This document shows positions 1 to 64,000 of a DNA stretch of 64,000 nucleotides, piece after piece (positions within the stretch are counted from its first letter, which is position 1; every line of letters starts with the position of its first letter). A model generated the notes under the pieces. It was not told where the DNA came from and did not search any database. It saw only the letters and a program-made list of their open reading frames with translations. The DNA is from Candidatus Parvarchaeota archaeon. Lineage in GTDB: Archaea; Nanobdellota; Nanobdellia; WJKC01. The position numbers were made by a program, and so were the translations under genes. The stretch lies in contig JAUWZX010000001.1 in assembly GCA_030615175.1 (NCBI GenBank), positions 126,566-190,565 of the forward strand, given 5' to 3'.

Positions 1-848
1 TAATGCTTTGCAAGTGCTTCAGCAAAAGTTGTTTTACCAGCCCCTGGACTTCCGCTAATAATTATTCCTGATGATTCTTCATTCAGTCTTTTAATTAATT
101 TTCCTGGCAGTTCATAATTGTTTAATTCCATTTCCTTTATTGGTTTCGTGGCAGTTATTTCCCATCCCTTGCTGAATGGCGGTCTCGTTATCACTATTCT
201 GTGTTTCCCTATCTGCACTATTGTGCTTCCTTTCCTGTCAATCTCTATGAATCCATGTTCAGCCAGCCTTGCCATTTCCATTACTTCTTTGGCGTACTTT
301 TTAATTTCTTCTCTTTTTAGTTTTCTCTTTCTTGCTTCAACAAAGTTCCATTCGCCTGGCAGGCCTCTTTTAGCCATTGGTTTTATTCCTTCCTTTAAGT
401 GAATGCTCATCGTGTCTTTTGTGAAGAATTTGTTTATGCTTAATTTCTTCTTTGCTTTTCTTAGGTCGTGATAAATTACTTTTACTCCAAAGGCTTCAGC
501 GCTTCGCGCCTGCACTAAGTCGCCTGTTATTAGTGTTGCTTCATTGTCGTGTGCCAGCTGCCTTATTAAGGCATCAATTTCTCCTTTTTTTGCATACCTG
601 ATTTGCGTTGCGTCAGGTCTTTCTCCAACAAAGTCAAGTTCTATTTTTTCTTTTTCACTTAATTCTCTTAACTTTTTAATTTCACTTAACCCTATCAATC
701 CAATTTCCTGTCCCGTGTTTGCTTGGTGCTCTAATTCGGCCATTACTGCTTTTGGGATTAATATTTTTCCTTTTATTTTTCCTTCTGCCGCTTGTTTTGA
801 CAGCAATTTTTCTATTATCACGCTCGTGTCAGGCAAATACTTATTCAT
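1..848 (-). CDS. PIN-domain ATPase (PINA / PINc-VapC family ATPase), 5' part; runs off the left edge
   Basis: Not in the ORF track. Manual translation from ATG at 848 gives MNKYLPDTSVIIE (PIN start), AVMAELEHQAN..G..GL.EI, LITGDLVQA and Walker A GIIISGSPGAGKTTFAEALA at the window edge. Confidence 0.9.
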   Translation of the reverse strand, partial: MNKYLPDTSVIIEKLLSKQAAEGKIKGKILIPKAVMAELEHQANTGQEIGLIGLSEIKKLRELSEKEKIELDFVGERPDATQIRYAKKGEIDALIRQLAHDNEATLITGDLVQARSAEAFGVKVIYHDLRKAKKKLSINKFFTKDTMSIHLKEGIKPMAKRGLPGEWNFVEARKRKLKREEIKKYAKEVMEMARLAEHGFIEIDRKGSTIVQIGKHRIVITRPPFSKGWEITATKPIKEMELNNYELPGKLIKRLNEESSGIIISGSPGAGKTTFAEALAKH

Positions 849-881
849 AATTTAGAATTAATGTGCTTGCTTTTTAAACCT

Positions 882-1994
882 TTACCTTTCTATTTCTCCT
901 TTTATGAATTTCTCAACTAGTTTTTTTGCTTTATTATCACTCATTTGTATTGGAGGGGTTTTCATGAAGTAAGCTGATGGTGAGTGCAGGGCGCCGCCAA
1001 TGTTTCTTTCAAGTGCTAATTTAAGGCATCTTATGGCATCTATTGTCACGCCTCCTGAGTTTGGCGAGTCCTCTACTGACAGTCTTAGTTCCAGGTTCAT
1101 TGGCAGGCTTCCGAATAATTTCCCTTCCATTCTTATGAATGCTACTTTATTGTCTTTCTGCCATGCCACGTAATCGCTTGGTCCTATGTGAATGTTTTTT
1201 GGTGCTAATGGAATATCTAAGGATGACTGTACTGCTCCTGTTTTTGATATTTTTTTTGAAATTAGTCTTTTCCTGTTCAGCATATTTAGGAAGTCAGTGT
1301 TGCCTCCTGTATTAAGCTGGTATGTTCTTTCTAACTTGACTCCTCTGTTATTGAATAATTCTGCAAGGATTCTGTGGATTATTGTTGCTCCTAGCTGGCT
1401 TTTAACGTCATCTCCTATTATTGGAATCCCTTTTTCTTCAAACCTGTTGCTCCATTCCTTGTTGCTTGCAATGAATACTGGCATGCAGTTAAGCATTCCT
1501 ACTTTGGCTTCTAAGCAGCCTTCTGCGTAGAATTTTACTGCATTTTCTGACCCTACTGGAAGGTAGTTCAGGAATATTTCTGCTCCTGAATCCTTTAGTA
1601 TTTTTACTAATTCATGTTTTCTTAGTTCTTTTTCCTGTGATAATATGAATACTTCATCCTTGTCAAATACATCGTAATTTTTCATGTGTTCTGAGAAGCT
1701 GTCAAGAATTTTTCCCATGTGCACTTTCACTCCTTTTTCCGGCATGTTTTTGTAGAAGAATGTTGTGCAGTTTGGTTTGGCATATATTGCTTCTGAAATG
1801 TCTTTGCCAACTTTCCTTTCATCTGTGTCAAAGGCAGCCACTACTTCAATATCGCCTGGCTTGTATCCTCCGATATCATAATGCATTAATCCTATTACTT
1901 CGTCTTCTCCTTTGTTTTTATAGAATTCAATGCCTTGTATCAGGGCGCTCGCGCAATTCCCTATTCCGGCTACAGCAATTTTTATCCTTTTCAT
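882..1994 (-). CDS. ino1: myo-inositol-1-phosphate synthase
   Basis: GIGNCASALIQG, GDDVKSQLGAT, YQLNTGGNTDFLNM, VEDSPNSGG and SAYFMKTPP motifs. Confidence 0.95.
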   Translation of the reverse strand: MKRIKIAVAGIGNCASALIQGIEFYKNKGEDEVIGLMHYDIGGYKPGDIEVVAAFDTDERKVGKDISEAIYAKPNCTTFFYKNMPEKGVKVHMGKILDSFSEHMKNYDVFDKDEVFILSQEKELRKHELVKILKDSGAEIFLNYLPVGSENAVKFYAEGCLEAKVGMLNCMPVFIASNKEWSNRFEEKGIPIIGDDVKSQLGATIIHRILAELFNNRGVKLERTYQLNTGGNTDFLNMLNRKRLISKKISKTGAVQSSLDIPLAPKNIHIGPSDYVAWQKDNKVAFIRMEGKLFGSLPMNLELRLSVEDSPNSGGVTIDAIRCLKLALERNIGGALHSPSAYFMKTPPIQMSDNKAKKLVEKFIKGEIER

Positions 1995-1995
1995 T

Positions 1996-2011
1996 TTTTA
2001 CACCTGTAAAA
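1996..2011. promoter_or_regulatory. Putative PadR operator 1 (TTTTACA-CC-TGTAAAA)
   Basis: Perfect 7-2-7 inverted repeat overlapping the ino1 RBS (AGGTG on the minus strand). Confidence 0.6.
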
Positions 2012-2047
2012 CTTTAAGTAATATTATAAAGCACATGTATTTAAATC

Positions 2048-2063
2048 TTTTATACTTGTAAAA
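2048..2063. promoter_or_regulatory. Putative PadR operator 2 (TTTTATA-CT-TGTAAAA)
   Basis: Second copy of the palindrome with one arm mismatch, immediately upstream of the PadR ATG. Confidence 0.55.
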
Positions 2064-2069
2064 TATATT

Positions 2070-2375
2070 ATGGTTCAGCTGCCTTTAAACCGTCTTAAAG
2101 AGAAAATTGAAAAAGAGAACTTGTGGCTTTTTGTTCTTAGCAGTTTGTCTAAGAAGAGGAGATACGGCAACGAGCTCAGGGGCATTTTTAAAGAGAAGTT
2201 TGGTTTTTTAACAGGCACAATGACTGCGTATAAGGTTTTATATCTCTTAAAAATTGGCGGTTATGTTAAGTCAGAAAGGGAGGGTAAACTCATTTATTAT
2301 GAGATTACTGGCAAGGGGAGAAAGGAATTGATTAATGGCAGGAAAGTTTTAAAAAAGTATAGTGAAATAATTTAG
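2070..2375 (+). CDS. PadR-family winged-helix transcription regulator
   Basis: LSSLSKKRRYGNEL..I..F, AYKVLYLLK.GGYV, IYYEITGKGRKEL; divergent from ino1. Confidence 0.85.
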   Translation: MVQLPLNRLKEKIEKENLWLFVLSSLSKKRRYGNELRGIFKEKFGFLTGTMTAYKVLYLLKIGGYVKSEREGKLIYYEITGKGRKELINGRKVLKKYSEII

Positions 2376-2381
2376 TATTCT

Positions 2382-3653
2382 TTAATTCTTAGGTTTTATT
2401 TTCTTCTTGCCTATATATTTCCATAGTGCTTTTGGTATGCTGATTGTGCCGTCATGGTTCTGGAAGTTTTCTATTATTGCAACTATTGTTCTGCCTGTTG
2501 CTATTGCAGTGCTGTTAATGGTGTGAATGCATTCTTTTTTGCCTTTCTCATTAAGGTATTTGATATTTAATCTTCTTGCCTGGTAGTCTGTGCAGTTGCT
2601 GCATGAAACAATTTCCCTATACTTGCCCTGCACTGGGAACCATGCTTCAAGGTCATATTTCTTGGCTGCAACAATGCCTAAATCCCCTGTGCAGATATTC
2701 ACTATTCTGTAAGGTATTTCTAGTGTTTGAAGTATTTCTTCAGCATTCTTTAATAAGTTTTCAAATATTCTCCAGCCATTTTCCGGTTTGCAGAACACGA
2801 ATTGTTCTACTTTATTGAATTGGTGCGTTCTGAATATTCCTTTAGTATCTTTGCCGTGCGCTCCTGCTTCTTTCCTGAAGCATGGGCTAATCCCTGCATA
2901 TTTTAGAGGCAGTTTTTTTCTGTTTATTACTTCATTCATGTGCATTGCCGCTATCGGGTGTTCGCTTGTAGCAATTAAGTATAAATCTTCGTCTTCAATT
3001 TTGTACATCATGTCTTTAAAGTCAGCTAAATCAGTTACTCCTTCGTATGGTTCCCTTCTCATCATTAGTGGGGGTTCTACTGGCATGAAACTTTTTTTAA
3101 CAAGGAAGTCAAGCGCGAATGCCTGTAATGCGTAATCAAGCAGTACTAAGTCTCCTTTTAGGTAGTAAAATCTTGCTCCTGAGACCTTGCTTGCTTTTTC
3201 AGTATCCCCTAAATCATATTCTTCTAGTATGTCAACATGGCTTTTGGGTTTGTAACCTTTTTTTATCCTGCCCCATTTCTTTATTTGTATATTGTCTTCG
3301 TCGTCTTTCCCGTAGGGAACTGATTCATGAATCAGGTTTGGCAGTTTCATTAATAATTTTTTGACTTCATCTTTTAATTTGTCCACTTCTTTCTCTGATT
3401 TATTGATTTCTTCATTTGTCTTGTGCATTTCCTTGATTTTCTTCTGTTTTTCCCTGCCTTTTAGTTTTGGAACTTCTCTTGAAACAATATTCCTTTTATG
3501 ATTTAATTGGTCAAGTTTTTTTAGTGAAGTCCTCCACTGCTTGTCCTTTCTTACTACTTCATCAACTTTTTTCAGCAATTCAGGGTTTTTCCGTTTTTTG
3601 TAATTGTTTTTAATTAGTTTTGGGTTGTCCCTGAATAATTTAATGTTAAGCAT
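2382..3653 (-). CDS. serS: Seryl-tRNA synthetase
   Basis: LIATSEHP, CFRKEAGAHGKDTKGIFRTHQFNKVEQF, EIVSCSNCTDYQARRL; start placed at MLNIK (3653). Confidence 0.97.
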   Translation of the reverse strand: MLNIKLFRDNPKLIKNNYKKRKNPELLKKVDEVVRKDKQWRTSLKKLDQLNHKRNIVSREVPKLKGREKQKKIKEMHKTNEEINKSEKEVDKLKDEVKKLLMKLPNLIHESVPYGKDDEDNIQIKKWGRIKKGYKPKSHVDILEEYDLGDTEKASKVSGARFYYLKGDLVLLDYALQAFALDFLVKKSFMPVEPPLMMRREPYEGVTDLADFKDMMYKIEDEDLYLIATSEHPIAAMHMNEVINRKKLPLKYAGISPCFRKEAGAHGKDTKGIFRTHQFNKVEQFVFCKPENGWRIFENLLKNAEEILQTLEIPYRIVNICTGDLGIVAAKKYDLEAWFPVQGKYREIVSCSNCTDYQARRLNIKYLNEKGKKECIHTINSTAIATGRTIVAIIENFQNHDGTISIPKALWKYIGKKKIKPKN

Positions 3654-3743
3654 TAAATCAGAATTATTCAGCATTGTTTTAAAAAATTATTCATTTTTTC
3701 ATTGGCAAAAGTTTTTTTATTAATACTTGCTTACCTTTTTTTA

Positions 3744-4412
3744 ATGAATTCACTCGTTATCCCTGCTTATAATGAGGAGAAGCGTGTTGAGAAGACAATT
3801 AAGTCCTTGCTGAAATTAAAAGGTTTTGAGTTAATATTTGTTGTTGACGGTGATGACAGGACTTCTAAGATTGTTTCTAAATACATGGAGGAGTATGATA
3901 ATATTCAATTAATCAGGCCTGTTGTGCGCAAGGGCAAGTGGGCGGCAATTATTCTCGGCTTCAGGAAGGCAAAGGGTGATTTTGTCGGCTTTGTTGACGC
4001 TGACCTGCCAATAGCTTTTAATGATATCATTAATGGTTTTGAACTCATAAAGTCAAGTGACATTGTTATTGGTTCAAGAACTGTTGGAGGGGCTAAAGTT
4101 AAGCGTGAATTCCTAAGGAGTGTTTACAGCAGATTATTTAATTTTTACGTCCGCGTTCTATACTGGCTTCCTTATGGTGACACTCAGTGTGGTTTCAAGG
4201 TTTTTAAGAAGCAAGTAATTAAGGAGTTAATTCCTAAGATTAAGACGAGGGGATGGGAGACTGATGTGGAAATACTTTTCACGGCGAGGAAGCATGGTTT
4301 TAAAGTGGCAGAGCAGCCAGTTGCGTGGCAGGAAGTTAAGGGCACAAAGCTTAAGGCAAGGGCAATGCTTATGATGATTATTAATTTATTCAAGTTGAGG
4401 TTTAGTTTATGA
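3744..4412 (+). CDS. GT2 polyprenol-phosphate glycosyltransferase (dolichyl-P glucose/mannose synthase-like)
   Basis: SLVIPAYNEE, GKWAAI..G, FVDADL, DTQCGFKVF, DVEIL; start placed at MNSLVIP (3744). Confidence 0.88.
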   Translation: MNSLVIPAYNEEKRVEKTIKSLLKLKGFELIFVVDGDDRTSKIVSKYMEEYDNIQLIRPVVRKGKWAAIILGFRKAKGDFVGFVDADLPIAFNDIINGFELIKSSDIVIGSRTVGGAKVKREFLRSVYSRLFNFYVRVLYWLPYGDTQCGFKVFKKQVIKELIPKIKTRGWETDVEILFTARKHGFKVAEQPVAWQEVKGTKLKARAMLMMIINLFKLRFSL

Positions 4413-5764
4413 AGTTAAAGGCTATTAAGAAGTATAAGTTCATTTTAATTCTTTACTTCCTTGCCTTAATTATTTTCATTATCCAGCATTCAACCGGATT
4501 GTCCTGGGATTTCTCTGCTTACGTGTTGAATGCTCGTTATTATTTATCAGGGTTCACTACTTATTTCGAGCCTTTAAGGCCTCCGCTGGCAAGCATGTTA
4601 TTAATCCTTTTAGGTGCCGGCACTTTATTTTCCGAGTATGTTTTCATTGTTTTCGTTTCACTTATTCATTTATTTTCCTGTTATAAGTTATGCAAGAATC
4701 ATGGTTTGGATTTGAATATTTTTTATGCAGTTTCATTAACTCCTTTTTTCCTGTCGCTTGGTTTTCTTGCAGGCACTGAACTTTTGTCATTAACAATGAT
4801 TCAGTTAATGTTTGCTTATTTTTATGATAAGAAGGCTGGATTATTTTTAGGGCTTGCAGCGCTTACTCGTTACACTAATATTTCTTATTTCATTACTTTA
4901 TTATTTAAGCGGAAGTTGAAGCCGGTAATTATTGCATTATTAATTGCTGCTTTAGTGGTTGTTCCTTGGTTATTATTTAACTGGGTTAAGTTCGGCGACC
5001 CTTTGTTCAGCATTCTTGACCAGTATGCTAATAATATTGGTTTGAGAGGTTATTTATGGAAGACTCCTTCTTTTTTGGAATTCATAGAGTTCTTTAATTA
5101 TACTTTATTACTGCTTCCTGTTGGCTTGTTTTTTGTTTTTAAGAAGCCCAGGAAGGTTTCAAGTATTGATTTAGTCATGTTATTCTCTCTTGTTTTTGAG
5201 ATTTATTCTTTTATCAGGATTCCGTTAAGAAGTTCTCGTTACTTGTTTGTTGCTGTCCTTCCTGTTTCTTATTTTATTACCAGGGTTTTGCAGGCCAGGA
5301 AGACTTGTTTAAGGACTGCTCCTGTGATTCTGCTCGTATTAAACTTAATCCTTCTTCCATTGTACTCACCGTACTTGAGTTTTGTCAGTTCTGATTATTA
5401 TACTCCTGCATTAGAGCTGGTTGGTGACTGCATGGTTACGAGTAATGCATGGGTTTACGTTAATTATTTAGGCGTTAGTGCAGAGCCTTACCCTCATCCT
5501 GACGCGATTAGTAACAGGATAAATGATGGTTACCGCATATTATTATTTAAGAATGTTGGCGAGCCTGAATACACTTTTGATGATTTATTCATGAGCCAGT
5601 TCAGTGTTCTGGAGAATACCAGCACTCATTACTTGCTTGGTGACTGGGAATTATGCAAAGACCCTTATGGTTATGATTTATCTTATCTTCAGGGAATGAA
5701 CAGGACTTACATGGAGGTGCATGGTTATGAATTATCGTACACAATTTTTGACTTATTTAAGTAA
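4409..5764 (+). CDS. GT-C fold multi-TM glycosyltransferase (PMT/ArnT-like)
   Basis: Polytopic hydrophobic protein; first-loop WD motif then RPPL; GLAALTRY; RYLF; overlaps upstream GT2. Confidence 0.7.
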   Translation: MKLKAIKKYKFILILYFLALIIFIIQHSTGLSWDFSAYVLNARYYLSGFTTYFEPLRPPLASMLLILLGAGTLFSEYVFIVFVSLIHLFSCYKLCKNHGLDLNIFYAVSLTPFFLSLGFLAGTELLSLTMIQLMFAYFYDKKAGLFLGLAALTRYTNISYFITLLFKRKLKPVIIALLIAALVVVPWLLFNWVKFGDPLFSILDQYANNIGLRGYLWKTPSFLEFIEFFNYTLLLLPVGLFFVFKKPRKVSSIDLVMLFSLVFEIYSFIRIPLRSSRYLFVAVLPVSYFITRVLQARKTCLRTAPVILLVLNLILLPLYSPYLSFVSSDYYTPALELVGDCMVTSNAWVYVNYLGVSAEPYPHPDAISNRINDGYRILLFKNVGEPEYTFDDLFMSQFSVLENTSTHYLLGDWELCKDPYGYDLSYLQGMNRTYMEVHGYELSYTIFDLFK

Positions 5765-6905
5765 GAATTTAACAGCAGTAATTTCTGTTTTAATAATTGT
5801 TCAGGTATTAATTCTCTTGTTATTCACTAGCATTGAGTTCTTGACTTATGATAAGGGGATTTGGTTTAATGTTGTTAATGGTATGAGGGAGGGGAGGATT
5901 CCTTACATCACTACTGATGAGTTCATTCTCGGTCCTTCAGAGTATCCTGTGTTGTTCACTTATTTCCTGCTGCCTTTCACTTTGCTTCCTGATAGTTTTT
6001 ATTATTTCAGTCTTGTTTTTGGTCTTGTTCAAGTTTTTTTCACTTTTTTAATAGTGCGTGTTTTGGTTTTGCTTTTTAATATGCGCAAGGAGGATTCTTC
6101 GAAAGTGCTGTTCTTGTTTTTATGTCCTGTTTTTTACTTAATGAGTTTGTCGCGTTTTGATTTAATGCCTGTCGGGTTATTATTGCTTAGTTATTATTAC
6201 GCGAGAAAGGGGAATCCTTATGCTTCAGGAGTTATTCTCGCTCTCGCGTCCACTCTTAAGTTATTCCCTTTAGTCTTTGTGCCATCATTCTTCCTTATTA
6301 AGAAACTTGATTATAAGAAGTTCCTGCTTGCCTTTTTACTTACTGCTTTCGCGATTTACATTCCAGTTTTCATTCTGCAGCCAGGGACTATTTTTTCCCC
6401 TCTTAGTTTTGTTGGTTCTGATTATCGTCCTGAGTCATTGTTCGGTTTTTTAGGTTTCATGAATTTAGCTGTTCCTTCCTGGGCTGCTAGTTTAATTAAG
6501 TATTCAATTATTGCTTTAGTTCTTATTCTTGCTTTTAAGAAAGTCAGGAGTGCTGTCGGGTTTGGGTTTTCACTTATTATTTTATTAATGGTTTCAAGTC
6601 CTTTATTTAGTCCTCAGTGGAATATCTGGATTGTTCCTTTATTATTACTTATTGGTGTTTGTCCGTTAATCATAATTGTTTTTGAAGTTATTACTTTCAT
6701 TGAGTTCCCTTTCATCTGGAGTAAGGTTGCGGGGTTGACTGGCTTCACTCATGAGCGCTTCTTTGAAGGAGGAGTGTACAGTATTTTATTCGTCCTGCTT
6801 AATATTGCGCGTTATGCTTTTCTTTATTATTTCTTTTACCGGGTTGTTAAGAAAGAAGGCGCTTCACTTAAGTTTCCTAAATTTTTATTAAGAAAGAAAA
6901 GTTAA
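5721..6905 (+). CDS. GT87 (DUF2029/PimE-like) polyprenol-P-sugar dependent glycosyltransferase
   Basis: GRIPY...EYPVL, RFDLMP, LKLFP and FSPQW..W motifs in a multi-TM protein. Confidence 0.75.
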   Translation: MVMNYRTQFLTYLSKNLTAVISVLIIVQVLILLLFTSIEFLTYDKGIWFNVVNGMREGRIPYITTDEFILGPSEYPVLFTYFLLPFTLLPDSFYYFSLVFGLVQVFFTFLIVRVLVLLFNMRKEDSSKVLFLFLCPVFYLMSLSRFDLMPVGLLLLSYYYARKGNPYASGVILALASTLKLFPLVFVPSFFLIKKLDYKKFLLAFLLTAFAIYIPVFILQPGTIFSPLSFVGSDYRPESLFGFLGFMNLAVPSWAASLIKYSIIALVLILAFKKVRSAVGFGFSLIILLMVSSPLFSPQWNIWIVPLLLLIGVCPLIIIVFEVITFIEFPFIWSKVAGLTGFTHERFFEGGVYSILFVLLNIARYAFLYYFFYRVVKKEGASLKFPKFLLRKKS

Positions 6906-6915
6906 GAAGTAATTA

Positions 6916-7296
6916 ATGGATAATTTTACACTGATAGATTTAGATGATTTATTGGAAAATTATGATTTAGGACATAAGGCAAGGTTTATGAATGTTTGTT
7001 ATGATTCTGATGGGCTTAAAGGAGGAACTGCAATTATTAGATTATACATGAATTTTTATGGATATCCAGGCGTTCGTTATGCTAAAAATATTGTTAGCAA
7101 ATTTAATAAAAAAAAGAATAATAATTTTGAATTAAAATTTAATTCTAGTTTTCCTATCAATCTTGAAAGATGGAGTGAACCAGCTAATCCTAAACCCTGC
7201 TTTTATATTGAGAAAGTGCCACTGGATAAGGATGCTTGTGAGGAAGCAATATTAATAATGCTTAAGGCGCAGAGTAAATTGTTTAAGAAAATTTAA
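6916..7296 (+). CDS. Hypothetical protein (126 aa)
   Basis: Clean ORF filling the gap between convergent operons; no motif recognised. Confidence 0.6.
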   Translation: MDNFTLIDLDDLLENYDLGHKARFMNVCYDSDGLKGGTAIIRLYMNFYGYPGVRYAKNIVSKFNKKKNNNFELKFNSSFPINLERWSEPANPKPCFYIEKVPLDKDACEEAILIMLKAQSKLFKKI

Positions 7297-7844
7297 TCAT
7301 AATCCTTGTCTTTTGAAATTCTTGATGGCGTTGCAGTTGTCTGCCCTTGATACTTGCCTGAGTAAGGATTCTTGCAGGGATTTGATAATTTATGAAGTGT
7401 TAGTTTACAAATCTTCATTCTTGGATAAATCTTTACAGGCATTTTGCCGATATTGGCAACTTCAAGTGTTAACTTGCCTTTGAATCCTGCGTCAACCATT
7501 GCTGCTGTCTGAATGATTATTCCTAATCTGCCGAGGCTGCTTCTGCCGTCAAGATTTGCTGCTAAGTCGTTAGGCATTTCAATCCATTCATGAGTGGTTG
7601 CAAGAATGAATTCATTAGGGTGCAGTATAAAGAATTCACCGTCATTAATCACTTTTAATTCAGTGTAGTCTTCACTGTCATTTAACGGGTCTATGTGTGT
7701 TTTAGCAATGTGCTTGAAAATCCTGAATTCATTGCCAAGCCTTAAGTCAATGCTGTTAGGTCCTATTAATTTCCTGTCAAAAGGTTTTAAGACTAAACTC
7801 CTTTCATCAATTCGTTTTTCAATGTCATCGTCACATAAAATCAT
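7293..7844 (-). CDS. dcd: dCTP deaminase (possibly the dUMP-forming bifunctional type)
   Basis: PNSIDLRLG, DGRSSLGRLG, QTAAMVDAGFKGKLTLEV (catalytic Glu present), YSGKYQGQ. Confidence 0.92.
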   Translation of the reverse strand: MILCDDDIEKRIDERSLVLKPFDRKLIGPNSIDLRLGNEFRIFKHIAKTHIDPLNDSEDYTELKVINDGEFFILHPNEFILATTHEWIEMPNDLAANLDGRSSLGRLGIIIQTAAMVDAGFKGKLTLEVANIGKMPVKIYPRMKICKLTLHKLSNPCKNPYSGKYQGQTTATPSRISKDKDYD

Positions 7845-8409
7845 TCAAAACACCTTTAATGTCTTCATGAACTTCCTTAATGCTTTTATCACCGTTTATT
7901 ATTATAAACCTCTTGCTTTTAAGCAGTAAATATTCATCCCTGACTTTTTTTAGCACTTCTTTCATTTCGTATTTATCTTTGCTTTTATTCCTGTTATTAA
8001 CCCTGTTAATTGCTGTTTTAACAGGCGCGTCCAGGTAAATCGTTAAGTTAGGTTTTGGAAAGCATTTATTCAGGTTAATAACCCATTCTTTGTTTAAGCC
8101 CATTGCTGTCTGGTAAGCAATGCTTGAATGAATGTACCTGTCGCATATAACTGTTAGTCCTTTCATTAAACTTGGCATTATCACTTTCTCAATGTGCAAT
8201 GCCCTGTCAGCAGCGAATAATATTGCATCAACCCATTGCTCTGTGTCCGGATTCTTCAAGTGCTCCTGTAGCACTTGGCTTGTCTCTAAGTCCTTTGTCG
8301 GTTCCTCAGTTACCTTAACCCTGATTCCTTTAGTATTTAACCATTTCTTCAGTAACTCTACCTGTGTTGTCTTGCCTGAACCGTCAATTCCTTCAAAAGT
8401 TATGAACAT
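7831..8409 (-). CDS. tmk: Thymidylate kinase
   Basis: FITFEGIDGSGKTTQ, LFAADR, VICDRYIHSSIAYQ. Confidence 0.96.
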   Translation of the reverse strand: MFITFEGIDGSGKTTQVELLKKWLNTKGIRVKVTEEPTKDLETSQVLQEHLKNPDTEQWVDAILFAADRALHIEKVIMPSLMKGLTVICDRYIHSSIAYQTAMGLNKEWVINLNKCFPKPNLTIYLDAPVKTAINRVNNRNKSKDKYEMKEVLKKVRDEYLLLKSKRFIIINGDKSIKEVHEDIKGVLNDFM

Positions 8410-8411
8410 AC

Positions 8412-9950
8412 TTATTCTATCATCCCTTCTTCTCTTAATAATTCTTCTACAGTGTCAAGGATATTATCATATATGTGCAGGCTTACTGCATAGTGCGTGT
8501 AACTTCCTACCTGAACTCCTAATTCATCAGCCATTAATTTCTGCAGTTTAGTGATTGCGTAAACATTGCTTGGGAAGCCGCCGTAAAGGTCTTGTGATTT
8601 GAACATGACATGGAAGTCTAGTCTGCCTTTATTAATTCTTGGCTGAACAGTTACTAAGCAGGGAGCGTGAGGCATGCGCTTTAAACTCAAGTCCTTGTAA
8701 GGCATCCAAGTGCACATCACGACTCTTCTGAGGGTTGGGTCTTTTTTTAATAACTTAACTGCTTCCCTGACTTGGTCAAACTTTATTAAGCCCTTATCCC
8801 CTGTTTTTAATAATTCTTCGTTGCTTGCAATGTTAGGAACTTCTGAGCGCGCAACGCTTTCAGGGTAATGCCTTAAGCGCGAGTAATAAGTGTAAACGAA
8901 TTCATTTTCTTTTTCAATACCTTTTCCTTCAATGAATTCCTTAGCATACTTATTTCTTGCCTCGTACTTAGGGGCTTTGGGGTTCATGACAGGCTCTGCC
9001 AGCGCATCCTTAACGTGAATGATTATTGGCAGGTCGAACGTGCGCGCATTGTACTTGCCTACTTCATATTTCTCTCCGTAAAGGTATGCCTGCGTTAATG
9101 CCTTAATCCAAGCATCACTCAAATTCTTTGCTTCAATAAAAGTTGTTTTTAAGTAATCTTTTTCCTTAACATCTTCAGTGTCTTCTTCATAATCTTTTGA
9201 ATCCTTAAGGCATAATTCTGCTTTTTTTAATTCACTGCCTAAGTAAAGTGCGTGATGCAGGTCAGATATCAGTCCTAATTTAATTATTTTCTTGTTAATC
9301 TCTAATGCTGTTTTCCCAATAATTACTGTATGTTCTTTTCCTTTCATGAAATGCTTTGCCACTATGTAGTTATTCTTTGTTTCAATTTTAAAGTAGCCAA
9401 GTTCATCTTCTTTCCATTCCACTTCTGTTCCTTGAGCATTAATCGCGCTTTTAAACGCGTTGCCTGATTTTTTTTCAATGTCAAGAACATAGTCTTCAAT
9501 GCTTTTTGTTTCAGGAAGGTCTTTTATTATTTTTATTATTTCTTCAGGGTTTTCTGAGTTAATCACCTTTATGTTCTGTATTTGCTTTCTGAACCTTTTT
9601 ATTAATTCATCATTAACTTTTAATTTAGGGTCATCGCCTGTTGCATTAGTAATTCTTTTATTTTCATCCACGCCCTTATTTACTAAATTCTTTAAAGCAT
9701 TGCCCACATTATGCCCTTTGCTTTCCTTGCCGCAAATAATTATATTCCTAACCCTGCCGTTGCTTATTAAGTTCTTAATCATCCTGTCAATGCCTACATT
9801 TTCAGTAACGCATGAGCCTATAACCGCTATTCTTTTGCAATCATTGAATTCAGCGTTATCAGGCAGTGAGAATGAAGCTCTAGTGACTACTGCAGTGTCC
9901 CCTTTAAGGTTTAATATTTTGTAAGAGCCTTTTATTGGAGGCCAGGTCAT
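8412..9950 (-). CDS. thyA: Thymidylate synthase (archaeal ThyA type) fused to N-terminal MtrA-like corrinoid-binding and DUF4346 domains
   Basis: aa 1-150 MtrA-like (WPP, TENVGIDRMIKNLISNGRVRNIIICGKESKGH); aa ~178-257 DUF4346-like (DELGYF..HALYLGSELKKAE); aa ~270-512 TS (YTY..RL, DQV, RR, APCL, FKSQD, FPSN, SLHIY). Confidence 0.85.
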   Translation of the reverse strand: MTWPPIKGSYKILNLKGDTAVVTRASFSLPDNAEFNDCKRIAVIGSCVTENVGIDRMIKNLISNGRVRNIIICGKESKGHNVGNALKNLVNKGVDENKRITNATGDDPKLKVNDELIKRFRKQIQNIKVINSENPEEIIKIIKDLPETKSIEDYVLDIEKKSGNAFKSAINAQGTEVEWKEDELGYFKIETKNNYIVAKHFMKGKEHTVIIGKTALEINKKIIKLGLISDLHHALYLGSELKKAELCLKDSKDYEEDTEDVKEKDYLKTTFIEAKNLSDAWIKALTQAYLYGEKYEVGKYNARTFDLPIIIHVKDALAEPVMNPKAPKYEARNKYAKEFIEGKGIEKENEFVYTYYSRLRHYPESVARSEVPNIASNEELLKTGDKGLIKFDQVREAVKLLKKDPTLRRVVMCTWMPYKDLSLKRMPHAPCLVTVQPRINKGRLDFHVMFKSQDLYGGFPSNVYAITKLQKLMADELGVQVGSYTHYAVSLHIYDNILDTVEELLREEGMIE

Positions 9951-10462
9951 ACTTGCGCTTCCTTCTCAGTTGAGGCGACTCTTCCGCCCTGCCACTGCCC
10001 CCTGTACATATTAGTTTCCCCTTTCACTTCAAGGAATTGAATGTGAGCCACTCTTGCCCCTAATTCAAACTTGAACGGCTTGTTTCCTGAATTCTTTAAT
10101 CCGAATACAAGCCCTCCTTTGTAGCCCGGGCTTGTTGCTGTTGCTATTAATATTACTCCGCACCTGTGAAGCGTGCTCCTTGGGAAAGTATACATTACTA
10201 AGTTTTTAGGGACATTAACTGATTCCATTGTCTTAATAGTTACGTACTCTTCTGGCATTAATGTGTAATCCTTGTCCTTGCCATGCTCTGCTACTAATTT
10301 AACATTGCTCGTGTCCCTTTCATTTACTCCCAGGAATCCTTCGCTTTCCAGTTTGTAAACTTTGCCTACCCTAATGTCAAAGCCTGCTCCTTCAGGATTT
10401 GCTTTTTCGCGTTCGCATAAGTTTTTAACAAAACCATTAATCTTGTCAACGCCCAGTATCAT
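9947..10462 (-). CDS. dUTPase/dCTP-deaminase superfamily protein (trimeric beta-clip)
   Basis: GFDIRVG, FPRSTLHRCG, PGYKGGL, GARVAHIQF, YRGQWQG; start placed at MILGVDK (10462). Confidence 0.8.
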   Translation of the reverse strand: MILGVDKINGFVKNLCEREKANPEGAGFDIRVGKVYKLESEGFLGVNERDTSNVKLVAEHGKDKDYTLMPEEYVTIKTMESVNVPKNLVMYTFPRSTLHRCGVILIATATSPGYKGGLVFGLKNSGNKPFKFELGARVAHIQFLEVKGETNMYRGQWQGGRVASTEKEAQV

Positions 10463-10547
10463 TGAATTTCTTGAGTTCTCTTCCACTTTAAAATTTTTCT
10501 CTTCCTCTTTTAAAATTTTATATATTCTGAGGTTCGTTAAAATAATC

Positions 10548-11075
10548 ATGAGATTATTTTTAGGAGCGCCTCTGCCAGTGGATATTAGAAAATTACTGGT
10601 TAGTCTTTATGAGTTATTTAATTCAGTTCCCTGCAAGTTAAAATTTGTTCCTTTTGAGAACCTTCACATTACCCTGCGCTTCCTTGGCGAGCAGTCCAGT
10701 GCCAAGGAAATTATTAATTCGCTTTCAGGAATTGATTTTAATTCATTTAATGCTTCTATTGAGAATTTCTCAGTCTTTCCAGGTCCTAAGTTCATCAGGA
10801 TTATTCATTCCCCGGTTACTCTTGGCAGCGGGGGATTTATTGAGTTGTATAAAAAAATTACTTCTTCATTAAATCTTAAGCCAGAGCGCTTCACTCCTCA
10901 CGCCACCATTGCGCGCGTTAAGGGTGAGTGCAGTCCAATTAATATTTTGTCAATAACTCATAACATCACTTTTAAGGAGGAATTCACTGCATCATCATTT
11001 AATCTTTACAAGAGCACTCTTACTCCTAAAGGACCAGTTTATGAAGTGCTTAAGGAGTTTAGACTTAAAACATAA
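10548..11075 (+). CDS. thpR: RNA 2',3'-cyclic phosphodiesterase (2H family, 2'-5' RNA ligase)
   Basis: MRLFLG start, two HxT motifs (HITL, HATI), LYKSTLTPKGPVY. Confidence 0.92.
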   Translation: MRLFLGAPLPVDIRKLLVSLYELFNSVPCKLKFVPFENLHITLRFLGEQSSAKEIINSLSGIDFNSFNASIENFSVFPGPKFIRIIHSPVTLGSGGFIELYKKITSSLNLKPERFTPHATIARVKGECSPINILSITHNITFKEEFTASSFNLYKSTLTPKGPVYEVLKEFRLKT

Positions 11076-11112
11076 CATTTAAAATAAGATGCTTGCATAA
11101 CTTTTTTCTTAA

Positions 11113-13101
11113 ATGAAGCTAGTTATTTGCGAGAAACAGATGGCAGCTAAAAGGATTGCAGGCATTTTATCTAATAATTCATGTTCAGAGAAGAAGATTA
11201 ATAAAATTATTTATTATGACTGCGGTGACTTAAACGTTATAGGATTGTCAGGTCATGTTTTTAATATTGATTTCCCGGAAGAGTATTCTTCATGGAGTAA
11301 GGTGAAATTAAAAAAATTAGTTAAAGCAAATATTGATTACATTCCTGATAAGAAACCAATTATTAATGCTGTTAAGAAGCTGGCAAAAAAAGCTAAATTA
11401 GTTATTATCTCAACTGATTTTGATACTGAGGGGGAGAGTATTGGGCTTGAGGCTTATAATATTGTCAAGTCAGTTAAGGATGTGCCTGTTAAGCGCGCCC
11501 AGTTCTCAACCATTACAGAGGAGGATATTAATCATGCTTTCTCTAATCTTTTTGAACTTGACTTTAATCTTGCTCACTCTGCTGATGCGCGCAGGGAGAT
11601 TGACTTGATTTGGGGTGCTGTTCTCACGAGATTCATTAGTCTTGTAAGCCACAGGCTTGGCAATTATTTCCTAAGTGTGGGCAGGGTTCAGAGCCCTACC
11701 CTGAAATTAATTGTTGACAGAGAGAAGGAGCGTCTTGCTTTTAAGCCAGAGCCTTACTGGGAGATTCCTTTGAAGTTGAGCAAGGATGGGAGTAAATTTA
11801 TGGCTCATTATGTTGAGCAGAAAATCTTTGACAGGAAGCTGGTTCTTAAGTTGCTGGCTTTAAAGCCTAAGGAGGCAGTTGTTAAAAGTATTTCTAAGAG
11901 GAGGAGGACTATTAAGCCTCCTGTGCCTTTTAATACAACTGAATTCATCAGGGCTGCATCAAGGATTGGTTTATCTTCAATGAATTCTATGAGGATTGCT
12001 GAGTCACTTTACCTTAAGGGTTTAATTTCTTATCCAAGAACTAATAATCAGGTTTATCCTGAAAGCATTAAGCTTGAGAAGATTTTAGGTAAATTAAAGA
12101 ATAGCAGGTATCCTAAATTTATTGAATCTATTCTTTCAAAGCCTTTAAACCCGTCTAAGGGCAAGGAGTCAAAGGATCATCCTCCAATTCATCCTACTGG
12201 TGAATTGCCTGAAGGACTTGATAGTCAGGAGGAGAGGGTTTATGACCTTGTTTTAAGGCATTTTTTAGCAACCCTGATGCCTTCTTGTATTGAGGAATCG
12301 ACTAGGGTGTTGTTTGATGTCTCTTCTTATGATTTTGTGAGTAATGGGATGCGAATCATTTCTCCAGGCTTTAAAGCTGTGTTGAAGAATTTTAAGGAGA
12401 ACTTGATGCCTAAACTTGTTTTAGATGAGTCAGTGCCAATTATTAGGATGAATGAAGTTTCTAAGATGACTGAGCCTCCTAACCGTTATGGTCACGGTTC
12501 ACTTATTAAGTTAATGAATGATTTGGGGTTGGGGACTAAGGCAACCAGGCCTGGTATCATTTATAAGTTAATTTCAAGGTTTTATATTTCAAGGCAGGGA
12601 TTGATTCCAAGTCCGGTAGCGTTTGCTGTTGTTGATGCTTTGAGCAAGCATGCTCACAGGGTTGTTGACCCTAAGATGACTTCTGAGTTGGAAGATAATA
12701 TGGAGGCTATTGCTGATGCAGAGGTGACTAAGGAGAAAATTGTTAGTGCTTCGCGTGAGTTATTGCTTGACGTGCTTGATGAATTAATGTCTAAGGAGAA
12801 GGAGATTAGTACTCATATCAGGGATGCGATTAGGCAGTCTAAGATTGTTGGCAAGTGCTCTAAGTGCGGCAGTGATTTAGTTATCCGTGTTAGCAGGGCT
12901 TCTCATAAGCGTTTTGTCGGGTGCAGTGGTTACCCTGCTTGCCATAATTCCTGGCCTCTTCCGCAGTCCGGCGGAGTGCAGGTATTGCCTAATGTATGCA
13001 AGAAGTGCGGTATTCATAAGATGATTTTAATCCGCAAGAGCAAGCGGCCGTTCACTTTCTGCCCTAATCTTGAATGCCCTTCAAGGGATAAGGATTCATA
13101 G
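11113..13101 (+). CDS. topA: DNA topoisomerase IA with C-terminal zinc ribbons
   Basis: TOPRIM ICEK and TDFDTEGE, SVGRVQSPTL, catalytic GLISYPRT, LGTKATR, CxxC ribbons. Confidence 0.96.
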   Translation: MKLVICEKQMAAKRIAGILSNNSCSEKKINKIIYYDCGDLNVIGLSGHVFNIDFPEEYSSWSKVKLKKLVKANIDYIPDKKPIINAVKKLAKKAKLVIISTDFDTEGESIGLEAYNIVKSVKDVPVKRAQFSTITEEDINHAFSNLFELDFNLAHSADARREIDLIWGAVLTRFISLVSHRLGNYFLSVGRVQSPTLKLIVDREKERLAFKPEPYWEIPLKLSKDGSKFMAHYVEQKIFDRKLVLKLLALKPKEAVVKSISKRRRTIKPPVPFNTTEFIRAASRIGLSSMNSMRIAESLYLKGLISYPRTNNQVYPESIKLEKILGKLKNSRYPKFIESILSKPLNPSKGKESKDHPPIHPTGELPEGLDSQEERVYDLVLRHFLATLMPSCIEESTRVLFDVSSYDFVSNGMRIISPGFKAVLKNFKENLMPKLVLDESVPIIRMNEVSKMTEPPNRYGHGSLIKLMNDLGLGTKATRPGIIYKLISRFYISRQGLIPSPVAFAVVDALSKHAHRVVDPKMTSELEDNMEAIADAEVTKEKIVSASRELLLDVLDELMSKEKEISTHIRDAIRQSKIVGKCSKCGSDLVIRVSRASHKRFVGCSGYPACHNSWPLPQSGGVQVLPNVCKKCGIHKMILIRKSKRPFTFCPNLECPSRDKDS

Positions 13102-13992
13102 TTCTGTTGTTATGATTTTCTCATCATTTAGTAGTATTGTGTTCTCGTGCTGGCTTACAATGCCCCCTGTTTTCTCAATGAGCATTGGGTAAGCGTGCAG
13201 TATTCCTTCACCTGTGAGTAATCTGAGTGCCGGCTTGTATAATTTGAACTTTCGTGCAATCCATCGTTCAGCAAACGGCAGCGTATTGTATTCCCTTCTG
13301 ATGAATGTAAGTACTTTTCTGCTAATCATTGACCTCGTAGGCTTCTCGCTTACTAGGTTATAAATGAATGCCCGGCTTCCGTTTTTAACGTAGCCGTCGC
13401 CGTTAGTTGCGAATGGTTCAATAGCGAATAAAGGTTCTTCAAGTTTTTTCTTATCATAATTGTCGTAATTAGGTATTATGAATCCTCCATGCTGCTGGTA
13501 TTGCATTAATGGGTGTCCGCCGAGGTTGTATATTGGGTTAAATCCTTCTCCGCTTATTACTTCGTGGATGATTCTTCCAATTTCTCTTAACTCTATTCCT
13601 TTTCTTGCTGCTTTCTGAGCTTTTAGTAATGCTTTGTTGCTTGCCTCTATTAATTTCTTATACCTGTCACTGCTAATCTCTACTGTGTAGGCAGTGTCGC
13701 CAATCCAGCCGTTAATGTGAACTCCTAAGTCAATTTTTACTACATTGCCTTCACTGAATACTCTTTCATCATTAACTCTTGCAGTGTCATGCGCTGCGCA
13801 TTCATTAAGACTGATATTTACTGGGAATGCTGGTTTTGCTTTAAGCCTTATTATTTCATTTTCAACTTTATCAGCGAAGTCGCTTATTAGCACTCCTTCC
13901 TTAATCCATTTCCTGCTTGCATTCTTTACTCGTGCAGTGATTCTTCCGGCATTTAATGCATCCTTATAAGAACTTTTAATTCTTCCATTCAT
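13096..13992 (-). CDS. map: Methionine aminopeptidase type II
   Basis: AFPVNIS.NE.AAH, KIDLGVH..G.IGDTA, NLGGH, AIEPFAT, SQHENT. Confidence 0.95.
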   Translation of the reverse strand: MNGRIKSSYKDALNAGRITARVKNASRKWIKEGVLISDFADKVENEIIRLKAKPAFPVNISLNECAAHDTARVNDERVFSEGNVVKIDLGVHINGWIGDTAYTVEISSDRYKKLIEASNKALLKAQKAARKGIELREIGRIIHEVISGEGFNPIYNLGGHPLMQYQQHGGFIIPNYDNYDKKKLEEPLFAIEPFATNGDGYVKNGSRAFIYNLVSEKPTRSMISRKVLTFIRREYNTLPFAERWIARKFKLYKPALRLLTGEGILHAYPMLIEKTGGIVSQHENTILLNDEKIITTEL

Positions 13993-14002
13993 TAGTGATT
14001 AT

Positions 14003-14089
14003 TAAGAAAGTAATTGCTTAATAATCTATTATAAGAGAATAATTGTTTAATCATTTATTATAAAATAATAATTGTTTAATAATTTATTA
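14003..14089. repeat. Three imperfect 29-bp tandem repeats upstream of map
   Basis: taagaaagtaattgcttaataatctatta / taagagaataattgtttaatcatttatta / taaaataataattgtttaataatttatta. Confidence 0.8.
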
Positions 14090-14455
14090 TATTAGTGAAA
14101 AATTCTTGTACAACCTTACAGTCCTGCTGTCATACGTGCTGTACTGCCCGATAAGTTTTAATTCATCACCTTTTGCGCGTGGGACTTTGTCCCAGCACCC
14201 CGAAAACTTTCTGTTTTCGTGGGCTTCATTCAGGTCTTCTTCCAAGCCGTGATAAGCAGTTACTTGTTTTCCAATAAGTTCCGGCCATTCATCTTTATCA
14301 TAGACTTCAACAATGTATTCAGTGTAATCTTCATACTTATTTATTGAAATCATTAGTTCGTCATTGATAATAAGTTCTGTTCTTTCATCTTCTTCAATTA
14401 ATTCACGTATAATCTTCGCTGCATTATGAATTAATGAGTAACGCAATTCTTCCAT
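14087..14455 (-). CDS. Hypothetical acidic protein carrying an in-frame palindromic insertion
   Basis: 122-aa ORF between polB and map; AHENRKFSGCWDKVPR is encoded by the 48-bp element. Confidence 0.6.
   Translation of the reverse strand: MEELRYSLIHNAAKIIRELIEEDERTELIINDELMISINKYEDYTEYIVEVYDKDEWPELIGKQVTAYHGLEEDLNEAHENRKFSGCWDKVPRAKGDELKLIGQYSTYDSRTVRLYKNFSLI
14174..14226 (-). mobile_element. Double-hairpin miniature element, copy A (48-bp core 14177-14224)
   Basis: Minus strand AAGCCCACGAAAACAGAAAGTTTTCGGGGTGCTGGGACAAAGTCCCACGCGCA; 50/53 identical to 16979-17031. Confidence 0.8.
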
Positions 14456-14478
14456 GACTTAAGCTTTGATAGTATCTA

Positions 14479-16806
14479 TTATTTAAAGTATTCGCTTAAC
14501 TTTTTCTGTTCTTTTTCAACGCCCAGTAATTCCATTATCCTGCCGATTGCAGGTATTACTTGATGATTAATGTAGTATTCAGCATCGTACTCTAATTCTT
14601 CGTTCTTAACTTCAAAGACTGGTCTTGCCTTGTCCCTAATCCTGCCCTTGCCTTTAACCACTATGTATTCAATCATCATTCCAGGCTCTGCTTGATATCC
14701 TTTTTCTAATAGTCTTTTTGCAACTGCAACGTGTGGACCAATTACCTTGTATTCTTCTATTGGTCTTTTTAACTGAACCCTGATGATTAATTCATTAATG
14801 TCTGTTTGCCCTTTTTTTAATTCATTAATTATTTTTTTAATAATTCTTGCTGCTTTTTCTTTACTCTTATCCTTTAATAATGCATTGAATACTTTGATTT
14901 GTGTTTTTTTTGCAATGCCTGCCCAGTCGCCTCTGATTGACGCGAATCCTTTAATCATTAAGTTCCCTTCTTTGTCTATCAGGGCATACTTCTTCTTAGC
15001 TCCTCTTTCACCATCCTTTAATGATACGAATAAGCCTCTTTCAAAGAATCCTTCTAATTCTAATTCCATTTTATCAGGCAAGTCCTTATTCACTTTTTTA
15101 AGGAATTTCTTGACTCTTTTTTTATTCGTATTCGTGATAAATAATGAATCAGTGTCTGCATAAGCAACATTGAATCCTTTCTTTTCCGCTTTCCTTATTG
15201 TTTCCTTTATTGTATTCCGTCCTATCCCTGTTATTCTCTCAGCGCATTCATAGCAGTACCATCTCGCGTTTGGGAATCCAAGGTAGCCGTAAGCAGCGCT
15301 TAGAATGTCCTTTAATGCATTGCTTCTTGCAAGCAGTATTGGGTCCTTATTACTTTTTAATTGTTTCTTGATTTCAGTTCTCTTTTTTAGTATTTCATTA
15401 ACAACTTTTGGTATGAATCCTTGTTTTTTCTGGCAGAACTTGCTTTTGCAGCAATTGCAGTTAATAGTTGTCGGGCAGATATTGAATATAACTGTTATTG
15501 ATGGGTAGAGGCTTCTGAAGTCCAGTACCGCAATTTTCTTATAAATGCCTGGTTTTGGCTCGTAAACAAATCCTCCTTTAAATTTCTGCATCCTTCTTCG
15601 CTCGAATACTTTGTCCCTGCCAGGCTTGTTTGGTATTAACTGCTTCGCCTCTTTTGCCTTGCTCATTAAGTAATTCTCAACTAACTGCGAGCGGCTGCTC
15701 CTAGCAGTGTCATACAGTGTTTGCTGGCTCATCCTTGATAATTCAATTATTAATGGATTTAATTTTTTGAATAACTTATAAGTTATTCTGGCATCATTGA
15801 ATGAGTAATCAATTAATTCCTCAGTTTTCCCTGCATCCCATTGCTTGAAGAACTGTTCCCAGTCATTTTCTACTTTGCGTTCGCCTATTAATTCGAAAGC
15901 AACTGAGTTAAGGTCTAAAGTATTGGTTTTCAGTTTATTGCTTAGTATTCTTGAAACAAATTGGAATAAGTCAATATTCATTATTCCTTTAATTCTTGAA
16001 ACAGTTTTTGCCTGCCTCTTGATTATTTTAATGTTGGAGCCGTCAACACCCCAGTCCATTCTTATTCTGTATTTATTCATGCGCTCCCTTAAGTAAGGAA
16101 GGTCGAAGTTATCGCCATTGTAACTTATGATGATGTCTGGCTGTTCTTCTTTAATTATTCTTGAGAATTCCTTAAGCATTGATTCCTCATTTTTAAAAAC
16201 TCTTGTCCTGTCATCCCTGCACGGCTTTGTTAGTAATACTTCCTTGTGCCCTGCGCCGTATAAGCTAATCATTATTACTGGGTCTTTTTTAGGATTGCTT
16301 GTTCTTGCATTGCTTGAGTAAGTTTCAATATCAAATGCTAATGCCTTAGGTTTCCATTCGCTGTCATGCAGTACTTTTACTTCATTTCCAGTCACGCTTA
16401 ACTTGTCAGTTGGTCTTAGTCCTTTGTCAATCAGGAATCTCTTAACGTATTTTATGTCATTCTCTCTTTTTGCAAGCACGCCTTGAATTTCTCCTGCTTC
16501 CCTGCTGATTGAGTAAACTCCTGCTGGTTCATTAATCATTATTTTAAGACATGATACTTTTTTTCCATAGTCTAATAATTCATTTTCTTCAGTGATTCCA
16601 GTAACGTAATGATTTTGCGTTTTAATATTAATTATTTTTTCCTTAATCTCATCTTTTCTTTTCTCATCAATTACTGCGTAAAAGTATGGTGGAAAATTAG
16701 TTATTTGGGCTGTGATTTTCTTGCCATTGCTTGTTCCAAACAACCTTATGACTGGCTCGCCTTCAATCACGTAATCAATGTCCAGCAACCTGAATTTAAC
16801 TTCCAT
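14479..16806 (-). CDS. polB: Family B DNA polymerase (archaeal PolB3-like)
   Basis: ExoI FDIETY, ExoII YNGDNFD, ExoIII YSFND, DFRSLYPS, YADTDS, KKKYA; archaeal N-terminal uracil-sensing region (PVIRLFG, PYFY, ENDI). Confidence 0.95.
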   Translation of the reverse strand: MEVKFRLLDIDYVIEGEPVIRLFGTSNGKKITAQITNFPPYFYAVIDEKRKDEIKEKIINIKTQNHYVTGITEENELLDYGKKVSCLKIMINEPAGVYSISREAGEIQGVLAKRENDIKYVKRFLIDKGLRPTDKLSVTGNEVKVLHDSEWKPKALAFDIETYSSNARTSNPKKDPVIMISLYGAGHKEVLLTKPCRDDRTRVFKNEESMLKEFSRIIKEEQPDIIISYNGDNFDLPYLRERMNKYRIRMDWGVDGSNIKIIKRQAKTVSRIKGIMNIDLFQFVSRILSNKLKTNTLDLNSVAFELIGERKVENDWEQFFKQWDAGKTEELIDYSFNDARITYKLFKKLNPLIIELSRMSQQTLYDTARSSRSQLVENYLMSKAKEAKQLIPNKPGRDKVFERRRMQKFKGGFVYEPKPGIYKKIAVLDFRSLYPSITVIFNICPTTINCNCCKSKFCQKKQGFIPKVVNEILKKRTEIKKQLKSNKDPILLARSNALKDILSAAYGYLGFPNARWYCYECAERITGIGRNTIKETIRKAEKKGFNVAYADTDSLFITNTNKKRVKKFLKKVNKDLPDKMELELEGFFERGLFVSLKDGERGAKKKYALIDKEGNLMIKGFASIRGDWAGIAKKTQIKVFNALLKDKSKEKAARIIKKIINELKKGQTDINELIIRVQLKRPIEEYKVIGPHVAVAKRLLEKGYQAEPGMMIEYIVVKGKGRIRDKARPVFEVKNEELEYDAEYYINHQVIPAIGRIMELLGVEKEQKKLSEYFK

Positions 16807-16849
16807 TACAATACTTTTTTAAGCAATTCTTTATTAAAAATCCTTTATT

Positions 16850-18865
16850 ATGAAGACAATCATTTCAAGCCTTGACTTAACTTGCATTGTCCGTGAACTT
16901 GCAGAACTTAGGGATGCTAAGGTTGAGAAGGTTTACCAGATTAATGATGAATTCATTTTTAAATTATACAAGGAGGGTAAGCCCACGAAAACAGAAAGTT
17001 TTCGGGGTGCTGGGACAAAGTCTCATGCACATTACATTTTAAGGGTTATTAATGGCAAACTCATTCACTTAACTCAGTACTTGAAGGAGAATCCTGAAGT
17101 TCCAAGCCACTTCTGCATGTACCTGCGCAAGTATTTGCATGGCGGCAGGATTGTAAGCATAACACAGCCAGGAATGGAGCGGATAGTTGAGGTCAGGATA
17201 AGGGCTGGGGCTTCCATTTACAGGCTTATTTTCGAGTTATTCTCTAAAGGTAATGTCATAGTTACTGATGATTCACATAAGATAAGGCAGGTGCTTAAAG
17301 TTAAGAGTTATGGTTCAAGGGAGTTGCGTCCTAACAGGCCTTATAATTATCCTCCATCCAAGTTTGATTTAAGTCATTTAAGCGTTTTATCCTTTAAGCG
17401 TGCAATCAAGGGCAGCAGGAAGGATAAGTTAGTCACTGCTTTAGCAGTTAACGTGGCATTGGGTGGTTCTTATGCTGAGGAAGTCTGCCTTAACTCCAAG
17501 ATTGATAAGGACAAGGATCCTAAAATGTTATCTGATGATGAAATTAATAAGTGTTATGAGCATCTTGTCTCGCTTGTTAAGAAAGTTAAGTATTTAGAGC
17601 TTAATCCCAGAGTAATACTTAAAGAGGGTATTCCAATTGATGTTGCTCCTTTCAAGTTAAAGATTTATGAGGATGCTGATTGCAAGGAGTTCCCTAATTT
17701 TAACATGGCTCTTGATTATTATTATGTTGCCAGCGAGAAAGCTTCTTTTGAGATGCGAAAGCAGGAAACCATTGCTTCGGAAAGGGCGCGGATTAAGCAT
17801 CAGGTTATGGGGCAGGAAACGCATTTAAAGGATATGAAGCGGGAGGCAGAGGCGTTGAGGGTGAAGGCGGAGTCCTTGAAGTCTAATCTTTATCTTGTGC
17901 AGTCAGTTCAGGAGTCATTATTGAATGCTAAGCGCGGCGGTTATTCATGGATTGATATTAGGGGAATGCTTAAGCGTGAGAAGGATTCAGGAAGTCCTGA
18001 AGCACTTCTTGTTAAGGATTTAAGCCCTGACACAATGTCCATGATTCTTGACATTAATGATGGATTAGAGGTTGGCTTGAGCGAGGACGTTGCTGAATTA
18101 ATGAATTCATTATTTGAGCGCGCTAAGAAATTAGAGTCAAAGTTTGAAGGAACTCTTAACGCTATTGGGGATTCGAAGAAGAAGCTGGATGATTTAAGTG
18201 TTTCAGATGTTTCTTTTGAGCGTAATGTTCCAAAGAAGGTTTTTCATAAGGCAAGTGAGTGGTATGCTCATTTTAAATGGTTTTATTCAAGCGAAGGATT
18301 CTTAGTTATTACTGGGCGTGATGCGCGTCAGAACGAAGAATTAATTAATAAGTACTTGGAGCCCAAGGACCTTGTCCTGCACGCTGATGTTCATGGCAGT
18401 CCTTTTACCATTATTCGTGACGGCAAGTCTTCTGGCGAGCCTACTCGTTTAGAGGCTGCGCAGTTCACTGCACTTCATTCAAGGGCTTGGGAGTTAAAGT
18501 CATCTATTGATGTTTATTATGTTAAGCCGCATCAGGTTAGCAAGCAGGTTCCTTCAGGCGAGTACATATCCACCGGAGCCTTCATGGTTACTGGTAAGAA
18601 GAGTTATGTGCGGAACGTATTATCAGAGTTATGTGTTGGCGTTGAGGAGTTAGGTGATTTTAATTACCGTTTAATTACTGGTCCAAAACCTGCTGTTGTT
18701 AAGAAATCCAGGCATTACTTAATACTCCATCCTGGTGATGATTCAAAGTCAGAGGTCATTAAGAAGGTTAGAGAGCATTTTAAGAATTATGGTTACAGCA
18801 TACCGACTGAGGAGTTGCAGAAGGCATTGCCGAGCAAGGGCTTCAAGGTGTATTCAATTGTTTAA
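16850..18865 (+). CDS. rqcH: Ribosome quality-control protein RqcH/Rqc2 (NFACT family)
   Basis: PSHFCMYLRKYL, ERIV, ELFSKGNVI, GGSYAEEVC, WYAHFKWFYSSEG, GRDARQNE, HAD, GAFMV. Confidence 0.92.
   Translation: MKTIISSLDLTCIVRELAELRDAKVEKVYQINDEFIFKLYKEGKPTKTESFRGAGTKSHAHYILRVINGKLIHLTQYLKENPEVPSHFCMYLRKYLHGGRIVSITQPGMERIVEVRIRAGASIYRLIFELFSKGNVIVTDDSHKIRQVLKVKSYGSRELRPNRPYNYPPSKFDLSHLSVLSFKRAIKGSRKDKLVTALAVNVALGGSYAEEVCLNSKIDKDKDPKMLSDDEINKCYEHLVSLVKKVKYLELNPRVILKEGIPIDVAPFKLKIYEDADCKEFPNFNMALDYYYVASEKASFEMRKQETIASERARIKHQVMGQETHLKDMKREAEALRVKAESLKSNLYLVQSVQESLLNAKRGGYSWIDIRGMLKREKDSGSPEALLVKDLSPDTMSMILDINDGLEVGLSEDVAELMNSLFERAKKLESKFEGTLNAIGDSKKKLDDLSVSDVSFERNVPKKVFHKASEWYAHFKWFYSSEGFLVITGRDARQNEELINKYLEPKDLVLHADVHGSPFTIIRDGKSSGEPTRLEAAQFTALHSRAWELKSSIDVYYVKPHQVSKQVPSGEYISTGAFMVTGKKSYVRNVLSELCVGVEELGDFNYRLITGPKPAVVKKSRHYLILHPGDDSKSEVIKKVREHFKNYGYSIPTEELQKALPSKGFKVYSIV
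16979..17031 (+). mobile_element. Double-hairpin miniature element, copy B (48-bp core 16981-17028), in frame within rqcH
   Basis: AAGCCCACGAAAACAGAAAGTTTTCGGGGTGCTGGGACAAAGTCTCATGCACA; adds PTKTESFRGAGTKSHA to RqcH. Confidence 0.8.
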
Positions 18866-19268
18866 GGAAGTTTCTTTCAAGACTGAGCGCAGGATTCAAG
18901 TTATTAATCTTGATTCAGAACTTGCGAATCTTGAACTTAGTGGTGATGGCTTACTGTTCGCTTTTACTCCTCACGCTACTGCTGCCTTGATTCTTAATGA
19001 GGCTGAATCAGGTCTTATGGAGGATTTTGAGGAATGGATTTCAAAGAATTTTAATGGTTCCTGGAGGCATGACAGGATTGATGATAATGCTTCCTCTCAC
19101 TTAGCGTCAGGAATGCTTGGTCAGTTCGTGTTAATGCCTGTTAAGAGTGGCAGGATTGTTCGAGGAATCTGGCAGAACTTATTATTTATTGAGTTAGATG
19201 GCCCTCGCAGCCAGCGCAGGGTTATTTTTAAGTTTTTACTGCAAAAAAAAAATAATAAGAAAAAATAA
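18858..19268 (+). CDS. yjbQ: YjbQ/UPF0047 family protein
   Basis: PHATAALILNE, HDRIDDNASSHL, GIWQ..FIELDGPR; TTG start at 18858 after an AAGGTG RBS. Confidence 0.88.
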   Translation: MFKEVSFKTERRIQVINLDSELANLELSGDGLLFAFTPHATAALILNEAESGLMEDFEEWISKNFNGSWRHDRIDDNASSHLASGMLGQFVLMPVKSGRIVRGIWQNLLFIELDGPRSQRRVIFKFLLQKKNNKKK

Positions 19269-19270
19269 AT
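19243..19270 (-). terminator. Oligo-T tract downstream of the histone gene (archaeal-type terminator)
   Basis: aaaaaaaaaataataagaaaaaataaat on plus reads as T-runs on minus just after the histone stop. Confidence 0.4.
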
Positions 19271-19275
19271 GCTTT

Positions 19276-19449
19276 TTATAAGTCGTATTCTTTGATTGTT
19301 TTCCTGCCGTTTGCTTTAGCCCTTTTCGCTGCTTTTTCAATGATTCCAGCCACTTTAATATCAAGGGCGCCTAATACGCTGTCCGGAAGCCTCATGTTTA
19401 ATTTCTTTGCTTCTTCCTTATTTGCCTTTTTAGTTATTAACCTTGCCAT
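19276..19449 (-). CDS. Short archaeal histone-fold protein (57 aa, DUF1931 / truncated-alpha3 type)
   Basis: Not in the ORF track. Manual translation MARLITKKANKEEAKKLNMRLPDSVLGALDIKVAGIIEKAAKRAKANGRKTIKEYDL with the histone RKTI..xD motif; TATA-like TTTAAAA upstream. Confidence 0.88.
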   Translation of the reverse strand: MARLITKKANKEEAKKLNMRLPDSVLGALDIKVAGIIEKAAKRAKANGRKTIKEYDL

Positions 19450-19527
19450 AACCCTAAAGTAATGTTTATGCCTGTTTTAAATGTTATTGAAAGAATTATA
19501 ATGGAAAAAGTTTTTAAGAGTGAGTTA

Positions 19528-19923
19528 TTAGTAGTAGACTTCTGTTTCTTCTTTTGGTTTTTGGGGTTTGAATAACTTGAATTCTTCACTTATTTTCTCT
19601 TCTTCAGGCGGCTTGCTTTCCATGAATTCTCCGAAACTGGTTGCTGGCTCTTCATCATGCTCCCAGGCAGTTTCTTTCGGTTCATTCATTAATCTTCTTA
19701 GCTTCTTGTCATGAATTCTTAATCCTTCATTAACCGCATCCCTTAATGCTCTTGCCTCGTCAGGGCTTAATTTAAAACCTGCTTTCGGGTATTCTTCTTC
19801 CCCAATTTTTATTAGGAATCTGCCTTCTCTAACCAGCCTTTCCTTTTCAGGTTCTTCTAATTCAATTCCTAACCAAGTATTCCTTCCCTGCCATTTATGC
19901 CTTTTATAAAATAATCTCATCAT
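19528..19923 (-). CDS. Hypothetical protein (131 aa) with acidic tail
   Basis: Clean ORF with minus-strand codon style; beta-rich N-terminus, then FKLSPDEARALRDAV helix. Confidence 0.7.
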   Translation of the reverse strand: MMRLFYKRHKWQGRNTWLGIELEEPEKERLVREGRFLIKIGEEEYPKAGFKLSPDEARALRDAVNEGLRIHDKKLRRLMNEPKETAWEHDEEPATSFGEFMESKPPEEEKISEEFKLFKPQKPKEETEVYY

Positions 19924-19987
19924 CCTTATTTAAGATTATTTTACGTTATTAAAGTTTTTATTTGCGTAATTAATTATTATTATTTCA

Positions 19988-21211
19988 ATGAATTCAGTTA
20001 TCAGTAAGGCGCGTAAGTTAGTTATTCCAAGTAGGGGTGAGTCTGCTCGTTTTAACAGATTTGTTTCAGAGGTTGCTTCAATGCTTGTTAATGCTTTTTC
20101 TTCTTCAGGCTTGAATGTTGAAGTCGTTGTTGGAGGCAGTTTCTCGCGTGACACGTGGCTTCCAGGCGCTCATGATGCTGATTTATTCATCCGTTTTATG
20201 GATGAGCATGACTTAAAGTCTTTTTCAAAAGTAATTACTGCTGTCTTCCCTAAAGCTGTTAGGATTAAGGGTTCGCGTGATTACTTTAAGATTAATTATA
20301 ATGGTTTTGAGTTCGAATTCATTCCTGTTCTTAAGATTAACTCTCCTTTGGATGCTAAGAATTCAATGGATGCTTCATTTTTCCATATTGATTATGTTAG
20401 GTCAAGGCTTGTTAATACATTGCCTTTAGAGGTTCGTTTGCTTAAGTTATTCTCTAAAGTGCATGGCGTTTACGGTGCTGAATCCTATGTTTCAGGTTTT
20501 TCAGGTTATGTTCTTGAGTTATTAATAATTCATTATAAATCCTTTAAGAGGGTTGTTAAAGCGGTTGCTGGATTTAAGCAGGGCGCATTCATTGATTTAA
20601 TGAAGTATTATGATTCAAAGTCAAGTGCTTGCAAGGCTTTGGGCTTTAAGGCTGAATGTCCTTTAATCATTATTGACCCTGTTAATCCGCTGCGTAATGC
20701 TGCGAGGAGTGTTAGTTATCATAGTTTTTCTAAGCTGGTTTTTGCTGCAAGAAGGTTTTTAGATAAGCCAGGCATTTCATTTTTTAAGATTCCGGTAATG
20801 ACTAAGGATTCATTGCAGAGGCTTGCCAGTAAGAGAGGGCATTTCATTTTCTTTAAGAAGTTTGCTCCAACTCTTAGGAAGGATGCTTTTTTCTCAAAGT
20901 TATTGCATGAGCTTAAGAAGGTTGCAGGGATTCTGGAGTCACTTGACTTCTTTGTTTATGATTATGGTTTCCTTGAGTCAGGGCTTGTTTATTTTGAGGT
21001 TGTGAATTCAATTCTTCCTTCTGTTAAGAGGGTTGTTGGTCCAAGCGTTTACATTGATGGACATAATCTTAAGAGGTTTTTAAGCAAGAAGCGCAGGGTT
21101 ATTCATGGTCCTTATATTATGGATGGCCGGGTATGCTTTGATGTTAAGCGTGAAGCAGTTCATGTTAAACCATTGTTAATGAAGTTGTTAGCTGATATAT
21201 CCTTCTCTTAG
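19988..21211 (+). CDS. cca: CCA-adding enzyme, archaeal class I
   Basis: GGSFSRDTWL.G.HDADLF, EVRLLK.F, YGAESYVSGFSGYVLELL, IIDPVNP.RN. Confidence 0.93.
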   Translation: MNSVISKARKLVIPSRGESARFNRFVSEVASMLVNAFSSSGLNVEVVVGGSFSRDTWLPGAHDADLFIRFMDEHDLKSFSKVITAVFPKAVRIKGSRDYFKINYNGFEFEFIPVLKINSPLDAKNSMDASFFHIDYVRSRLVNTLPLEVRLLKLFSKVHGVYGAESYVSGFSGYVLELLIIHYKSFKRVVKAVAGFKQGAFIDLMKYYDSKSSACKALGFKAECPLIIIDPVNPLRNAARSVSYHSFSKLVFAARRFLDKPGISFFKIPVMTKDSLQRLASKRGHFIFFKKFAPTLRKDAFFSKLLHELKKVAGILESLDFFVYDYGFLESGLVYFEVVNSILPSVKRVVGPSVYIDGHNLKRFLSKKRRVIHGPYIMDGRVCFDVKREAVHVKPLLMKLLADISFS

Positions 21212-21652
21212 TTCTTTTTTTCCTTTTTCACTCCATTTCTTAATGTATCTTGTTAAGTACTTTCTTACTATTGGTTTTAATTTCTTGTAGAATTCGTAGT
21301 TTTTACTTATTTGTTTTATTCTTTCCTCTTTGCTTATGTAGTTTGCCTTTATTGTTATCCAGTATTGAGTCATTATTTTCTTGTAAGTGTTGAATAATTC
21401 TTTTTTTTCTTTTCCAGTGAAGAATTTATGTTCTATAAGGCAGCAGTACTGTTGCGGGTGGAATATGCCTTCCAAGTCTAATTTAACTTTTAGTATTCTG
21501 TCCCACATCCTGCCGAGTACTTGACTTATTATTCCTGATGTTTCATTTAATTCAAAGTCAAATTCTTCTTCTAATTCTTTCAGGCTTGGCAGTCCGTACT
21601 TCTTTTTGTATTCATTATACTTCTTTACTGCTTTAATTCTTGATTCAGCCAT
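21188..21652 (-). CDS. Hypothetical helical protein
   Basis: 154-aa ORF (KKKYGLPSLKELEEEFDF...YIS); no function recognised. Confidence 0.7.
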   Translation of the reverse strand: MAESRIKAVKKYNEYKKKYGLPSLKELEEEFDFELNETSGIISQVLGRMWDRILKVKLDLEGIFHPQQYCCLIEHKFFTGKEKKELFNTYKKIMTQYWITIKANYISKEERIKQISKNYEFYKKLKPIVRKYLTRYIKKWSEKGKKELREGYIS

Positions 21653-21717
21653 TAAATTTTTGCGAATAATAATTCCTTTATAAACTTTTATAAGTTAATT
21701 CTTGGTAATTATTAGTC

Positions 21718-22245
21718 ATGCCTGGAGAGCAGGAGCAGTGTATTTTCTGCCTGATTAAGGATAAGAAGTCGCCGAGTTTTGCTGTTTATGAGGATGATTT
21801 TGTTATTTCAGTGCTTGACAGGGCTCCTGCAACTAAGGGTCATTTAATAGTTATTCCTAAAAGGCATGTTAGCGGGATTCATGAGTTAAGTGAGGAGGAG
21901 GTTTCAAAGTTATTCATTGCTTGTCAGAGAATTATTTTCGCCCAGTCTCAGGTGTTGGATTGTGAGGGAGTGAATCTTGTTTACTCAATGGGTTCTGGTG
22001 CTGGTCAGAGGAGTCCTCACATGATTGTTTACTTAATCCCTCGTTATAAGGATGACCAGGTGTCAATTGTTTGGAATCCGGCTAAGTTGACTGATGATGA
22101 TATGAAGGAAGTTTTTAATGCTTTAAGCCAGGTGTTAAAGGGTGCTGCAATGCCTGTGATTGCTGAGAAGGAGCCTGTAGTTATTGAGGAGAAGCCTAAG
22201 GAAGAGGAATTGATTGAGAAGAAGCCGAGAGTGCCTGATTATTGA
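21718..22245 (+). CDS. HIT-family protein with degenerate histidine triad
   Basis: CIFC, VYEDD, PATKGHLIVIPKRH, GAGQRSPHMIVYLIPR. Confidence 0.85.
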   Translation: MPGEQEQCIFCLIKDKKSPSFAVYEDDFVISVLDRAPATKGHLIVIPKRHVSGIHELSEEEVSKLFIACQRIIFAQSQVLDCEGVNLVYSMGSGAGQRSPHMIVYLIPRYKDDQVSIVWNPAKLTDDDMKEVFNALSQVLKGAAMPVIAEKEPVVIEEKPKEEELIEKKPRVPDY

Positions 22246-23099
22246 AGCAGGTTAATTATTGTTTCCGCGTTTGACAGGCCGTAAGTGCTTAGTATTAGCA
22301 TTATATTGCCAATCATCATTGTTGCTATCAGCGTGATTAGTAGTGCTGGGACGTAAGCAATACCATCCTTTATTTTAACTGTCTTGATTTTCCCTTGCGC
22401 GTACCATTTCATTAATTGTTTGACTTCTTTTTTTGATAATCCTTCTTTTTTGGGCGTAATCTTTTTCCTTCCTATCTTTATTTCTTCCAGCAGCCAGTCC
22501 CCGTCCATTAATTCAGGTATTCTTGCATCTTTTTTAAAGCATTTTTTCTCAATTTCCTTGAATAACCTGCTCATTGAGCCAGTCATTACTGCAGCGCTTA
22601 GTAGTAATGCCATTAACAAGTTCATTACGTTGAACAGTATTATGCAGGTGATTACTCCGATTATCATCATTGCTTTGTCAAGTGCTTTAATCTTAATTTT
22701 TTCCTTGCTCATTAATCCTATGATGATTATTGCCGGCACTCCATAGAATCCTCCTATGAGTAATAAGTTTGCCAGGTAGTCAAGGAAGTAGGGTATTGTT
22801 TCACCCTGAAACCATGATATTAGTACTCCAAGGGCTGTTACTAGTTTAGTGTCTCCTCCACCCCACATGCCTGTTTTGTACATTGAGTAGCCGAAAATGA
22901 ATAGTATGGCTGTTGAAGGTATTGACCATATTGCTGTCATCCAATTATTTGTTTCAATTGCGTAGGCAATCCTTAGTATTATTGCTATTATTATGAATGA
23001 GTAATTAACGTAGTCAGGGATGTATTTCCATTTCATATCATATGCTGATGCTATTAAAAGCATTGCCAGTGCTGTTCCCAGAATGATTATTTCAATCAT
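22239..23099 (-). CDS. Prepilin/preflagellin peptidase (A24, FlaK/PibD-like)
   Basis: TM protein with D..W..IPD, GGGDTKL and the archaeal C-terminal EL..GDWL...GL...AYVP domain. Confidence 0.88.
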   Translation of the reverse strand: MIEIIILGTALAMLLIASAYDMKWKYIPDYVNYSFIIIAIILRIAYAIETNNWMTAIWSIPSTAILFIFGYSMYKTGMWGGGDTKLVTALGVLISWFQGETIPYFLDYLANLLLIGGFYGVPAIIIIGLMSKEKIKIKALDKAMMIIGVITCIILFNVMNLLMALLLSAAVMTGSMSRLFKEIEKKCFKKDARIPELMDGDWLLEEIKIGRKKITPKKEGLSKKEVKQLMKWYAQGKIKTVKIKDGIAYVPALLITLIATMMIGNIMLILSTYGLSNAETIINLLQ

Positions 23100-23153
23100 T
23101 GTTATTTATTTATTAAGTAAGTTTTTAATTGTGTTGTGCTTTATCCTTTTTTC

Positions 23154-23891
23154 ATGTTATTCCTGGTTGGTCTTGGTTTGTCAGGTGTTAAGGATTTGTC
23201 GCTTAAGGCTTTTGATGTATTGAAGTCCTCTAATCATGTTTTCCTTGAGAATTATACTGGGGTGTTCAGGGATTTGAAGAGTCTTGAGTCCTTGATTAGT
23301 AAGTCTGTTCAGGTTCTTGCCCGTTCAGAGGTTGAGGAGAAGAAGGATTTCCTGGTTCTTGCCAGAAAACATAAGGTTGCCTTGCTTGTTCAGGGCGACC
23401 CATTATCAGCCACCACTCATATAGGGATTCTTCTTGAATGCGTTAAGAGGAAAGTTAAGTTTGAAGTTATTCATTCTTCTTCAGTGTTCACTGCTGTTGC
23501 CCGCACTGGTTTATCTCTTTATAAGTTCGGCAAGACTGCGAGCATTCCATTGCCTGAGCCTGGTTTTAATCCTTCATCTTTTTACAAAATCTTTGTTAGT
23601 AATCAGTTAATTGGAGCTCACACGCTTTTCCTGCTTGACTTAAAGCCTGACAGGGATAAGTATTTATCAATTCCTGAGGCTGTTAAGATTCTTAAGAAGC
23701 TTGATTCTAAAAAGTATGTTAATAAGTTTTTTGGCTGCGCCCGCCTCGGGTTTAAGGATGAATTAATTGTTTATGGTTCTGCCAGTAAATTAATGAAGGT
23801 TGACTGGGGCGCGCCTCCTTACTGCCTCGTAGTCCCTGCTGAACTGCACTTCATGGAGGAAGAGTTCTTAAAGCGTTTCTCCATTCCTTAG
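23154..23891 (+). CDS. dph5: Diphthine synthase
   Basis: MLFLVGLGL, FLENYT, GDPLSATTH, GLSLYKFGKTASI, HTLFLLDL, PPYCLVVP.ELHFMEEE. Confidence 0.95.
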   Translation: MLFLVGLGLSGVKDLSLKAFDVLKSSNHVFLENYTGVFRDLKSLESLISKSVQVLARSEVEEKKDFLVLARKHKVALLVQGDPLSATTHIGILLECVKRKVKFEVIHSSSVFTAVARTGLSLYKFGKTASIPLPEPGFNPSSFYKIFVSNQLIGAHTLFLLDLKPDRDKYLSIPEAVKILKKLDSKKYVNKFFGCARLGFKDELIVYGSASKLMKVDWGAPPYCLVVPAELHFMEEEFLKRFSIP

Positions 23892-24753
23892 CGTTAATTC
23901 TTGGCTTCTTCCTTGTCCAGTTGCTTGCCATGCTCATCGTGTATGCTCCGCAGTTCTTAATGCGCAGGCAGTCGCCTGCCTTGACTCTGGGCAAATTATG
24001 CTTTCCTATATTATCAATGTCTGTTGGTATTGGACCGCACACCCTGTAAACATGATTCTTCTTCTCATTTTCTTTCCCAATCACTTCTACTTCGTATTTT
24101 GACATGCTTAACTTGTTGAAGAAATTAATTCCTGTATCAATTATCACGTTCTTTCCTTTAATCATTAATATTCTTGTTTTTAATTCGCATGCATTCTCAA
24201 CTAATGCCCTGCCAGGTTCAATGATTAATTTTTTATCAGTCTTTTTTAGCAACTTGATTTTTTCTTCATTTATTCCTCCGCCTGCATCAATAATGCCTGC
24301 ACTAGTCTTATCTGCAAGCCTTAACGCTTTTTTTAAGTATTTTTTCCATTCGCTTGTTTTAGCCCTGCTTGAGTGGAATGAAATGCAGTCCCATTTACTT
24401 TTTAGTATTTCTTTTTCATTTAGTCCTATCTTGCTGTCTTTGAATAATTTCATTCTTGCTCCTCGAAGCCCCAGAACTTTCTGCTCTGCTGACTCAACAT
24501 TCTGCAAGCAGCACTTAAGCTGTTTAGTTATGAATCCGTTTATTATAATTTTCTCAAATCCAATCTTCTTTGCTATTTCATATTCATATTCTGAGCATAT
24601 TTCCACTGCACTGCCCTGTTCTTTTAGTGTTTTTAGTATTCTTTTATCATAATTTGCTTTCAAGGCGTAAGCAATAATTGCATTAGGCAATGCTTTCTTT
24701 AGTCTTTCATAGTTTTCCTTTACTTTTGATAAGTGAATTATTATTTCTGGCAT
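23851..24753 (-). CDS. PLP-dependent fold-III decarboxylase (DAP/ornithine/arginine decarboxylase family), compact
   Basis: YALKAN (PLP lysine), DAGGG, EPGRALV, DTG, GP...D.D, GAYTMSMASN. Confidence 0.8.
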   Translation of the reverse strand: MPEIIIHLSKVKENYERLKKALPNAIIAYALKANYDKRILKTLKEQGSAVEICSEYEYEIAKKIGFEKIIINGFITKQLKCCLQNVESAEQKVLGLRGARMKLFKDSKIGLNEKEILKSKWDCISFHSSRAKTSEWKKYLKKALRLADKTSAGIIDAGGGINEEKIKLLKKTDKKLIIEPGRALVENACELKTRILMIKGKNVIIDTGINFFNKLSMSKYEVEVIGKENEKKNHVYRVCGPIPTDIDNIGKHNLPRVKAGDCLRIKNCGAYTMSMASNWTRKKPRINAKEWRNALRTLPP

Positions 24754-25568
24754 AATACATCAACTACCACGTGCCATTTTTTTGGTCCGTAACTCTTTAC
24801 TAGTTGCGTGTTCATTAATTCGCATTTATATCCCTGCTTTACTCCTTTTTGTTTTACTGTTTCAAATAATTCATCAGCGTTCTCCTTGCTCTTTATTCCT
24901 TCATAATGAATGACTCCTTTCTTTTTTAAGCACTTGAAGGCTGTTTCTAAAAACTCTTTAGGTTCAGGCAGGCAGCCCATGATTATCCTGTCCGCTTTCT
25001 CGCATTCAAGTGCAAGTTCTTTAGAGTTCCCCAATAATGCTTTAACATTGTCTAGTCTGTTAATCTTAATATTCTCAATTAAGTAATGAAATGCTGCAGG
25101 GTTCTTTTCAATGGCGTAAATAATTCTTGGGCCATTCATTGCCATAAGAATTGTGAAATATCCTATTCCTGCGAAGAAGTCTATTATGACTTCACCCTGC
25201 TGAACAAGGCTTGCAAGCCTTTTGCGTTCGTTAATGTTGCCTTTAGCCCACATTACTTTAGTCACGTCGAGTTTGAATTGGGCTTTGTGCTCGTGATGAA
25301 TTGTTTCAGTGCTTCCTCCCCATGCCTTCCTTATTTGCGGTTCCCTGAACTCGCCTTTAATTCCTCCTTCCTTAATGCAGATTGTTTTTGCGTATGGTGC
25401 TAATTCATGAACTGCTTTGACAATTAATTCTTCATGTTTTCTTAAATCGTCTTTAATATTGAGTATTATTATGTTCCCTATCATCTGGTAACCGCTTGGA
25501 AGCAGGTTTAATTCATCTTCATTTAATCCTTTTTTTAATTTCTTTTTTAACTCGTCTTTTAATGTCAT
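24741..25568 (-). CDS. Trm5/Taw2-family SAM-dependent tRNA modification enzyme (Taw2-like)
   Basis: ETIHHEH..FKLDVTKVMWAKGNINER, DFFAGIGYF, EKNP, ADRIIMG, GVIHY. Confidence 0.8.
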   Translation of the reverse strand: MTLKDELKKKLKKGLNEDELNLLPSGYQMIGNIIILNIKDDLRKHEELIVKAVHELAPYAKTICIKEGGIKGEFREPQIRKAWGGSTETIHHEHKAQFKLDVTKVMWAKGNINERKRLASLVQQGEVIIDFFAGIGYFTILMAMNGPRIIYAIEKNPAAFHYLIENIKINRLDNVKALLGNSKELALECEKADRIIMGCLPEPKEFLETAFKCLKKKGVIHYEGIKSKENADELFETVKQKGVKQGYKCELMNTQLVKSYGPKKWHVVVDVLCQK

Positions 25569-25894
25569 GGGATTTTCTCAAACATATCCATTAATACAAA
25601 CCCATCCTTCATTATTTCATCTTTATTTATTTCAGGATGATTATCTAATACTTCTTCTATGTCTTTATACCCGCCAGTATATTTGTAAATGAAGTTGGCG
25701 TAAACATCGTTAAGTGTTACTTCTCCGATATTTATTCTTATCTTAGTTTTCTTCATGTAATCATAGTATTTTTTAAATCCGCTCTTTCCTATTTCTTTTA
25801 ATTCATAGAAGAATTCAATAATTTCATCTTCTTTTGCTCCAAGTGATACTGCATAATTTAGTACTACTTGGTCAATTAATTTTTTACTTTTCAT
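25565..25894 (-). CDS. Hypothetical protein (109 aa)
   Basis: ORF overlapping both neighbours by 4 bp, consistent with translational coupling. Confidence 0.6.
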   Translation of the reverse strand: MKSKKLIDQVVLNYAVSLGAKEDEIIEFFYELKEIGKSGFKKYYDYMKKTKIRINIGEVTLNDVYANFIYKYTGGYKDIEEVLDNHPEINKDEIMKDGFVLMDMFEKIP

Positions 25895-26595
25895 ACTTTC
25901 ATTAACTCAAGGCAGTAATGTGCTTTGCCTGGGGCGTACTCAGTTACTTTGCGTTTATTGAGCAGTATTAATCCTTTGTAATTAATTTCATTCATTCTTT
26001 TATCGGTTATGTAGAAGTAAATTATTCCTCCTTTCTTCACTTTCTTTATTGCAGTGTTAAGTGTTTTCTGATTATTCTGTCTTGGAGCGTTCATTATTAT
26101 TTTATCAGCAATTGGCAGTTTCTTTGTTATTTCAAGCGCGTCGCCTTCGTACGCGATTATGTTTTTCACTTTATTAAGTTTAATATTCTCTAACAAATAC
26201 TTTACTGCTTTTGGGTTATGGTCTATTGCAAGGACTTTTAATGCTTTCTTGGCAATTGGTATTGCGTAGGGCCCGACTCCTGAAAACATGTCAATAACAA
26301 TGTCATTTTTCATTGCTTGATTAATTACTCTCTTCCTTTCTGTTTGCAGTCTTGGGCTGAAGTAAGTTTTGTTTAAGTCAATCTTGAATCTGTAATTGTT
26401 CTCTTTGTGTATTGTTTCAGTGGTCTTCTCACCTATCACGTGTTTTACTTTCTTTATCCTGTATGAACTTCTTACTTTTCCACTTCTCTTTACTACTGTT
26501 TTCACGTTCTTGTTTTTTAGTATTTCTTTTGCTGTTTTCTTGGATGCTTTTTCCTTTATTACTGCTATGCTTCCTATTATTTCGAATGTTGTCAT
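25891..26595 (-). CDS. trm5: tRNA (guanine37-N1) methyltransferase Trm5 family
   Basis: TIHKENNYRF, YFSPRLQTER, DMFSGVGPYAI, DHNP, IIMN.P; start at MTTFEIIG (26595, ATGA overlap). Confidence 0.82.
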   Translation of the reverse strand: MTTFEIIGSIAVIKEKASKKTAKEILKNKNVKTVVKRSGKVRSSYRIKKVKHVIGEKTTETIHKENNYRFKIDLNKTYFSPRLQTERKRVINQAMKNDIVIDMFSGVGPYAIPIAKKALKVLAIDHNPKAVKYLLENIKLNKVKNIIAYEGDALEITKKLPIADKIIMNAPRQNNQKTLNTAIKKVKKGGIIYFYITDKRMNEINYKGLILLNKRKVTEYAPGKAHYCLELMKV

Positions 26596-26963
26596 TTTTT
26601 CATGCTCTTGCTTACGAATAATACTCCAATAATTATTGTTATGATACCTATTATTCTTATAGCACTTATTGTTTCGCCTAGGAATTGCCATCCAAAGTAT
26701 GTTACTATGCCGTAGCCTGAGGCTACGAATGGGTATGCGAATGATAATTCAACTTTGCTTAATGCCATAAGCCAGGTGATTGTTGAGATGAAATAAAGCA
26801 GCAATCCAAGGAAGACCATTGGAGTGAATAAGAGCGTGGCTATGCCTATAACGCTTACATCTATTCCTCCTAACGAGTTTACTCCTAACTTTAAGAATAA
26901 TTGCCCGAATGCGCCCATTATAACGCTTGCAATTATTAGTGTTAATGCTTTTTTTGATTTCAT
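26592..26963 (-). CDS. Small DMT/EamA (ArnE/ArnF-like) transporter subunit
   Basis: 4 TM; GQLFLKLG, ALSKVELSFAYP, LGE. Confidence 0.85.
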   Translation of the reverse strand: MKSKKALTLIIASVIMGAFGQLFLKLGVNSLGGIDVSVIGIATLLFTPMVFLGLLLYFISTITWLMALSKVELSFAYPFVASGYGIVTYFGWQFLGETISAIRIIGIITIIIGVLFVSKSMKK

Positions 26964-27316
26964 GAGAATCCCACCATTATTATTCCTGTTATGATTATTG
27001 CAATTCCCATTAACCTGTTCCTTGTTATCTTTTCATTTAGGAATTTCCAGCTTAGGAATGTGACTAGGGCGTAGCCTGCTGCAAAGAAAGGGTACGCGAA
27101 TGATAGTTCTGCATTGCTTAGTGCGTAAAGGTAAATGACTGCTGAGCCGAAGTAAAGTATTAATCCCATCATTATTTTAGGTGTTAAGAACAGGTTGAAT
27201 AATCCTTTGATGCTGAATTTTTTAAGTTTGCCTTTTAATCCTTTTTTGTACAGTATCTGCCCTATTGAGTTTAGCGTCACGCTTAGTAATAATAATCCTA
27301 TTATGAGTATTACCAT
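26960..27316 (-). CDS. Small DMT/EamA (ArnE/ArnF-like) transporter subunit
   Basis: 4 TM; GQILYKKG, ALSNAELSFAYP; tandem paralog of the next gene. Confidence 0.85.
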   Translation of the reverse strand: MVILIIGLLLLSVTLNSIGQILYKKGLKGKLKKFSIKGLFNLFLTPKIMMGLILYFGSAVIYLYALSNAELSFAYPFFAAGYALVTFLSWKFLNEKITRNRLMGIAIIITGIIMVGFS

Positions 27317-27409
27317 TACAACTTAGGAAGACGAGGCGGATTTATAATGATTATTACTTATTAATAATTCCTTAACCCTTTTAAATTAATTATTTGTAAA
27401 AATTCATTA

Positions 27410-28477
27410 ATGAAGGTTTTAATTACTGGTGGTGCCGGTTTCTTGGGCAGCCACTTGGTTGAGCATTACTTGAATAAAGGGCATGAAGTTTACTGCATTG
27501 ACCATTTGGGCAGCGGCAGCAAGTCTAATATGGAATTATTTGAAACTAATGGGAATTACCACTTCTTTGAGCATGATGTTTCAAAACCCCTGCCTTCAAG
27601 TATTCCAAGAGTTGACTTAATTCTTCACTTTGCTTCACGCGCAAGCCCTCCTGATTACCAGGCATACCCTTTTGATACTATTAGTGCGAACACGATTGGA
27701 ACTGAGAATTTATTACAGAGAGCTCTTAAAGACGGCTCCCGTCTTGTTTATGCAAGCACTAGCGAGATTTATGGCAATCCTCCAAGAGAGGTTGAAATTA
27801 ATGACAAGACGTATAAGTTAATACCTTCTCCTGAATGCTTTTTAGGGTTAGTTAATAGTTTTGGCGTGCGCGCTTGTTATGATGAGAGCAAGCGTGCTGG
27901 CGAGGCGTGGGTTTTTGAGTATATAAGGAAAGGGGTTGATGCCCGCGTCGTCAGGATATTCAATACGTTTGGTCCTCGCATGAGGGTTGATGATGGCAGG
28001 GTTGTAACTAACTTCATTAAGCAGGCGATTCATAATAAACCATTAACTATTTATGGTGCTGGCGGGCAGATGAGAAGTTACTGTTATGTTGATGACTTAA
28101 TTAATGGTATTGTAAGGGTTGCTTCATTCGAGTTTGACGATGAATTTGAAAAGAAATTAAGCAGGTATGTTATGGGGAATCAGTTAAAATATCCTGGTGA
28201 TTACTTATTTGATTTCCATAATGAATTAAAGCTTAAACGCGTTTTTAATGTGGGTAATAATATTGAGCATAAGAGCGTTATAGAACTTGCTGACTTAATT
28301 GTTTCATTAACTGGCTCAAAGTCTGAATTAGAATTTCATGAATTGCCAGAGGATGACCCTGTTGACAGGGTTCCTGACACTACTAAGATTAGGTACTTGC
28401 TTGGCTACAAACCCAAGACAACTCTTAGAGAGGGGCTTGAGAGGACAATTAATCACTTTAAGGAAAAAATGAAATGA
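27410..28477 (+). CDS. UDP-glucuronate decarboxylase (UDP-xylose synthase)
   Basis: TGGAGFLGSH, HFASRASPPDY, ASTSEIYG, RACYDESKR, RIFNTFGPRM..DDGRVV.NF, LPEDDP..R.PD. Confidence 0.9.
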   Translation: MKVLITGGAGFLGSHLVEHYLNKGHEVYCIDHLGSGSKSNMELFETNGNYHFFEHDVSKPLPSSIPRVDLILHFASRASPPDYQAYPFDTISANTIGTENLLQRALKDGSRLVYASTSEIYGNPPREVEINDKTYKLIPSPECFLGLVNSFGVRACYDESKRAGEAWVFEYIRKGVDARVVRIFNTFGPRMRVDDGRVVTNFIKQAIHNKPLTIYGAGGQMRSYCYVDDLINGIVRVASFEFDDEFEKKLSRYVMGNQLKYPGDYLFDFHNELKLKRVFNVGNNIEHKSVIELADLIVSLTGSKSELEFHELPEDDPVDRVPDTTKIRYLLGYKPKTTLREGLERTINHFKEKMK

Positions 28478-29937
28478 ATGTTGTTGTCATTGGCACTGGT
28501 TATGTTGGTCATGCTATTGCTTGTTTGGCTGAGAAAGGGCATGATATTACTTTAATGGATATTGATGATAGTAAAGTTAGGATGATTAATGGCGGTGGTC
28601 CTGTAATTGTTGAAGAAGGTCTTGATGAAATAATTGAGCATGGAGTTAAGAATGATTTGATAAGGGCTTGCTTGGTTGATGATGGGCTTGAATACTTTAA
28701 GAGGGCTGATGTCATTTATGTTGCAGTAGGCACTCCTTGCAAGCCTGATGGCTGTATTGACTTGTCGCAGATTAATAGTGTTGCTGAATCCTTGGGTGGA
28801 ATCCTTAAATTTTTTGATAATAGTCCTGTGATTGCTGTTAAGAGTACTGTTCTGCCAGGCACTACTGATGTTTTCGGTTCTTTAATTGAAGAGTGTTCTG
28901 GTTTGAGGAGGGGTAGGGATTTTTATCTTGTTATGAATCCTGAATTCCTTCGTGAGGGGTGCGCTGTTAATGATTTCTTAAAGCCTGACAGCGTTGTTTT
29001 TGGCGGTGATGAGCCGGGCGTCTGTGTTTTGAGGGAGCTTTACTCATGGGCTGATGACAGGATTCATGTTGTTTCTAATATCAGGACTGCTGAGTCAGTT
29101 AAGTATTTTAAGAATGCCTTGCTTGCTACTAAGATTCATTTGGCTAATCAGTTAGCTAATCAGTGCGAGGAGGTTGGTGTTGATTATTATGATGTGAAGC
29201 CTTTTCTTGAGGTGATGGGTGGTGTTGCTCCTAGTTTTTTCCGTAATGGTCCTGGTTTTGGTGGCAGTTGTTTTCCTAAGGATGTTTCTGCTATTAATGA
29301 GCTTGTTAAGTCTTCTCTTCTCAGTGAAGTCTTGGAGTTGAATGAGTTGCAGGCTTTGCGCGTTATTGATTATTCAAGGAGTGCTGGTTATTCTCCGGAG
29401 AATAAGAGGGTGTGTGTTTATGGTTTGGCTTTTAAGCCTTTTACTGGTGATGTCAGGGAGTCTCCTGCTTTGAAATTGATTAAAGTGCTTCATGATAAGT
29501 GTGAATTAACTGTTTATGACCCTGAGGATGAGGCGGTTATTAATGCTAAGAGGGAATTGAATGGCTTGAATGTTAATTATGCCTGTAACTTTAATGAGGC
29601 TGTTTCCTCTTCTGTGCTTCATTATGTCTTGACTGACTGGCCTGTTTTTAAGTGTTTGAAGGATGTTCCTGGGACTGTGTTCTTTACTCACCGGCTTGTG
29701 GAGCCTGATGTTAGTAATTATAAGTATTGTCTTGGCAGTCCATTAGAGAGAGCGGTTGATTATGAGGCAAGGCTTGGAGTGTTTGTTGATTTTGCTGAGA
29801 GAAAGGTTATTAGTGCCAGGAGAGAGTTTGCGCGTGATTTCGAGCAGTACTTTAATTCTATTGGAGTCAGGTTTGAGGAAGTTGTGAGCGTTGTTTGTAT
29901 GGATAATCGTTTAAGTCCTGGTTATCTTCTTGACTAA
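28474..29937 (+). CDS. ugd: UDP-glucose 6-dehydrogenase family protein with C-terminal extension
   Basis: GTGYVG, VGTP, KSTVLPGT, NPEFLREG, GFGGSCFPKD, GLAFKP.TGDVRESP. Confidence 0.9.
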   Translation: MNVVVIGTGYVGHAIACLAEKGHDITLMDIDDSKVRMINGGGPVIVEEGLDEIIEHGVKNDLIRACLVDDGLEYFKRADVIYVAVGTPCKPDGCIDLSQINSVAESLGGILKFFDNSPVIAVKSTVLPGTTDVFGSLIEECSGLRRGRDFYLVMNPEFLREGCAVNDFLKPDSVVFGGDEPGVCVLRELYSWADDRIHVVSNIRTAESVKYFKNALLATKIHLANQLANQCEEVGVDYYDVKPFLEVMGGVAPSFFRNGPGFGGSCFPKDVSAINELVKSSLLSEVLELNELQALRVIDYSRSAGYSPENKRVCVYGLAFKPFTGDVRESPALKLIKVLHDKCELTVYDPEDEAVINAKRELNGLNVNYACNFNEAVSSSVLHYVLTDWPVFKCLKDVPGTVFFTHRLVEPDVSNYKYCLGSPLERAVDYEARLGVFVDFAERKVISARREFARDFEQYFNSIGVRFEEVVSVVCMDNRLSPGYLLD

Positions 29938-30741
29938 TGCCACATCTTCTTTTGTGTGGACGTTAACCCATTCGCCTGAAACAGGGTAGCCGTGCATTAG
30001 TCCTTGCTTTGCCAGTTTTGGGAAAACGTTTTCCTGAAGACTCCAATTAATTTTTCCTGGCGGTATGTAGTCAAATATTTTTTCACTCATGAATCCAACG
30101 AAAGTGTTGGCCAGGAATGTTTTAGGATTGTCAGGTTTTTCATAGTATTCAATTATTTTTTCTCCGCTCATTTCAACTATTCCTTTATTAAAAGGGAAGC
30201 TTGTCTGCGCGTGAATGCCGAAGGTGCATACTGAATTATTTTTTTTGTGGAATTCATAAATCTTTTTTAAGTCAAAATTAAAGAAGTGGTCTGCTAGTAG
30301 TATTAGGAAGTCGCTTTTTATTTCGTTTTTAATTAATTCAAGTGTTTTGGCGGTTCCAAGGCTTTCTTTTTCTTCAACGTAATTAATTGTTGCGTCAATT
30401 TTCTTGCCAGTGCCTAATGTTTCGTAAATTTTTGACAGCACTTCCTGTCTTCCAATGATGTAGAAGTTATGGAATCCTGCTTCCTTTGCCTTGAGTATTG
30501 TGTCTTCTATTAATGTTCTTCTTCCTACTTTTATTAGTGGCCTTATCGTGTTTAATCCTTTTACAATCATTGGTTTAGGGTCTCCTCCTGCAAGTATTAC
30601 TGCGTTCTTCATGCTGGAAACGTATTCTCTTAGTATCCGTTCAACCGCGTCGCTTCTTGAGCGCACGAATAATCCGTCAACTAATCCATCAATCTTTTTA
30701 AGTAATTCTTTGTTAATGCTTAGTGAGATGCGTGCTTTCAT
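29911..30741 (-). CDS. Ribbon-helix-helix (CopG-like) domain fused to a degenerate sugar-phosphate nucleotidyltransferase domain
   Basis: aa 1-42 RISLSINKELLKKID..VD...RSRSDAVERIL (RHH), then AVILAGG, YVEE.E.LGTA, EKP, SLQENVFPKL, W.NV. Confidence 0.82.
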   Translation of the reverse strand: MKARISLSINKELLKKIDGLVDGLFVRSRSDAVERILREYVSSMKNAVILAGGDPKPMIVKGLNTIRPLIKVGRRTLIEDTILKAKEAGFHNFYIIGRQEVLSKIYETLGTGKKIDATINYVEEKESLGTAKTLELIKNEIKSDFLILLADHFFNFDLKKIYEFHKKNNSVCTFGIHAQTSFPFNKGIVEMSGEKIIEYYEKPDNPKTFLANTFVGFMSEKIFDYIPPGKINWSLQENVFPKLAKQGLMHGYPVSGEWVNVHTKEDVALVKKITRT

Positions 30742-30749
30742 TTTATTAA

Positions 30750-30841
30750 GTAATACGCTTTTATTACTTTTTAATACTTTTGGTAATAAAGTTAATACTC
30801 AGGTATTACTTTTTAATACTTTCATTACTCTTAATAAATAC
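30750..30841. promoter_or_regulatory. Phased TA(A/T)TAC operator array in a divergent promoter
   Basis: Hexamers at 30751, 30762, 30772, 30783 (reverse), 30793, 30804, 30814 and 30823 (CATTAC); identical 19-mer tattactttttaatacttt at 30762 and 30804. Confidence 0.7.
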
Positions 30842-30862
30842 TTTTTGTTCAATCTTTTTTAA

Positions 30863-31810
30863 ATGAATGAAGATGTTTCTAGGCAGGTAGTTACTCCTTC
30901 TGTTAGCAAAGGTCCGAGCAGGTTTCCTATTGTTTCTAGGTCGGTAGTTATTCCTGCTGCTGGCAAGGGTTCGCGTATGCTTCCTATTACTGCTATTGTT
31001 CCTAAGGAGGGGACTTTTGTTTTGACTAAGATTAATGGTCATTACAGGAATGATTTTCTTGTTAATCATGTTCTTAATTCCTGTATTGATTGCGGGTTGC
31101 TTGATGTTGTTATTATTGCTGGTTATCAGAAGGGTAGTTTGCAGGATATTGTTTGTATGGTTGGTCCTGAGGAGACTCGTGATGCTGAGTTCGTTGTTCA
31201 GAATCAGAGTTTTGGTTGGGGTTTAGGCAAGGCTGTTGAGGCTGCTGAGAAGGCTGTTAAGCATTATGCTGGTGATGATTTTGTTGTCTGGCTTGGTGAT
31301 AATATTTTTGATAATACTGATTCAATTAAGGATATGATTTATTCTGTTGATGATTATTTTGCCAAGATTCTTGTTTTAAAGACTGATAGGCCTAGTTTTT
31401 ATGGTGTTGTTAAGTTTGACAGTGATTTTAATGGTTCTCATGGTTTAATCACTGATATTTTTGAGAAGCCTGATGTTAATGAGAGGGCTCCTTATGCTGT
31501 TGATGGTTTTTATTATGGTGTTGCTGGTGTTTACGTTTTCAGTAAGAAGATTTTTGATTATTTGAAGCGGGTTGAGCCTGGCAAGGGCGGTGAGTTTCAG
31601 TTAACTGATGCTATTAAGCTTGGTATTGATTGCGGTGAGAGGGTTTGCTGTTATGTTCATGATGGTGAGCGTTATGATTTCGGCACTTGGGTTGATTATA
31701 ATACTTATCAGGCCAGGTTCTGGTCTGAGGTTTATAGTGAGCCTGTATTATTGGACAAGCTTAATGAGGACCAGATGAATTTGATGTTAAAGTTAAAGAG
31801 TGATTTTTAA
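30863..31810 (+). CDS. Sugar-phosphate nucleotidyltransferase (GalU/RmlA-like)
   Basis: VIPAAGKGSRMLPIT..VPKE, GLGKAV, WLGD, YGVV, EKP, GEFQLTDAI, YDFG. Confidence 0.9.
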   Translation: MNEDVSRQVVTPSVSKGPSRFPIVSRSVVIPAAGKGSRMLPITAIVPKEGTFVLTKINGHYRNDFLVNHVLNSCIDCGLLDVVIIAGYQKGSLQDIVCMVGPEETRDAEFVVQNQSFGWGLGKAVEAAEKAVKHYAGDDFVVWLGDNIFDNTDSIKDMIYSVDDYFAKILVLKTDRPSFYGVVKFDSDFNGSHGLITDIFEKPDVNERAPYAVDGFYYGVAGVYVFSKKIFDYLKRVEPGKGGEFQLTDAIKLGIDCGERVCCYVHDGERYDFGTWVDYNTYQARFWSEVYSEPVLLDKLNEDQMNLMLKLKSDF

Positions 31811-32911
31811 GTGAGGGCTTTGGTTACTGGTGGATTAGGATTCATCGGCTCTTTCATTGTTGATGAGTTAGTTAGGAATAAGCATTCTGTGCGCGTGCTT
31901 GATAATTTAGAGCCTCAGGTTCATGCAGGTAAACTGCCTGACTACACTAATCCTGAGGCTGAAGTTATTATTGGCAGTGTTTGTGATTCAAGTGTCTGGT
32001 CCAGAGTGCTTGAGGATGTTGAAGTCATTTTTCATCAGGCTGCGATGGTTGGCATGGGGCAGTCACAGTACTTGATTAATAAGTATGTTGACGTTAACGT
32101 GACTGGTACTGCTAAAATGCTTGATTACTTAGCTAATCATGAGCATAATGTTAAGAAATTGCTTGTTGCTGCAAGTATGTCCTCTTATGGTGAGGGTTTG
32201 TGTAAGTGTTCTAAGTGTGGTTTGGTTGAGCCTCCAATGAGGAGCAATGAACAAATAAATGATAAGAAGTGGGAGTTGCGTTGCCCGACCTGCAACTCCC
32301 AGTTATCATCAATGCCCACGCCTGAGACCAAGAGGCTTGACAGCAGTGCTGTTTATTCTTTAACTAAGAAGTATCAGGAGGAGATGTGTTTGTCTTTTGG
32401 CAAAACGTATGGTATTCCTGTTGTCAGTATGCGTTACTTTAATGCTTATGGTCCTAGGCAGTCATTGTCTAATCCTTATACTGGTGTTGCTGCTTTATTC
32501 ACTAGCAGGTTGAAGAATGGTAATACTCCTTTAGTTTTTGAGGATGGATTGCAGAATCGTGATTTCATTCATGTTGAGGATGTTGCCTGCGCTAATGTTT
32601 TCTTAATGAATCATAATATTAGTGGTGAGGCATTTAATATTGGTACTGGTAATACTGTTTCAATTCTTGACTTGGCTAGGAAACTGGCTCAAGGATTGGG
32701 AGTTGACATTGAGCCTAGAGTTTTAAATCAAGGCAGGCCTGGTGATGTGCGTTACTGTTATGCTGATAATTCTAAATTAAGCAGTCTTGGCTTTTCTTTT
32801 AAGTATCCTGAACTTGATATTGATACACTTATTGACTGGAGCAAGGCGGCTGTAGCAGTTGATAAAAGCGAAAAAGCTTTAAATGAAATGAAGCAAAGAG
32901 GATTATTATGA
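31811..32911 (+). CDS. NAD-dependent epimerase/dehydratase with CxxC...CxxC insertion
   Basis: TGGLGFIGS, AASMSSYGEG, CSKC/CPTC, YSLTK, YFNAYGPRQSLSNPYTGV, RPGDVRYC. Confidence 0.88.
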   Translation: MRALVTGGLGFIGSFIVDELVRNKHSVRVLDNLEPQVHAGKLPDYTNPEAEVIIGSVCDSSVWSRVLEDVEVIFHQAAMVGMGQSQYLINKYVDVNVTGTAKMLDYLANHEHNVKKLLVAASMSSYGEGLCKCSKCGLVEPPMRSNEQINDKKWELRCPTCNSQLSSMPTPETKRLDSSAVYSLTKKYQEEMCLSFGKTYGIPVVSMRYFNAYGPRQSLSNPYTGVAALFTSRLKNGNTPLVFEDGLQNRDFIHVEDVACANVFLMNHNISGEAFNIGTGNTVSILDLARKLAQGLGVDIEPRVLNQGRPGDVRYCYADNSKLSSLGFSFKYPELDIDTLIDWSKAAVAVDKSEKALNEMKQRGLL

Positions 32912-33990
32912 GAATATTAATTGTTGGCGGTGACGGGTTCGTTGCTTTTCATAATACTAAATACTTATTAGAGAGAGGGATTGCTGATGAAATAATATTG
33001 CTTGACAATCAGTCAAGGGCTGGTGGCAGGAATATTAGTTACTTGCAGACAGAGTTTGGCGAGGATAAAGTTATTAATGTTAAGGCTGATATCCGCGACC
33101 TTAGTGAAATAATTCCTTACTTTAAGGATGTTGACCGCGTTTACCATACAGCGGCGCAAGTAACCATGACTAAGAGTTTAGAAAACCCTGTATGGGATTA
33201 TGGAATTAATAGTACTGGGACAATAAATGTTTTGGAAGCAGTTAGGCTTAAGTGTTCTGATGCGCCAGTAATTTACTGTTCAACTAATAAGGTTTACGGC
33301 GACATTATCAAGGTTGATGCTCATAGGAAATTTAATAATAGTGACTACGTTGTGAGGAATAATAAGTATACTTATTCTGATGAGTTAATTGAAGGCATTA
33401 CTGAAAATGGCTTTCATGTTGGACCTGAAGCAGCTAATTGTCCTTACGGCACTTCTAAAATGATGGGTGAATTGTCTATGAGGAATTACTTTGATTCTTA
33501 TGGCATTAAGACTGTTAGGGCGCGCATGAGTTGTATTTATGGGACTCACCAGTACGGGTGCGAGGATCAAGGCTGGCTTTCATGGTTTACTATTAGAACA
33601 CTTCTTGATGAACCAATAACTATTTTTGGTGATGGCATGCAGGTGCGTGATGTTTTATACGGCAGCGACCATGCAAGAGCTTTTGATTTAATGGCGGCAA
33701 CGCCTAAGTGTTATGGCGGGGCGTTTAATCTTGGTGGAGGTCATGATAATACTTTATCACTTCTTGAATTATTGGATTTGATTGAGCAATTCACTGGCAA
33801 GCGAACAGACATTAAGTACTCTGACTGGCGCCACGGCGACCAAAGAGTGTATATTAGTGACATTATGAAATTGAAGGAATATACTGGCTGGGAGCCTGAA
33901 GTTTCTGTTCATGATGGTGTTAAGAAATTAATTGACTGGACTGCTGGTAATATTAAGGAAATCAAGAAAGTCATTTCTGAGTCTTCTTAA
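32908..33990 (+). CDS. CDP-paratose 2-epimerase (RfbE)-like extended SDR
   Basis: HTAAQV.MTKS..NP..D, STNKVYG, PYGTSK, RMSCIYG.HQYG.EDQGW, GDG.QVRDVL, WRHGDQ. Confidence 0.85.
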   Translation: MRILIVGGDGFVAFHNTKYLLERGIADEIILLDNQSRAGGRNISYLQTEFGEDKVINVKADIRDLSEIIPYFKDVDRVYHTAAQVTMTKSLENPVWDYGINSTGTINVLEAVRLKCSDAPVIYCSTNKVYGDIIKVDAHRKFNNSDYVVRNNKYTYSDELIEGITENGFHVGPEAANCPYGTSKMMGELSMRNYFDSYGIKTVRARMSCIYGTHQYGCEDQGWLSWFTIRTLLDEPITIFGDGMQVRDVLYGSDHARAFDLMAATPKCYGGAFNLGGGHDNTLSLLELLDLIEQFTGKRTDIKYSDWRHGDQRVYISDIMKLKEYTGWEPEVSVHDGVKKLIDWTAGNIKEIKKVISESS

Positions 33991-34684
33991 GATACAATTT
34001 GTATAGTTTCCATAAGCGCTTTAAGTATTTTATTCCTCCTTTGATTATGCCGCCGAATTTGGGTTTTCCTTTCTTCCTTCTGTACCAGTTATTCGGTATT
34101 TCAGTGAATTTATAGCCTTTAATCCATGCTTTTAATGGTACTTCTATTGTTATGTCAAATCCTTGTGATTCAAATTCTTCTTTCTTTATTACTTCTTTCT
34201 TGTACATCTTGAATGCATTGGATATGTCTTTGTATGGCATTTTGAACATGAATGCTAGTAAGTTATTGAATGCCCTGTTAGCGAGTAATTTCGTTATTGG
34301 GTAGCCGGTTACTTTTGATTTCTTTGTGAACCGGTTTCCTGTTATCACGTCGTAGCCTTGTTTTGCTTTTCTTAGCATTTTCACTAAGTCTTTTGGGTCG
34401 TCTGATGAGTCTGCCATTACTAATGCTATGTAGTCGCCTGTTGCTTTCTTGTAGCCTGCTTTTACTGCTTTCCCAAATCCTCTTTCGCCTTTCCTGTGAA
34501 CTGTTTTAATCCTTTTATCGTTTCTTGCCAGTTCATTAATTATTTTTCCTGTATTGTCAGTTGAGCAGTCATTAACCAGTATTAATTCGTAGTTTTCATT
34601 CTTTAATGCTTTGCTTACTGATTTTGCGCATTTCTTAATATTTCCTTCTTCATTATTCCCTGGGATAACAACTGATAGTTTCAT
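33971..34684 (-). CDS. GT2 polyprenol-phosphate glycosyltransferase
   Basis: SVVIPGNNEE, VNDCSTD, GFGKAV..G, MADSSDDP, DISNAFK. Confidence 0.87.
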   Translation of the reverse strand: MKLSVVIPGNNEEGNIKKCAKSVSKALKNENYELILVNDCSTDNTGKIINELARNDKRIKTVHRKGERGFGKAVKAGYKKATGDYIALVMADSSDDPKDLVKMLRKAKQGYDVITGNRFTKKSKVTGYPITKLLANRAFNNLLAFMFKMPYKDISNAFKMYKKEVIKKEEFESQGFDITIEVPLKAWIKGYKFTEIPNNWYRRKKGKPKFGGIIKGGIKYLKRLWKLYKLYLKKTQK

Positions 34685-34743
34685 GGTGCTATCTTTGATT
34701 TAGGAAATGTTTATAAAATTAGCGAATAATAAAATTCTTTGAT

Positions 34744-35412
34744 ATGTTTAGTTTAATAATCCCTACGTATAATGAGGCTGAGAATATTGTTCCTTTACTT
34801 GATAGTGTTACTGCTATTCTTGAAGGGCTTGATTTTGAAGTAATTGTTGTTGATGATTATTCTCCTGATGAAACATACAAGAAGGTTGGTGAGTATCATG
34901 ATAGGGATTCGCGTGTTCGCTGTATTGTGCGCAAGTCAGATAAGGGTTTATCGTCGGCTGTTATTGCTGGTTTTAAGCGGGCTCGCGGTGATATTCTTGG
35001 AGTGATGGATGCTGATTTATCTCATAATCCTAGGATTCTTCCTAAACTCATTAATGGTGTTAATGATGGTTTTGACTTGGCTGTCGGTGTTCGCAGTGCT
35101 GTTGAGGGCTGGGGTGTTAAGCGTAAGTTGATTAGTAAGGGTGCTAAATTGCTTGCTAGATTGCTTGCTGGCGTTAAGTTGTCTGACCCGATGAGCGGTT
35201 ACTTCGTGCTTAAGCGTTCTGTTTTCGAGCGCGTTAAGGATGAGCTTAACCCTATTGGTTATAAAATTTTCTTGGAGATTTACGCGCGGGCCAGGCCTGT
35301 TAAAGTTTTTGAGGTTCCTTTCGTGTTCTCTGACCGCGTTGCCGGCGAGTCAAAGCTTGATTCAGGCGTCATGCTTGAGTACTTGAAGCAGTTATTCAGT
35401 TTGAGAACTTAG
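34744..35412 (+). CDS. Polyprenol monophosphomannose synthase (DPM1-like GT2)
   Basis: IIPTYNEAEN, VDDYSPD, GLSSAV..G, MDADLSH, DPMSGYF, GYKI.LE, R.AGESKL. Confidence 0.9.
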   Translation: MFSLIIPTYNEAENIVPLLDSVTAILEGLDFEVIVVDDYSPDETYKKVGEYHDRDSRVRCIVRKSDKGLSSAVIAGFKRARGDILGVMDADLSHNPRILPKLINGVNDGFDLAVGVRSAVEGWGVKRKLISKGAKLLARLLAGVKLSDPMSGYFVLKRSVFERVKDELNPIGYKIFLEIYARARPVKVFEVPFVFSDRVAGESKLDSGVMLEYLKQLFSLRT

Positions 35413-36966
35413 TTACTTTGCGAGCACTCCTACTTCTTCATTTTCATAAATTATTGAATAATTATACACCTCTAAATATATGTTAACATAATTAATCACG
35501 TCTTGCGTTCCAACATTATTAACTACTATGTAATTATAATTTAATAATTCATCATATAAGGTACCATCATGGAAGAATTTGGATGATGAATTCTCGTTAG
35601 CAACCACATGTTTTTTGTAAGTGAAGCATTTCCATTCATTGAAGCCGAGGAATGCATCGGAGTTAAGGAAGTAAATTGTTTCATTTTCAGGAATGTTTTC
35701 CCTAAGCCATAGTATAGCCTCGTATCGTTGATTATTCATTATTAAAGGTTTATTGTCAATAAATGATTGAATGTTTGTTATATCAATAATTAATATCATG
35801 ATTATTGCCCCCATAATCATTAAGTTTTTAATTATGCGCCGGGCTTTTACTTTTAATAATAGCATTAAACCTATTACTCCTGCAATGCTGAGTAATTGAG
35901 GTGTCTGGAATAACACTCTTCGGGGATAGCTTGAGAGTCCAATGAATTGCAGTAAGTAAAATATTGTTGGTCCTGAAAAGAAGAATAATAAGTTATTACC
36001 TGCTTTATTCTTTTTATAGATTTTATAAATTAATTGTATTAAAAAGATGATTGATAAAATTTTCAAAGGAAGTGAGATGTGATTATAAACTTCAACACCC
36101 CAACTATCGTGAGGAAAGTAAGTTTTTAGTAAATTAATGTCAAATAAAGCGGTTATTGGTGGAGAGGGTTCGTACCCGAGGTTTTGTTTAAAAATAAGTT
36201 TAAAGAATCTTATTAAGTAAATTGTTGATAATCCAAGTGATAAAATTATGCAGAGTATTACTTGTTTAAAATTAAATCTCTTCTTATACCAGAATTTATT
36301 TATTAAATAATAAATTATTAATCCAATTATGTAAACCCCAAAATATACTATGTAAGAATTGATTATTGCCCACAGCAGAAATGTAAGTATTAGGAGATTC
36401 TTTTTATTATTATTATTATTCAGTAACTTATGAGTGTATATTATTAGTAAGGGGTAAATAGTTATTGCTAAGCCATGCATGAATGCGCCTACTGCTATGC
36501 TAAAACTGTCTGCTGGATTTATTGCGTAAATTAATGATGCGATTAATGCTGTTTTCTTATTTTTTAAAAAATAATTAACAAAATAGTATATTGTGAAAAT
36601 ACCTAATGAGTAAAATAATGCTCCGCTAACCCATCCAACATTAATATCTTTAACAAATGGTGATATTAGTAAGTCTCCAAGAATGTATGATAATGGGGGG
36701 TTCATTTGGAACCACCAAACACGGTCATTAATTGATTCGCCGCTTAAATACCAATTCGGGATTGGTATAAAGTCAAGGTAAAATAATGAATTAAAATTTT
36801 CTAATGTGTTAAGAATGCTTAATGTGTGGCCAGCGTAGTCATGAAATATTTGCGGGTACCCGTTAAATAGTATGTAACTTAATCTCATGGAAAAAGCAAG
36901 GATAAATAGAGATACAAGTAGAGAGAAAGTTATTACATATTTCTTTCTAAACTTATGTATTATCAT
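35413..36966 (-). CDS. GT-C fold membrane glycosyltransferase-like protein
   Basis: Polytopic; first-loop HD..GH and NPPL; soluble C-terminal domain (EAILWLRENIP..YIVV..IYENEEV). Confidence 0.65.
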   Translation of the reverse strand: MIIHKFRKKYVITFSLLVSLFILAFSMRLSYILFNGYPQIFHDYAGHTLSILNTLENFNSLFYLDFIPIPNWYLSGESINDRVWWFQMNPPLSYILGDLLISPFVKDINVGWVSGALFYSLGIFTIYYFVNYFLKNKKTALIASLIYAINPADSFSIAVGAFMHGLAITIYPLLIIYTHKLLNNNNNKKNLLILTFLLWAIINSYIVYFGVYIIGLIIYYLINKFWYKKRFNFKQVILCIILSLGLSTIYLIRFFKLIFKQNLGYEPSPPITALFDINLLKTYFPHDSWGVEVYNHISLPLKILSIIFLIQLIYKIYKKNKAGNNLLFFFSGPTIFYLLQFIGLSSYPRRVLFQTPQLLSIAGVIGLMLLLKVKARRIIKNLMIMGAIIMILIIDITNIQSFIDNKPLIMNNQRYEAILWLRENIPENETIYFLNSDAFLGFNEWKCFTYKKHVVANENSSSKFFHDGTLYDELLNYNYIVVNNVGTQDVINYVNIYLEVYNYSIIYENEEVGVLAK

Positions 36967-37023
36967 AAAGCACTACTTCTTTTAGCTTCTTTAAATTTAA
37001 AATTCTTTGTCATGCTTGAGAAC

Positions 37024-38172
37024 TTAATGTGCTTCAATGCCTAGTTGTTCTGGGTGTTGTTTGAAGTATTCAACGCCTTCTTTTATTATCTGCGTTACTG
37101 GTCTTGTCGGTGACCATCCTACTTCTTTTCTTATTTTTTCATTGTTCCCTATTAGTAATGGCACTTCGCTTGGCCTCATCCTCTCTGAGTCTATCATTAT
37201 TTCAGCTTTAATATTCATTAATTGTTTTGTGAGTTGAGCGTAGTCAGCTATGCTTATTCCTTTGCCAGAGCATACATTGTATGGTTCTGCCTTTCTTCCT
37301 TTTTCAGCGCATAGTATGTAAGCGTTAACCGTGTCCTTGACGTGCGTGAAGTCCCTTATCGCGTTAGGGTTGCCTATTATTATTTCTTTTCTTAGTCCTT
37401 TCATTATTTCAACTGCTTGCCTGTGTATTACGCTTGTTACGAATTGTATTCCTCTTCTTGGTCCTTCATGATTGAATCCTCGTGTTATGATGCTTGGCAT
37501 TTTGTAGGAGCTCCAGTAGAGCCATGCTATTTGTTCTGTTGCGCATTTGGTTATTCCGTAAATGCTTCTTGGTCTGAACGGGTTCTTCTTTAAGTTTTCT
37601 ACTACCGGGACTTCTGATGGGTCTACTAGTCCGTATTCTTCGCTTGAGCATGCTACTTGTATTGTTTCTAGATTATTATTCACTCTTCTTGCTGCTTCGA
37701 AGATATTGATTGTTCCTTCTATGTTGTTGTGTGCTACTCTTGCTGGTTCCCTGAAGCTTGTTGGCACGAATGATTCTGCTGCTAGGTGGAATACATTGTG
37801 TGGTTTTATTTCTTCGAATACTTTTAGTATTCTTTCAGGGCTTGTTATGTCTGCTTCGTGCAGTGTTATTTTGTTTCTTATGTGTTCAATATTCCTGTGT
37901 ATTGGGACTGCGTGTCTTCTGATTGTTCCGTGCACTTCGCATCCTAGTTCTATTAGTCCTTCTGCTAGGTGGCTTCCAGCGAATCCGCTGATTCCTGTTA
38001 TTAGCACTCTTTTTCCTTGCCAGTGTTCTTTGCTTGGCTTTGCGCTCTCTCTTTCCTCGAATTCTTTTAAGTATTCTTTTATTTTTTCTGGTTTGATTAT
38101 GAATCCTTTGCTTTCTAATTCCTTTACTCTTGGATTTTCCTTTATTACTTCGCTTAATTTGAGTAGTTTCAT
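37024..38172 (-). CDS. gmd: GDP-mannose 4,6-dehydratase family
   Basis: LITGISGFAGSHL, HLAAESFV.TSF, CSSEEYG, PRSIYGITK, FNHEGPRRG..FVT, RDFT, RPSEV. Confidence 0.82.
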   Translation of the reverse strand: MKLLKLSEVIKENPRVKELESKGFIIKPEKIKEYLKEFEERESAKPSKEHWQGKRVLITGISGFAGSHLAEGLIELGCEVHGTIRRHAVPIHRNIEHIRNKITLHEADITSPERILKVFEEIKPHNVFHLAAESFVPTSFREPARVAHNNIEGTINIFEAARRVNNNLETIQVACSSEEYGLVDPSEVPVVENLKKNPFRPRSIYGITKCATEQIAWLYWSSYKMPSIITRGFNHEGPRRGIQFVTSVIHRQAVEIMKGLRKEIIIGNPNAIRDFTHVKDTVNAYILCAEKGRKAEPYNVCSGKGISIADYAQLTKQLMNIKAEIMIDSERMRPSEVPLLIGNNEKIRKEVGWSPTRPVTQIIKEGVEYFKQHPEQLGIEAH

Positions 38173-38263
38173 TTAATTTCACGAGTTATTAGGTGATATT
38201 TAATAATTTCTATTCTTGTTTGCATCCTAATCTTTTTTAAGTCATTCTTCTTCTCTTTTTTCT

Positions 38264-39496
38264 ATGCGTTACTTTAAGAGGACTCTTGTTGTTTTCATTA
38301 GTACTGCACTTTGCTTTTTATTTTCTTACCTTTTTCACTTTGTTCTTGGCAGGTTGCTTGGTCCTGAAGAGTATGGTCTTTTTGGTGTTGCCTTGAACAT
38401 GGTTTGGATTGTTGGTATTCCTGGCGTGGCAATTACTACTAGTCTTGTTAAGTATGCTTCAGAGTTCAAGGCGTTAAAGGAGTTTGGCAAGTTAAAGAGT
38501 CTTTTCTTGAGTTTTATTTGTTTTCAGTTAATATTTAATTTAGGTTTCATGTTGTTTTTTATTGGTTTTCGTTTCTTCTTAAGTGAGTCATTGGGTGGTG
38601 GTTTGGCTGATTTATTAATTGCTGCTGCTATTAGTCTGCCTTTTGCAGGTATTGCCAGTATTGTGTTAAATTATTTGCAGGGGATTCAAAGAATTTACTC
38701 TTTTTCCTTGGTTAATGCTTCATCAACCCTTTTTAAATTAATAATTGGGACTTTGCTTGTTCTTGCTGGTTTCGGTGCTTTCGGTGCTTTAACCAGTCTT
38801 ATTTTTTCAAGTATTGGTGTTATTATTTTAGGGTTTGTTTTCATTATTCCTGATTTGCGTGTTAAAGTTGAGAGGATTAATTATTCTCGTATCTTAAAGT
38901 TTGGTTTGCCTGTTTTATTCACTAATCTTTTTATTAATCTTATTTTATATTTTGATTTATTTTTTGTTAAGGTTTATCTTGGTGCTGCCAGTGCTGGTTA
39001 TTATGAGGCTGCGGTTGTTCTTTCTAGGGCTTTCCTGATGAGTTCTGCTGTTCTTGCTGTTTTCTTTCCTGAGTTTGCTAAGAATAAGGCATTGAAGAAT
39101 TTGAAGAAGCTTCGTTCTAATCTTAAGTGGGCTTTATTCTATACTAGTGGTATTTGTGTAGTTGGGTTGTTTGCTTATTTTTTATTCCCCTCCTTTATTA
39201 TTGAATTAACTTACTCTTCTGAATTCCTTCCTGCTGTTCCTTTGTTAATGGTTCTTGCTGTTGGTTATACTTTTTATTCGTTGTTTAATGTTGTATTATT
39301 TGCTCTTTGGAGTCTTGAGGAGCATAAAATTGTTGGAATGTTTGGGTTAACATTATTCATTTTTGATTTAGTGTTATTATCATTCTTTGTTCCAACGATT
39401 GGTGCAATTGCTGCTGCTTGGATTACAACTATTTTAATGATTGTTCTGTTTGTTTTCTCATGCTTGCTTGTTTTTGTTAAAATTCTTAGGAAATAA
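38264..39496 (+). CDS. Wzx/MOP-family oligosaccharide flippase
   Basis: About 12 TM; LGRLLGPEEYG, D.FFVK.YLG...AGYY.AA, GAIAAAW. Confidence 0.88.
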   Translation: MRYFKRTLVVFISTALCFLFSYLFHFVLGRLLGPEEYGLFGVALNMVWIVGIPGVAITTSLVKYASEFKALKEFGKLKSLFLSFICFQLIFNLGFMLFFIGFRFFLSESLGGGLADLLIAAAISLPFAGIASIVLNYLQGIQRIYSFSLVNASSTLFKLIIGTLLVLAGFGAFGALTSLIFSSIGVIILGFVFIIPDLRVKVERINYSRILKFGLPVLFTNLFINLILYFDLFFVKVYLGAASAGYYEAAVVLSRAFLMSSAVLAVFFPEFAKNKALKNLKKLRSNLKWALFYTSGICVVGLFAYFLFPSFIIELTYSSEFLPAVPLLMVLAVGYTFYSLFNVVLFALWSLEEHKIVGMFGLTLFIFDLVLLSFFVPTIGAIAAAWITTILMIVLFVFSCLLVFVKILRK

Positions 39497-39500
39497 TACT

Positions 39501-40013
39501 TTATTTAGCTCCAAATTTTATTAATTCATTTACTATGTAGGCATCTATTTTATGTCCATGGTGGAAAATAATTTTACCCGGCTTTATTAACTCAGTGATA
39601 ATTTTATCCGCTGCCTCATCAAGAGTAATTAATTCCATCACGCCGTAAGGTTTTATTATTCTTTCTTTAAACTTTTGGCACGGGCCTTTCCCAATTATTG
39701 TCGGAAACTTGATTATTTTATAATCAGAATGATGTTCCATGATGTAAGATTCTGCCATTATTTTGTATTTAAGATAAGGACTTTCATTTTCAGAAAGAGT
39801 CGAAGTGAATATGACTTTTTTATCTTTATTATTTGACACAAATTCAGTAAAATCATCATAGCATTTTCTTTGAGTTTCTTCAGACTTATCATCTATATTC
39901 CAAGTATGATAAATTAATACATCTTTGTTTATTTGAGGCAGTTTATCCATTTGAGACAATTTTTCTTCTAATTTAGTTCCCATTTGCCCCCTGCCATTAA
40001 TCAATTTAATCAT
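39501..40013 (-). CDS. Small NAD(P)-binding Rossmann/SDR-like protein
   Basis: INGRGQMG nucleotide-binding loop, IFTST, PYLKYK (YxxxK); only 170 aa. Confidence 0.65.
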   Translation of the reverse strand: MIKLINGRGQMGTKLEEKLSQMDKLPQINKDVLIYHTWNIDDKSEETQRKCYDDFTEFVSNNKDKKVIFTSTLSENESPYLKYKIMAESYIMEHHSDYKIIKFPTIIGKGPCQKFKERIIKPYGVMELITLDEAADKIITELIKPGKIIFHHGHKIDAYIVNELIKFGAK

Positions 40014-40903
40014 ACAAAGTCAATGTCCTCTATTTCTCTTAACTTGCTTATAAACTTATTAATCTCATGATTCTTGCAGCATATTTGGCATTCTGGAACT
40101 ACTTTAACAGATTCTGGTGCATTTGACATTATCTCAATAATAGAATCCTTATAGATGTTCCCTAAATTAAAATTCTTGTTTCCTTTATGGTAAGCGCAGA
40201 CATCAATGTCACCGTTTTGCCAGATAAATGGTACGAAGTGATAGCCTTCGCATAATCCATATGCCTTGTCTTTCTTTGCTTCTTTAAATTTATAATCAGT
40301 TAATAATAACAAGTTATCTTTAACCTCTATAGGTTTGATGAAAGTTTTTTCTCCATCTCCTTTTAATGCAGGTCTTACTTGGACGTAATCTAATTTATAT
40401 TTGTGCGCTATTTTTAATGCATTTTTTACTTCTTCTTCATCTCCTAAATAATTTATGCATAATCCAAATGTTTTACATTCTCTAAGTTTATTGAAGTTAT
40501 CTACATTCCAATCATTATTTGTTTTGCTAACTCTTACCCATTCAAAGTTTTTAGGACTATAATCTATTTTAGCTAATGCATTTGTAAACAGTCCTTGTTT
40601 TATTCCTTGTTTATTGCAGTAATCAGAAACTTCTTTGAATTTAGAGTAAAGCGTTGGTTCTCCGCCGCCAGTCCAGCTTATCGCCTTTGTTCCCATACTC
40701 TTAAGTTCGTCCATTAATCTTAATACTACTTTATATTCTAGTTCTTCATTGTCTCTATTATCACGGTAAAAACACCATGGACAGCTTGCATTGCACTTTC
40801 CTGTTAAACTTATTTCTACATTGATTGGTGCAACAAAGTTTCTATTTAAATATTCACTTAATTCTTTGTGCAATGCCAATTTAAAAGCTGGTGCAAATCT
40901 CAT
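40010..40903 (-). CDS. Radical SAM enzyme with SPASM/twitch domain
   Basis: CNASCPWC, TGGGEPT, TNA, C-terminal C..GDIDVC..LGNI..C..CC. Confidence 0.9.
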   Translation of the reverse strand: MRFAPAFKLALHKELSEYLNRNFVAPINVEISLTGKCNASCPWCFYRDNRDNEELEYKVVLRLMDELKSMGTKAISWTGGGEPTLYSKFKEVSDYCNKQGIKQGLFTNALAKIDYSPKNFEWVRVSKTNNDWNVDNFNKLRECKTFGLCINYLGDEEEVKNALKIAHKYKLDYVQVRPALKGDGEKTFIKPIEVKDNLLLLTDYKFKEAKKDKAYGLCEGYHFVPFIWQNGDIDVCAYHKGNKNFNLGNIYKDSIIEIMSNAPESVKVVPECQICCKNHEINKFISKLREIEDIDFV

Positions 40904-41053
40904 TAAATTACCTCACGCATTTAAGACTACTTTACCAGTATAATACTATTTATATTTTGTGTTAACCTTTTTAAGTAAATCGCCTTTATATTGTTTATTT
41001 TTATAGTCTAAAAAAGGCAAATTTATAAATAACTATTTGCCTGTTTTAATTTA

Positions 41054-41779
41054 ATGGAAGGTTTAAGTGTAATAATGCCTGCTTATAATGAAGCAGAAAG
41101 AGTTATTAATTCTCTCCGCGAGTCTATTAAGATTTTTAAGTCCATTAAAATGCCTTTTGAAGTCATTGTTATAAATGATGGTTCAAAGGATAATACTGCT
41201 AAATTAGTTCGCAAGTTTTCAAAGAAAAATAAAAGTGTAAAACTTGTTTCTTACCGTAAGAATAAAGGCAAAGGTTATGCCTTGCGTCATGCATTTAAGT
41301 ATACTAAGATGGATTTAATTACTTTTATTGATGCTGATTTAGAATTGCATCCTGAGCAGTTAAGGAATTTCCTGAAAATTATGGGAAAAAATAATTGTGA
41401 TGTTGTTATTGGTAGCAAGCGTCACCCAGACTCAAAGCTTTATTATCCTTGGCATCGTAAGTTTTTATCTTATAGTTATTATTTATTAAATAGAGTTCTT
41501 TTTGGTCTTCCTTTAAAGGATACCCAGGCGGGTCTTAAATTATTCAAAAAAAAAGTATTGGATGATGTTTTCCCAAGAATTGTTATTAAGGGCTATGCGT
41601 TTGATTTAGAAATACTTGTCTTAGCACACAAACTTGGTTATAAAATTATTGAGGCTCCAATAAAACTTGATTTTAAACGTTCAGCAAGTCGCATTAAATT
41701 AAAACAAATTAAGGACATAGCGCTTGATACTGCCGGAATTTTTTATAGATTATACATTTTGAAGTATTATGATAGGTGA
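41054..41779 (+). CDS. GT2 polyprenol-phosphate glucosyltransferase-like
   Basis: MPAYNEA, NDGSKD, NKGKGYA, FIDADL, DTQAGLK, AFDLEIL. Confidence 0.88.
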   Translation: MEGLSVIMPAYNEAERVINSLRESIKIFKSIKMPFEVIVINDGSKDNTAKLVRKFSKKNKSVKLVSYRKNKGKGYALRHAFKYTKMDLITFIDADLELHPEQLRNFLKIMGKNNCDVVIGSKRHPDSKLYYPWHRKFLSYSYYLLNRVLFGLPLKDTQAGLKLFKKKVLDDVFPRIVIKGYAFDLEILVLAHKLGYKIIEAPIKLDFKRSASRIKLKQIKDIALDTAGIFYRLYILKYYDR

Positions 41780-41784
41780 TTTAA

Positions 41785-42720
41785 TTGAAGTTTTCAATAA
41801 TTATTCCATGCAAAGAAGATTCAGATTACTTGCGCGAGTGTATAAAGAATATTAAGAAAATGAATTTCAAGAACCACGAAGTGATTGTTATCCCTAATAA
41901 GAAAATTTATCTTAAAGGCGTTAAAGTTATCCCATTATCTGCTGGGCCTGCTGAGAAGCGTGACTTAGGTGCTGAAAAAGCAAGGGGTGAATACTTAGCT
42001 TTTATAGATGATGACGCTTATCCTCATAAATACTGGCTAAAGAACGCATTAAAATACTTGAAAGGAAAAGTTGTTGCACTAGGAGGTCCTCAAATAACTC
42101 CTGAAAGTGATTCATTACTGCAGAAAGCATCTGGTCAGGTTCTCTCTTCACGACTTGTTGGAGGCTTACGAGCTCGTTATGAGAGTTTAAGCAAGTCTTT
42201 TTTCATTGATGACTGGCCTACTGTTAATTTCATTATCAAACGTAGTGTTTTCTTAAAACTCGGCGGGTTTGACACTCATTATTATCCTGGAGAAGATACT
42301 AAATTATGTCTTGACTTAATTAATTCAGGTTATAGAATTAGTTATGCTCCTGACTGCATTGTTTATCATCACAGGCGCTTTTTATTCAAGCCGCATATTA
42401 AACAGATTTCTAATTATGGCTTACATAGAGGATTTTTTGTTAAGAAATTCCCTAAAACAAGTTTTAAAATTACTTACTTTGCTCCTTCATTATTAGTTAT
42501 TGGTTTGTTTTTAGGGTTAATACTATCATTTTTTTCAAGTACTTTCTTAGCAATTTACTTACTAGCGTTAGCATCTTATTTTTTAATTTGTTTTCTTGCA
42601 TCTTTGAACACAAAGAATTTAAAATTAACCTTTTTAACAACTTTAGGAATAATTACAACACATTTATTCTACGGCATTAACTTTATTAGAGGATTATTAG
42701 TTGGAGGTTTATTAAGATGA
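41785..42720 (+). CDS. GT2 glycosyltransferase with C-terminal TM helices
   Basis: FSIIIP, AFIDDD, GGFD...GED, VYHHRR; TTG start with AGGTGA RBS. Confidence 0.87.
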   Translation: MKFSIIIPCKEDSDYLRECIKNIKKMNFKNHEVIVIPNKKIYLKGVKVIPLSAGPAEKRDLGAEKARGEYLAFIDDDAYPHKYWLKNALKYLKGKVVALGGPQITPESDSLLQKASGQVLSSRLVGGLRARYESLSKSFFIDDWPTVNFIIKRSVFLKLGGFDTHYYPGEDTKLCLDLINSGYRISYAPDCIVYHHRRFLFKPHIKQISNYGLHRGFFVKKFPKTSFKITYFAPSLLVIGLFLGLILSFFSSTFLAIYLLALASYFLICFLASLNTKNLKLTFLTTLGIITTHLFYGINFIRGLLVGGLLR

Positions 42721-44168
42721 AAGTGTTAATCACAGCACCTCCATTAAAGGGTCCAGGAATGCCTCAGTTAGGTCAGAATAGGCAATTCCAGTGGTTTGAT
42801 AATTGCTCTGCCATTTACCCAGTTGTTCCTGCTTACGCAGCAACAATGCTTAAACAGGTAGGTTACAATGTTCACTGGCTTGATGCAATTGTTGAAGGCA
42901 AGTCTTATGCAGAGTTTAAGTCTTATTTTAAGAAGTTAAGCCCCGACTTAACTACTTTTGAAACAAAAACTCCTGTTATTGAACAGCACTGGAAAATAAT
43001 TGATAACTTAAAAAAGATTAATCCAAAATGTAAGGTAGTCTTGTTCGGCGACCACGTTACCGCAATCCCTAAAGAATCATTTAAGCACTCAAAAGTTGAT
43101 TACGTCTTAACTGGTGGTGATTACGATTTTTTACTAGTTAATCTTTGTAATCATTTGTCAAGAAAGGAAAAACTTGAACCAGGGATTTATTACAGGAAAG
43201 GAAGAAGGATTTTATCAACCGGCAAGTTCAAACTTAATCACAACTTAAATTCACTACCATTTATTAACAGGGAGTTAACTAAGTGGGAGAATTATGCTTA
43301 TGACAATGGAAACTACAGGAGTCTGCCTGGAACTTATACAATGGCTGGCCGTGACTGCTGGTGGCATAAATGTACTTTTTGTTCATGGCCAACTCTTTAC
43401 CCGCGCTTTAGGGTAAGGAAGCCAGAACTTCTTGTTGAGGAGATTAAGCACTTGGTTAATAATTACGGAGTCCGCGAAGTTATGGATGACACTGGAACCT
43501 TTCCTGTTGGTCTCTGGCTTAAAAAATTCTGCAAATTAATGATTAAATCAGGATTGAATAGGAAAGTGCGTATTAATTGTAATATGCGCTTTGGCAAATT
43601 AAAACAAGAGGATTATAAGTTAATGCGCAAGGCAGGTTTCCGCTTTTTGTTATTTGGTCTTGAGAGTGCTAATCAGAAGACACTTAATAGATTGAATAAG
43701 GGTATTAAAGTTAATGACATAATTAGTGGCTGTGAGTGGGCTAAGAAAGCAGGATTGAACCCTCACATTACTTGTATGATTGGTTATCCATGGGAGTCGT
43801 ATAAAGATGCGGAGAATACTATTTCACTTGCTAAGAAATTATTTAATAATGGTTGGGTTGACACTCTTCAAGCAACTATTGTAATACCCTATCCGGGCGC
43901 TCCTTTATATAAAGAGTGCAAAAAGAAGGATTTATTGGTGTACAATGGCTATTCTCAGTGGAAATACTATGACATGCGCAGAAATGTTATGAAATCCGAA
44001 TTAAGCGAGGAACAGATTAAAGCATTTACTCGCGAGTTATACAAAGCATTCTTTTCACTAAGGTATGTGATTAGAAAGTTTTTAGAGATTAGAGGAATTG
44101 ATGATATTAAATTCATTATGCGGGGAGTTAAGCAAGTATTCAAGCACTTAACTGATTTTGGAGGTTAA
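42717..44168 (+). CDS. B12-binding radical SAM protein (HpnJ-like motif)
   Basis: N-terminal cobalamin-binding domain (FGDHVT), GRDCWWHKCTFCSWP (CX4CX2C), FGLES, MIGYPWE, PYPG. Confidence 0.88.
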   Translation: MKVLITAPPLKGPGMPQLGQNRQFQWFDNCSAIYPVVPAYAATMLKQVGYNVHWLDAIVEGKSYAEFKSYFKKLSPDLTTFETKTPVIEQHWKIIDNLKKINPKCKVVLFGDHVTAIPKESFKHSKVDYVLTGGDYDFLLVNLCNHLSRKEKLEPGIYYRKGRRILSTGKFKLNHNLNSLPFINRELTKWENYAYDNGNYRSLPGTYTMAGRDCWWHKCTFCSWPTLYPRFRVRKPELLVEEIKHLVNNYGVREVMDDTGTFPVGLWLKKFCKLMIKSGLNRKVRINCNMRFGKLKQEDYKLMRKAGFRFLLFGLESANQKTLNRLNKGIKVNDIISGCEWAKKAGLNPHITCMIGYPWESYKDAENTISLAKKLFNNGWVDTLQATIVIPYPGAPLYKECKKKDLLVYNGYSQWKYYDMRRNVMKSELSEEQIKAFTRELYKAFFSLRYVIRKFLEIRGIDDIKFIMRGVKQVFKHLTDFGG

Positions 44169-44170
44169 AA

Positions 44171-44977
44171 ATGAATCTATTAGTGTCTGTTATAATAACT
44201 ACAAAAAATGAGGAAAGAAATATTATTAATTGTCTTAAATCAATTAAGAAGCAGTCTTATAAAAATATTGAAATCATTGTTGTTGATAATAATTCAACTG
44301 ATAAGACTAAGCAATTTACAAGGAAATTCACTAAAAAAGTATATAATAAAGGGCCTGAGCGCTCTGCGCAGAGGAATTATGGTGTGAGTAAATCCAAAGG
44401 GTCATGGATTCTTTACTTGGATGCTGATATGATATTATCACGCAATGTAGTTAAGGACTGCGTTAATAACATAAAAACAAGAATTGTAGGAATGTATCTT
44501 CCTGAGATTATTATTGGCGATTCTTATTGGTCTAAAGTTAGGCGTTTTGAGCGTTCTTTTTATGATGGAACAGTAATTGACTGCGTCCGTTTTGTTAGAA
44601 AATCAGTTTTCAATAAGATTGGAGGTTTTGATTTAAACTTAACAGGACCTGAGGACTGGGATTTCGATAAGAAGGTAAGGAATGAGGGTGGTGTTCTTCT
44701 TGTTAATGAGCCATTGTATCATAATGAGTCAGAATTTAATATTAGTAATTACTTATGTAAAAAGGCTTATTATTCTAATACAATGAATGTTTATGTTAAG
44801 AAGTGGGGTCCTGATGATGGGGACATTAGGAGGCAATTAGGTGCTTATTATCGTTTATTTAAAGTTTTTGTTGAGGATGGTAAGTGGAGGAGATTATTAA
44901 GGAATCCATTACTTGCTTTAGGTATGTATTATCTGAAGTTTAGAGTAGGATTTAATTATTGGAGGAGTAAGAAATGA
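44171..44977 (+). CDS. GT2 glycosyltransferase
   Basis: VSVIITTKNEE, VVDNNSTD, ERSAQRN.G, LDADM, GGFD...GPEDWD. Confidence 0.9.
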   Translation: MNLLVSVIITTKNEERNIINCLKSIKKQSYKNIEIIVVDNNSTDKTKQFTRKFTKKVYNKGPERSAQRNYGVSKSKGSWILYLDADMILSRNVVKDCVNNIKTRIVGMYLPEIIIGDSYWSKVRRFERSFYDGTVIDCVRFVRKSVFNKIGGFDLNLTGPEDWDFDKKVRNEGGVLLVNEPLYHNESEFNISNYLCKKAYYSNTMNVYVKKWGPDDGDIRRQLGAYYRLFKVFVEDGKWRRLLRNPLLALGMYYLKFRVGFNYWRSKK

Positions 44978-46110
44978 GTTTTAAAAGCAAGTCTTATGTT
45001 ATTGTAAGTCACACTTTTGTTGAAGGCAGTTCCCAAGTTCTATTGAAATTTTTAAATAAGCATAAAAGTAATTCAGTTGCTTTTATTGGACACCCATTAA
45101 ACTACGCGCCTGACGTTGCAAACTTTTATGAGTATTATTCTAAAGGCAGGAAGATTAAATTAAGGAAATTCTTAAATGTTAAACTACCTGAGAAATTATC
45201 TTATTTTAAGGATTTTTTCATGACTTTTATTTCTTTTAGTTTCTTGAAAAAGCGTTTTGATATTTACTTTGGTTATGATGCTCTTAATGCATTTGCTGGC
45301 TTAATCCTTCGCAGAATTGGACTTGTCAAGCAAGTTGTTTTTTACACAATTGATTACTTCCCTCAGCGCTTTAACAGTAAATTTTTTAATTGGCTTTATC
45401 ATAAAATTGATTCTTATTGTGCTGAGAAGTCTGATTTTGTTTGGAATCTTAGCAGCAATATTGGAAAAGCGAGGAAAAAGAAAGGAGTTAAGAAGAAACC
45501 ATTAGTTGTCCCTGTTGGTATTGAAATTCATAAAATAAATGTAAGAAAGTATGACAAGCATCACTTAATATACGTTGGGGGTCTTGAATGGTATTACGGT
45601 GTTCAATTAGTAATCCAAGGCATGCCAAAGTTGTTGAAGAAATTCCCAAAACTTTATTTAACAATAATAGGTCCTCCTTCAGCAGTAGGTTATGATAAGG
45701 AATTAAAAAAAATGGTTAAAGAATTAAGTCTTGAAAGCAAGGTTAAGTTTTTAGGAAGCATTACTAATCAAAAGAAGCTTAATTCAATTCTTTCAAAAGC
45801 AGGCATTGGTCTTGCCTTGTATTTACCTGATGATAAAGGATGGAAAAAGTATACTGATGTTACTAAACCAAAGACCTACCTTGCTGCTGGACTGCCAGTA
45901 TTAATAACTAGTTACTTAAGTATAAGTAAGGAGATTAGTGATTCAAATTTAGGCATTGTAGTAAAGCCAAATCTATCAGGAGTCATTAATGGAATTGAGA
46001 AATTCTTTAATAGTGATGTTGAGCAATTAAATAAAAATGTTTTAGAATTCAGGGAGAATTATGATTATAACAAAATTTTTAATAAAAATTTGCAAAGGTG
46101 TTTTGATTAA
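44974..46110 (+). CDS. GT4 (GT-B) glycosyltransferase
   Basis: LIYVGGL, IIG, KPKTYLAAGLPV. Confidence 0.85.
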   Translation: MSFKSKSYVIVSHTFVEGSSQVLLKFLNKHKSNSVAFIGHPLNYAPDVANFYEYYSKGRKIKLRKFLNVKLPEKLSYFKDFFMTFISFSFLKKRFDIYFGYDALNAFAGLILRRIGLVKQVVFYTIDYFPQRFNSKFFNWLYHKIDSYCAEKSDFVWNLSSNIGKARKKKGVKKKPLVVPVGIEIHKINVRKYDKHHLIYVGGLEWYYGVQLVIQGMPKLLKKFPKLYLTIIGPPSAVGYDKELKKMVKELSLESKVKFLGSITNQKKLNSILSKAGIGLALYLPDDKGWKKYTDVTKPKTYLAAGLPVLITSYLSISKEISDSNLGIVVKPNLSGVINGIEKFFNSDVEQLNKNVLEFRENYDYNKIFNKNLQRCFD

Positions 46111-47273
46111 TGGATATATTATTTTTAAATCATAACCAGAAAGGGTATGGCACTTATTATAGATGTTATCATTTAGGCAGGGAATTATCATTGATGAGAC
46201 ATAAAGTTACTTTATTATGTGCCAGTAAGAAAAACTGGGATTTAAGAATAAGAAAACATAAGATTAACAAGAATTTTACTATAATCACTTTTCCAAGATT
46301 AAGATTTCATAAGTGGCATACTGGTCAGACATTAAGGACTTTTCTCTACTCTATTTATGCATTTTTTTCAAAAGCAGATATTGTTCATGGTTTTGCAAGT
46401 GCTTTACCAGTTACAGTAATACCTGGCATATTATGGAAGGTAATAAGGAAGAAGCCGTTACTATTTGATTGGGATGACGTTTGGTCTGGAGGATTTGCTG
46501 ATTATCATAATTCTATTTCAAGGAGAATACTTTCTTTTTTTGAAATGAATGCGCCAAAGTATTGTGATGGATTAACTGTTACTACTGATTTTACTTACAA
46601 TCTTGCTAAGAAATTTGGTTATGAAAATAAGACTTGCAAAGTGCCTAATGGTTGTAATGTTAGGGGTATAAAGTATATTACTAAGCAGGTTGCAAGGAAG
46701 AAATTAAAAATTAAAAGCAACGAAAAAATCATTGTTTCAATGGGGCATACTTATTTTAAAAGCATGGAGTTATTGCTTAAATCTTTTAAATTATCTTTAA
46801 AGAGCATTCCTGACTTAAAATTATACCTTGTTGGCAAATTTGATGAATCAAAAATTGATGAAAAATTATTTAAGAGAATATCAAACAATGTTGTAATTGT
46901 TGGTGAGGTTACATATAGTAAAGTTATGGATTACTTGTTTTCTTCTGATGTATTAGCTCTTCCAATGGAGAATACTTCAATTGACAAGGGCAGGTGGCCA
47001 GTGCGATTAGGCGATTATCTTGTTGCAGGAACTCCAATAGTTAGTAATGCTGTTGGAGAAGTAAAGTTAATACTGGAGTCCTATAATTGTGGATTAACTT
47101 CTAATCCAAATGATATTAAAAATTTTTCCAGTAATATTATTAAATTATTTAATGACAATAAGTTAGGGGGAGGGATAAGGGGGAGCGCGGTTAAGTTGTC
47201 AAGAGGGGAATTTTCTTGGAAAAACATTGCAAAAAAATTAAGTAAAATATATGGGGAAGTGATACAAAAATGA
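46110..47273 (+). CDS. GT4 (GT-B) glycosyltransferase
   Basis: FDWDD, VPNG, DVLALP, PVRLGDYLVAGTPIVS..VGE. Confidence 0.85.
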   Translation: MDILFLNHNQKGYGTYYRCYHLGRELSLMRHKVTLLCASKKNWDLRIRKHKINKNFTIITFPRLRFHKWHTGQTLRTFLYSIYAFFSKADIVHGFASALPVTVIPGILWKVIRKKPLLFDWDDVWSGGFADYHNSISRRILSFFEMNAPKYCDGLTVTTDFTYNLAKKFGYENKTCKVPNGCNVRGIKYITKQVARKKLKIKSNEKIIVSMGHTYFKSMELLLKSFKLSLKSIPDLKLYLVGKFDESKIDEKLFKRISNNVVIVGEVTYSKVMDYLFSSDVLALPMENTSIDKGRWPVRLGDYLVAGTPIVSNAVGEVKLILESYNCGLTSNPNDIKNFSSNIIKLFNDNKLGGGIRGSAVKLSRGEFSWKNIAKKLSKIYGEVIQK

Positions 47274-48463
47274 GGATATTAATTGCTGCAATGGGGCACT
47301 CGCCAATGGATTTTGAGAATGTTGATTACAGGCCTAGAAACGGTGGCGAGATAAAACTTATTGAAAGTATAAAAGTTTGGAGCAGGAACAACAAGATTAC
47401 TATTTACTGCCCAGAAGCAACAAAGAAGATTTATGGTAAAATTGGATTAAAGGTTGATTACATAACCTTGGATAAGAAATATAATAATTCGTTTCTTGGC
47501 TTATCCTGTATTTTTTTAAAAAGGATTATTGGTTCCCTTTCTAAAAAAATTAATGGAAATGATTTTGATTTAATTTTATCAAGCTCTGATTTTTTATTTG
47601 ATGTAATCCCTTCAGTTTTATTAAAGAAAGGGAATCCTAATCTTAAGTTAGTAAGTGGTATTTACCTTATTGCTCCAGGCATTTTTAAGAATTTTAAAAA
47701 TTATTATACAAATAAGAGGTCATTTCCAAAATTCAGAAACTTATTATATTACTTAAATCAGAGAATGAGTTTTTACTTATTGAAAAAACATGCTGATAAA
47801 GTAATGGTTTTAAATAATTTTGACAAGAAATCATTAATTAAGAAAGGCTTTGATTCAAATAAAATTTTTATTACGAGTATGGGAGTTAATCTTAATTATA
47901 TTAAAAAAATAAAGCCTTCAAAAACAAAGTATGATGGCTGTTTTATTGGCAGATTACACCCGCAGAAAGGGATTTTTGATTTAATAGAAATCTGGGGAAT
48001 TATCCGCAATAAATACCTTGATTTCAGGCTTTCTTTAATAGGAGGAGGTTCTAAACATTGGTTTAACAGGATTAAAAAAGAGATTAAAAATAAGAAATTA
48101 AATAATAACATTAATGTTCTTGGATTCCTTAAAGGGGAGGAGATATTCTCAATTTTAAAGTCATCAAGGGTTTGCTTATTCCCAAGCACTTATGAAAGCT
48201 GGGGTCAAGTTATTGTAGAAGCCATGGCTTGCGGGGTGCCTGTGGTGTCCTATAATCTTCCCTTTTTTAAGCATGTATTTGGTGATGCAATAATAAATGT
48301 CAAGATGGGATATAAAAAAGCTTTTGCAAATAAATTCTTGGAATTAGTGAAAGATAAAGGTTATTATAAAAAGCAACGCAAGAAGGCATTATTAATATCA
48401 AAAAAGTATGACTGGAATTTAGTTGCAAATAAGGAATTAAGTTTAATGAGGTCAGTTATATGA
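47270..48463 (+). CDS. GT4 (GT-B) glycosyltransferase
   Basis: FIGRLHPQKG, FPSTYESWGQVIVEAMACGVPVV. Confidence 0.92.
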   Translation: MRILIAAMGHSPMDFENVDYRPRNGGEIKLIESIKVWSRNNKITIYCPEATKKIYGKIGLKVDYITLDKKYNNSFLGLSCIFLKRIIGSLSKKINGNDFDLILSSSDFLFDVIPSVLLKKGNPNLKLVSGIYLIAPGIFKNFKNYYTNKRSFPKFRNLLYYLNQRMSFYLLKKHADKVMVLNNFDKKSLIKKGFDSNKIFITSMGVNLNYIKKIKPSKTKYDGCFIGRLHPQKGIFDLIEIWGIIRNKYLDFRLSLIGGGSKHWFNRIKKEIKNKKLNNNINVLGFLKGEEIFSILKSSRVCLFPSTYESWGQVIVEAMACGVPVVSYNLPFFKHVFGDAIINVKMGYKKAFANKFLELVKDKGYYKKQRKKALLISKKYDWNLVANKELSLMRSVI

Positions 48464-49257
48464 GACTGCCTAAAGAGTTAAGGAATGTTCATTCAAGAGT
48501 GAAGGAGCATTTTTATCCTGAATTATACAGTTACCGCATGCAGTATTATAAGGATTTAATTCTTTCAGGGCTTAAAGGCAGGAAAATTTTAGAGATTGGT
48601 TGCGGCAGCGGATGGTTAACTAGGAACATGGTAAAGAAAGGTTATGATGTGCATGTAATTGATGTTTCTAGAAAATCTATAAAAGAAGTGTTGTTTAGTT
48701 CAAAAATAGCTAGGTTTAATTTTAATTTTGTTCAGGGTAATGCTTTAAAATTACCTTTTAAGGATAATTTATTTGATTCTGTTTTAATGGTTGGCGTTTT
48801 AGAGCACATTGCTGATTACATGAAGTCCTTGAAGGAAATTAACCGCGTTCTTAAAAAAGAAGGAAGATTTATTTGCGGCGTGCCTAATATTTACACTTAT
48901 GGTATTTTCTATGATAAGATTATTTCCCCTCTATTTGATAAGACTTCATTAGGTTATGATGTTCAATTATCAAAGTATATGAAGCCTTTAGGCCTGTCAA
49001 GACCACATGAACATACTGATGACCATATAGTCCGGTTTTCAATTAGGAAATTTAAGAGATCATTATTAAATTCTAAGTTTAAATTAAAAGATATTTCTAA
49101 CATAGAGTTCATTAGTTCTTTTGTTTCAACTTTCTTTTGTGGGTTATTAAAAGTTAAAAGAAAGAGGCTTATGCCTTTTGAAAAACTTGACATTTTCCTT
49201 GCAAAACATTTTCCTTTATCATTTGGTTGCGGCTGGATTTCTGTATGTGAAAAATAA
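48460..49257 (+). CDS. Class I SAM-dependent methyltransferase
   Basis: ILEIGCGSG, IDVS, LPFKDNLFD, VLEHI, RVLK.EG. Confidence 0.9.
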   Translation: MRLPKELRNVHSRVKEHFYPELYSYRMQYYKDLILSGLKGRKILEIGCGSGWLTRNMVKKGYDVHVIDVSRKSIKEVLFSSKIARFNFNFVQGNALKLPFKDNLFDSVLMVGVLEHIADYMKSLKEINRVLKKEGRFICGVPNIYTYGIFYDKIISPLFDKTSLGYDVQLSKYMKPLGLSRPHEHTDDHIVRFSIRKFKRSLLNSKFKLKDISNIEFISSFVSTFFCGLLKVKRKRLMPFEKLDIFLAKHFPLSFGCGWISVCEK

Positions 49258-49260
49258 ATT

Positions 49261-50847
49261 TTATTTCTTTTTTCTGCCTTCATATAAAATTTGAGGAGTG
49301 AATCTTCCTTGTTTTAGCATTGCTATTTTAACTTTAACCCCGCTTTTAATTAATTTTAGAACATATTTTAAGTCATCTAATGAACGTATCTTTTCAACAA
49401 CCTTTAATGGATTCATAAGGCTTTTAATTCTTTTACTCCAGAAGAGGTTTGTATATTCTGTTTGGATGTTCTGTAATTGTTTTTTTGTAAATCTTTCCGT
49501 GTCACATCCATTCTGTGATAATGCTGCTCCTAAATTAGATAAGTCACTTTCACTTATTTTACCTAATTTCATGAACTTGTCAAAATTAACTAAGCCCTCT
49601 TTTTTGAAATCTTCATACATTTTTGTTCCTGGAAAAGGCATGGCTAGATAAAATAATGCAAAATCAGTTTCTGATTCAATTGCGAACTTAAGTGTTTTAT
49701 TCATTTCTTTTTTTGTTTCATATGGAAATCCTATGATGAATGTGCATACAGTCCATAGTCCTGCTTTATTGCAATGTTTTATAACTCTTTTTGCCTGACT
49801 TAAGTCATGCAACTTGTTGATGTACTTTCTGGTAGTTCTTGAACCGGATTCTATACCAAAAGTTATGCGATAACAGCCCGCCTTTTTCATTTTTTTAATG
49901 GTTTCATTATCAAGTGACCAGTGGCTTGTTCCATTAGGTGTTGTCCATTTAATTTTTATTTTTCTTTTTAAAAGTTCATTGCAGATTTTATTTGTTCTTT
50001 TTTTGCTTAACGTCATGTTGTCGTCAATGAATGAAACTTCATTAATTTTATAGTCATTAATTAGTTGTTCAATTTCGTCAACAACGTATTTTGCTTTATG
50101 TGTTCTCCACGTATGACCCCAGACAGAATGAATAGAACAGAAAACGCAGTTTCCAGGACAGCCTCTTGAAGTTATCACTTGAGTTGATGGAGGGGCCATT
50201 ATGTACCTGTTGGATGTGTATTTAAAATATTTTTTCATAGGAAGTAAGTCCCTTGCTGGGAAAGGAATTGTATCCAAGTCTTTAATTAATGGTCTTGGCT
50301 TGTTAATTATAATCTTTTTATTTTTTTTATACCCAATACTGAGGATTTCTTTAGGATTAAATTTTCCGCAACTTAGTGATTTTACTATCTCATTAAATGT
50401 TACTTCACCTTCTCCATAAACAACCAAGTCCAGATTTTTATCCTTTAATAAGAATCTTGGGAATATTGAGGCATGAGCCCCACCCATAACTGTTAAAATA
50501 TTTTTATCTACTTCTTTTGCTAGTCTTGCAACACTGTGAGCGTCTCTGGCATACGCGGTGTACATTGAATTAATCCCAATAATATTTGGATTATACTTTT
50601 TAATTTCTTGTTTAATTTGCTTTTCATTTAAGCCGTATTTAATCCAGTTTTTACCCTTTTGAACATTTTCGATTCCCTCTGTTAATGCATCAATTATTTT
50701 AACTTCTGAAGTTTTTTCTTTTCTTAAGTATGATGCTATGTATGCCAGTCCTAATGGGGGATTAGTTGCTGGTTGTGATAAATCTTCTCCATATATAGTC
50801 ATTGATGGAAACATTAATAATGTTTTAACATCTTTCATAAATTTCAC
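49261..50847 (-). CDS. B12-binding radical SAM protein
   Basis: PPLGLAYIAS, GGAHAS, GEGE, TSRGCPGNCVFC, FGIESG, IIGFPYET, PFPGT. Confidence 0.92.
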   Translation of the reverse strand: MKFMKDVKTLLMFPSMTIYGEDLSQPATNPPLGLAYIASYLRKEKTSEVKIIDALTEGIENVQKGKNWIKYGLNEKQIKQEIKKYNPNIIGINSMYTAYARDAHSVARLAKEVDKNILTVMGGAHASIFPRFLLKDKNLDLVVYGEGEVTFNEIVKSLSCGKFNPKEILSIGYKKNKKIIINKPRPLIKDLDTIPFPARDLLPMKKYFKYTSNRYIMAPPSTQVITSRGCPGNCVFCSIHSVWGHTWRTHKAKYVVDEIEQLINDYKINEVSFIDDNMTLSKKRTNKICNELLKRKIKIKWTTPNGTSHWSLDNETIKKMKKAGCYRITFGIESGSRTTRKYINKLHDLSQAKRVIKHCNKAGLWTVCTFIIGFPYETKKEMNKTLKFAIESETDFALFYLAMPFPGTKMYEDFKKEGLVNFDKFMKLGKISESDLSNLGAALSQNGCDTERFTKKQLQNIQTEYTNLFWSKRIKSLMNPLKVVEKIRSLDDLKYVLKLIKSGVKVKIAMLKQGRFTPQILYEGRKKK

Positions 50848-53800
50848 TTATGGTTTCTTTCTTTTATAAATAATTCCATTATTAATATTAATAAGCTTCC
50901 AACAATTATTGTTATTAATAGTATACTTAAACCTATTGAATAATAAATTTGATCTTCAAAATAAATCTTGAATTCTCCTGTTTTATTTACATAAAAACTG
51001 TTGCCGCTAATTGATATTTGTTTATTAAAATCCGCATTACTTATCCATCCATCATGGAAATTCTGGTTAAATATTAAATACCCTATTTTATTTGTTGAAA
51101 ATTCGAATTCAGTATTAGATAATTCCTGATATGGAATTGTATATATCTCATCATCATTATCAAGCAAGCCGAATACGTCAACATAACAATCCCCATCTGA
51201 AGTAAAATTAATGTTATTCATTCCCTTTTTAATATGGAATTCTGTTTCTCTTAACTCATAATTTCCACCAACATCATAATCTTGATTATTAACTTTTAAT
51301 TTTGAGTTGTTACATCTCGCTCTAAAAATTAATCTTTTAACAGAATCACAACTAGCGTAAAAATTATAATTTAAAGGTGCTCTGGCGGTGTAGTGATTGC
51401 TTGCATTAATATCTTTAATTTTTGGGTTGAAAAATTCCCCTTCATTTACGAATAATTCGTCTAATTCATTTTTGAATTCATAGTTTTTTGGCAAAAACAC
51501 TATTTCAAACACAGCATTTTCGCCTTCTTCGCTTTTGATTGTTATGTTGTTAAAATCATTTAAAGTTATGTCAAATAATTTTTCCCATACTAAACCTTTT
51601 TCTTTATCAGTTTTTGTAATTATCTCTTTATTAAAATCATTAATTTTAATTTCTACTAAACTAGACTGGTAACCCTTGTAAATTAAAGTATAAACAGTAT
51701 ATTCTCCTTGATTAATCTCGAATTCTTTAGTGATTGAACTATTAGTCAGACTGAACATGCCATTACCTTGTTTCGGGTATGATGAATAATAGTAATTAAA
51801 TGGCCAGTGATAATTAATATTAGCCCATTCAGTGAGTGGGTCTAAATTACTTAAAACAAGTTTCCCCGGGAGTATTTTATAACCATCATTTAATTTTGAA
51901 AATTGGTATGTTATGTTGTCATTATTAATTACAATTAACTTAGTGTTTTCATTATTTTGTTTAAAATCATTTAATAATATTGCCTTATTATGAATATTAA
52001 AGTTTAAGTAATCAAGACTAATTAATCCGTTTAAATATCCTGAAAGTAAGTAAGCGTTTCTTGTTTGATATATCATTTTTGGCGTTATGTTTATTTCAAA
52101 AACATTAAATGTATCAAATAAGTCTAATTTATTTAAACCATCTTGGCTAGCTAAAAATGAATCTAACTCTGGTTTTTTATTAACTTGTAGCCATGGTACT
52201 GCGCTTTTTGAAGTAAAGTTATAGTCAAAAGGGTAGTAATAAAATTCATCATAATCTGGCACAATTACATATTTTACGTTCGCGATTTTTAGTAGATTAT
52301 GAATGTTTCTTGTTCTTAGCTCGTCTTGGTTATAAATTATTGAGAAAATAAATCTTGAAGGATTATTAATTACAAAGAATGAACTTAAAAATTCTGGCTT
52401 TGGTGAATAAAGTGTAGTAAATTCAGTGAGGTGCTTAGTTTTTTCTCCAACATATGTTGCATACGTTGATGGCAAATACGTTACTCTGAAAAATCCATCT
52501 TGATTTAATAACCAATTATATAGTTGATAATCTTCAGGCTCATAATCCACAATTCTTAAGCACAAAGGCTGGTCAGTATACATTTGATGTTGATTTAAAT
52601 TAAATGTTACAAACGGCCATGAATAATATATTATTGGAGAAATAATTAATAATATATAAAAAGCATTAATCAATTTTGAATTTTTGAATTTAAGAATTTT
52701 CCTAAAAAACACATTAGAAATTTTTCTGATTTTCTTATTATTAACAGAATAACCAACCAGCAATGCAATACTTATTGACATAATTGGATTAAACCGATTT
52801 GGATTAGAAAAAGTGTTAAAAACCATTCCTAAATTATTTAGCAAGAAATTATAAAAGATGGTTCCAAAAATAGTATTGACCCCACTGATTAATATTATGC
52901 CTGTTAAAAACAAAATAAAGAACAAATAAAATTTCTTATCTAGTTTTCCAAGTAGATTTAACATAATCAGGATTAATGTTAGTGCTGAAAAAGCTTTTAT
53001 ATAAAATGGGGATGGAAACACGAATTCAGGACCCAAGCCAGTCTCCGAAATAAAGTTAAGAGAACCTATTATTGGAGTGCTTCTGTCTTCTAAGTATAGA
53101 CGTCTAATAGAAGTTTCTTCCTCAAACGCGCCACCTCTATATTTAATCCCTCCACTTAAAGTGTTTATAAATGGCAGAATCCAAAAAGAGTTCATAAGAG
53201 AGAAAATTATTATTATTATTGTGCTCGTATAAATAGGTTTCATATTTTTGTAATTAAGTAGTTCATATAAACTGAAAATAAATAATAATATTAATGATAC
53301 TACTAATAGCATTGGATGTATTGAGGATAAAGTAAACAGAAATCCTGCAATGATACTGTTTTTTATTAATTTTTCTTCATTTGCTTTTAAAAAAAAGATT
53401 ATGAATAAAGGGATTACTGAGTAACCAAACGCGATTGGCAGATGCCCTGCAACAAAGCGGGAATAAATAACAGGCGAGTACATGTAAATAATTGCTGATA
53501 AAAAACTAGCTTTATTATTTAATTTAAACTTTTTACTTAAGTAATACATTGAAACCCCAGATAATAATAATGTTGCAATCATTGAAAATTTAATTAAAAT
53601 ACTTGCTTCAACGAAATTAAATAAAAGGATTATCCACCAAAAAAATGCTGTGGGGGTAAGTGCCCACTTGGAACCCATACCATAATCTGAATTCCAAATC
53701 TGAAAATATGAACTGGCTTTATTTGTTATTTGTTCATTAAACGGCGGGGAATCCCAGTCCCATGTGCAGCAAACAACTCCTTGAGTTAGTAGGCTGGGTA

Positions 53801-53861
53801 ATAATGGCCATATAGATAATATAAATAAGATGGTTAGTGCATGAGAGTTTTTTATTTTCAT
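50844..53861 (-). CDS. Large GT-C membrane protein (YfhO/AftD-like) with extracellular domains
   Basis: About 13 N-terminal TMs with WD motif, FRVTYLP, NVKYVIV, GYLIFNQNFHDGW, C-terminal TM. Confidence 0.65.
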   Translation of the reverse strand: MKIKNSHALTILFILSIWPLLPSLLTQGVVCCTWDWDSPPFNEQITNKASSYFQIWNSDYGMGSKWALTPTAFFWWIILLFNFVEASILIKFSMIATLLLSGVSMYYLSKKFKLNNKASFLSAIIYMYSPVIYSRFVAGHLPIAFGYSVIPLFIIFFLKANEEKLIKNSIIAGFLFTLSSIHPMLLVVSLILLFIFSLYELLNYKNMKPIYTSTIIIIIFSLMNSFWILPFINTLSGGIKYRGGAFEEETSIRRLYLEDRSTPIIGSLNFISETGLGPEFVFPSPFYIKAFSALTLILIMLNLLGKLDKKFYLFFILFLTGIILISGVNTIFGTIFYNFLLNNLGMVFNTFSNPNRFNPIMSISIALLVGYSVNNKKIRKISNVFFRKILKFKNSKLINAFYILLIISPIIYYSWPFVTFNLNQHQMYTDQPLCLRIVDYEPEDYQLYNWLLNQDGFFRVTYLPSTYATYVGEKTKHLTEFTTLYSPKPEFLSSFFVINNPSRFIFSIIYNQDELRTRNIHNLLKIANVKYVIVPDYDEFYYYPFDYNFTSKSAVPWLQVNKKPELDSFLASQDGLNKLDLFDTFNVFEINITPKMIYQTRNAYLLSGYLNGLISLDYLNFNIHNKAILLNDFKQNNENTKLIVINNDNITYQFSKLNDGYKILPGKLVLSNLDPLTEWANINYHWPFNYYYSSYPKQGNGMFSLTNSSITKEFEINQGEYTVYTLIYKGYQSSLVEIKINDFNKEIITKTDKEKGLVWEKLFDITLNDFNNITIKSEEGENAVFEIVFLPKNYEFKNELDELFVNEGEFFNPKIKDINASNHYTARAPLNYNFYASCDSVKRLIFRARCNNSKLKVNNQDYDVGGNYELRETEFHIKKGMNNINFTSDGDCYVDVFGLLDNDDEIYTIPYQELSNTEFEFSTNKIGYLIFNQNFHDGWISNADFNKQISISGNSFYVNKTGEFKIYFEDQIYYSIGLSILLITIIVGSLLILIMELFIKERNHK

Positions 53862-53910
53862 TATACAACAGCAACTGTTTCTTTTTTTAATATGTTTGGA
53901 TAAGAATTCA

Positions 53911-56253
53911 TTAAAGACTTGTTACATTGAACTCTAATTTCGAGAGCTTTAATTTTACATCTTCATTTACTCCAAGATAAATTGGTTTATCAGAATCTGC
54001 ATAAACTTGAAATTTTAGTGTTACTTGTGTTAAGTTCAAATCCTTTAAAGTTAGCAGCGCATCTTTTAAAGAAATATGCTCCCCACGCACATCTACATGA
54101 CCTCCTCCAACAATAGTGCATTCGTCAATTAAATTAGAATTATTAAATACTAATATTTTTACAAAACTTTTATTGTAAGGAACACAGGTTATAACATTTA
54201 ATGAAATTTCTTTAATAACACTATTATCTTTTGATTTTAAAAAGTATTCTATCTCACCTAATTCTCTGTCCATTGTTGGGAACAAGTAACCATCATACTC
54301 TAGTTTTCGTAATGAAATATTGCTGAAACTATTACTATTTATTAGAAGAGCGGGTCCATTGAGTTCTAAACTCCAATTCCCTTCAGTTACAGGGATTTCT
54401 ATTTTTCTATTAGTCCTGCTTGCCTTGTAAACATTAAAATTTCCGAATCTGAAGATGTCAGAGAACACTCTTTTTTCAGACAAGTCATCAGTATTATTAT
54501 AATATATTTCATATGAAACATCTTGACCTTCCCATTTAAACCATCCCTTTATCCATACTAGAGCGTTTCCTGATTCTTTTTTGTAAGTGACAATGGTATA
54601 ACCTGAATCACTTTTTTCTTCTGGCTTGAAGACTAACCAGTATTGTTCTGAAGTGTTTAAATTATTTAGGTTTAAGTAGATTTTATTAATACTACTTTCA
54701 ATTGGTTTGAATGATTTATTATGGACTATTTCTCCTGAAGGTTTGTTATTTAAATCTCTATGGATTTCCAGGGTTAGGTTATAATCTGGGGTTTTATGAC
54801 TTTTACTGAATCTTATTTCAATTAATGATATGCTTGGATTTGTTAGATTTATTGGCTGTGCAATGATGGAACCAAAATTAGTACATCCTAAACTATTGGC
54901 TTGTGAGATGTTTTGATTAATTGGCTGAAAGTTCCTCATTATTTCATAGAAATCTCCAGAATTAGGTATAATAAACCACAAAGTTCCGTTCTTATCTAAA
55001 TTTCCAGTTGGTTGATTAATCATTTCCTTTAATCGTTCACTTGAATACCATTCAACTATTTCTTTTAAGCTTCCATCATTAATACTGATTGCGTCATTTT
55101 CCTTAACATTTTCTTCTAAGAACTCTGCCATAAATTGTTCATGTCTTACCCAATGGACTGTGCCTCCCAAATACGCAGAAGTTGCTGGTATTAAAATATA
55201 ATTTAAAATATAAATTAATAAGACTGAGTAAATTAATATATTAATTGCATTTACAAGCGTTCCCTTTTTTTGAAGTAATTTAATATTCGGCAATCTGATG
55301 TTGCTTAATGTTATTGAAATTAATGTAATGCATAGGGGCAATAAGAATAGAAAGTATCGGAAATCTCCAGAATAAAAATTGTAATTAGTAGTATATAATA
55401 TAATTAAAGGAATGAAAAGGAGCAGGTATAATGCAAATTTTCTGTATTCTTTTTTAATAATTAATATCCCAATTGGAATGAAAAGTAAAATGGAAAAGAA
55501 GAAATCATAATCTCTAAAATAAACATTGAAGAATTCAAGAAAATTTATTGAAGACTGCGAGTCTATATTGTACCTAATACTAAGTGCTGATATGTAGTTT
55601 GGTATCCATGGAAGGAAAAAAAGCGCGATTATGAAGAAATTTATTAGCATTTTTTTAAACTTTATTTTCTTAAATAAGTAAAAAATGATGAAGACCAGGA
55701 ACTCTGTTAAAACAAGTAAAGCAAACCATGAGTGAGTGTATAATCCTAGTACATTACTTATTATGAAGTACTTATTGTCATTTTTCCCCTTTTTCCTGTA
55801 TAGGATTTTAAAGAAAAAATGATAAGACAGAATTGAGAGAAGCGTGAATAAGGTGTACATTTTAAAAAATTTTGAGTACAAGATGAAGTAAGGTAATATC
55901 ATTAACAATGTTGCAGAAAGTAATGCTGTTGCTCTGTTGTTTATGCTGAGATTAAAAAAGTAAATCGCGATTATTGATAGTAATCCGAATGTTAATGGAA
56001 TTAATCTTATTATGAAATCAGAGTTATAATTTATTACTATTGGGTGAGAGATTAAATAAAATAAAGGGGGATTTGTTTTAATTGAGTATAAGTGATTAAT
56101 TATTTCTAAGGGAGCTTTTCTTGAAACGTAAGTGGTGTATACTTCGTCCCAGTAAAGGGTTTTTGCATCAAGATTATAAACAAGTATATTAAACCCAATA
56201 ATTACTAGTGCTGAGCAGATTATTAAATCAATTTTTTTAATTTTAAACACCAT
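53911..56253 (-). CDS. GT39/ArnT-like membrane glycosyltransferase with large extracellular C-terminus
   Basis: LYWDE, NPPLFY, RL...FG, KMY, LYTH, FLPW, RYF. Confidence 0.78.
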   Translation of the reverse strand: MVFKIKKIDLIICSALVIIGFNILVYNLDAKTLYWDEVYTTYVSRKAPLEIINHLYSIKTNPPLFYLISHPIVINYNSDFIIRLIPLTFGLLSIIAIYFFNLSINNRATALLSATLLMILPYFILYSKFFKMYTLFTLLSILSYHFFFKILYRKKGKNDNKYFIISNVLGLYTHSWFALLVLTEFLVFIIFYLFKKIKFKKMLINFFIIALFFLPWIPNYISALSIRYNIDSQSSINFLEFFNVYFRDYDFFFSILLFIPIGILIIKKEYRKFALYLLLFIPLIILYTTNYNFYSGDFRYFLFLLPLCITLISITLSNIRLPNIKLLQKKGTLVNAINILIYSVLLIYILNYILIPATSAYLGGTVHWVRHEQFMAEFLEENVKENDAISINDGSLKEIVEWYSSERLKEMINQPTGNLDKNGTLWFIIPNSGDFYEIMRNFQPINQNISQANSLGCTNFGSIIAQPINLTNPSISLIEIRFSKSHKTPDYNLTLEIHRDLNNKPSGEIVHNKSFKPIESSINKIYLNLNNLNTSEQYWLVFKPEEKSDSGYTIVTYKKESGNALVWIKGWFKWEGQDVSYEIYYNNTDDLSEKRVFSDIFRFGNFNVYKASRTNRKIEIPVTEGNWSLELNGPALLINSNSFSNISLRKLEYDGYLFPTMDRELGEIEYFLKSKDNSVIKEISLNVITCVPYNKSFVKILVFNNSNLIDECTIVGGGHVDVRGEHISLKDALLTLKDLNLTQVTLKFQVYADSDKPIYLGVNEDVKLKLSKLEFNVTSL

Positions 56254-56353
56254 TTTGTAATCTGTTTATGTGAAGTTATTTATTAAATTTTTTGCCTAAA
56301 GGATGTTTAAAATCATAATATTTATTAATAAACATCTTTATTAATCTAACATA

Positions 56354-57268
56354 ATGATTTCAGTTGTTCTGCCTGTGTATAATGAAGAGAAGAATGTTAG
56401 AATATTTGTTAAGGATATATTAAGGGTTTTTTCAAAGAATAAAATTAAGGGTGAAATAATAATTGTTGATGACGGCTCTACTGATAATTCATTAAAGGTG
56501 ATTAAAAAATTGGCTGATCATAAACTTGTGAGGTTTTACCAAAACAAGGTTAATATGGGCAAGTCATTCGCGTTAAAGAAGGGTTTCATCCATGCAAAAG
56601 GGGACATAGTCTTTATGATTGATGTGGACTTGCAGCACAGTGCTGAGGATATACCTAAATTCATTAAGAAAATAAGGGAGGGTTATGATGTTGTTAATGG
56701 GTGGAGAAGATATAGGAAGGATGGAAATTCTAAAAGAGTTCCTTCAAGAATATATAATTCTTTAACAAAGAGATTATTTAATTTGAATGTTCATGATTTT
56801 AATTGCGGTTTCAAAGCGTTCAAGCGTGAAGTTATTGAGCAATTATCAATGATGTCTGGTGAGCATAGATTTATTATCCCTCTTGCCAGGAAAGTAGGTT
56901 TTAATGTTGGCGAGCTTGAAGTTAAACACTTTCCAAGAAAGTATGGAAGATCAAAATATAATTATAAAAGGATTTTTGGGGGCATGCTTGATTTAATAAC
57001 TTTAAGAGTGAGGTTTATATTGGGTAATAAGCCTATGAAGATTTTTGCAGGAGTTGGTGGTTTACTATTATTTTTGGGCTTTTTATTGGGGTTTCACATA
57101 TTTTATATTAAATATTTACTGGGTCAGGACTTGGGAGCTGGGAGACCAATAGTTATTCTTGATGTATTATTATTGATATCTGGCGTACAATTATTCTTTT
57201 TTGGTTTCGTATTTGACAGCATTAATGAATTAAAACAGAGTATTAATGATAGGGTGTTTAAGAAGTGA
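56354..57268 (+). CDS. GT2 ArnC-like polyprenol-phosphate glycosyltransferase
   Basis: VLPVYNEE, DDGSTD, IDVDLQH, GYDVVNGWR, DFNCGFKAF, HRFI, H.PRKYG.SKY, two C-terminal TMs. Confidence 0.9.
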   Translation: MISVVLPVYNEEKNVRIFVKDILRVFSKNKIKGEIIIVDDGSTDNSLKVIKKLADHKLVRFYQNKVNMGKSFALKKGFIHAKGDIVFMIDVDLQHSAEDIPKFIKKIREGYDVVNGWRRYRKDGNSKRVPSRIYNSLTKRLFNLNVHDFNCGFKAFKREVIEQLSMMSGEHRFIIPLARKVGFNVGELEVKHFPRKYGRSKYNYKRIFGGMLDLITLRVRFILGNKPMKIFAGVGGLLLFLGFLLGFHIFYIKYLLGQDLGAGRPIVILDVLLLISGVQLFFFGFVFDSINELKQSINDRVFKK

Positions 57269-58716
57269 GAGTTCTTACTTTAGTCCCTCCAAGTAGTCAG
57301 ACCAAAAATGTAGTCAGGGATTTAGTTTACGGGTGCTGGTGCAAGGGCAAGAGAATAGCCAAAACAAAGTTTCCTCCAATTTACTTGTTGTTGATTTCAA
57401 CAATATTAAAAAATGAAGGTCACAAAGTCACTTTGATTGATGCGGCTTCAGAGGGAATAAGTATTGAAGAGCTTAAGAAGATTGTTTTGAAAAAAAGAAT
57501 TGAGGCTGTTATAATGTTAACTGCAACAATGACTTTTAATGAGGACGTAAGTATTCTTTCAGAACTTAAAAAAAGCAATCCAGCGATGTTTACAATACTT
57601 TATGGTCAACATGTTACTTCATTTCCTAAACAAAGTCTTAAAAATGAGGCTGTTGATTTTATAGTTAAAAAAGAACCTGATTATATTATTAGAAATTTGA
57701 TTAATTCTCTTGATAATAATAGGTCTTTTAAGAATATTAAAGGTATTGGATTTAAACAAAATAGGAAAATTATAGTCAATAGAGATGCACCTTTTATTAA
57801 AAATCTTGACGAACTCCCTTTTCCTGACAGAACAATATGTCCTGATGTTGAATATTTTAATCCATTAGCAAAAAGAGATCCTTATACAACCGTAATTACT
57901 TCAAGAGGTTGTTCAGGTAAGTGCACTTTCTGCACTTCTCCATATTTTTACGGCGGTGTTTACAGGTTTAGAAGCGCTGAGAATGTTGTTGAAGAACTTA
58001 AATTAATTGCTTCACAAGGGTATAAGGAGGTTTTGTTCAGGGACGAAACTTTCACAGTTCATAGAAAAAGGACTAAGAAGATTTGTAATTTAATAATAAA
58101 AAATAAACTTGATTTAACTTGGGTGTGTAATGCGCGGGTGGGAACAATTGACAAGGAAACAATGAAGTTAATGAAGAAGGCGGGTTGTCATAAATTAAAA
58201 TTTGGTGTTGAGTCAGGAAGCCAGAAGATACTTGATAATATTCAGAAAGGAATTAGATTAGAATGGATTATGAAAAACTTTATGGATGCTTATAAAGTTG
58301 GTTTGGACACGCATGCTCATTTAATACTTGGTGCTCCTGGAGAGACTAAAGAAACAATTAATCAAACTATTGATTTTATTAAGAAATTAAAGGCAGATAC
58401 AGTTACTGTTGGAATATTAACTCCTTACCCTGGTTCAAAATTATTTGATGAAATAGCGCGTATGGACAAGAGCATTCTAAAGAACTGCACTAGTCATGAT
58501 TTAAGCAAGTTGCATACTAAAAGTTTTTACAATGAATTGATATGTGATTTGAGTAAGGAATTCCTTGAGAAGTCAGTAAAAAGGGTTTACAAGAGTTTTT
58601 ATTTAAGATTATGGTATATCTTATGGAAGCTTAAGAAAATAAATTCATTTGAAGAATTTAAAACAGTTTTACGTGCTGGCATTACAACGATATTGTTTAG
58701 TGTGAGTGGTGATTAA
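57265..58716 (+). CDS. B12-binding radical SAM protein
   Basis: YGCWC N-terminal motif, GQHVT, TSRGCSGKCTFC, RDETFT, FGVESG, ILGAPGET, PYPGS. Confidence 0.9.
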   Translation: MRVLTLVPPSSQTKNVVRDLVYGCWCKGKRIAKTKFPPIYLLLISTILKNEGHKVTLIDAASEGISIEELKKIVLKKRIEAVIMLTATMTFNEDVSILSELKKSNPAMFTILYGQHVTSFPKQSLKNEAVDFIVKKEPDYIIRNLINSLDNNRSFKNIKGIGFKQNRKIIVNRDAPFIKNLDELPFPDRTICPDVEYFNPLAKRDPYTTVITSRGCSGKCTFCTSPYFYGGVYRFRSAENVVEELKLIASQGYKEVLFRDETFTVHRKRTKKICNLIIKNKLDLTWVCNARVGTIDKETMKLMKKAGCHKLKFGVESGSQKILDNIQKGIRLEWIMKNFMDAYKVGLDTHAHLILGAPGETKETINQTIDFIKKLKADTVTVGILTPYPGSKLFDEIARMDKSILKNCTSHDLSKLHTKSFYNELICDLSKEFLEKSVKRVYKSFYLRLWYILWKLKKINSFEEFKTVLRAGITTILFSVSGD

Positions 58717-59368
58717 TATTAAATCCTTAAATAAGTTATACTATAAAGAAAGGTATTTTAAACAAAGTAATTGTGTTAAAGAATATGTCAAAAAAAGAAG
58801 GAAATTTCTTAATAAGGGAAACATCGTTCTTGATTTTTGTTGCGGTCAAGGGTTATTCTTATCGGAGCTTAAAAAGAAGTCAAATTTTGTTGTAGGTATT
58901 GACATTTCTATTGACCAGATTAAGCGTATTAAAAAAGAAAGAAATCTTTTCCTTATTGTTGCTGATGGGGAGCAATTACCTTTTAAAAAAGAATCTTTTG
59001 ATTTTATTCTCTGTAATGCAGCATTGCATCACTTCGAAAACGTTAATTTAGGTATTTCAGAGGTATCAAGAGTTTGTAATCCAAAAGGAAGAATCACGTT
59101 AATTGAGCCTAATCGCGTAAATATATTAATATTCTTATTAGGGTTGAAAAAAAGAGTCGAAAGGAATAGTTTAAAACTTAATAAAAAAAAGATTGTTTCA
59201 CAACTTAATGATTTTAAAGTGAGTTCTTCAAGGATTTGGAGTCTTGTTTACCCTTCTATGAATTTTAATTCAGGGTTCATTAAATTATTATTAACTGCTG
59301 AATTAATTTTTGAGAAATTATTTAATTATTTTGGAACACACTTAGTTGTTAAAGGTGTTAAAAAATGA
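58706..59368 (+). CDS. Class I SAM-dependent methyltransferase
   Basis: VLDFCCGQG, GIDIS, LPFKKESFD, ALHH, IEPN. Confidence 0.88.
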   Translation: MVINIKSLNKLYYKERYFKQSNCVKEYVKKRRKFLNKGNIVLDFCCGQGLFLSELKKKSNFVVGIDISIDQIKRIKKERNLFLIVADGEQLPFKKESFDFILCNAALHHFENVNLGISEVSRVCNPKGRITLIEPNRVNILIFLLGLKKRVERNSLKLNKKKIVSQLNDFKVSSSRIWSLVYPSMNFNSGFIKLLLTAELIFEKLFNYFGTHLVVKGVKK

Positions 59369-60774
59369 AGGTTTTGCTTGTTAATCCTCCTTGGAGCGAA
59401 GTTTATGGCAGGTATAAGCCTGCGGCCAGAGTAGGGGTTATGAATCCCCCTTTAGGGTTGTGTTACTTATCAAGTGTTGCTAAGGACGCTGGCTTTAATG
59501 TTGACATCCTTGATGCTGAGGTAGAAGTAATGAATGAAGAACAAGTAGCAAATTACGCAATTAAGAAAAAATATGATGCTGTTGGCATTACTGCCACAAC
59601 CCCTCTTTTTCATAAGGCAAACAAGATTGCAGAATTAATTAAAAAGAAGAATAAGAGTATTGTAACAATAATTGGTGGACCTCACGTAACCTTAATGCCT
59701 CACCTGATTAAGAATTCATATTTTGATTATGGTATTGTTGGTGAAGGAGAAATAACTTTTCCAGAATTATTGAAATCAATTAAAAAAAGGGTGAAGAACC
59801 CAAGAACCAGGGGTATTGTTTATAGGGAAAATAAAAAAATTATCAAGACAAAACCACGTGAATTGATTAAAAACCTTGACAGCCTTCCTTTCCCTGACAG
59901 GGAGTCCTTGAATTTGGATAAGTATAAATGGAGTGTTCCTAAAAAAGGAATTATGAGATTTACAACAATTTTAGGCAGTAGGGGTTGCCCTTTTAAGTGT
60001 ATTTTTTGCTCAACTAATGCAATTTTTGGTAGGAAATTCAGGCTTAGGTCTGCGGAAAATATATTTGATGAGCTAAAGCAGTTGGTTGATGAATTTAATA
60101 TTAGGCATTTTCTCATGATTGATGATACACTAACTGTTTCAAGAAAGCGCATGATGGAATTAAGCAGGTTAATAGTAAGGAATAAGTTAGATATTACTTG
60201 GGAGGGATGGACCAGGGCAAATTTAGTGGATAAAGTTTTATTAAGGACTATGAAAAGGGCAGGCTTTAACAGTATATCATTTGGTATTGAATCAGGAGAC
60301 CCTAAAATATTGAAAGTTATTAAGAAAGGGGTTGATTTAAAATCTGTTGATAAGGCTTATAAGATTGCTAAGAGTTTAGGCATTGAAACTCGCTGTTCAG
60401 TAATGATTGGTCATCCTTTTGAGACAAGAGAGTCTGCTATGCGCACTTTGAATTTTATTAAGAATTTAAAATATTGTGACCAAGCTAGAATTAATATTTC
60501 AACTCCTTATCCTGGAACCAAGTTATATGACATGGCTTTAAAAGGAGAGGGAGGCATTAAACTTTATACTAAGGAGTTTTCAAAGTACAGGCGTTATGGT
60601 AATGCTGTTATTAGTGTTAATGATTTATCGAGGGAGGACTTAATTAAAATGCAGAAAAAGGGTATTAGGATGTTTTATCTTTCATCTCCAAGGAGAATAT
60701 GGTATAATCTTAGGAGGGCTGGCTTAAAGGCAGCTATTAATAATTCGATTGCTTTTGCTAAGAGTTTTTTTTAA
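59365..60774 (+). CDS. B12-binding radical SAM protein
   Basis: PPLGLCYLSS, GGPHVT, GEGE, SRGCPFKCIFC, FGIESG, MIGHPFET, PYPGT. Confidence 0.92.
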   Translation: MKVLLVNPPWSEVYGRYKPAARVGVMNPPLGLCYLSSVAKDAGFNVDILDAEVEVMNEEQVANYAIKKKYDAVGITATTPLFHKANKIAELIKKKNKSIVTIIGGPHVTLMPHLIKNSYFDYGIVGEGEITFPELLKSIKKRVKNPRTRGIVYRENKKIIKTKPRELIKNLDSLPFPDRESLNLDKYKWSVPKKGIMRFTTILGSRGCPFKCIFCSTNAIFGRKFRLRSAENIFDELKQLVDEFNIRHFLMIDDTLTVSRKRMMELSRLIVRNKLDITWEGWTRANLVDKVLLRTMKRAGFNSISFGIESGDPKILKVIKKGVDLKSVDKAYKIAKSLGIETRCSVMIGHPFETRESAMRTLNFIKNLKYCDQARINISTPYPGTKLYDMALKGEGGIKLYTKEFSKYRRYGNAVISVNDLSREDLIKMQKKGIRMFYLSSPRRIWYNLRRAGLKAAINNSIAFAKSFF

Positions 60775-61124
60775 ATCGTTGTACTATAAATTCCTATTAC
60801 TGAAATGTTCTTTGATGTGTAAATGGTTTTTTCAGGCACGGCATTTGTATGCAATTCAAAAAATAATGAATTATTTTCATACTGTGAACGGGTTACCGGT
60901 ACTCCAGGAAGTGATTTATTAGGACTATCTAATGAAAATATATATATTATATTATTAAATTCTTTTAATTTACTAGTTTCAAAACTTGATAAATTACTGA
61001 TTGAACTAAATCTTGTGTAATTATAGTCCTCCAGATAGTAAAGGAAGGTTGATTTAAGCTCTCTAAAAGTAATACTAAGTCCTCTTTCTTTCAATGTTTT
61101 AACATAATCACTTAACTCACTCAT
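60771..61124 (-). CDS. Hypothetical protein (117 aa)
   Basis: ORF overlapping the stop of the upstream membrane protein; no motif recognised. Confidence 0.5.
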   Translation of the reverse strand: MSELSDYVKTLKERGLSITFRELKSTFLYYLEDYNYTRFSSISNLSSFETSKLKEFNNIIYIFSLDSPNKSLPGVPVTRSQYENNSLFFELHTNAVPEKTIYTSKNISVIGIYSTTI

Positions 61125-64000
61125 TTTTAATCAACTTGTATATCATTATTCCAATTAAAATATAAATTATTATGTTTCCAAATAAGTTTGAAATTAATAA
61201 AGAAGCATCACCAATTGTGGTGTGGGGCACAATTGAATAAATTGTTAAGAATAGTCCGCCAAGAAATAAAAATAATATTGATAATAATATTAAAATCCCA
61301 ATCCAACCAAATTCTTTCTTAACATTTTTAATAATCGCTTTAGATTTTTTAATACAAAATGCATAATTTTGATGCTCTTTAAAATCAATTGATTTGATGT
61401 AAATAATAAATAATAACAAAATAATTACTAGTGAAATAGTGAGGGTTATAAAAGAAATAAGCAACCCAATTGAGTATGTATCTGCCTTAGTAAAAACTAA
61501 TTGAAAATTGTTAGAGTCATTCAAGAGATAAGCCTGTGCAAAGCTGTTAGCAATTAATGGGCTTGAATCATTAAGCATCCATGAAGGATGATATGTTTCT
61601 GAGAAAACCAAGTAGCCAGGGTTGCTAAATTCATAAGTAATATTCACATGGGAGGAATCAATTCTTTCGTAAAAGACAGAGTTATTTAACAGCTCTTTAA
61701 AATCTGAAACAGCGACTAATAAATCATTAATTCCTGATTCATTAAACTCGAAAATGAAATCATTAATGCCATTATGCAGAAAGGAAGAGTTTATGTTAAC
61801 CCATTCAGAATCGCGCCTTAGAAAAATAGAGTAATCCCCTTGTTTAGGGATAAATAGTGACTGGTTAATGAATGAACTGTTAAGAAAGCATCCATTGCTT
61901 GAATTAAAATTCATTTCAGGATTAAAGAATTTAACTGACTTAATCCTGAATTCATAATAACCAGGCTCCGCGTTCTTTCCTATTTTTTTATGCACACGAA
62001 TGCCTAACTTTGTTAAATTAAGAGCTGAAGCATTGTTGTCTATTACTGCTTGTTTTAGATTATAAATATAACTATTATAGTCACTGGATGTATACACACT
62101 CCATCCTACATCAATTATTTTTTCATCATCAGTAGTAAAGGCGACTTCAATGGTTTGGATTTCAGGATTGTTAACAGCACTTATAACTTCAAGGTAAGGG
62201 TAATCAAGTAGGCTGACATTAATTGACTTGAAAACAACTGCAAATTCGTCGACAGATGCATTGTTAAAGAAATAAGTAGAGAAGTTGCCTTCAATATATT
62301 CCTTATTGAATGTGCCTTTTAAATCACACTTATCACCACAACCATGTAAATTGACGCCAACACCTTCAAAACTAAAAACTTTTTCAGGTATGTCGCAGGA
62401 TATTTCTCCAAGTTCTGAGTAAGAAATAATTGACTTACTTGATGAGTAATTAATGAATTCAGAGTAAGCATTATTAAAGACATTAACAGGCACTAAGGCA
62501 ATTCTTGAAATGATGTTCTCACCGCTAAGAGGAGTGATTGTTAGATTAGAGTCAGAACTTATAAGGATTTTATCCCAAGTGAATCTTTCCGAAGGATTAA
62601 TAATGTGTTCAGTTCCATTAAAGTTAATAATGATGCCATCTGTGGATAAGTATTTAATTAGCAAATAAGAATCTTTAGTAGTTGAGATGGGGAATGAGAT
62701 AGATTTGTTAGACAATGTAAATATGGAGTCCTCAAGTCCTTGCGAGTAGTAAGTGTTATACCACCACCAGCCAAAGTCATAACCATACAATGGAGTCCAG
62801 GACTTTCGCGCATCACCAGACGTGACGAATGAAGCAGGGTCAAACTTATACTCGTCATGAATTAATGAAATAACAAAGTCTAAATATTCTTCATTAACAA
62901 GCAAGTAATCAACATTAAAATTAGGCTCTTGAGCAGCAAAAAAGAAGGCAGGCTTGGAATAATTAAGCAAGTCATTAATATAAGAAAAAGAAACAAGTGA
63001 TGATAATCCTCCAGAAGCAAGAAATGATGAATCAACAGCATAAACGCGTGGCAGGAAAGCAAGGTTGTCATAATAGTTAATGAATGTGCACTTAGTTAAG
63101 TTTAGATCTGCCTGATTACTTAATACTAAATTAATCCAATCATTATTAAATGATAATGACTGAGGGAAGTCTCCCATATAAGAATGATTAGGGAAATCAG
63201 AGTAAAAGTCAAAGCGCTCGTAAATATTGCGGACACCGGCGAGTCCCAAAATAAAGCCGAGGTGGTTAGTTATTGGCTCGTGCAGTAAGTTAATGACAAA
63301 AGCAGTGAATTTATGACGGGGTTCTGATGAATAAATTATTTGGTCAAATGTGTCTTTGGGGCTGAAAGCAACGATTGGGTCAATACCAACATAAGTGTAA
63401 TTCTTGTATTTAATTGGTTGAGTTAAAGGGGTATATAAGACTCTGTAATCACTAAGGTCCTTATCAAGTGACTCGGCTAAATGAATCAATGTCCTGTCAA
63501 AGTCAACGACTTGAACCCTGCCAGCAAAGTCTCCAGTGAAGAAAGGGAAACTAATAATTAATATTAAGCCAAGAGTTAATGGAGCAATGAATAATTTATA
63601 CCTTCTGAAGTAATTAATAACATGAGAGTAAGATAAAAGGAATGTCAGGCAGAAACCGAAAGCAGTTAGGAACATTAAATGATAAACTTCACGAAATAAG
63701 AAATTAAAAGGCATATTCTCATAAATGAATCCAAAAGGAGGGCTAATCCCTGTAGAAATAATAAGTCCTAGAATCCAGATAGTTAAAGCAAAATAATATA
63801 CTCTATCTTTTTTGAAGATTAAGCGTGCAAGAGCTGTTAGAATAATTATTAAGAATGAGAACCCCCAGACATAGAGATTGCTTGTTTCAAGCAGTGAGAA
63901 CATGAAGTGGCGGTACCCAATAAGGAATAATGATTCAGTAAGTGATGGGCTTAATTCAGAAATCCATTCAGTGCTTGTTCCGCCAGCATGACTAACAACG
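61117..64000 (-). CDS. Large GT-C membrane protein (YfhO/AftD-like), 5' end outside the window
   Basis: Frame stays open upstream of 63903 to the window edge (VVSHAGGTSTEWISELSPSLTESLFLIGYRHFM); YRVLYTP, LPRVY and GYLVFSETYHPSW match 50844-53861. Confidence 0.7.
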   Translation of the reverse strand, partial: VVSHAGGTSTEWISELSPSLTESLFLIGYRHFMFSLLETSNLYVWGFSFLIIILTALARLIFKKDRVYYFALTIWILGLIISTGISPPFGFIYENMPFNFLFREVYHLMFLTAFGFCLTFLLSYSHVINYFRRYKLFIAPLTLGLILIISFPFFTGDFAGRVQVVDFDRTLIHLAESLDKDLSDYRVLYTPLTQPIKYKNYTYVGIDPIVAFSPKDTFDQIIYSSEPRHKFTAFVINLLHEPITNHLGFILGLAGVRNIYERFDFYSDFPNHSYMGDFPQSLSFNNDWINLVLSNQADLNLTKCTFINYYDNLAFLPRVYAVDSSFLASGGLSSLVSFSYINDLLNYSKPAFFFAAQEPNFNVDYLLVNEEYLDFVISLIHDEYKFDPASFVTSGDARKSWTPLYGYDFGWWWYNTYYSQGLEDSIFTLSNKSISFPISTTKDSYLLIKYLSTDGIIINFNGTEHIINPSERFTWDKILISSDSNLTITPLSGENIISRIALVPVNVFNNAYSEFINYSSSKSIISYSELGEISCDIPEKVFSFEGVGVNLHGCGDKCDLKGTFNKEYIEGNFSTYFFNNASVDEFAVVFKSINVSLLDYPYLEVISAVNNPEIQTIEVAFTTDDEKIIDVGWSVYTSSDYNSYIYNLKQAVIDNNASALNLTKLGIRVHKKIGKNAEPGYYEFRIKSVKFFNPEMNFNSSNGCFLNSSFINQSLFIPKQGDYSIFLRRDSEWVNINSSFLHNGINDFIFEFNESGINDLLVAVSDFKELLNNSVFYERIDSSHVNITYEFSNPGYLVFSETYHPSWMLNDSSPLIANSFAQAYLLNDSNNFQLVFTKADTYSIGLLISFITLTISLVIILLLFIIYIKSIDFKEHQNYAFCIKKSKAIIKNVKKEFGWIGILILLSILFLFLGGLFLTIYSIVPHTTIGDASLLISNLFGNIIIYILIGIMIYKLIKNE

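Follow-up and report, generated by a model that had tools for sequence, protein, structure and literature searches.

The available text of PMC9012536 names two routes to dTMP, ThyA working with DHFR, and ThyX. The available text of PMC4915002 describes MtrA as a methyl carrier whose cobalamin-binding site differs from that of MetH, and gives the cobalamin contacts as His84, Glu54, Asn55, Thr53, Gly57, Asn64, Tyr18 and Val61. In the window, the whole 64,000-nucleotide stretch analysed here, we found a gene in which an MtrA-like domain, DUF4346 and a short archaeal-type ThyA domain follow one another in a single frame (P0001, Table 1).

We compared P0001 with the described systems closest to it. 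The best NCBIfam match for its C-terminal half (residues 271-497) is the methanogen-type short thymidylate synthase, TIGR03283, with which it shares the ThyA fold and the Cys, Asn, Asp and HxY residues. However, P0001 falls below the curated cut-off of that family, is fused to MtrA and DUF4346, carries a Lys for an Arg, and comes from an organism that is not a methanogen and whose genome lacks DHFR. Compared with canonical ThyA (EC 2.1.1.45), it lacks the motifs that close the folate site, and again its genome lacks DHFR. The N-terminal domain shares with MtrA and its cytoplasmic homologues (PF04208; 5LAA, 5L8X) the fold and the equivalents of His84, Glu54, Thr53, Asn55, Gly57, Asn64 and Tyr18. 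In contrast to MtrA, this domain is soluble, has no membrane anchor and is fused to a nucleotide enzyme in a genome without MtrH; P0001 scores below the TIGR01111 cut-off (103.3 vs 249.15), and most of its relatives lack the His. The MtrA-DUF4346 proteins of NF002128 (PRK00964.1-6) have the same two domains in the same order, but P0001, with 146 bits over residues 2-259, is far below their cut-off of 568. Those proteins have no ThyA domain and make up a clade of their own, and many of them begin with a Cys-rich extension. Like ThyX and the bifunctional DHFR-TS, the fusion would dispense with a separate DHFR, and in the sampled genomes it never occurs together with ThyX (0 of 37); however, neither P0001 nor its genome contains a Thy1 or DHFR domain.

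The available text of two papers on non-methanogen MtrA (PMC11291895, PMC9635834) contains no occurrence of 'thymid'. We found no description of the fusion in the literature, although supplements and subscription journals could hold a mention. Databases already hold the architecture under the automatic names 'thymidylate synthase' or 'DUF4346 domain-containing protein'. The fusion is real, conserved and uncharacterised, and on present evidence it is a ThyA-type enzyme. What is new here is the rare His-keeping domain order, its in-place exchange with a His-less form, and the three-way exclusion count described below.

The fusion gene, its operon and its genome

Table 1. Features of the fusion locus (positions in the window)
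Feature	Position	Strand	Basis
dCTP deaminase (dcd)	7293..7844	-	TIGR02274, 212.7 bits, above cut-off
dTMP kinase (tmk)	7831..8409	-	TIGR00041, 173 bits, above cut-off
MtrA-like/DUF4346/short archaeal-type ThyA gene (P0001)	8412..9950	-	512 aa, no internal stop
Thymidylate-synthase-fold domain, residues 271-507	8430..9140	-	TIGR03283, 134.4 bits, below cut-off of 174.55
Cys431 codon, catalytic nucleophile position	8658..8660	-	Alignment
DUF4346 (PterinBD), residues 181-257	9180..9410	-	Pfam, 68.9 bits; H233-x-x-YLGxEL motif
MtrA-like domain, residues 2-147	9510..9947	-	Pfam, 115.6 bits; phmmer to 5LAA, E 4e-22
His80 codon	9711..9713	-	Aligns with cobalt ligand His84 of MtrA
dUTPase/dCTP-deaminase-like gene	9947..10549 (longest ORF)	-	Profile match, below NCBIfam cut-offs

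The original prediction described three domains in one polypeptide, and this was borne out by Pfam. MtrA (residues 2-147; 115.6 bits), PterinBD-DUF4346 (181-257; 68.9) and Thymidylat_synt (355-507; 76.3) all exceed their cut-offs of 25, 29.6 and 24.3 bits. The frame is not an artefact, since 7 of the 12 protein-search matches are full-length homologues (45-95% identity); annotated phages and plasmids gave no full-length match. The predicted coupled operon of dut-like gene, thyA, tmk and dcd also held, gene names included. The stop codon of the dut-like gene overlaps the fusion ATG (ATGA), a 2-nt gap separates the fusion from tmk, and tmk overlaps dcd. Judged by where its profile match begins, the dut-like gene probably starts near 10462. 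No RNA families were found in the window, and sigma-70-type promoter and terminator counts there were at chance level.

The P0001 genome is 1.0 Mb in size and 87% complete. The lack of DHFR noted for the window extends to the whole of this 87%-complete genome, in which profile searches with PF00186 and PF01872 (RibD_C) gave no matches. Of the mtr genes, MtrH likewise gave no match genome-wide and MtrA only one. Profile searches of the genome also gave no matches for ThyX, SHMT, Pterin_bind, thymidine kinase, Fhs or FolD, so that SHMT, Pterin_bind, Fhs and FolD searches reveal no encoded source of methylene-pterin. The genome does encode an archaeal SAM synthetase and two small ferredoxins, with a Fer4_15 ferredoxin present as a free protein. 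It also has five B12-binding domains, of which the four within the window are radical-SAM fusions. These four genes, at 42717-44168 (+), 49261-50847 (-), 57265-58716 (+) and 59365-60774 (+), sit inside a long glycosyltransferase cluster, and their substrates are perhaps surface glycans. In several related genomes the number of B12-binding matches reaches 9-10.

The C-terminal domain belongs to the ThyA superfamily, as its PF00303 score shows, and its top Foldseek matches are thymidylate synthases. The dUMP-activating residues C431, S452 and D454 (Ser-x-Asp), N462, H492 and Y494 (His-x-Tyr), the paired Arg R408-R409 and the YG-motif Tyr Y355 are kept. The active site had been described as intact-looking apart from the Arg of RSxD, and we found the same: Cys431, Asn462 and His492/Tyr494 are in place and Lys451 replaces the Arg. 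In an alignment with seven canonical ThyA proteins of the same class, P0001 has no counterpart of their DRTG loop, TTKK, IWDEW and C-terminal tail, which we take to be the elements that close the folate site. Asp454 is presumably the pterin-binding Asp of ThyA.

His80 was proposed to be the equivalent of the cobalt-ligating His of MtrA, and it does align with the His of cobalamin-bound 5LAA and of 8Q3V. By alignment, the MtrA contacts correspond to H80, E50, N51, T49, G53, N60, Y10 and M57 of P0001 (in the order given above). A model of residues 1-262, built on 95 sequences (pLDDT 94.4), superposes on 5LAA with an rmsd of 1.4 Å over 144 columns, which confirmed the MtrA fold. The VIA comparison of this model with MtrA gave Z 23.6 and rmsd 1.6 over 148 aligned residues. 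The full-length model is of moderate quality (pLDDT 69.5, pTM 0.47) and uninformative on domain packing. Since the contacts of PMC4915002 are kept and the model matches 5LAA, P0001 probably binds a cobamide.

For DUF4346, a structure search with MtrA and DUF4346 together gave no clear match: those listed were to MtrA, except for one that covered residues 183-252 (Z 5.8, rmsd 2.3, 65 aligned). An Atlas search gave none. Outside the fusion, DUF4346 is also joined to pterin-binding barrels (P0010-P0012; TIGR00284 match). Of 20 fetched loci with free DUF4346, 5 encode it as a fusion to a single-cluster Fer4_15 ferredoxin; beyond those 20 we found two further such fusions and one locus with an adjacent ferredoxin gene. 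For free DUF4346, 8 of 18 places have a B12-binding domain within 5.5 kb, whereas the fused gene has one at 0 of 19. On a Nostoc plasmid, free DUF4346 is downstream of a cobalamin riboswitch, DUF1636 and metE. A pterin-binding role for DUF4346 would agree just as well with its metE and pterin-barrel settings. The idea that DUF4346 by itself replaces DHFR is not supported, since it occurs in 1 of 11 canonical-ThyA genomes without DHFR and in 10 of 27 with it. The ferredoxin-DUF4346 fusions or adjacent pairs (L033, L035, L036, L041, L044, L163, L164 and L165) often lie in glycosylation clusters beside B12 radical-SAM genes, and they are a candidate module for the reductive activation of cobalamin.

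Distribution among genomes and the wider family

To place the fusion against other synthases we profiled 251 genomes of the same class, which are related to one another, so that the counts below are not independent. Canonical ThyA was defined as a PF00303 match of at least 190 bits (38 genomes). The fused form was defined as an open frame of at least 448 aa with DUF4346 present (36 genomes), and G040 was added to give 37. Short or partial PF00303 matches were left out (23 genomes, 16 of them with ThyX). The 37 fusion genomes fall in 15 families, and 11 of them belong to one genus. DHFR was found above cut-off in 1 of the 37 as compared with 27 of the 38 canonical-ThyA genomes. That one, G064, is also the only fusion genome with canonical ThyA, held as a thyA-folA pair. 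ThyX occurs in 114 of the 251 genomes, but in 0/37 with the fusion and 0/38 with canonical ThyA.

This profile against folA and thyX supports the earlier proposal of a route distinct from both ThyA/DHFR and ThyX. From these counts P0001 is very probably the sole dTMP synthase of its cell, with no need for DHFR. About 15% of the sampled genomes (37 of 251) apparently rely on a form that is incompatible with DHFR and ThyX alike. Non-detection is common in these assemblies, since in 63 of the 251 genomes not one of the three synthases is seen. The absence of SHMT was rejected as evidence of new chemistry: SHMT is found in just 23/251 genomes and 7/38 canonical-ThyA genomes, the other 31 of which also lack it.

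Two further observations concern other synthases of the class. Eight genomes of family f30 (G071, G093, G123, G141, G173, G183, G188 and G193; loci L160-L162) carry a canonical-looking ThyA and gave no match to DHFR, ThyX, SHMT or DUF4346. In many genomes ThyX takes the form of a pair of Thy1 domains within a single frame of 450-620 aa.

We surveyed architectures in 160 stored proteins and 30 loci. With M for MtrA, D for DUF4346 and T for ThyA, the main ones are M-D (92), M-T-D (65) and M-D-T (11), the order of P0001. Residues were counted after two duplicate rows (L001, L003) had been removed. The RSxD Arg is Lys in all 10 M-D-T proteins, and Cys431 is kept in 64/64 M-T-D. The DUF4346 residue His233 is kept in 9/10 M-D-T, 63/64 M-T-D and 91/92 M-D. 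His80 is kept in 10/10 M-D-T and 75/92 M-D, but in 1/64 M-T-D. Most M-T-D proteins have the His loop deleted and nearly all have also lost Glu50, and a pattern search of 235 further M-T-D proteins found no His motif. The tail pocket is retained in M-T-D (T/S49 57/64, G53 62/64, N60 56/64). Thus the significance given to His80 stands for its equivalence to the cobalt ligand and for the M-D-T order, but does not extend to the family as a whole.

In a midpoint-rooted FastTree tree of the M and D columns (a subsample of 85 proteins, methanogen MtrA not included), the His-keeping synthase-linked forms group together (support 0.815), and the loop-deleted proteins form a clade of their own (1.0). We infer from methanogen MtrA that the His is ancestral. 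In two sister genera (L055, L056) a His-less M-T-D gene follows the same topA-ligT genes and has tmk and dcd downstream. Since the same locus is occupied in sister genera, the His-less M-T-D and His-keeping M-D-T forms very likely have one and the same function. By record name, M-T-D proteins come from Aenigmarchaeota, Woesearchaeota, Micrarchaeia and Thermoproteota. They also occur in cyanobacteria, cultured ones with the His-less form included (AFZ22461.1, AFZ60923.1), and on viral contigs (123 matches, from which 80 loci were retained). DHFR was found in 0/5 viral records that bear the fusion.

Models for dTMP synthesis by the fusion

The B12 links of the fusion are contextual. The available text of PMC4350170 gives DUF4430 as the domain at the C terminus of transcobalamin-like proteins, and that of PMC9963975 places it next to rtpR in a lactobacillus. 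A split operon on a bacterial contig (L155) places DUF4430 and DUF6580, putative B12-uptake genes, beside dcd, MtrA-DUF4346 (His kept), TS and tmk. G051, which has the His-keeping M-T-D protein, is the only fusion genome with both DUF4430 and DUF6580, which are adjacent there; they are found in 1/37 fusion genomes and not in that of P0001. DUF6580 is presumably a B12-uptake component. At L064 the fusion adjoins a corrinoid adenosyltransferase and ribonucleotide reductase. The uptake markers were rejected as a general link, being rare everywhere (DUF4430 4/80, DUF6580 2/80) among 80 genomes made up of the 37 with the fusion, 22 of the 37 canonical-only and 21 of the 114 with ThyX. PF02310 B12-binding proteins are present in 20 of the 37 fusion genomes and in 0/11 of one fusion-bearing genus. 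Genome-wide co-occurrence with them showed no clear link (19/36 other fusion genomes vs 13/37 canonical-only).

We tentatively favour a model, to which we give slightly less than an even chance, in which methylene-pterin is the one-carbon donor and a cobamide module of MtrA and DUF4346 supplies the reductant. We prefer it on account of the conserved pterin-binding Asp, the absence of any methyl-loader match and the pairing of DUF4346 with ferredoxin. In this model dUMP would be supplied by Dcd and the dUTPase-like protein, the ThyA domain would activate it at Cys431, and Tmk would take dTMP on. The one-carbon unit would come from methylene-tetrahydropterin, probably imported from the host. The reducing equivalents, elsewhere provided by DHFR or the ThyX flavin, would be delivered by the fused module through a cobamide held by the MtrA domain. 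DUF4346 could act as a docking or adaptor domain that couples this cobamide to ferredoxin. The module would then reduce the exocyclic-methylene intermediate or re-reduce dihydropterin. His80 would ligate cobalt in the M-D-T subfamily and be dispensable across the wider family.

The module is tied to dTMP genes by a Dcd-MtrA-DUF4346 fusion (P0031), by the L155 operon and by the tmk, dcd or dut genes that adjoin the fusion in many loci. Several results count against a cobamide reductant. Nearly all M-T-D proteins are without His80, Glu50 and the His loop, and neither the PF02310 distribution nor the single genome with DUF4430 and DUF6580 speaks for it. No methylene-pterin source is encoded, DUF4346 does not track the lack of DHFR among canonical-ThyA genomes, and a quarter of the sample (the 63 genomes above) is without any synthase. 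In addition, methanogen-type short synthases lack the same folate-capping motifs yet presumably use ordinary chemistry. We put even odds on the participation of a cobamide in turnover throughout the family. MetH, a methyl relay, and QueG, in which cobalamin is the reductant, are mechanistic precedents for the two cobamide models considered here.

The second of these is a MetH-like relay, in which the MtrA cobamide would hand CH3 to the Cys-activated C5 of dUMP and no dihydropterin would be formed. DUF4346 would then bind the methyl donor, methyl-tetrahydropterin or, in some members, SAM. MtrA is itself a methyl carrier in the available text of PMC4915002, and P0001 keeps all of its contacts. 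The missing folate-capping motifs and C-terminal tail would leave an open site, and DUF4346 is fused to pterin-binding barrels and adjoins metE. Furthermore, archaeal SAM synthetase is present in 3/3 His-keeping fusion genomes (G000, G048, G051) vs 3/34 other fusion genomes. However, a SAM synthetase of either type is found in just 9/37 fusion genomes, which does not support SAM as a general methyl donor. MtrH is found in 0/37 fusion genomes (that of P0001 and 36 others), a result that speaks more for a redox role than for a methyl relay, and the P0001 genome has no pterin-binding barrel. Asp454 is kept in 63/64 M-T-D and 9/10 M-D-T, whereas the His is lost in 63/64 M-T-D. We regard the relay as unlikely.

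Ordinary ThyA chemistry that proceeds without a cobamide is, in our estimate, rather improbable as well, and we place it after the relay. The MtrA domain would be a relic or would bind another flat cofactor in the nucleotide-tail pocket, and dihydropterin would be recycled by a B12-free MtrA and DUF4346, by an unrecognised reductase or by the host. Consistent with this, the majority form has lost the cobalt ligand, kept the tail pocket and occupies the same locus (L055, L056). Moreover, 17 of the 37 fusion genomes have no PF02310 protein, and 11 of the 38 canonical-ThyA genomes likewise have no DHFR. Against it, the MtrA domain is about as conserved as the catalytic domain in the close homologues P0003-P0006 (55-63% vs 60-67%), His-keeping forms accompany DUF4430 and DUF6580 genes in L155 and G051, and DUF4346 has separate B12 contexts.

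It is very unlikely that the ThyA-fold domain is a dUMP hydroxymethylase or another base-modifying enzyme that requires no reductant: hydroxymethylases need no DHFR, MilA is among the Foldseek matches (rank 33) and dCMP hydroxymethyltransferase among weak phage matches (H23), but no other dTMP source is seen, since the 36 fusion genomes besides G064 lack canonical ThyA and ThyX and the P0001 genome, where the gene is coupled to a canonical tmk, has no thymidine kinase.

In its broadest form, a cobamide reading would make the fusion a third way of synthesising thymidylate, in which the reduction or methylation step of a ThyA-fold enzyme runs on a cobamide. Its carriers would range over small-genome archaea, other bacteria, bloom-forming cyanobacteria and their viruses. 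In most of the proteins the DUF4346 His, or a His-off cobamide, would replace the MtrA ligand, and DUF4346 would serve quite generally as an adaptor from ferredoxin to cobalamin. We judge this reading as a whole to be evenly balanced between right and wrong. If a cobamide joins the chemistry, this would be a new B12 reaction in core DNA metabolism and categorically new chemistry. It would also give a function to non-methanogen MtrA homologues and to DUF4346, and help explain thyA genomes without folA.

Variants of the family

Among P0124, P0157, P0078 and P0093 are longer forms with duplicated T-D modules or a second N-terminal MtrA-like region, and, by eye, a fusion to a dCMP-deaminase-like domain. 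Two M-D-T homologues, P0007 and P0008 (L154 5968-7356), have lost the catalytic Cys; P0008 has a large internal deletion, retains the MtrA His and lies in an interrupted operon. MtrA-DUF4346 proteins at L065 3734-4906 and L067 3872-4903 have a middle region that resembles an eroded synthase domain, and their genomes (G080, G118) hold canonical thyA.

At L066 2071-4339 and L068 2062-4163 a short stand-alone ThyA-like gene is coupled to an upstream gene for a protein of 506-537 aa, which has no Pfam match and is 26% identical between the two loci. A conserved hydrophobic protein of 317-345 aa (family f3; L058 3023-3973, L061 2374-3408, L070 3082-4116), also with no Pfam match, sits between tmk and the fusion gene. 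Finally, Planococcus plasmids encode a DUF4346 protein with an MtrA-like region (L072 4458-5837), whose gene comes after those for ArsR and a heavy-metal P-type ATPase, which hints at a metal-related use of the MtrA-like/DUF4346 module.

Follow-up and report, generated by a model that had tools for sequence, protein, structure and literature searches.

The window, by which we mean the whole stretch of DNA analysed, comprises 64,000 nucleotides (C5:126566-190565) of a Candidatus Parvarchaeota genome of 1.02 Mb, 36% GC and 87% completeness (the source genome, G000). Its gene content is archaeal and the genomes of its relatives measure 0.5–1.3 Mb, which suggests an archaeon of DPANN type, and open reading frames (ORFs) of at least 100 amino acids make up 89% of it. 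Two copies of a 48-nt double hairpin lie among the genes topA, map, a 122-aa hypothetical (minus strand), polB (minus strand) and RqcH (plus strand), copy A in the hypothetical gene and copy B in the RqcH gene. The hairpin is rich in GC (27 of 48 positions, against 35% across the window). Both copies were recovered where the initial annotation had placed them, with 0 and 2 mismatches and none in 100 shuffles, and its coordinates needed a correction of one base. The features are as follows.

14087..14455, minus strand: gene for the 122-aa hypothetical protein, without a Pfam family, host of copy A
14176..14223, minus strand: copy A, full 48-nt form, in frame in that gene (about residues 78-94)
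14223-14198, minus strand: hairpin 1 of copy A
14197-14176, minus strand: hairpin 2 of copy A
14185..14223, minus strand: initial 39 nt of copy A, matching copy B exactly, missing in close strains, with AAG at both borders
14176..14184, minus strand: last 9 nt of copy A, a three-residue scar (V/I-P-R/C) in close strains, missing in the most distant homologue
14224..14226, minus strand: AAG target bases immediately 5′ of copy A
16850..18865, plus strand: gene for RqcH/Rqc2 (NFACT_N, NFACT-R), 671 aa, host of copy B
16979..16981, plus strand: AAG target bases immediately 5′ of copy B, not duplicated
16982..17029, plus strand: copy B, 48 nt, inserted in frame as residues 45-60 of RqcH (PTKTESFRGAGTKSHA), with ends taken from empty alleles
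16982-17007, plus strand: hairpin 1 of copy B
17008-17029, plus strand: hairpin 2 of copy B

Both copies are in the sense orientation in open frames and are read in different phases, as had been proposed. Copy A is free of stop codons in all six frames; copy B has one stop, in an antisense frame.

Filled and empty alleles at the two sites

Filled and empty sites were compared in contigs from 4 of 13 listed sequencing runs (X1, X4, X5 and X6), which come from four studies. Contigs of X4 and X6 lack exactly the bases 16982-17029, with a one-base ambiguity, while copy B is present in X1, where an independent contig covers 16336-17733 and so spans the insertion. A second X4 contig and one X5 contig show a net loss of 48 nt at the same place, with differing letters beside the joint. 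The strains with and without elements are ~97–99% alike, and element sites are not common to related genomes. Copy B is therefore a recent insertion without target duplication and no assembly artefact. The clean removal of 48 nt that the initial annotation expected at both sites was thus seen at B, where its own uncorrected coordinates do not restore AAGCA, and failed at A, where the net difference is 39 nt.

The RqcH orthologues of four relatives, four out of four, lack the 48 nt. On a broader scale, 143 of 145 scorable RqcH homologues (150 in total) have 12–18 residues where the source protein has 32; in the remaining two this turn holds an insert unrelated to the element. The AlphaFold model of RqcH places the insert in a turn between the beta strands 34-41 and 60-67, with a pLDDT of 61–68 (mean 91.6, remainder mostly >90).

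Copy A has a more complicated history. At this site the contigs of X1, X4 and X5 are a net 39 nt shorter, with the last 9 nt of the element still in place. Full copy A rests on the source assembly, as no contig from the four runs compared spans it. The hypothetical protein has only three close homologues, of 109, 109 and 106 aa, and gave no match when used as a query against four relatives. Once the ends are corrected, only 3 of the 48 positions distinguish A from B, and every one of them falls in the last 9 nt (p=0.005). On balance we favour, as the simplest history, an old insertion at A that would have shrunk to an in-frame 9-nt scar, to which a B-type copy would recently have restored the missing 39 nt; the alternative, for which a one-base difference at the X1 junction leaves room, is that the other strains repeatedly lost the 39 nt. 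A refill of this kind might need no dedicated enzyme. Template switching in replication, gene conversion or microhomology repair could have copied A from B, inverted and 2.8 kb away, and the identity over precisely the 39 nt that close strains lack, with all the differences confined to the retained 9 nt, together with the AAG microhomology at both borders, fits such a process. Other hairpin inserts in the source genome have duplications of 19–39 nt, and no mobiliser was found to track the family. Against this stand the clean 48-nt insertion at B, which has no flanking homology, and the ends and bulge positions common to two phyla, which an enzyme-free process leaves unexplained. Enzyme-free spread may well be true for copy A alone; as an account of the family we regard it as rather unlikely.

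A family within and between genes

Iterated profiles recovered about ten copies in the source genome (the best E-value in the reversed genome was 0.12), so that there are more than the two first noticed, and all ten lie in open frames in the sense orientation. The hosts include RqcH, GltX, ribosomal protein uL1 and fibrillarin; further copies stand at the beginning of two genes, one for T2SSF and one of no assigned function, and at the end of a short ORF that presumably resembles an NrdD tail, and one doubtful copy falls in the DnaG linker. The copies that we call E, F, G, H and I were weak matches at first (E 0.009–9.6) and owe their later good scores to the construction of the profiles, I being doubtful; comparison with orthologues gave no clean empty site for E, H or I, nor for G. 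Elsewhere the comparison was informative. Orthologues of uL1 are shorter by 45 nt, those of fibrillarin by 96 nt, which equals two tandem copies, and those of GltX by 16 residues at the N-terminus, without ambiguity of the ends. X1 carries an extra copy whose flanks are adjacent in the source genome at C1:58221, a site of the form AAG^C. A scan for double hairpins without bias revealed no additional family member.

The nine well-defined local copies are 45 or 48 nt long and mostly stop-free, and hydrophilic phases are used by the eight local copies whose frame was determined and by copy G. Given that ORFs cover 89% of the genome and that the length allows it, the location of the local copies in genes is to be expected, and such lengths would give the element access to a genome that is almost wholly coding. 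The strand bias of the target, which follows from purine-rich coding strands, would alone give 8 of 8 copies in sense with p ~0.01–0.03, and thus explains the sense orientation only partly.

Kin of the element occur in other archaea. In the class, beyond the source genome, model R1 found matches in 24 of 150 genomes (E<=0.01) and model R2 in 21 of 150 (E<=0.001). R2 also matched 9 of 101 genomes in the phylum to which G151 belongs. G001, of the same genus as the source, gave zero matches. An exact pattern run over GTDB genomes found 42 loci in Methanobacterium, Woesearchaeota, Pacearchaeota, Nanoarchaeota, MAGs labelled Methanosarcinales and bacteria; the six bacterial loci have the first hairpin only. 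Two complete Methanobacterium genomes yielded 87 and 62 matches among the best 150 scored candidates, counting duplicates on both strands. Searches for an exact 19-mer in 40 relatives (no true copy), for element patterns in viral contigs (0) and by blastn in plasmids and phages (0) were negative, and of two patterns applied to metagenomes the first gave 0 loci and the second 2.

These kin are mostly intergenic; they also stand behind tRNA genes, at the 3′ ends of genes, in chains and within an RNase P RNA gene. Some are nested behind the loops (CAAAG, CGAAG) of other copies, and kin also occur inside a 220-bp MITE with terminal repeats of its own. Two of the in-frame copies in Methanobacterium genes are true inserts, as orthologues are without 51 nt and without 42–51 nt, respectively. 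For statistics we took the 157 top-ranked sites and removed identical rows, which left 150 distinct copies, a sample that does not include every match. Two hairpins and a length of 46–57 nt characterise 147 of the 150, the end consensus is C(C)(C)W...WGSR, and 130 lie outside long ORFs. The colonising of genes is therefore a trait of the source lineage and not of the family. The earlier proposal of a non-autonomous selfish element that colonises ORFs and adds peptide loops is borne out by empty alleles, further copies and selection for frame, with the restriction that the ORF habit is no general property of the family. The many kin at the 3′ ends of genes and tRNAs, and the covarying stems described below, are also what would be expected of a cis signal maintained by the host, such as a terminator, an mRNA stability element or a protein-binding site. 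Yet presence varies among strains ~97–99% alike and sites differ between related genomes, which, with the independent X1 contig across copy B, largely refutes both this idea and an assembly artefact; we consider either barely credible.

Lengths divisible by three are selected only within ORFs. In Methanobacterium they account for 9 of 11 copies in ORFs against 17 of 74 outside (p=2.7e-4). The corresponding figures for the other genomes are 5 of 9 and 19 of 56, and pooling gives p=5e-4. The ORFs used here (>=150 aa) come from mechanical calling and include spurious ones. Of the nine copies that are in frame in Methanobacterium, among them one in a methyltransferase gene of G151, three are sense and six antisense, although these orientations are soft. 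In line with the initial annotation's second thought, the element might be a tiny intron that the tRNA splicing endonuclease cuts out, or a segment that the ribosome bypasses, and might have spread via RNA; the sense orientation of all ten local copies, the kin in an RNase P RNA gene and a second repeat family inside tRNA genes of the source genome would suit such a device. However, the 4-bp central helix of a bulge-helix-bulge (BHB) motif, the part of the motif that was scored, did not form in any of 9 local copies when the mapped ends were used, and formed at only 1 of the 45 end positions examined. Rfam gave three matches on the region, all at chance level, and no reverse transcriptase was found in G000–G003. 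With the frame selection and the antisense copies in Methanobacterium, this makes an RNA-level device highly unlikely. The insert is most likely translated, because frame is selected in ORFs and the splice motif was not found. In genes the lengths that survive are multiples of three, and the places are termini and surface turns; judged by the sequences, the insert very probably forms a hydrophilic surface loop.

Fold, ends and target

The two-hairpin fold proposed at the outset holds for both DNA and RNA, with z-scores of −2.9 to −5.0 in eight folds. Two-sided changes occur at 9 of 19 pairs in the ten local copies, with a covariation score reached in 0 of 500 shuffles, and at 18 of 19 pairs in 66 copies of an alignment that was fitted to the model. 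The loops are mostly C-NNN-G triloops, seen in both orientations (CAAAG 37 and CTTTG 18, CGAAG 24 and CTTCG 9), and C-NNN-G triloops are a pattern of DNA hairpins.

The positions of the ends add a further feature. The first base of the element pairs with a central G (Watson–Crick in 125 of 148 copies), a pair that is absent from the model. The last base pairs with the central base that follows (122 of 148; CG in 92, TA in 30), and this pair is part of the model. At those central positions the flanking bases pair in 50 and 67. The two ends of the element therefore meet on adjacent central bases, which describes a nicked dumbbell. In circular folding the junction closed in 108 of 150 copies, and in 72 and 76 of these, on the two sides, exactly 3 bp were followed by a bulge. 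Among controls of the same 150, 31–70 closed when both ends were slid (66–70 for a slide of one base) and 26–97 when one end was changed, the highest value being that for trimming of the 5′ base. Circular folding thus lends the predicted dumbbell moderate support. The ends themselves were set by two sites only, B and GltX; uL1, the X1 copy and fibrillarin are compatible with more than one end position, and one Methanobacterium orthologue is better explained by ends shifted left by one base. At A, the unit of 39 nt does not form a dumbbell. We also considered that target bases might pair with a central guide, and dropped this, as the element's own ends pair better.

As for the target, 46 of the 150 copies have AAA as their three upstream bases and 34 have AAG, so that AA(A/G) accounts for 80, and AAG^C stands at 5 of the 9 well-defined local copies; the fixed AAGCA suggested earlier is too narrow. 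The ambiguity of the joint is 0–1 nt at B and none at GltX, and hence there is no target duplication. The element inserts recently, precisely and behind AA(A/G) without duplicating the target. An absence of terminal inverted repeats had been noted and is correct in the MITE sense, since the ends pair with the centre and not with each other; the element is nevertheless near-symmetric, and the model matches both strands. Because frame selection, target, triloops, covariation and the absence of a BHB helix all point the same way, we read the family as a DNA element with a translated insert. We put at roughly 0.7 the probability that it is a non-autonomous mobile DNA element of 45–57 nt that is recognised by its shape.

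Movement and known systems

The initial annotation drew a link to HUH transposases. On this view a Y1 enzyme of the IS200/IS605 type would act in trans on a REP/REPIN- or PATE-like element, through single-strand excision and insertion 3′ of a short target without duplication. Precise empty alleles, AA(A/G) 5′ of the insertion, the lack of duplication and the nesting behind CAAAG and CGAAG loops would all follow from it, and cuts at an internal AAG could yield a unit such as the 39 nt at A, whose end is AAG. Of 151 genomes in the class, 24 have Y1 genes, among them G001 of the same genus. They were, however, not found in the 87% complete source genome or in 11 of 13 element-rich genomes (the complete G094, G151 and G152 among them); no Y1 gene was found in the two complete Methanobacterium genomes with dozens of copies. 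No element lies within ~1.5 kb of 29 Y1 loci (R1) or 5 Y1 loci (R2), the GTAG/CGTC tag is missing, and none of these hairpins surrounds the one full TnpB-like gene of the source genome, so that the search for a transposase with matching ends came to nothing around either kind of gene. We regard a Y1 mover as unlikely.

Other candidates fared no better. The source genome has no match to reverse transcriptase, IS110 or tyrosine recombinase, nor to PF00589 or PF16795. RVT_1 was found in 22 of 151 genomes (none of G000–G003), IS110 in 10 of 151 (the source genome not among them), phage integrase in 3 of 5 (neither G000 nor G031), archaeal integrase in 2 of 12 and TnpB in 4 of 12. A motif scan of the source-genome ORFs gave four matches, none of them a mover, and R2 gave no match in 24 loci around candidate mover genes. 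An excess of fragments with only the 3′ end would hint at retro-insertion; these numbered 24 against 14–18 in controls, and those with 5′ ends 18 against 10–11; one seed was one base off, and these counts are not diagnostic. Within this search, which covered Y1, reverse transcriptase, IS110, phage and archaeal integrases and TnpB, no mover was found.

For the element itself we tentatively suggest the following route. One strand would fold and pair its two terminal bases with neighbouring bases at the centre, giving the nicked dumbbell, with one bulged base 3 bp to each side of the nick. A putative enzyme, host-encoded or supplied in trans, would cut the folded strand at both ends, and the strand would close into a 48-nt dumbbell circle, to be inserted by a single strand exchange that replication would fix. 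Closing of the nick would give two bulges, 6 bp apart on one strand. More speculatively, and in our view somewhat improbably, the family might represent a pan-archaeal minimal form of mobile DNA, a closed single-strand dumbbell of 45–57 nt which a host enzyme, or a structure-specific recombinase not yet described, would recognise by its two bulges, excise and insert in place of any known transposase, with a length that in this lineage would be adapted to essential genes. If this were true, a scarless insertase that reads the shape of single-stranded DNA would be a new enzyme activity. Since cultured Methanobacterium carries dozens of copies, the mover can be sought there.

The attC sites of integrons offer a parallel: according to the accessible part of PMC7439510, folded single-stranded DNA is read by shape, with two extrahelical bases 6 bp apart, and one exchange is resolved by replication. 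The two bulges of the closed dumbbell have the same spacing, which is a resemblance only; unlike attC, the family has no RYYYAAC box in the alignments, no cassette array and, in the source genome, no tyrosine recombinase. The accessible parts of PMC2229807, PMC10969869 and PMC3733652 describe the Rickettsia palindromic elements (RPE) and the WPE of Wolbachia as palindromic non-autonomous repeats lying in frame in conserved genes and in RNase P RNA, with no dedicated transposase, all of which applies here. RPE are nevertheless long stem-loops of 105–146 bp with terminal inverted repeats, some of them CGTC-tagged, whereas this family has two abutting hairpins in 45–57 nt, is tag-free and archaeal, and is read in at least two frames; the in-frame fusion is shared, the single stem-loop of 100–150 bp with terminal inverted repeats is not.

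Several other systems share parts of this behaviour. REPIN and BIME, with their RAYT, likewise have two short palindromes as the mobile unit, nest or form chains and are mostly intergenic, with some in ORFs (PMC3733652, PMC3337134, as far as the accessible text goes). The doublet of palindromes, the multiple copies and the polymorphic sites are all found here; the GTAG/CGTC tag, a spacer between the hairpins and a flanked RAYT are not. Neither the pairing ends and target duplication of MITEs nor the ends matching a TnpA/TnpB-coding element of PATEs were found. Mitochondrial DHE and yeast GC clusters (PMC10085805, PMC4478555, in their accessible portions) are also GC-rich, 40–50 nt long, composed of two hairpins, polymorphic between strains and without a known mobiliser; they are organellar, GC42 has a 2-nt target duplication, and the likeness drawn here is one of description. 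The literature compared also includes bioRxiv 10.64898/2026.10.13.758758, in its accessible part. The family works like RPE, REP doublets and DHE/GC clusters, and lacks defining marks of REP (tag, RAYT), MITE (terminal inverted repeats, duplication), PATE and BHB introns.

In the literature covered, which consisted of freely accessible main text, no account of this family turned up. How RPE-like, tag-less palindromic repeats move has been an open question for two decades, and the family offers recent, base-precise filled and empty alleles together with a defined shape that can be tested. Through it, moreover, central proteins of archaea (RqcH, uL1, fibrillarin and GltX) are still acquiring new loops. 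The nearest archaeal precedent is the MJRE repeats of Methanocaldococcus jannaschii, reportedly described by Suyama in 2005 as palindromic and with coding potential, and from their description, on which the comparison is based, they could belong to the same superfamily.

Mobility genes of the source genome

The genome (87% complete) contains a lone TnpB/Cas12f-like gene (L280, contig C4, about 8500-9580), and no Y1 transposase was found in it. No match to the tyrosine recombinase family PF00589 was obtained across the whole genome, whereas 14 of 14 control genomes contained one; its absence may reflect incompleteness of the assembly.

Double-hairpin relatives and possible partial copies

In comparison genome G031, the RNase P RNA gene, recognised by its Rfam match, contains a member of the double-hairpin family (L080:1001-1068), and a further member occupies the matching position in genome G016 (L081). 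Insertion within this gene has likewise been reported for the Rickettsia palindromic element.

The double hairpin is also cargo of a ~220-bp MITE in one MAG, with terminal repeats GGC...GCC and apparent duplications of 8-9 bp. We take this MITE to be IS1595-like.

L113, L127, L128, L138, L140, L141, L146, L151: MITE carrying the double hairpin

Four C5 sites of the source genome are possible half copies or scars, three matching only the 3′ part of the double hairpin and one only hairpin 1, and as a class such sites show no excess over background.

C5:259520-259560, 302179-302200, 434129-434150, 96552-96580: candidate half copies or scars

In the window, map and the hypothetical gene are separated by an AT-rich, self-similar spacer, of which contigs from runs X1 and X5 skip 58 nt (14011-14068). 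The RqcH turn holding the double-hairpin insert has unrelated inserts of ~10-13 residues in the distant homologues P0010 and P0100.

Two other repeats of the genome

A second palindromic repeat family, distinct from the double hairpin, occupies 13 sites, 8 of them in tRNA genes; by eye, the T-arm apparently holds several of these copies, and ARAGORN missed these. Other sites show gene-end duplications of 19-39 nt, among them a 5S rRNA-like 3′ end and a probable ribosomal protein start. This repeat begins with CGTC, as does one REP superfamily. In run X1 it is the insertion site of a double-hairpin copy, and the same apparently holds in other genomes.

C1:58222: second repeat
C5:1174, 69581, 73803, 281065, 290454, 360871: second repeat
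C5:532118, 540797, 583447, 589032, 605482, 641198: second repeat

A third hairpin repeat has the form GGGGG-loop-CCCCC. Exact duplications of 32 and 24 nt flank two copies, one of which lies at the 3′ end of an rpoH-like gene.

C1:96307-96423, C5:597393-597487, C1:35190-35220: third repeat
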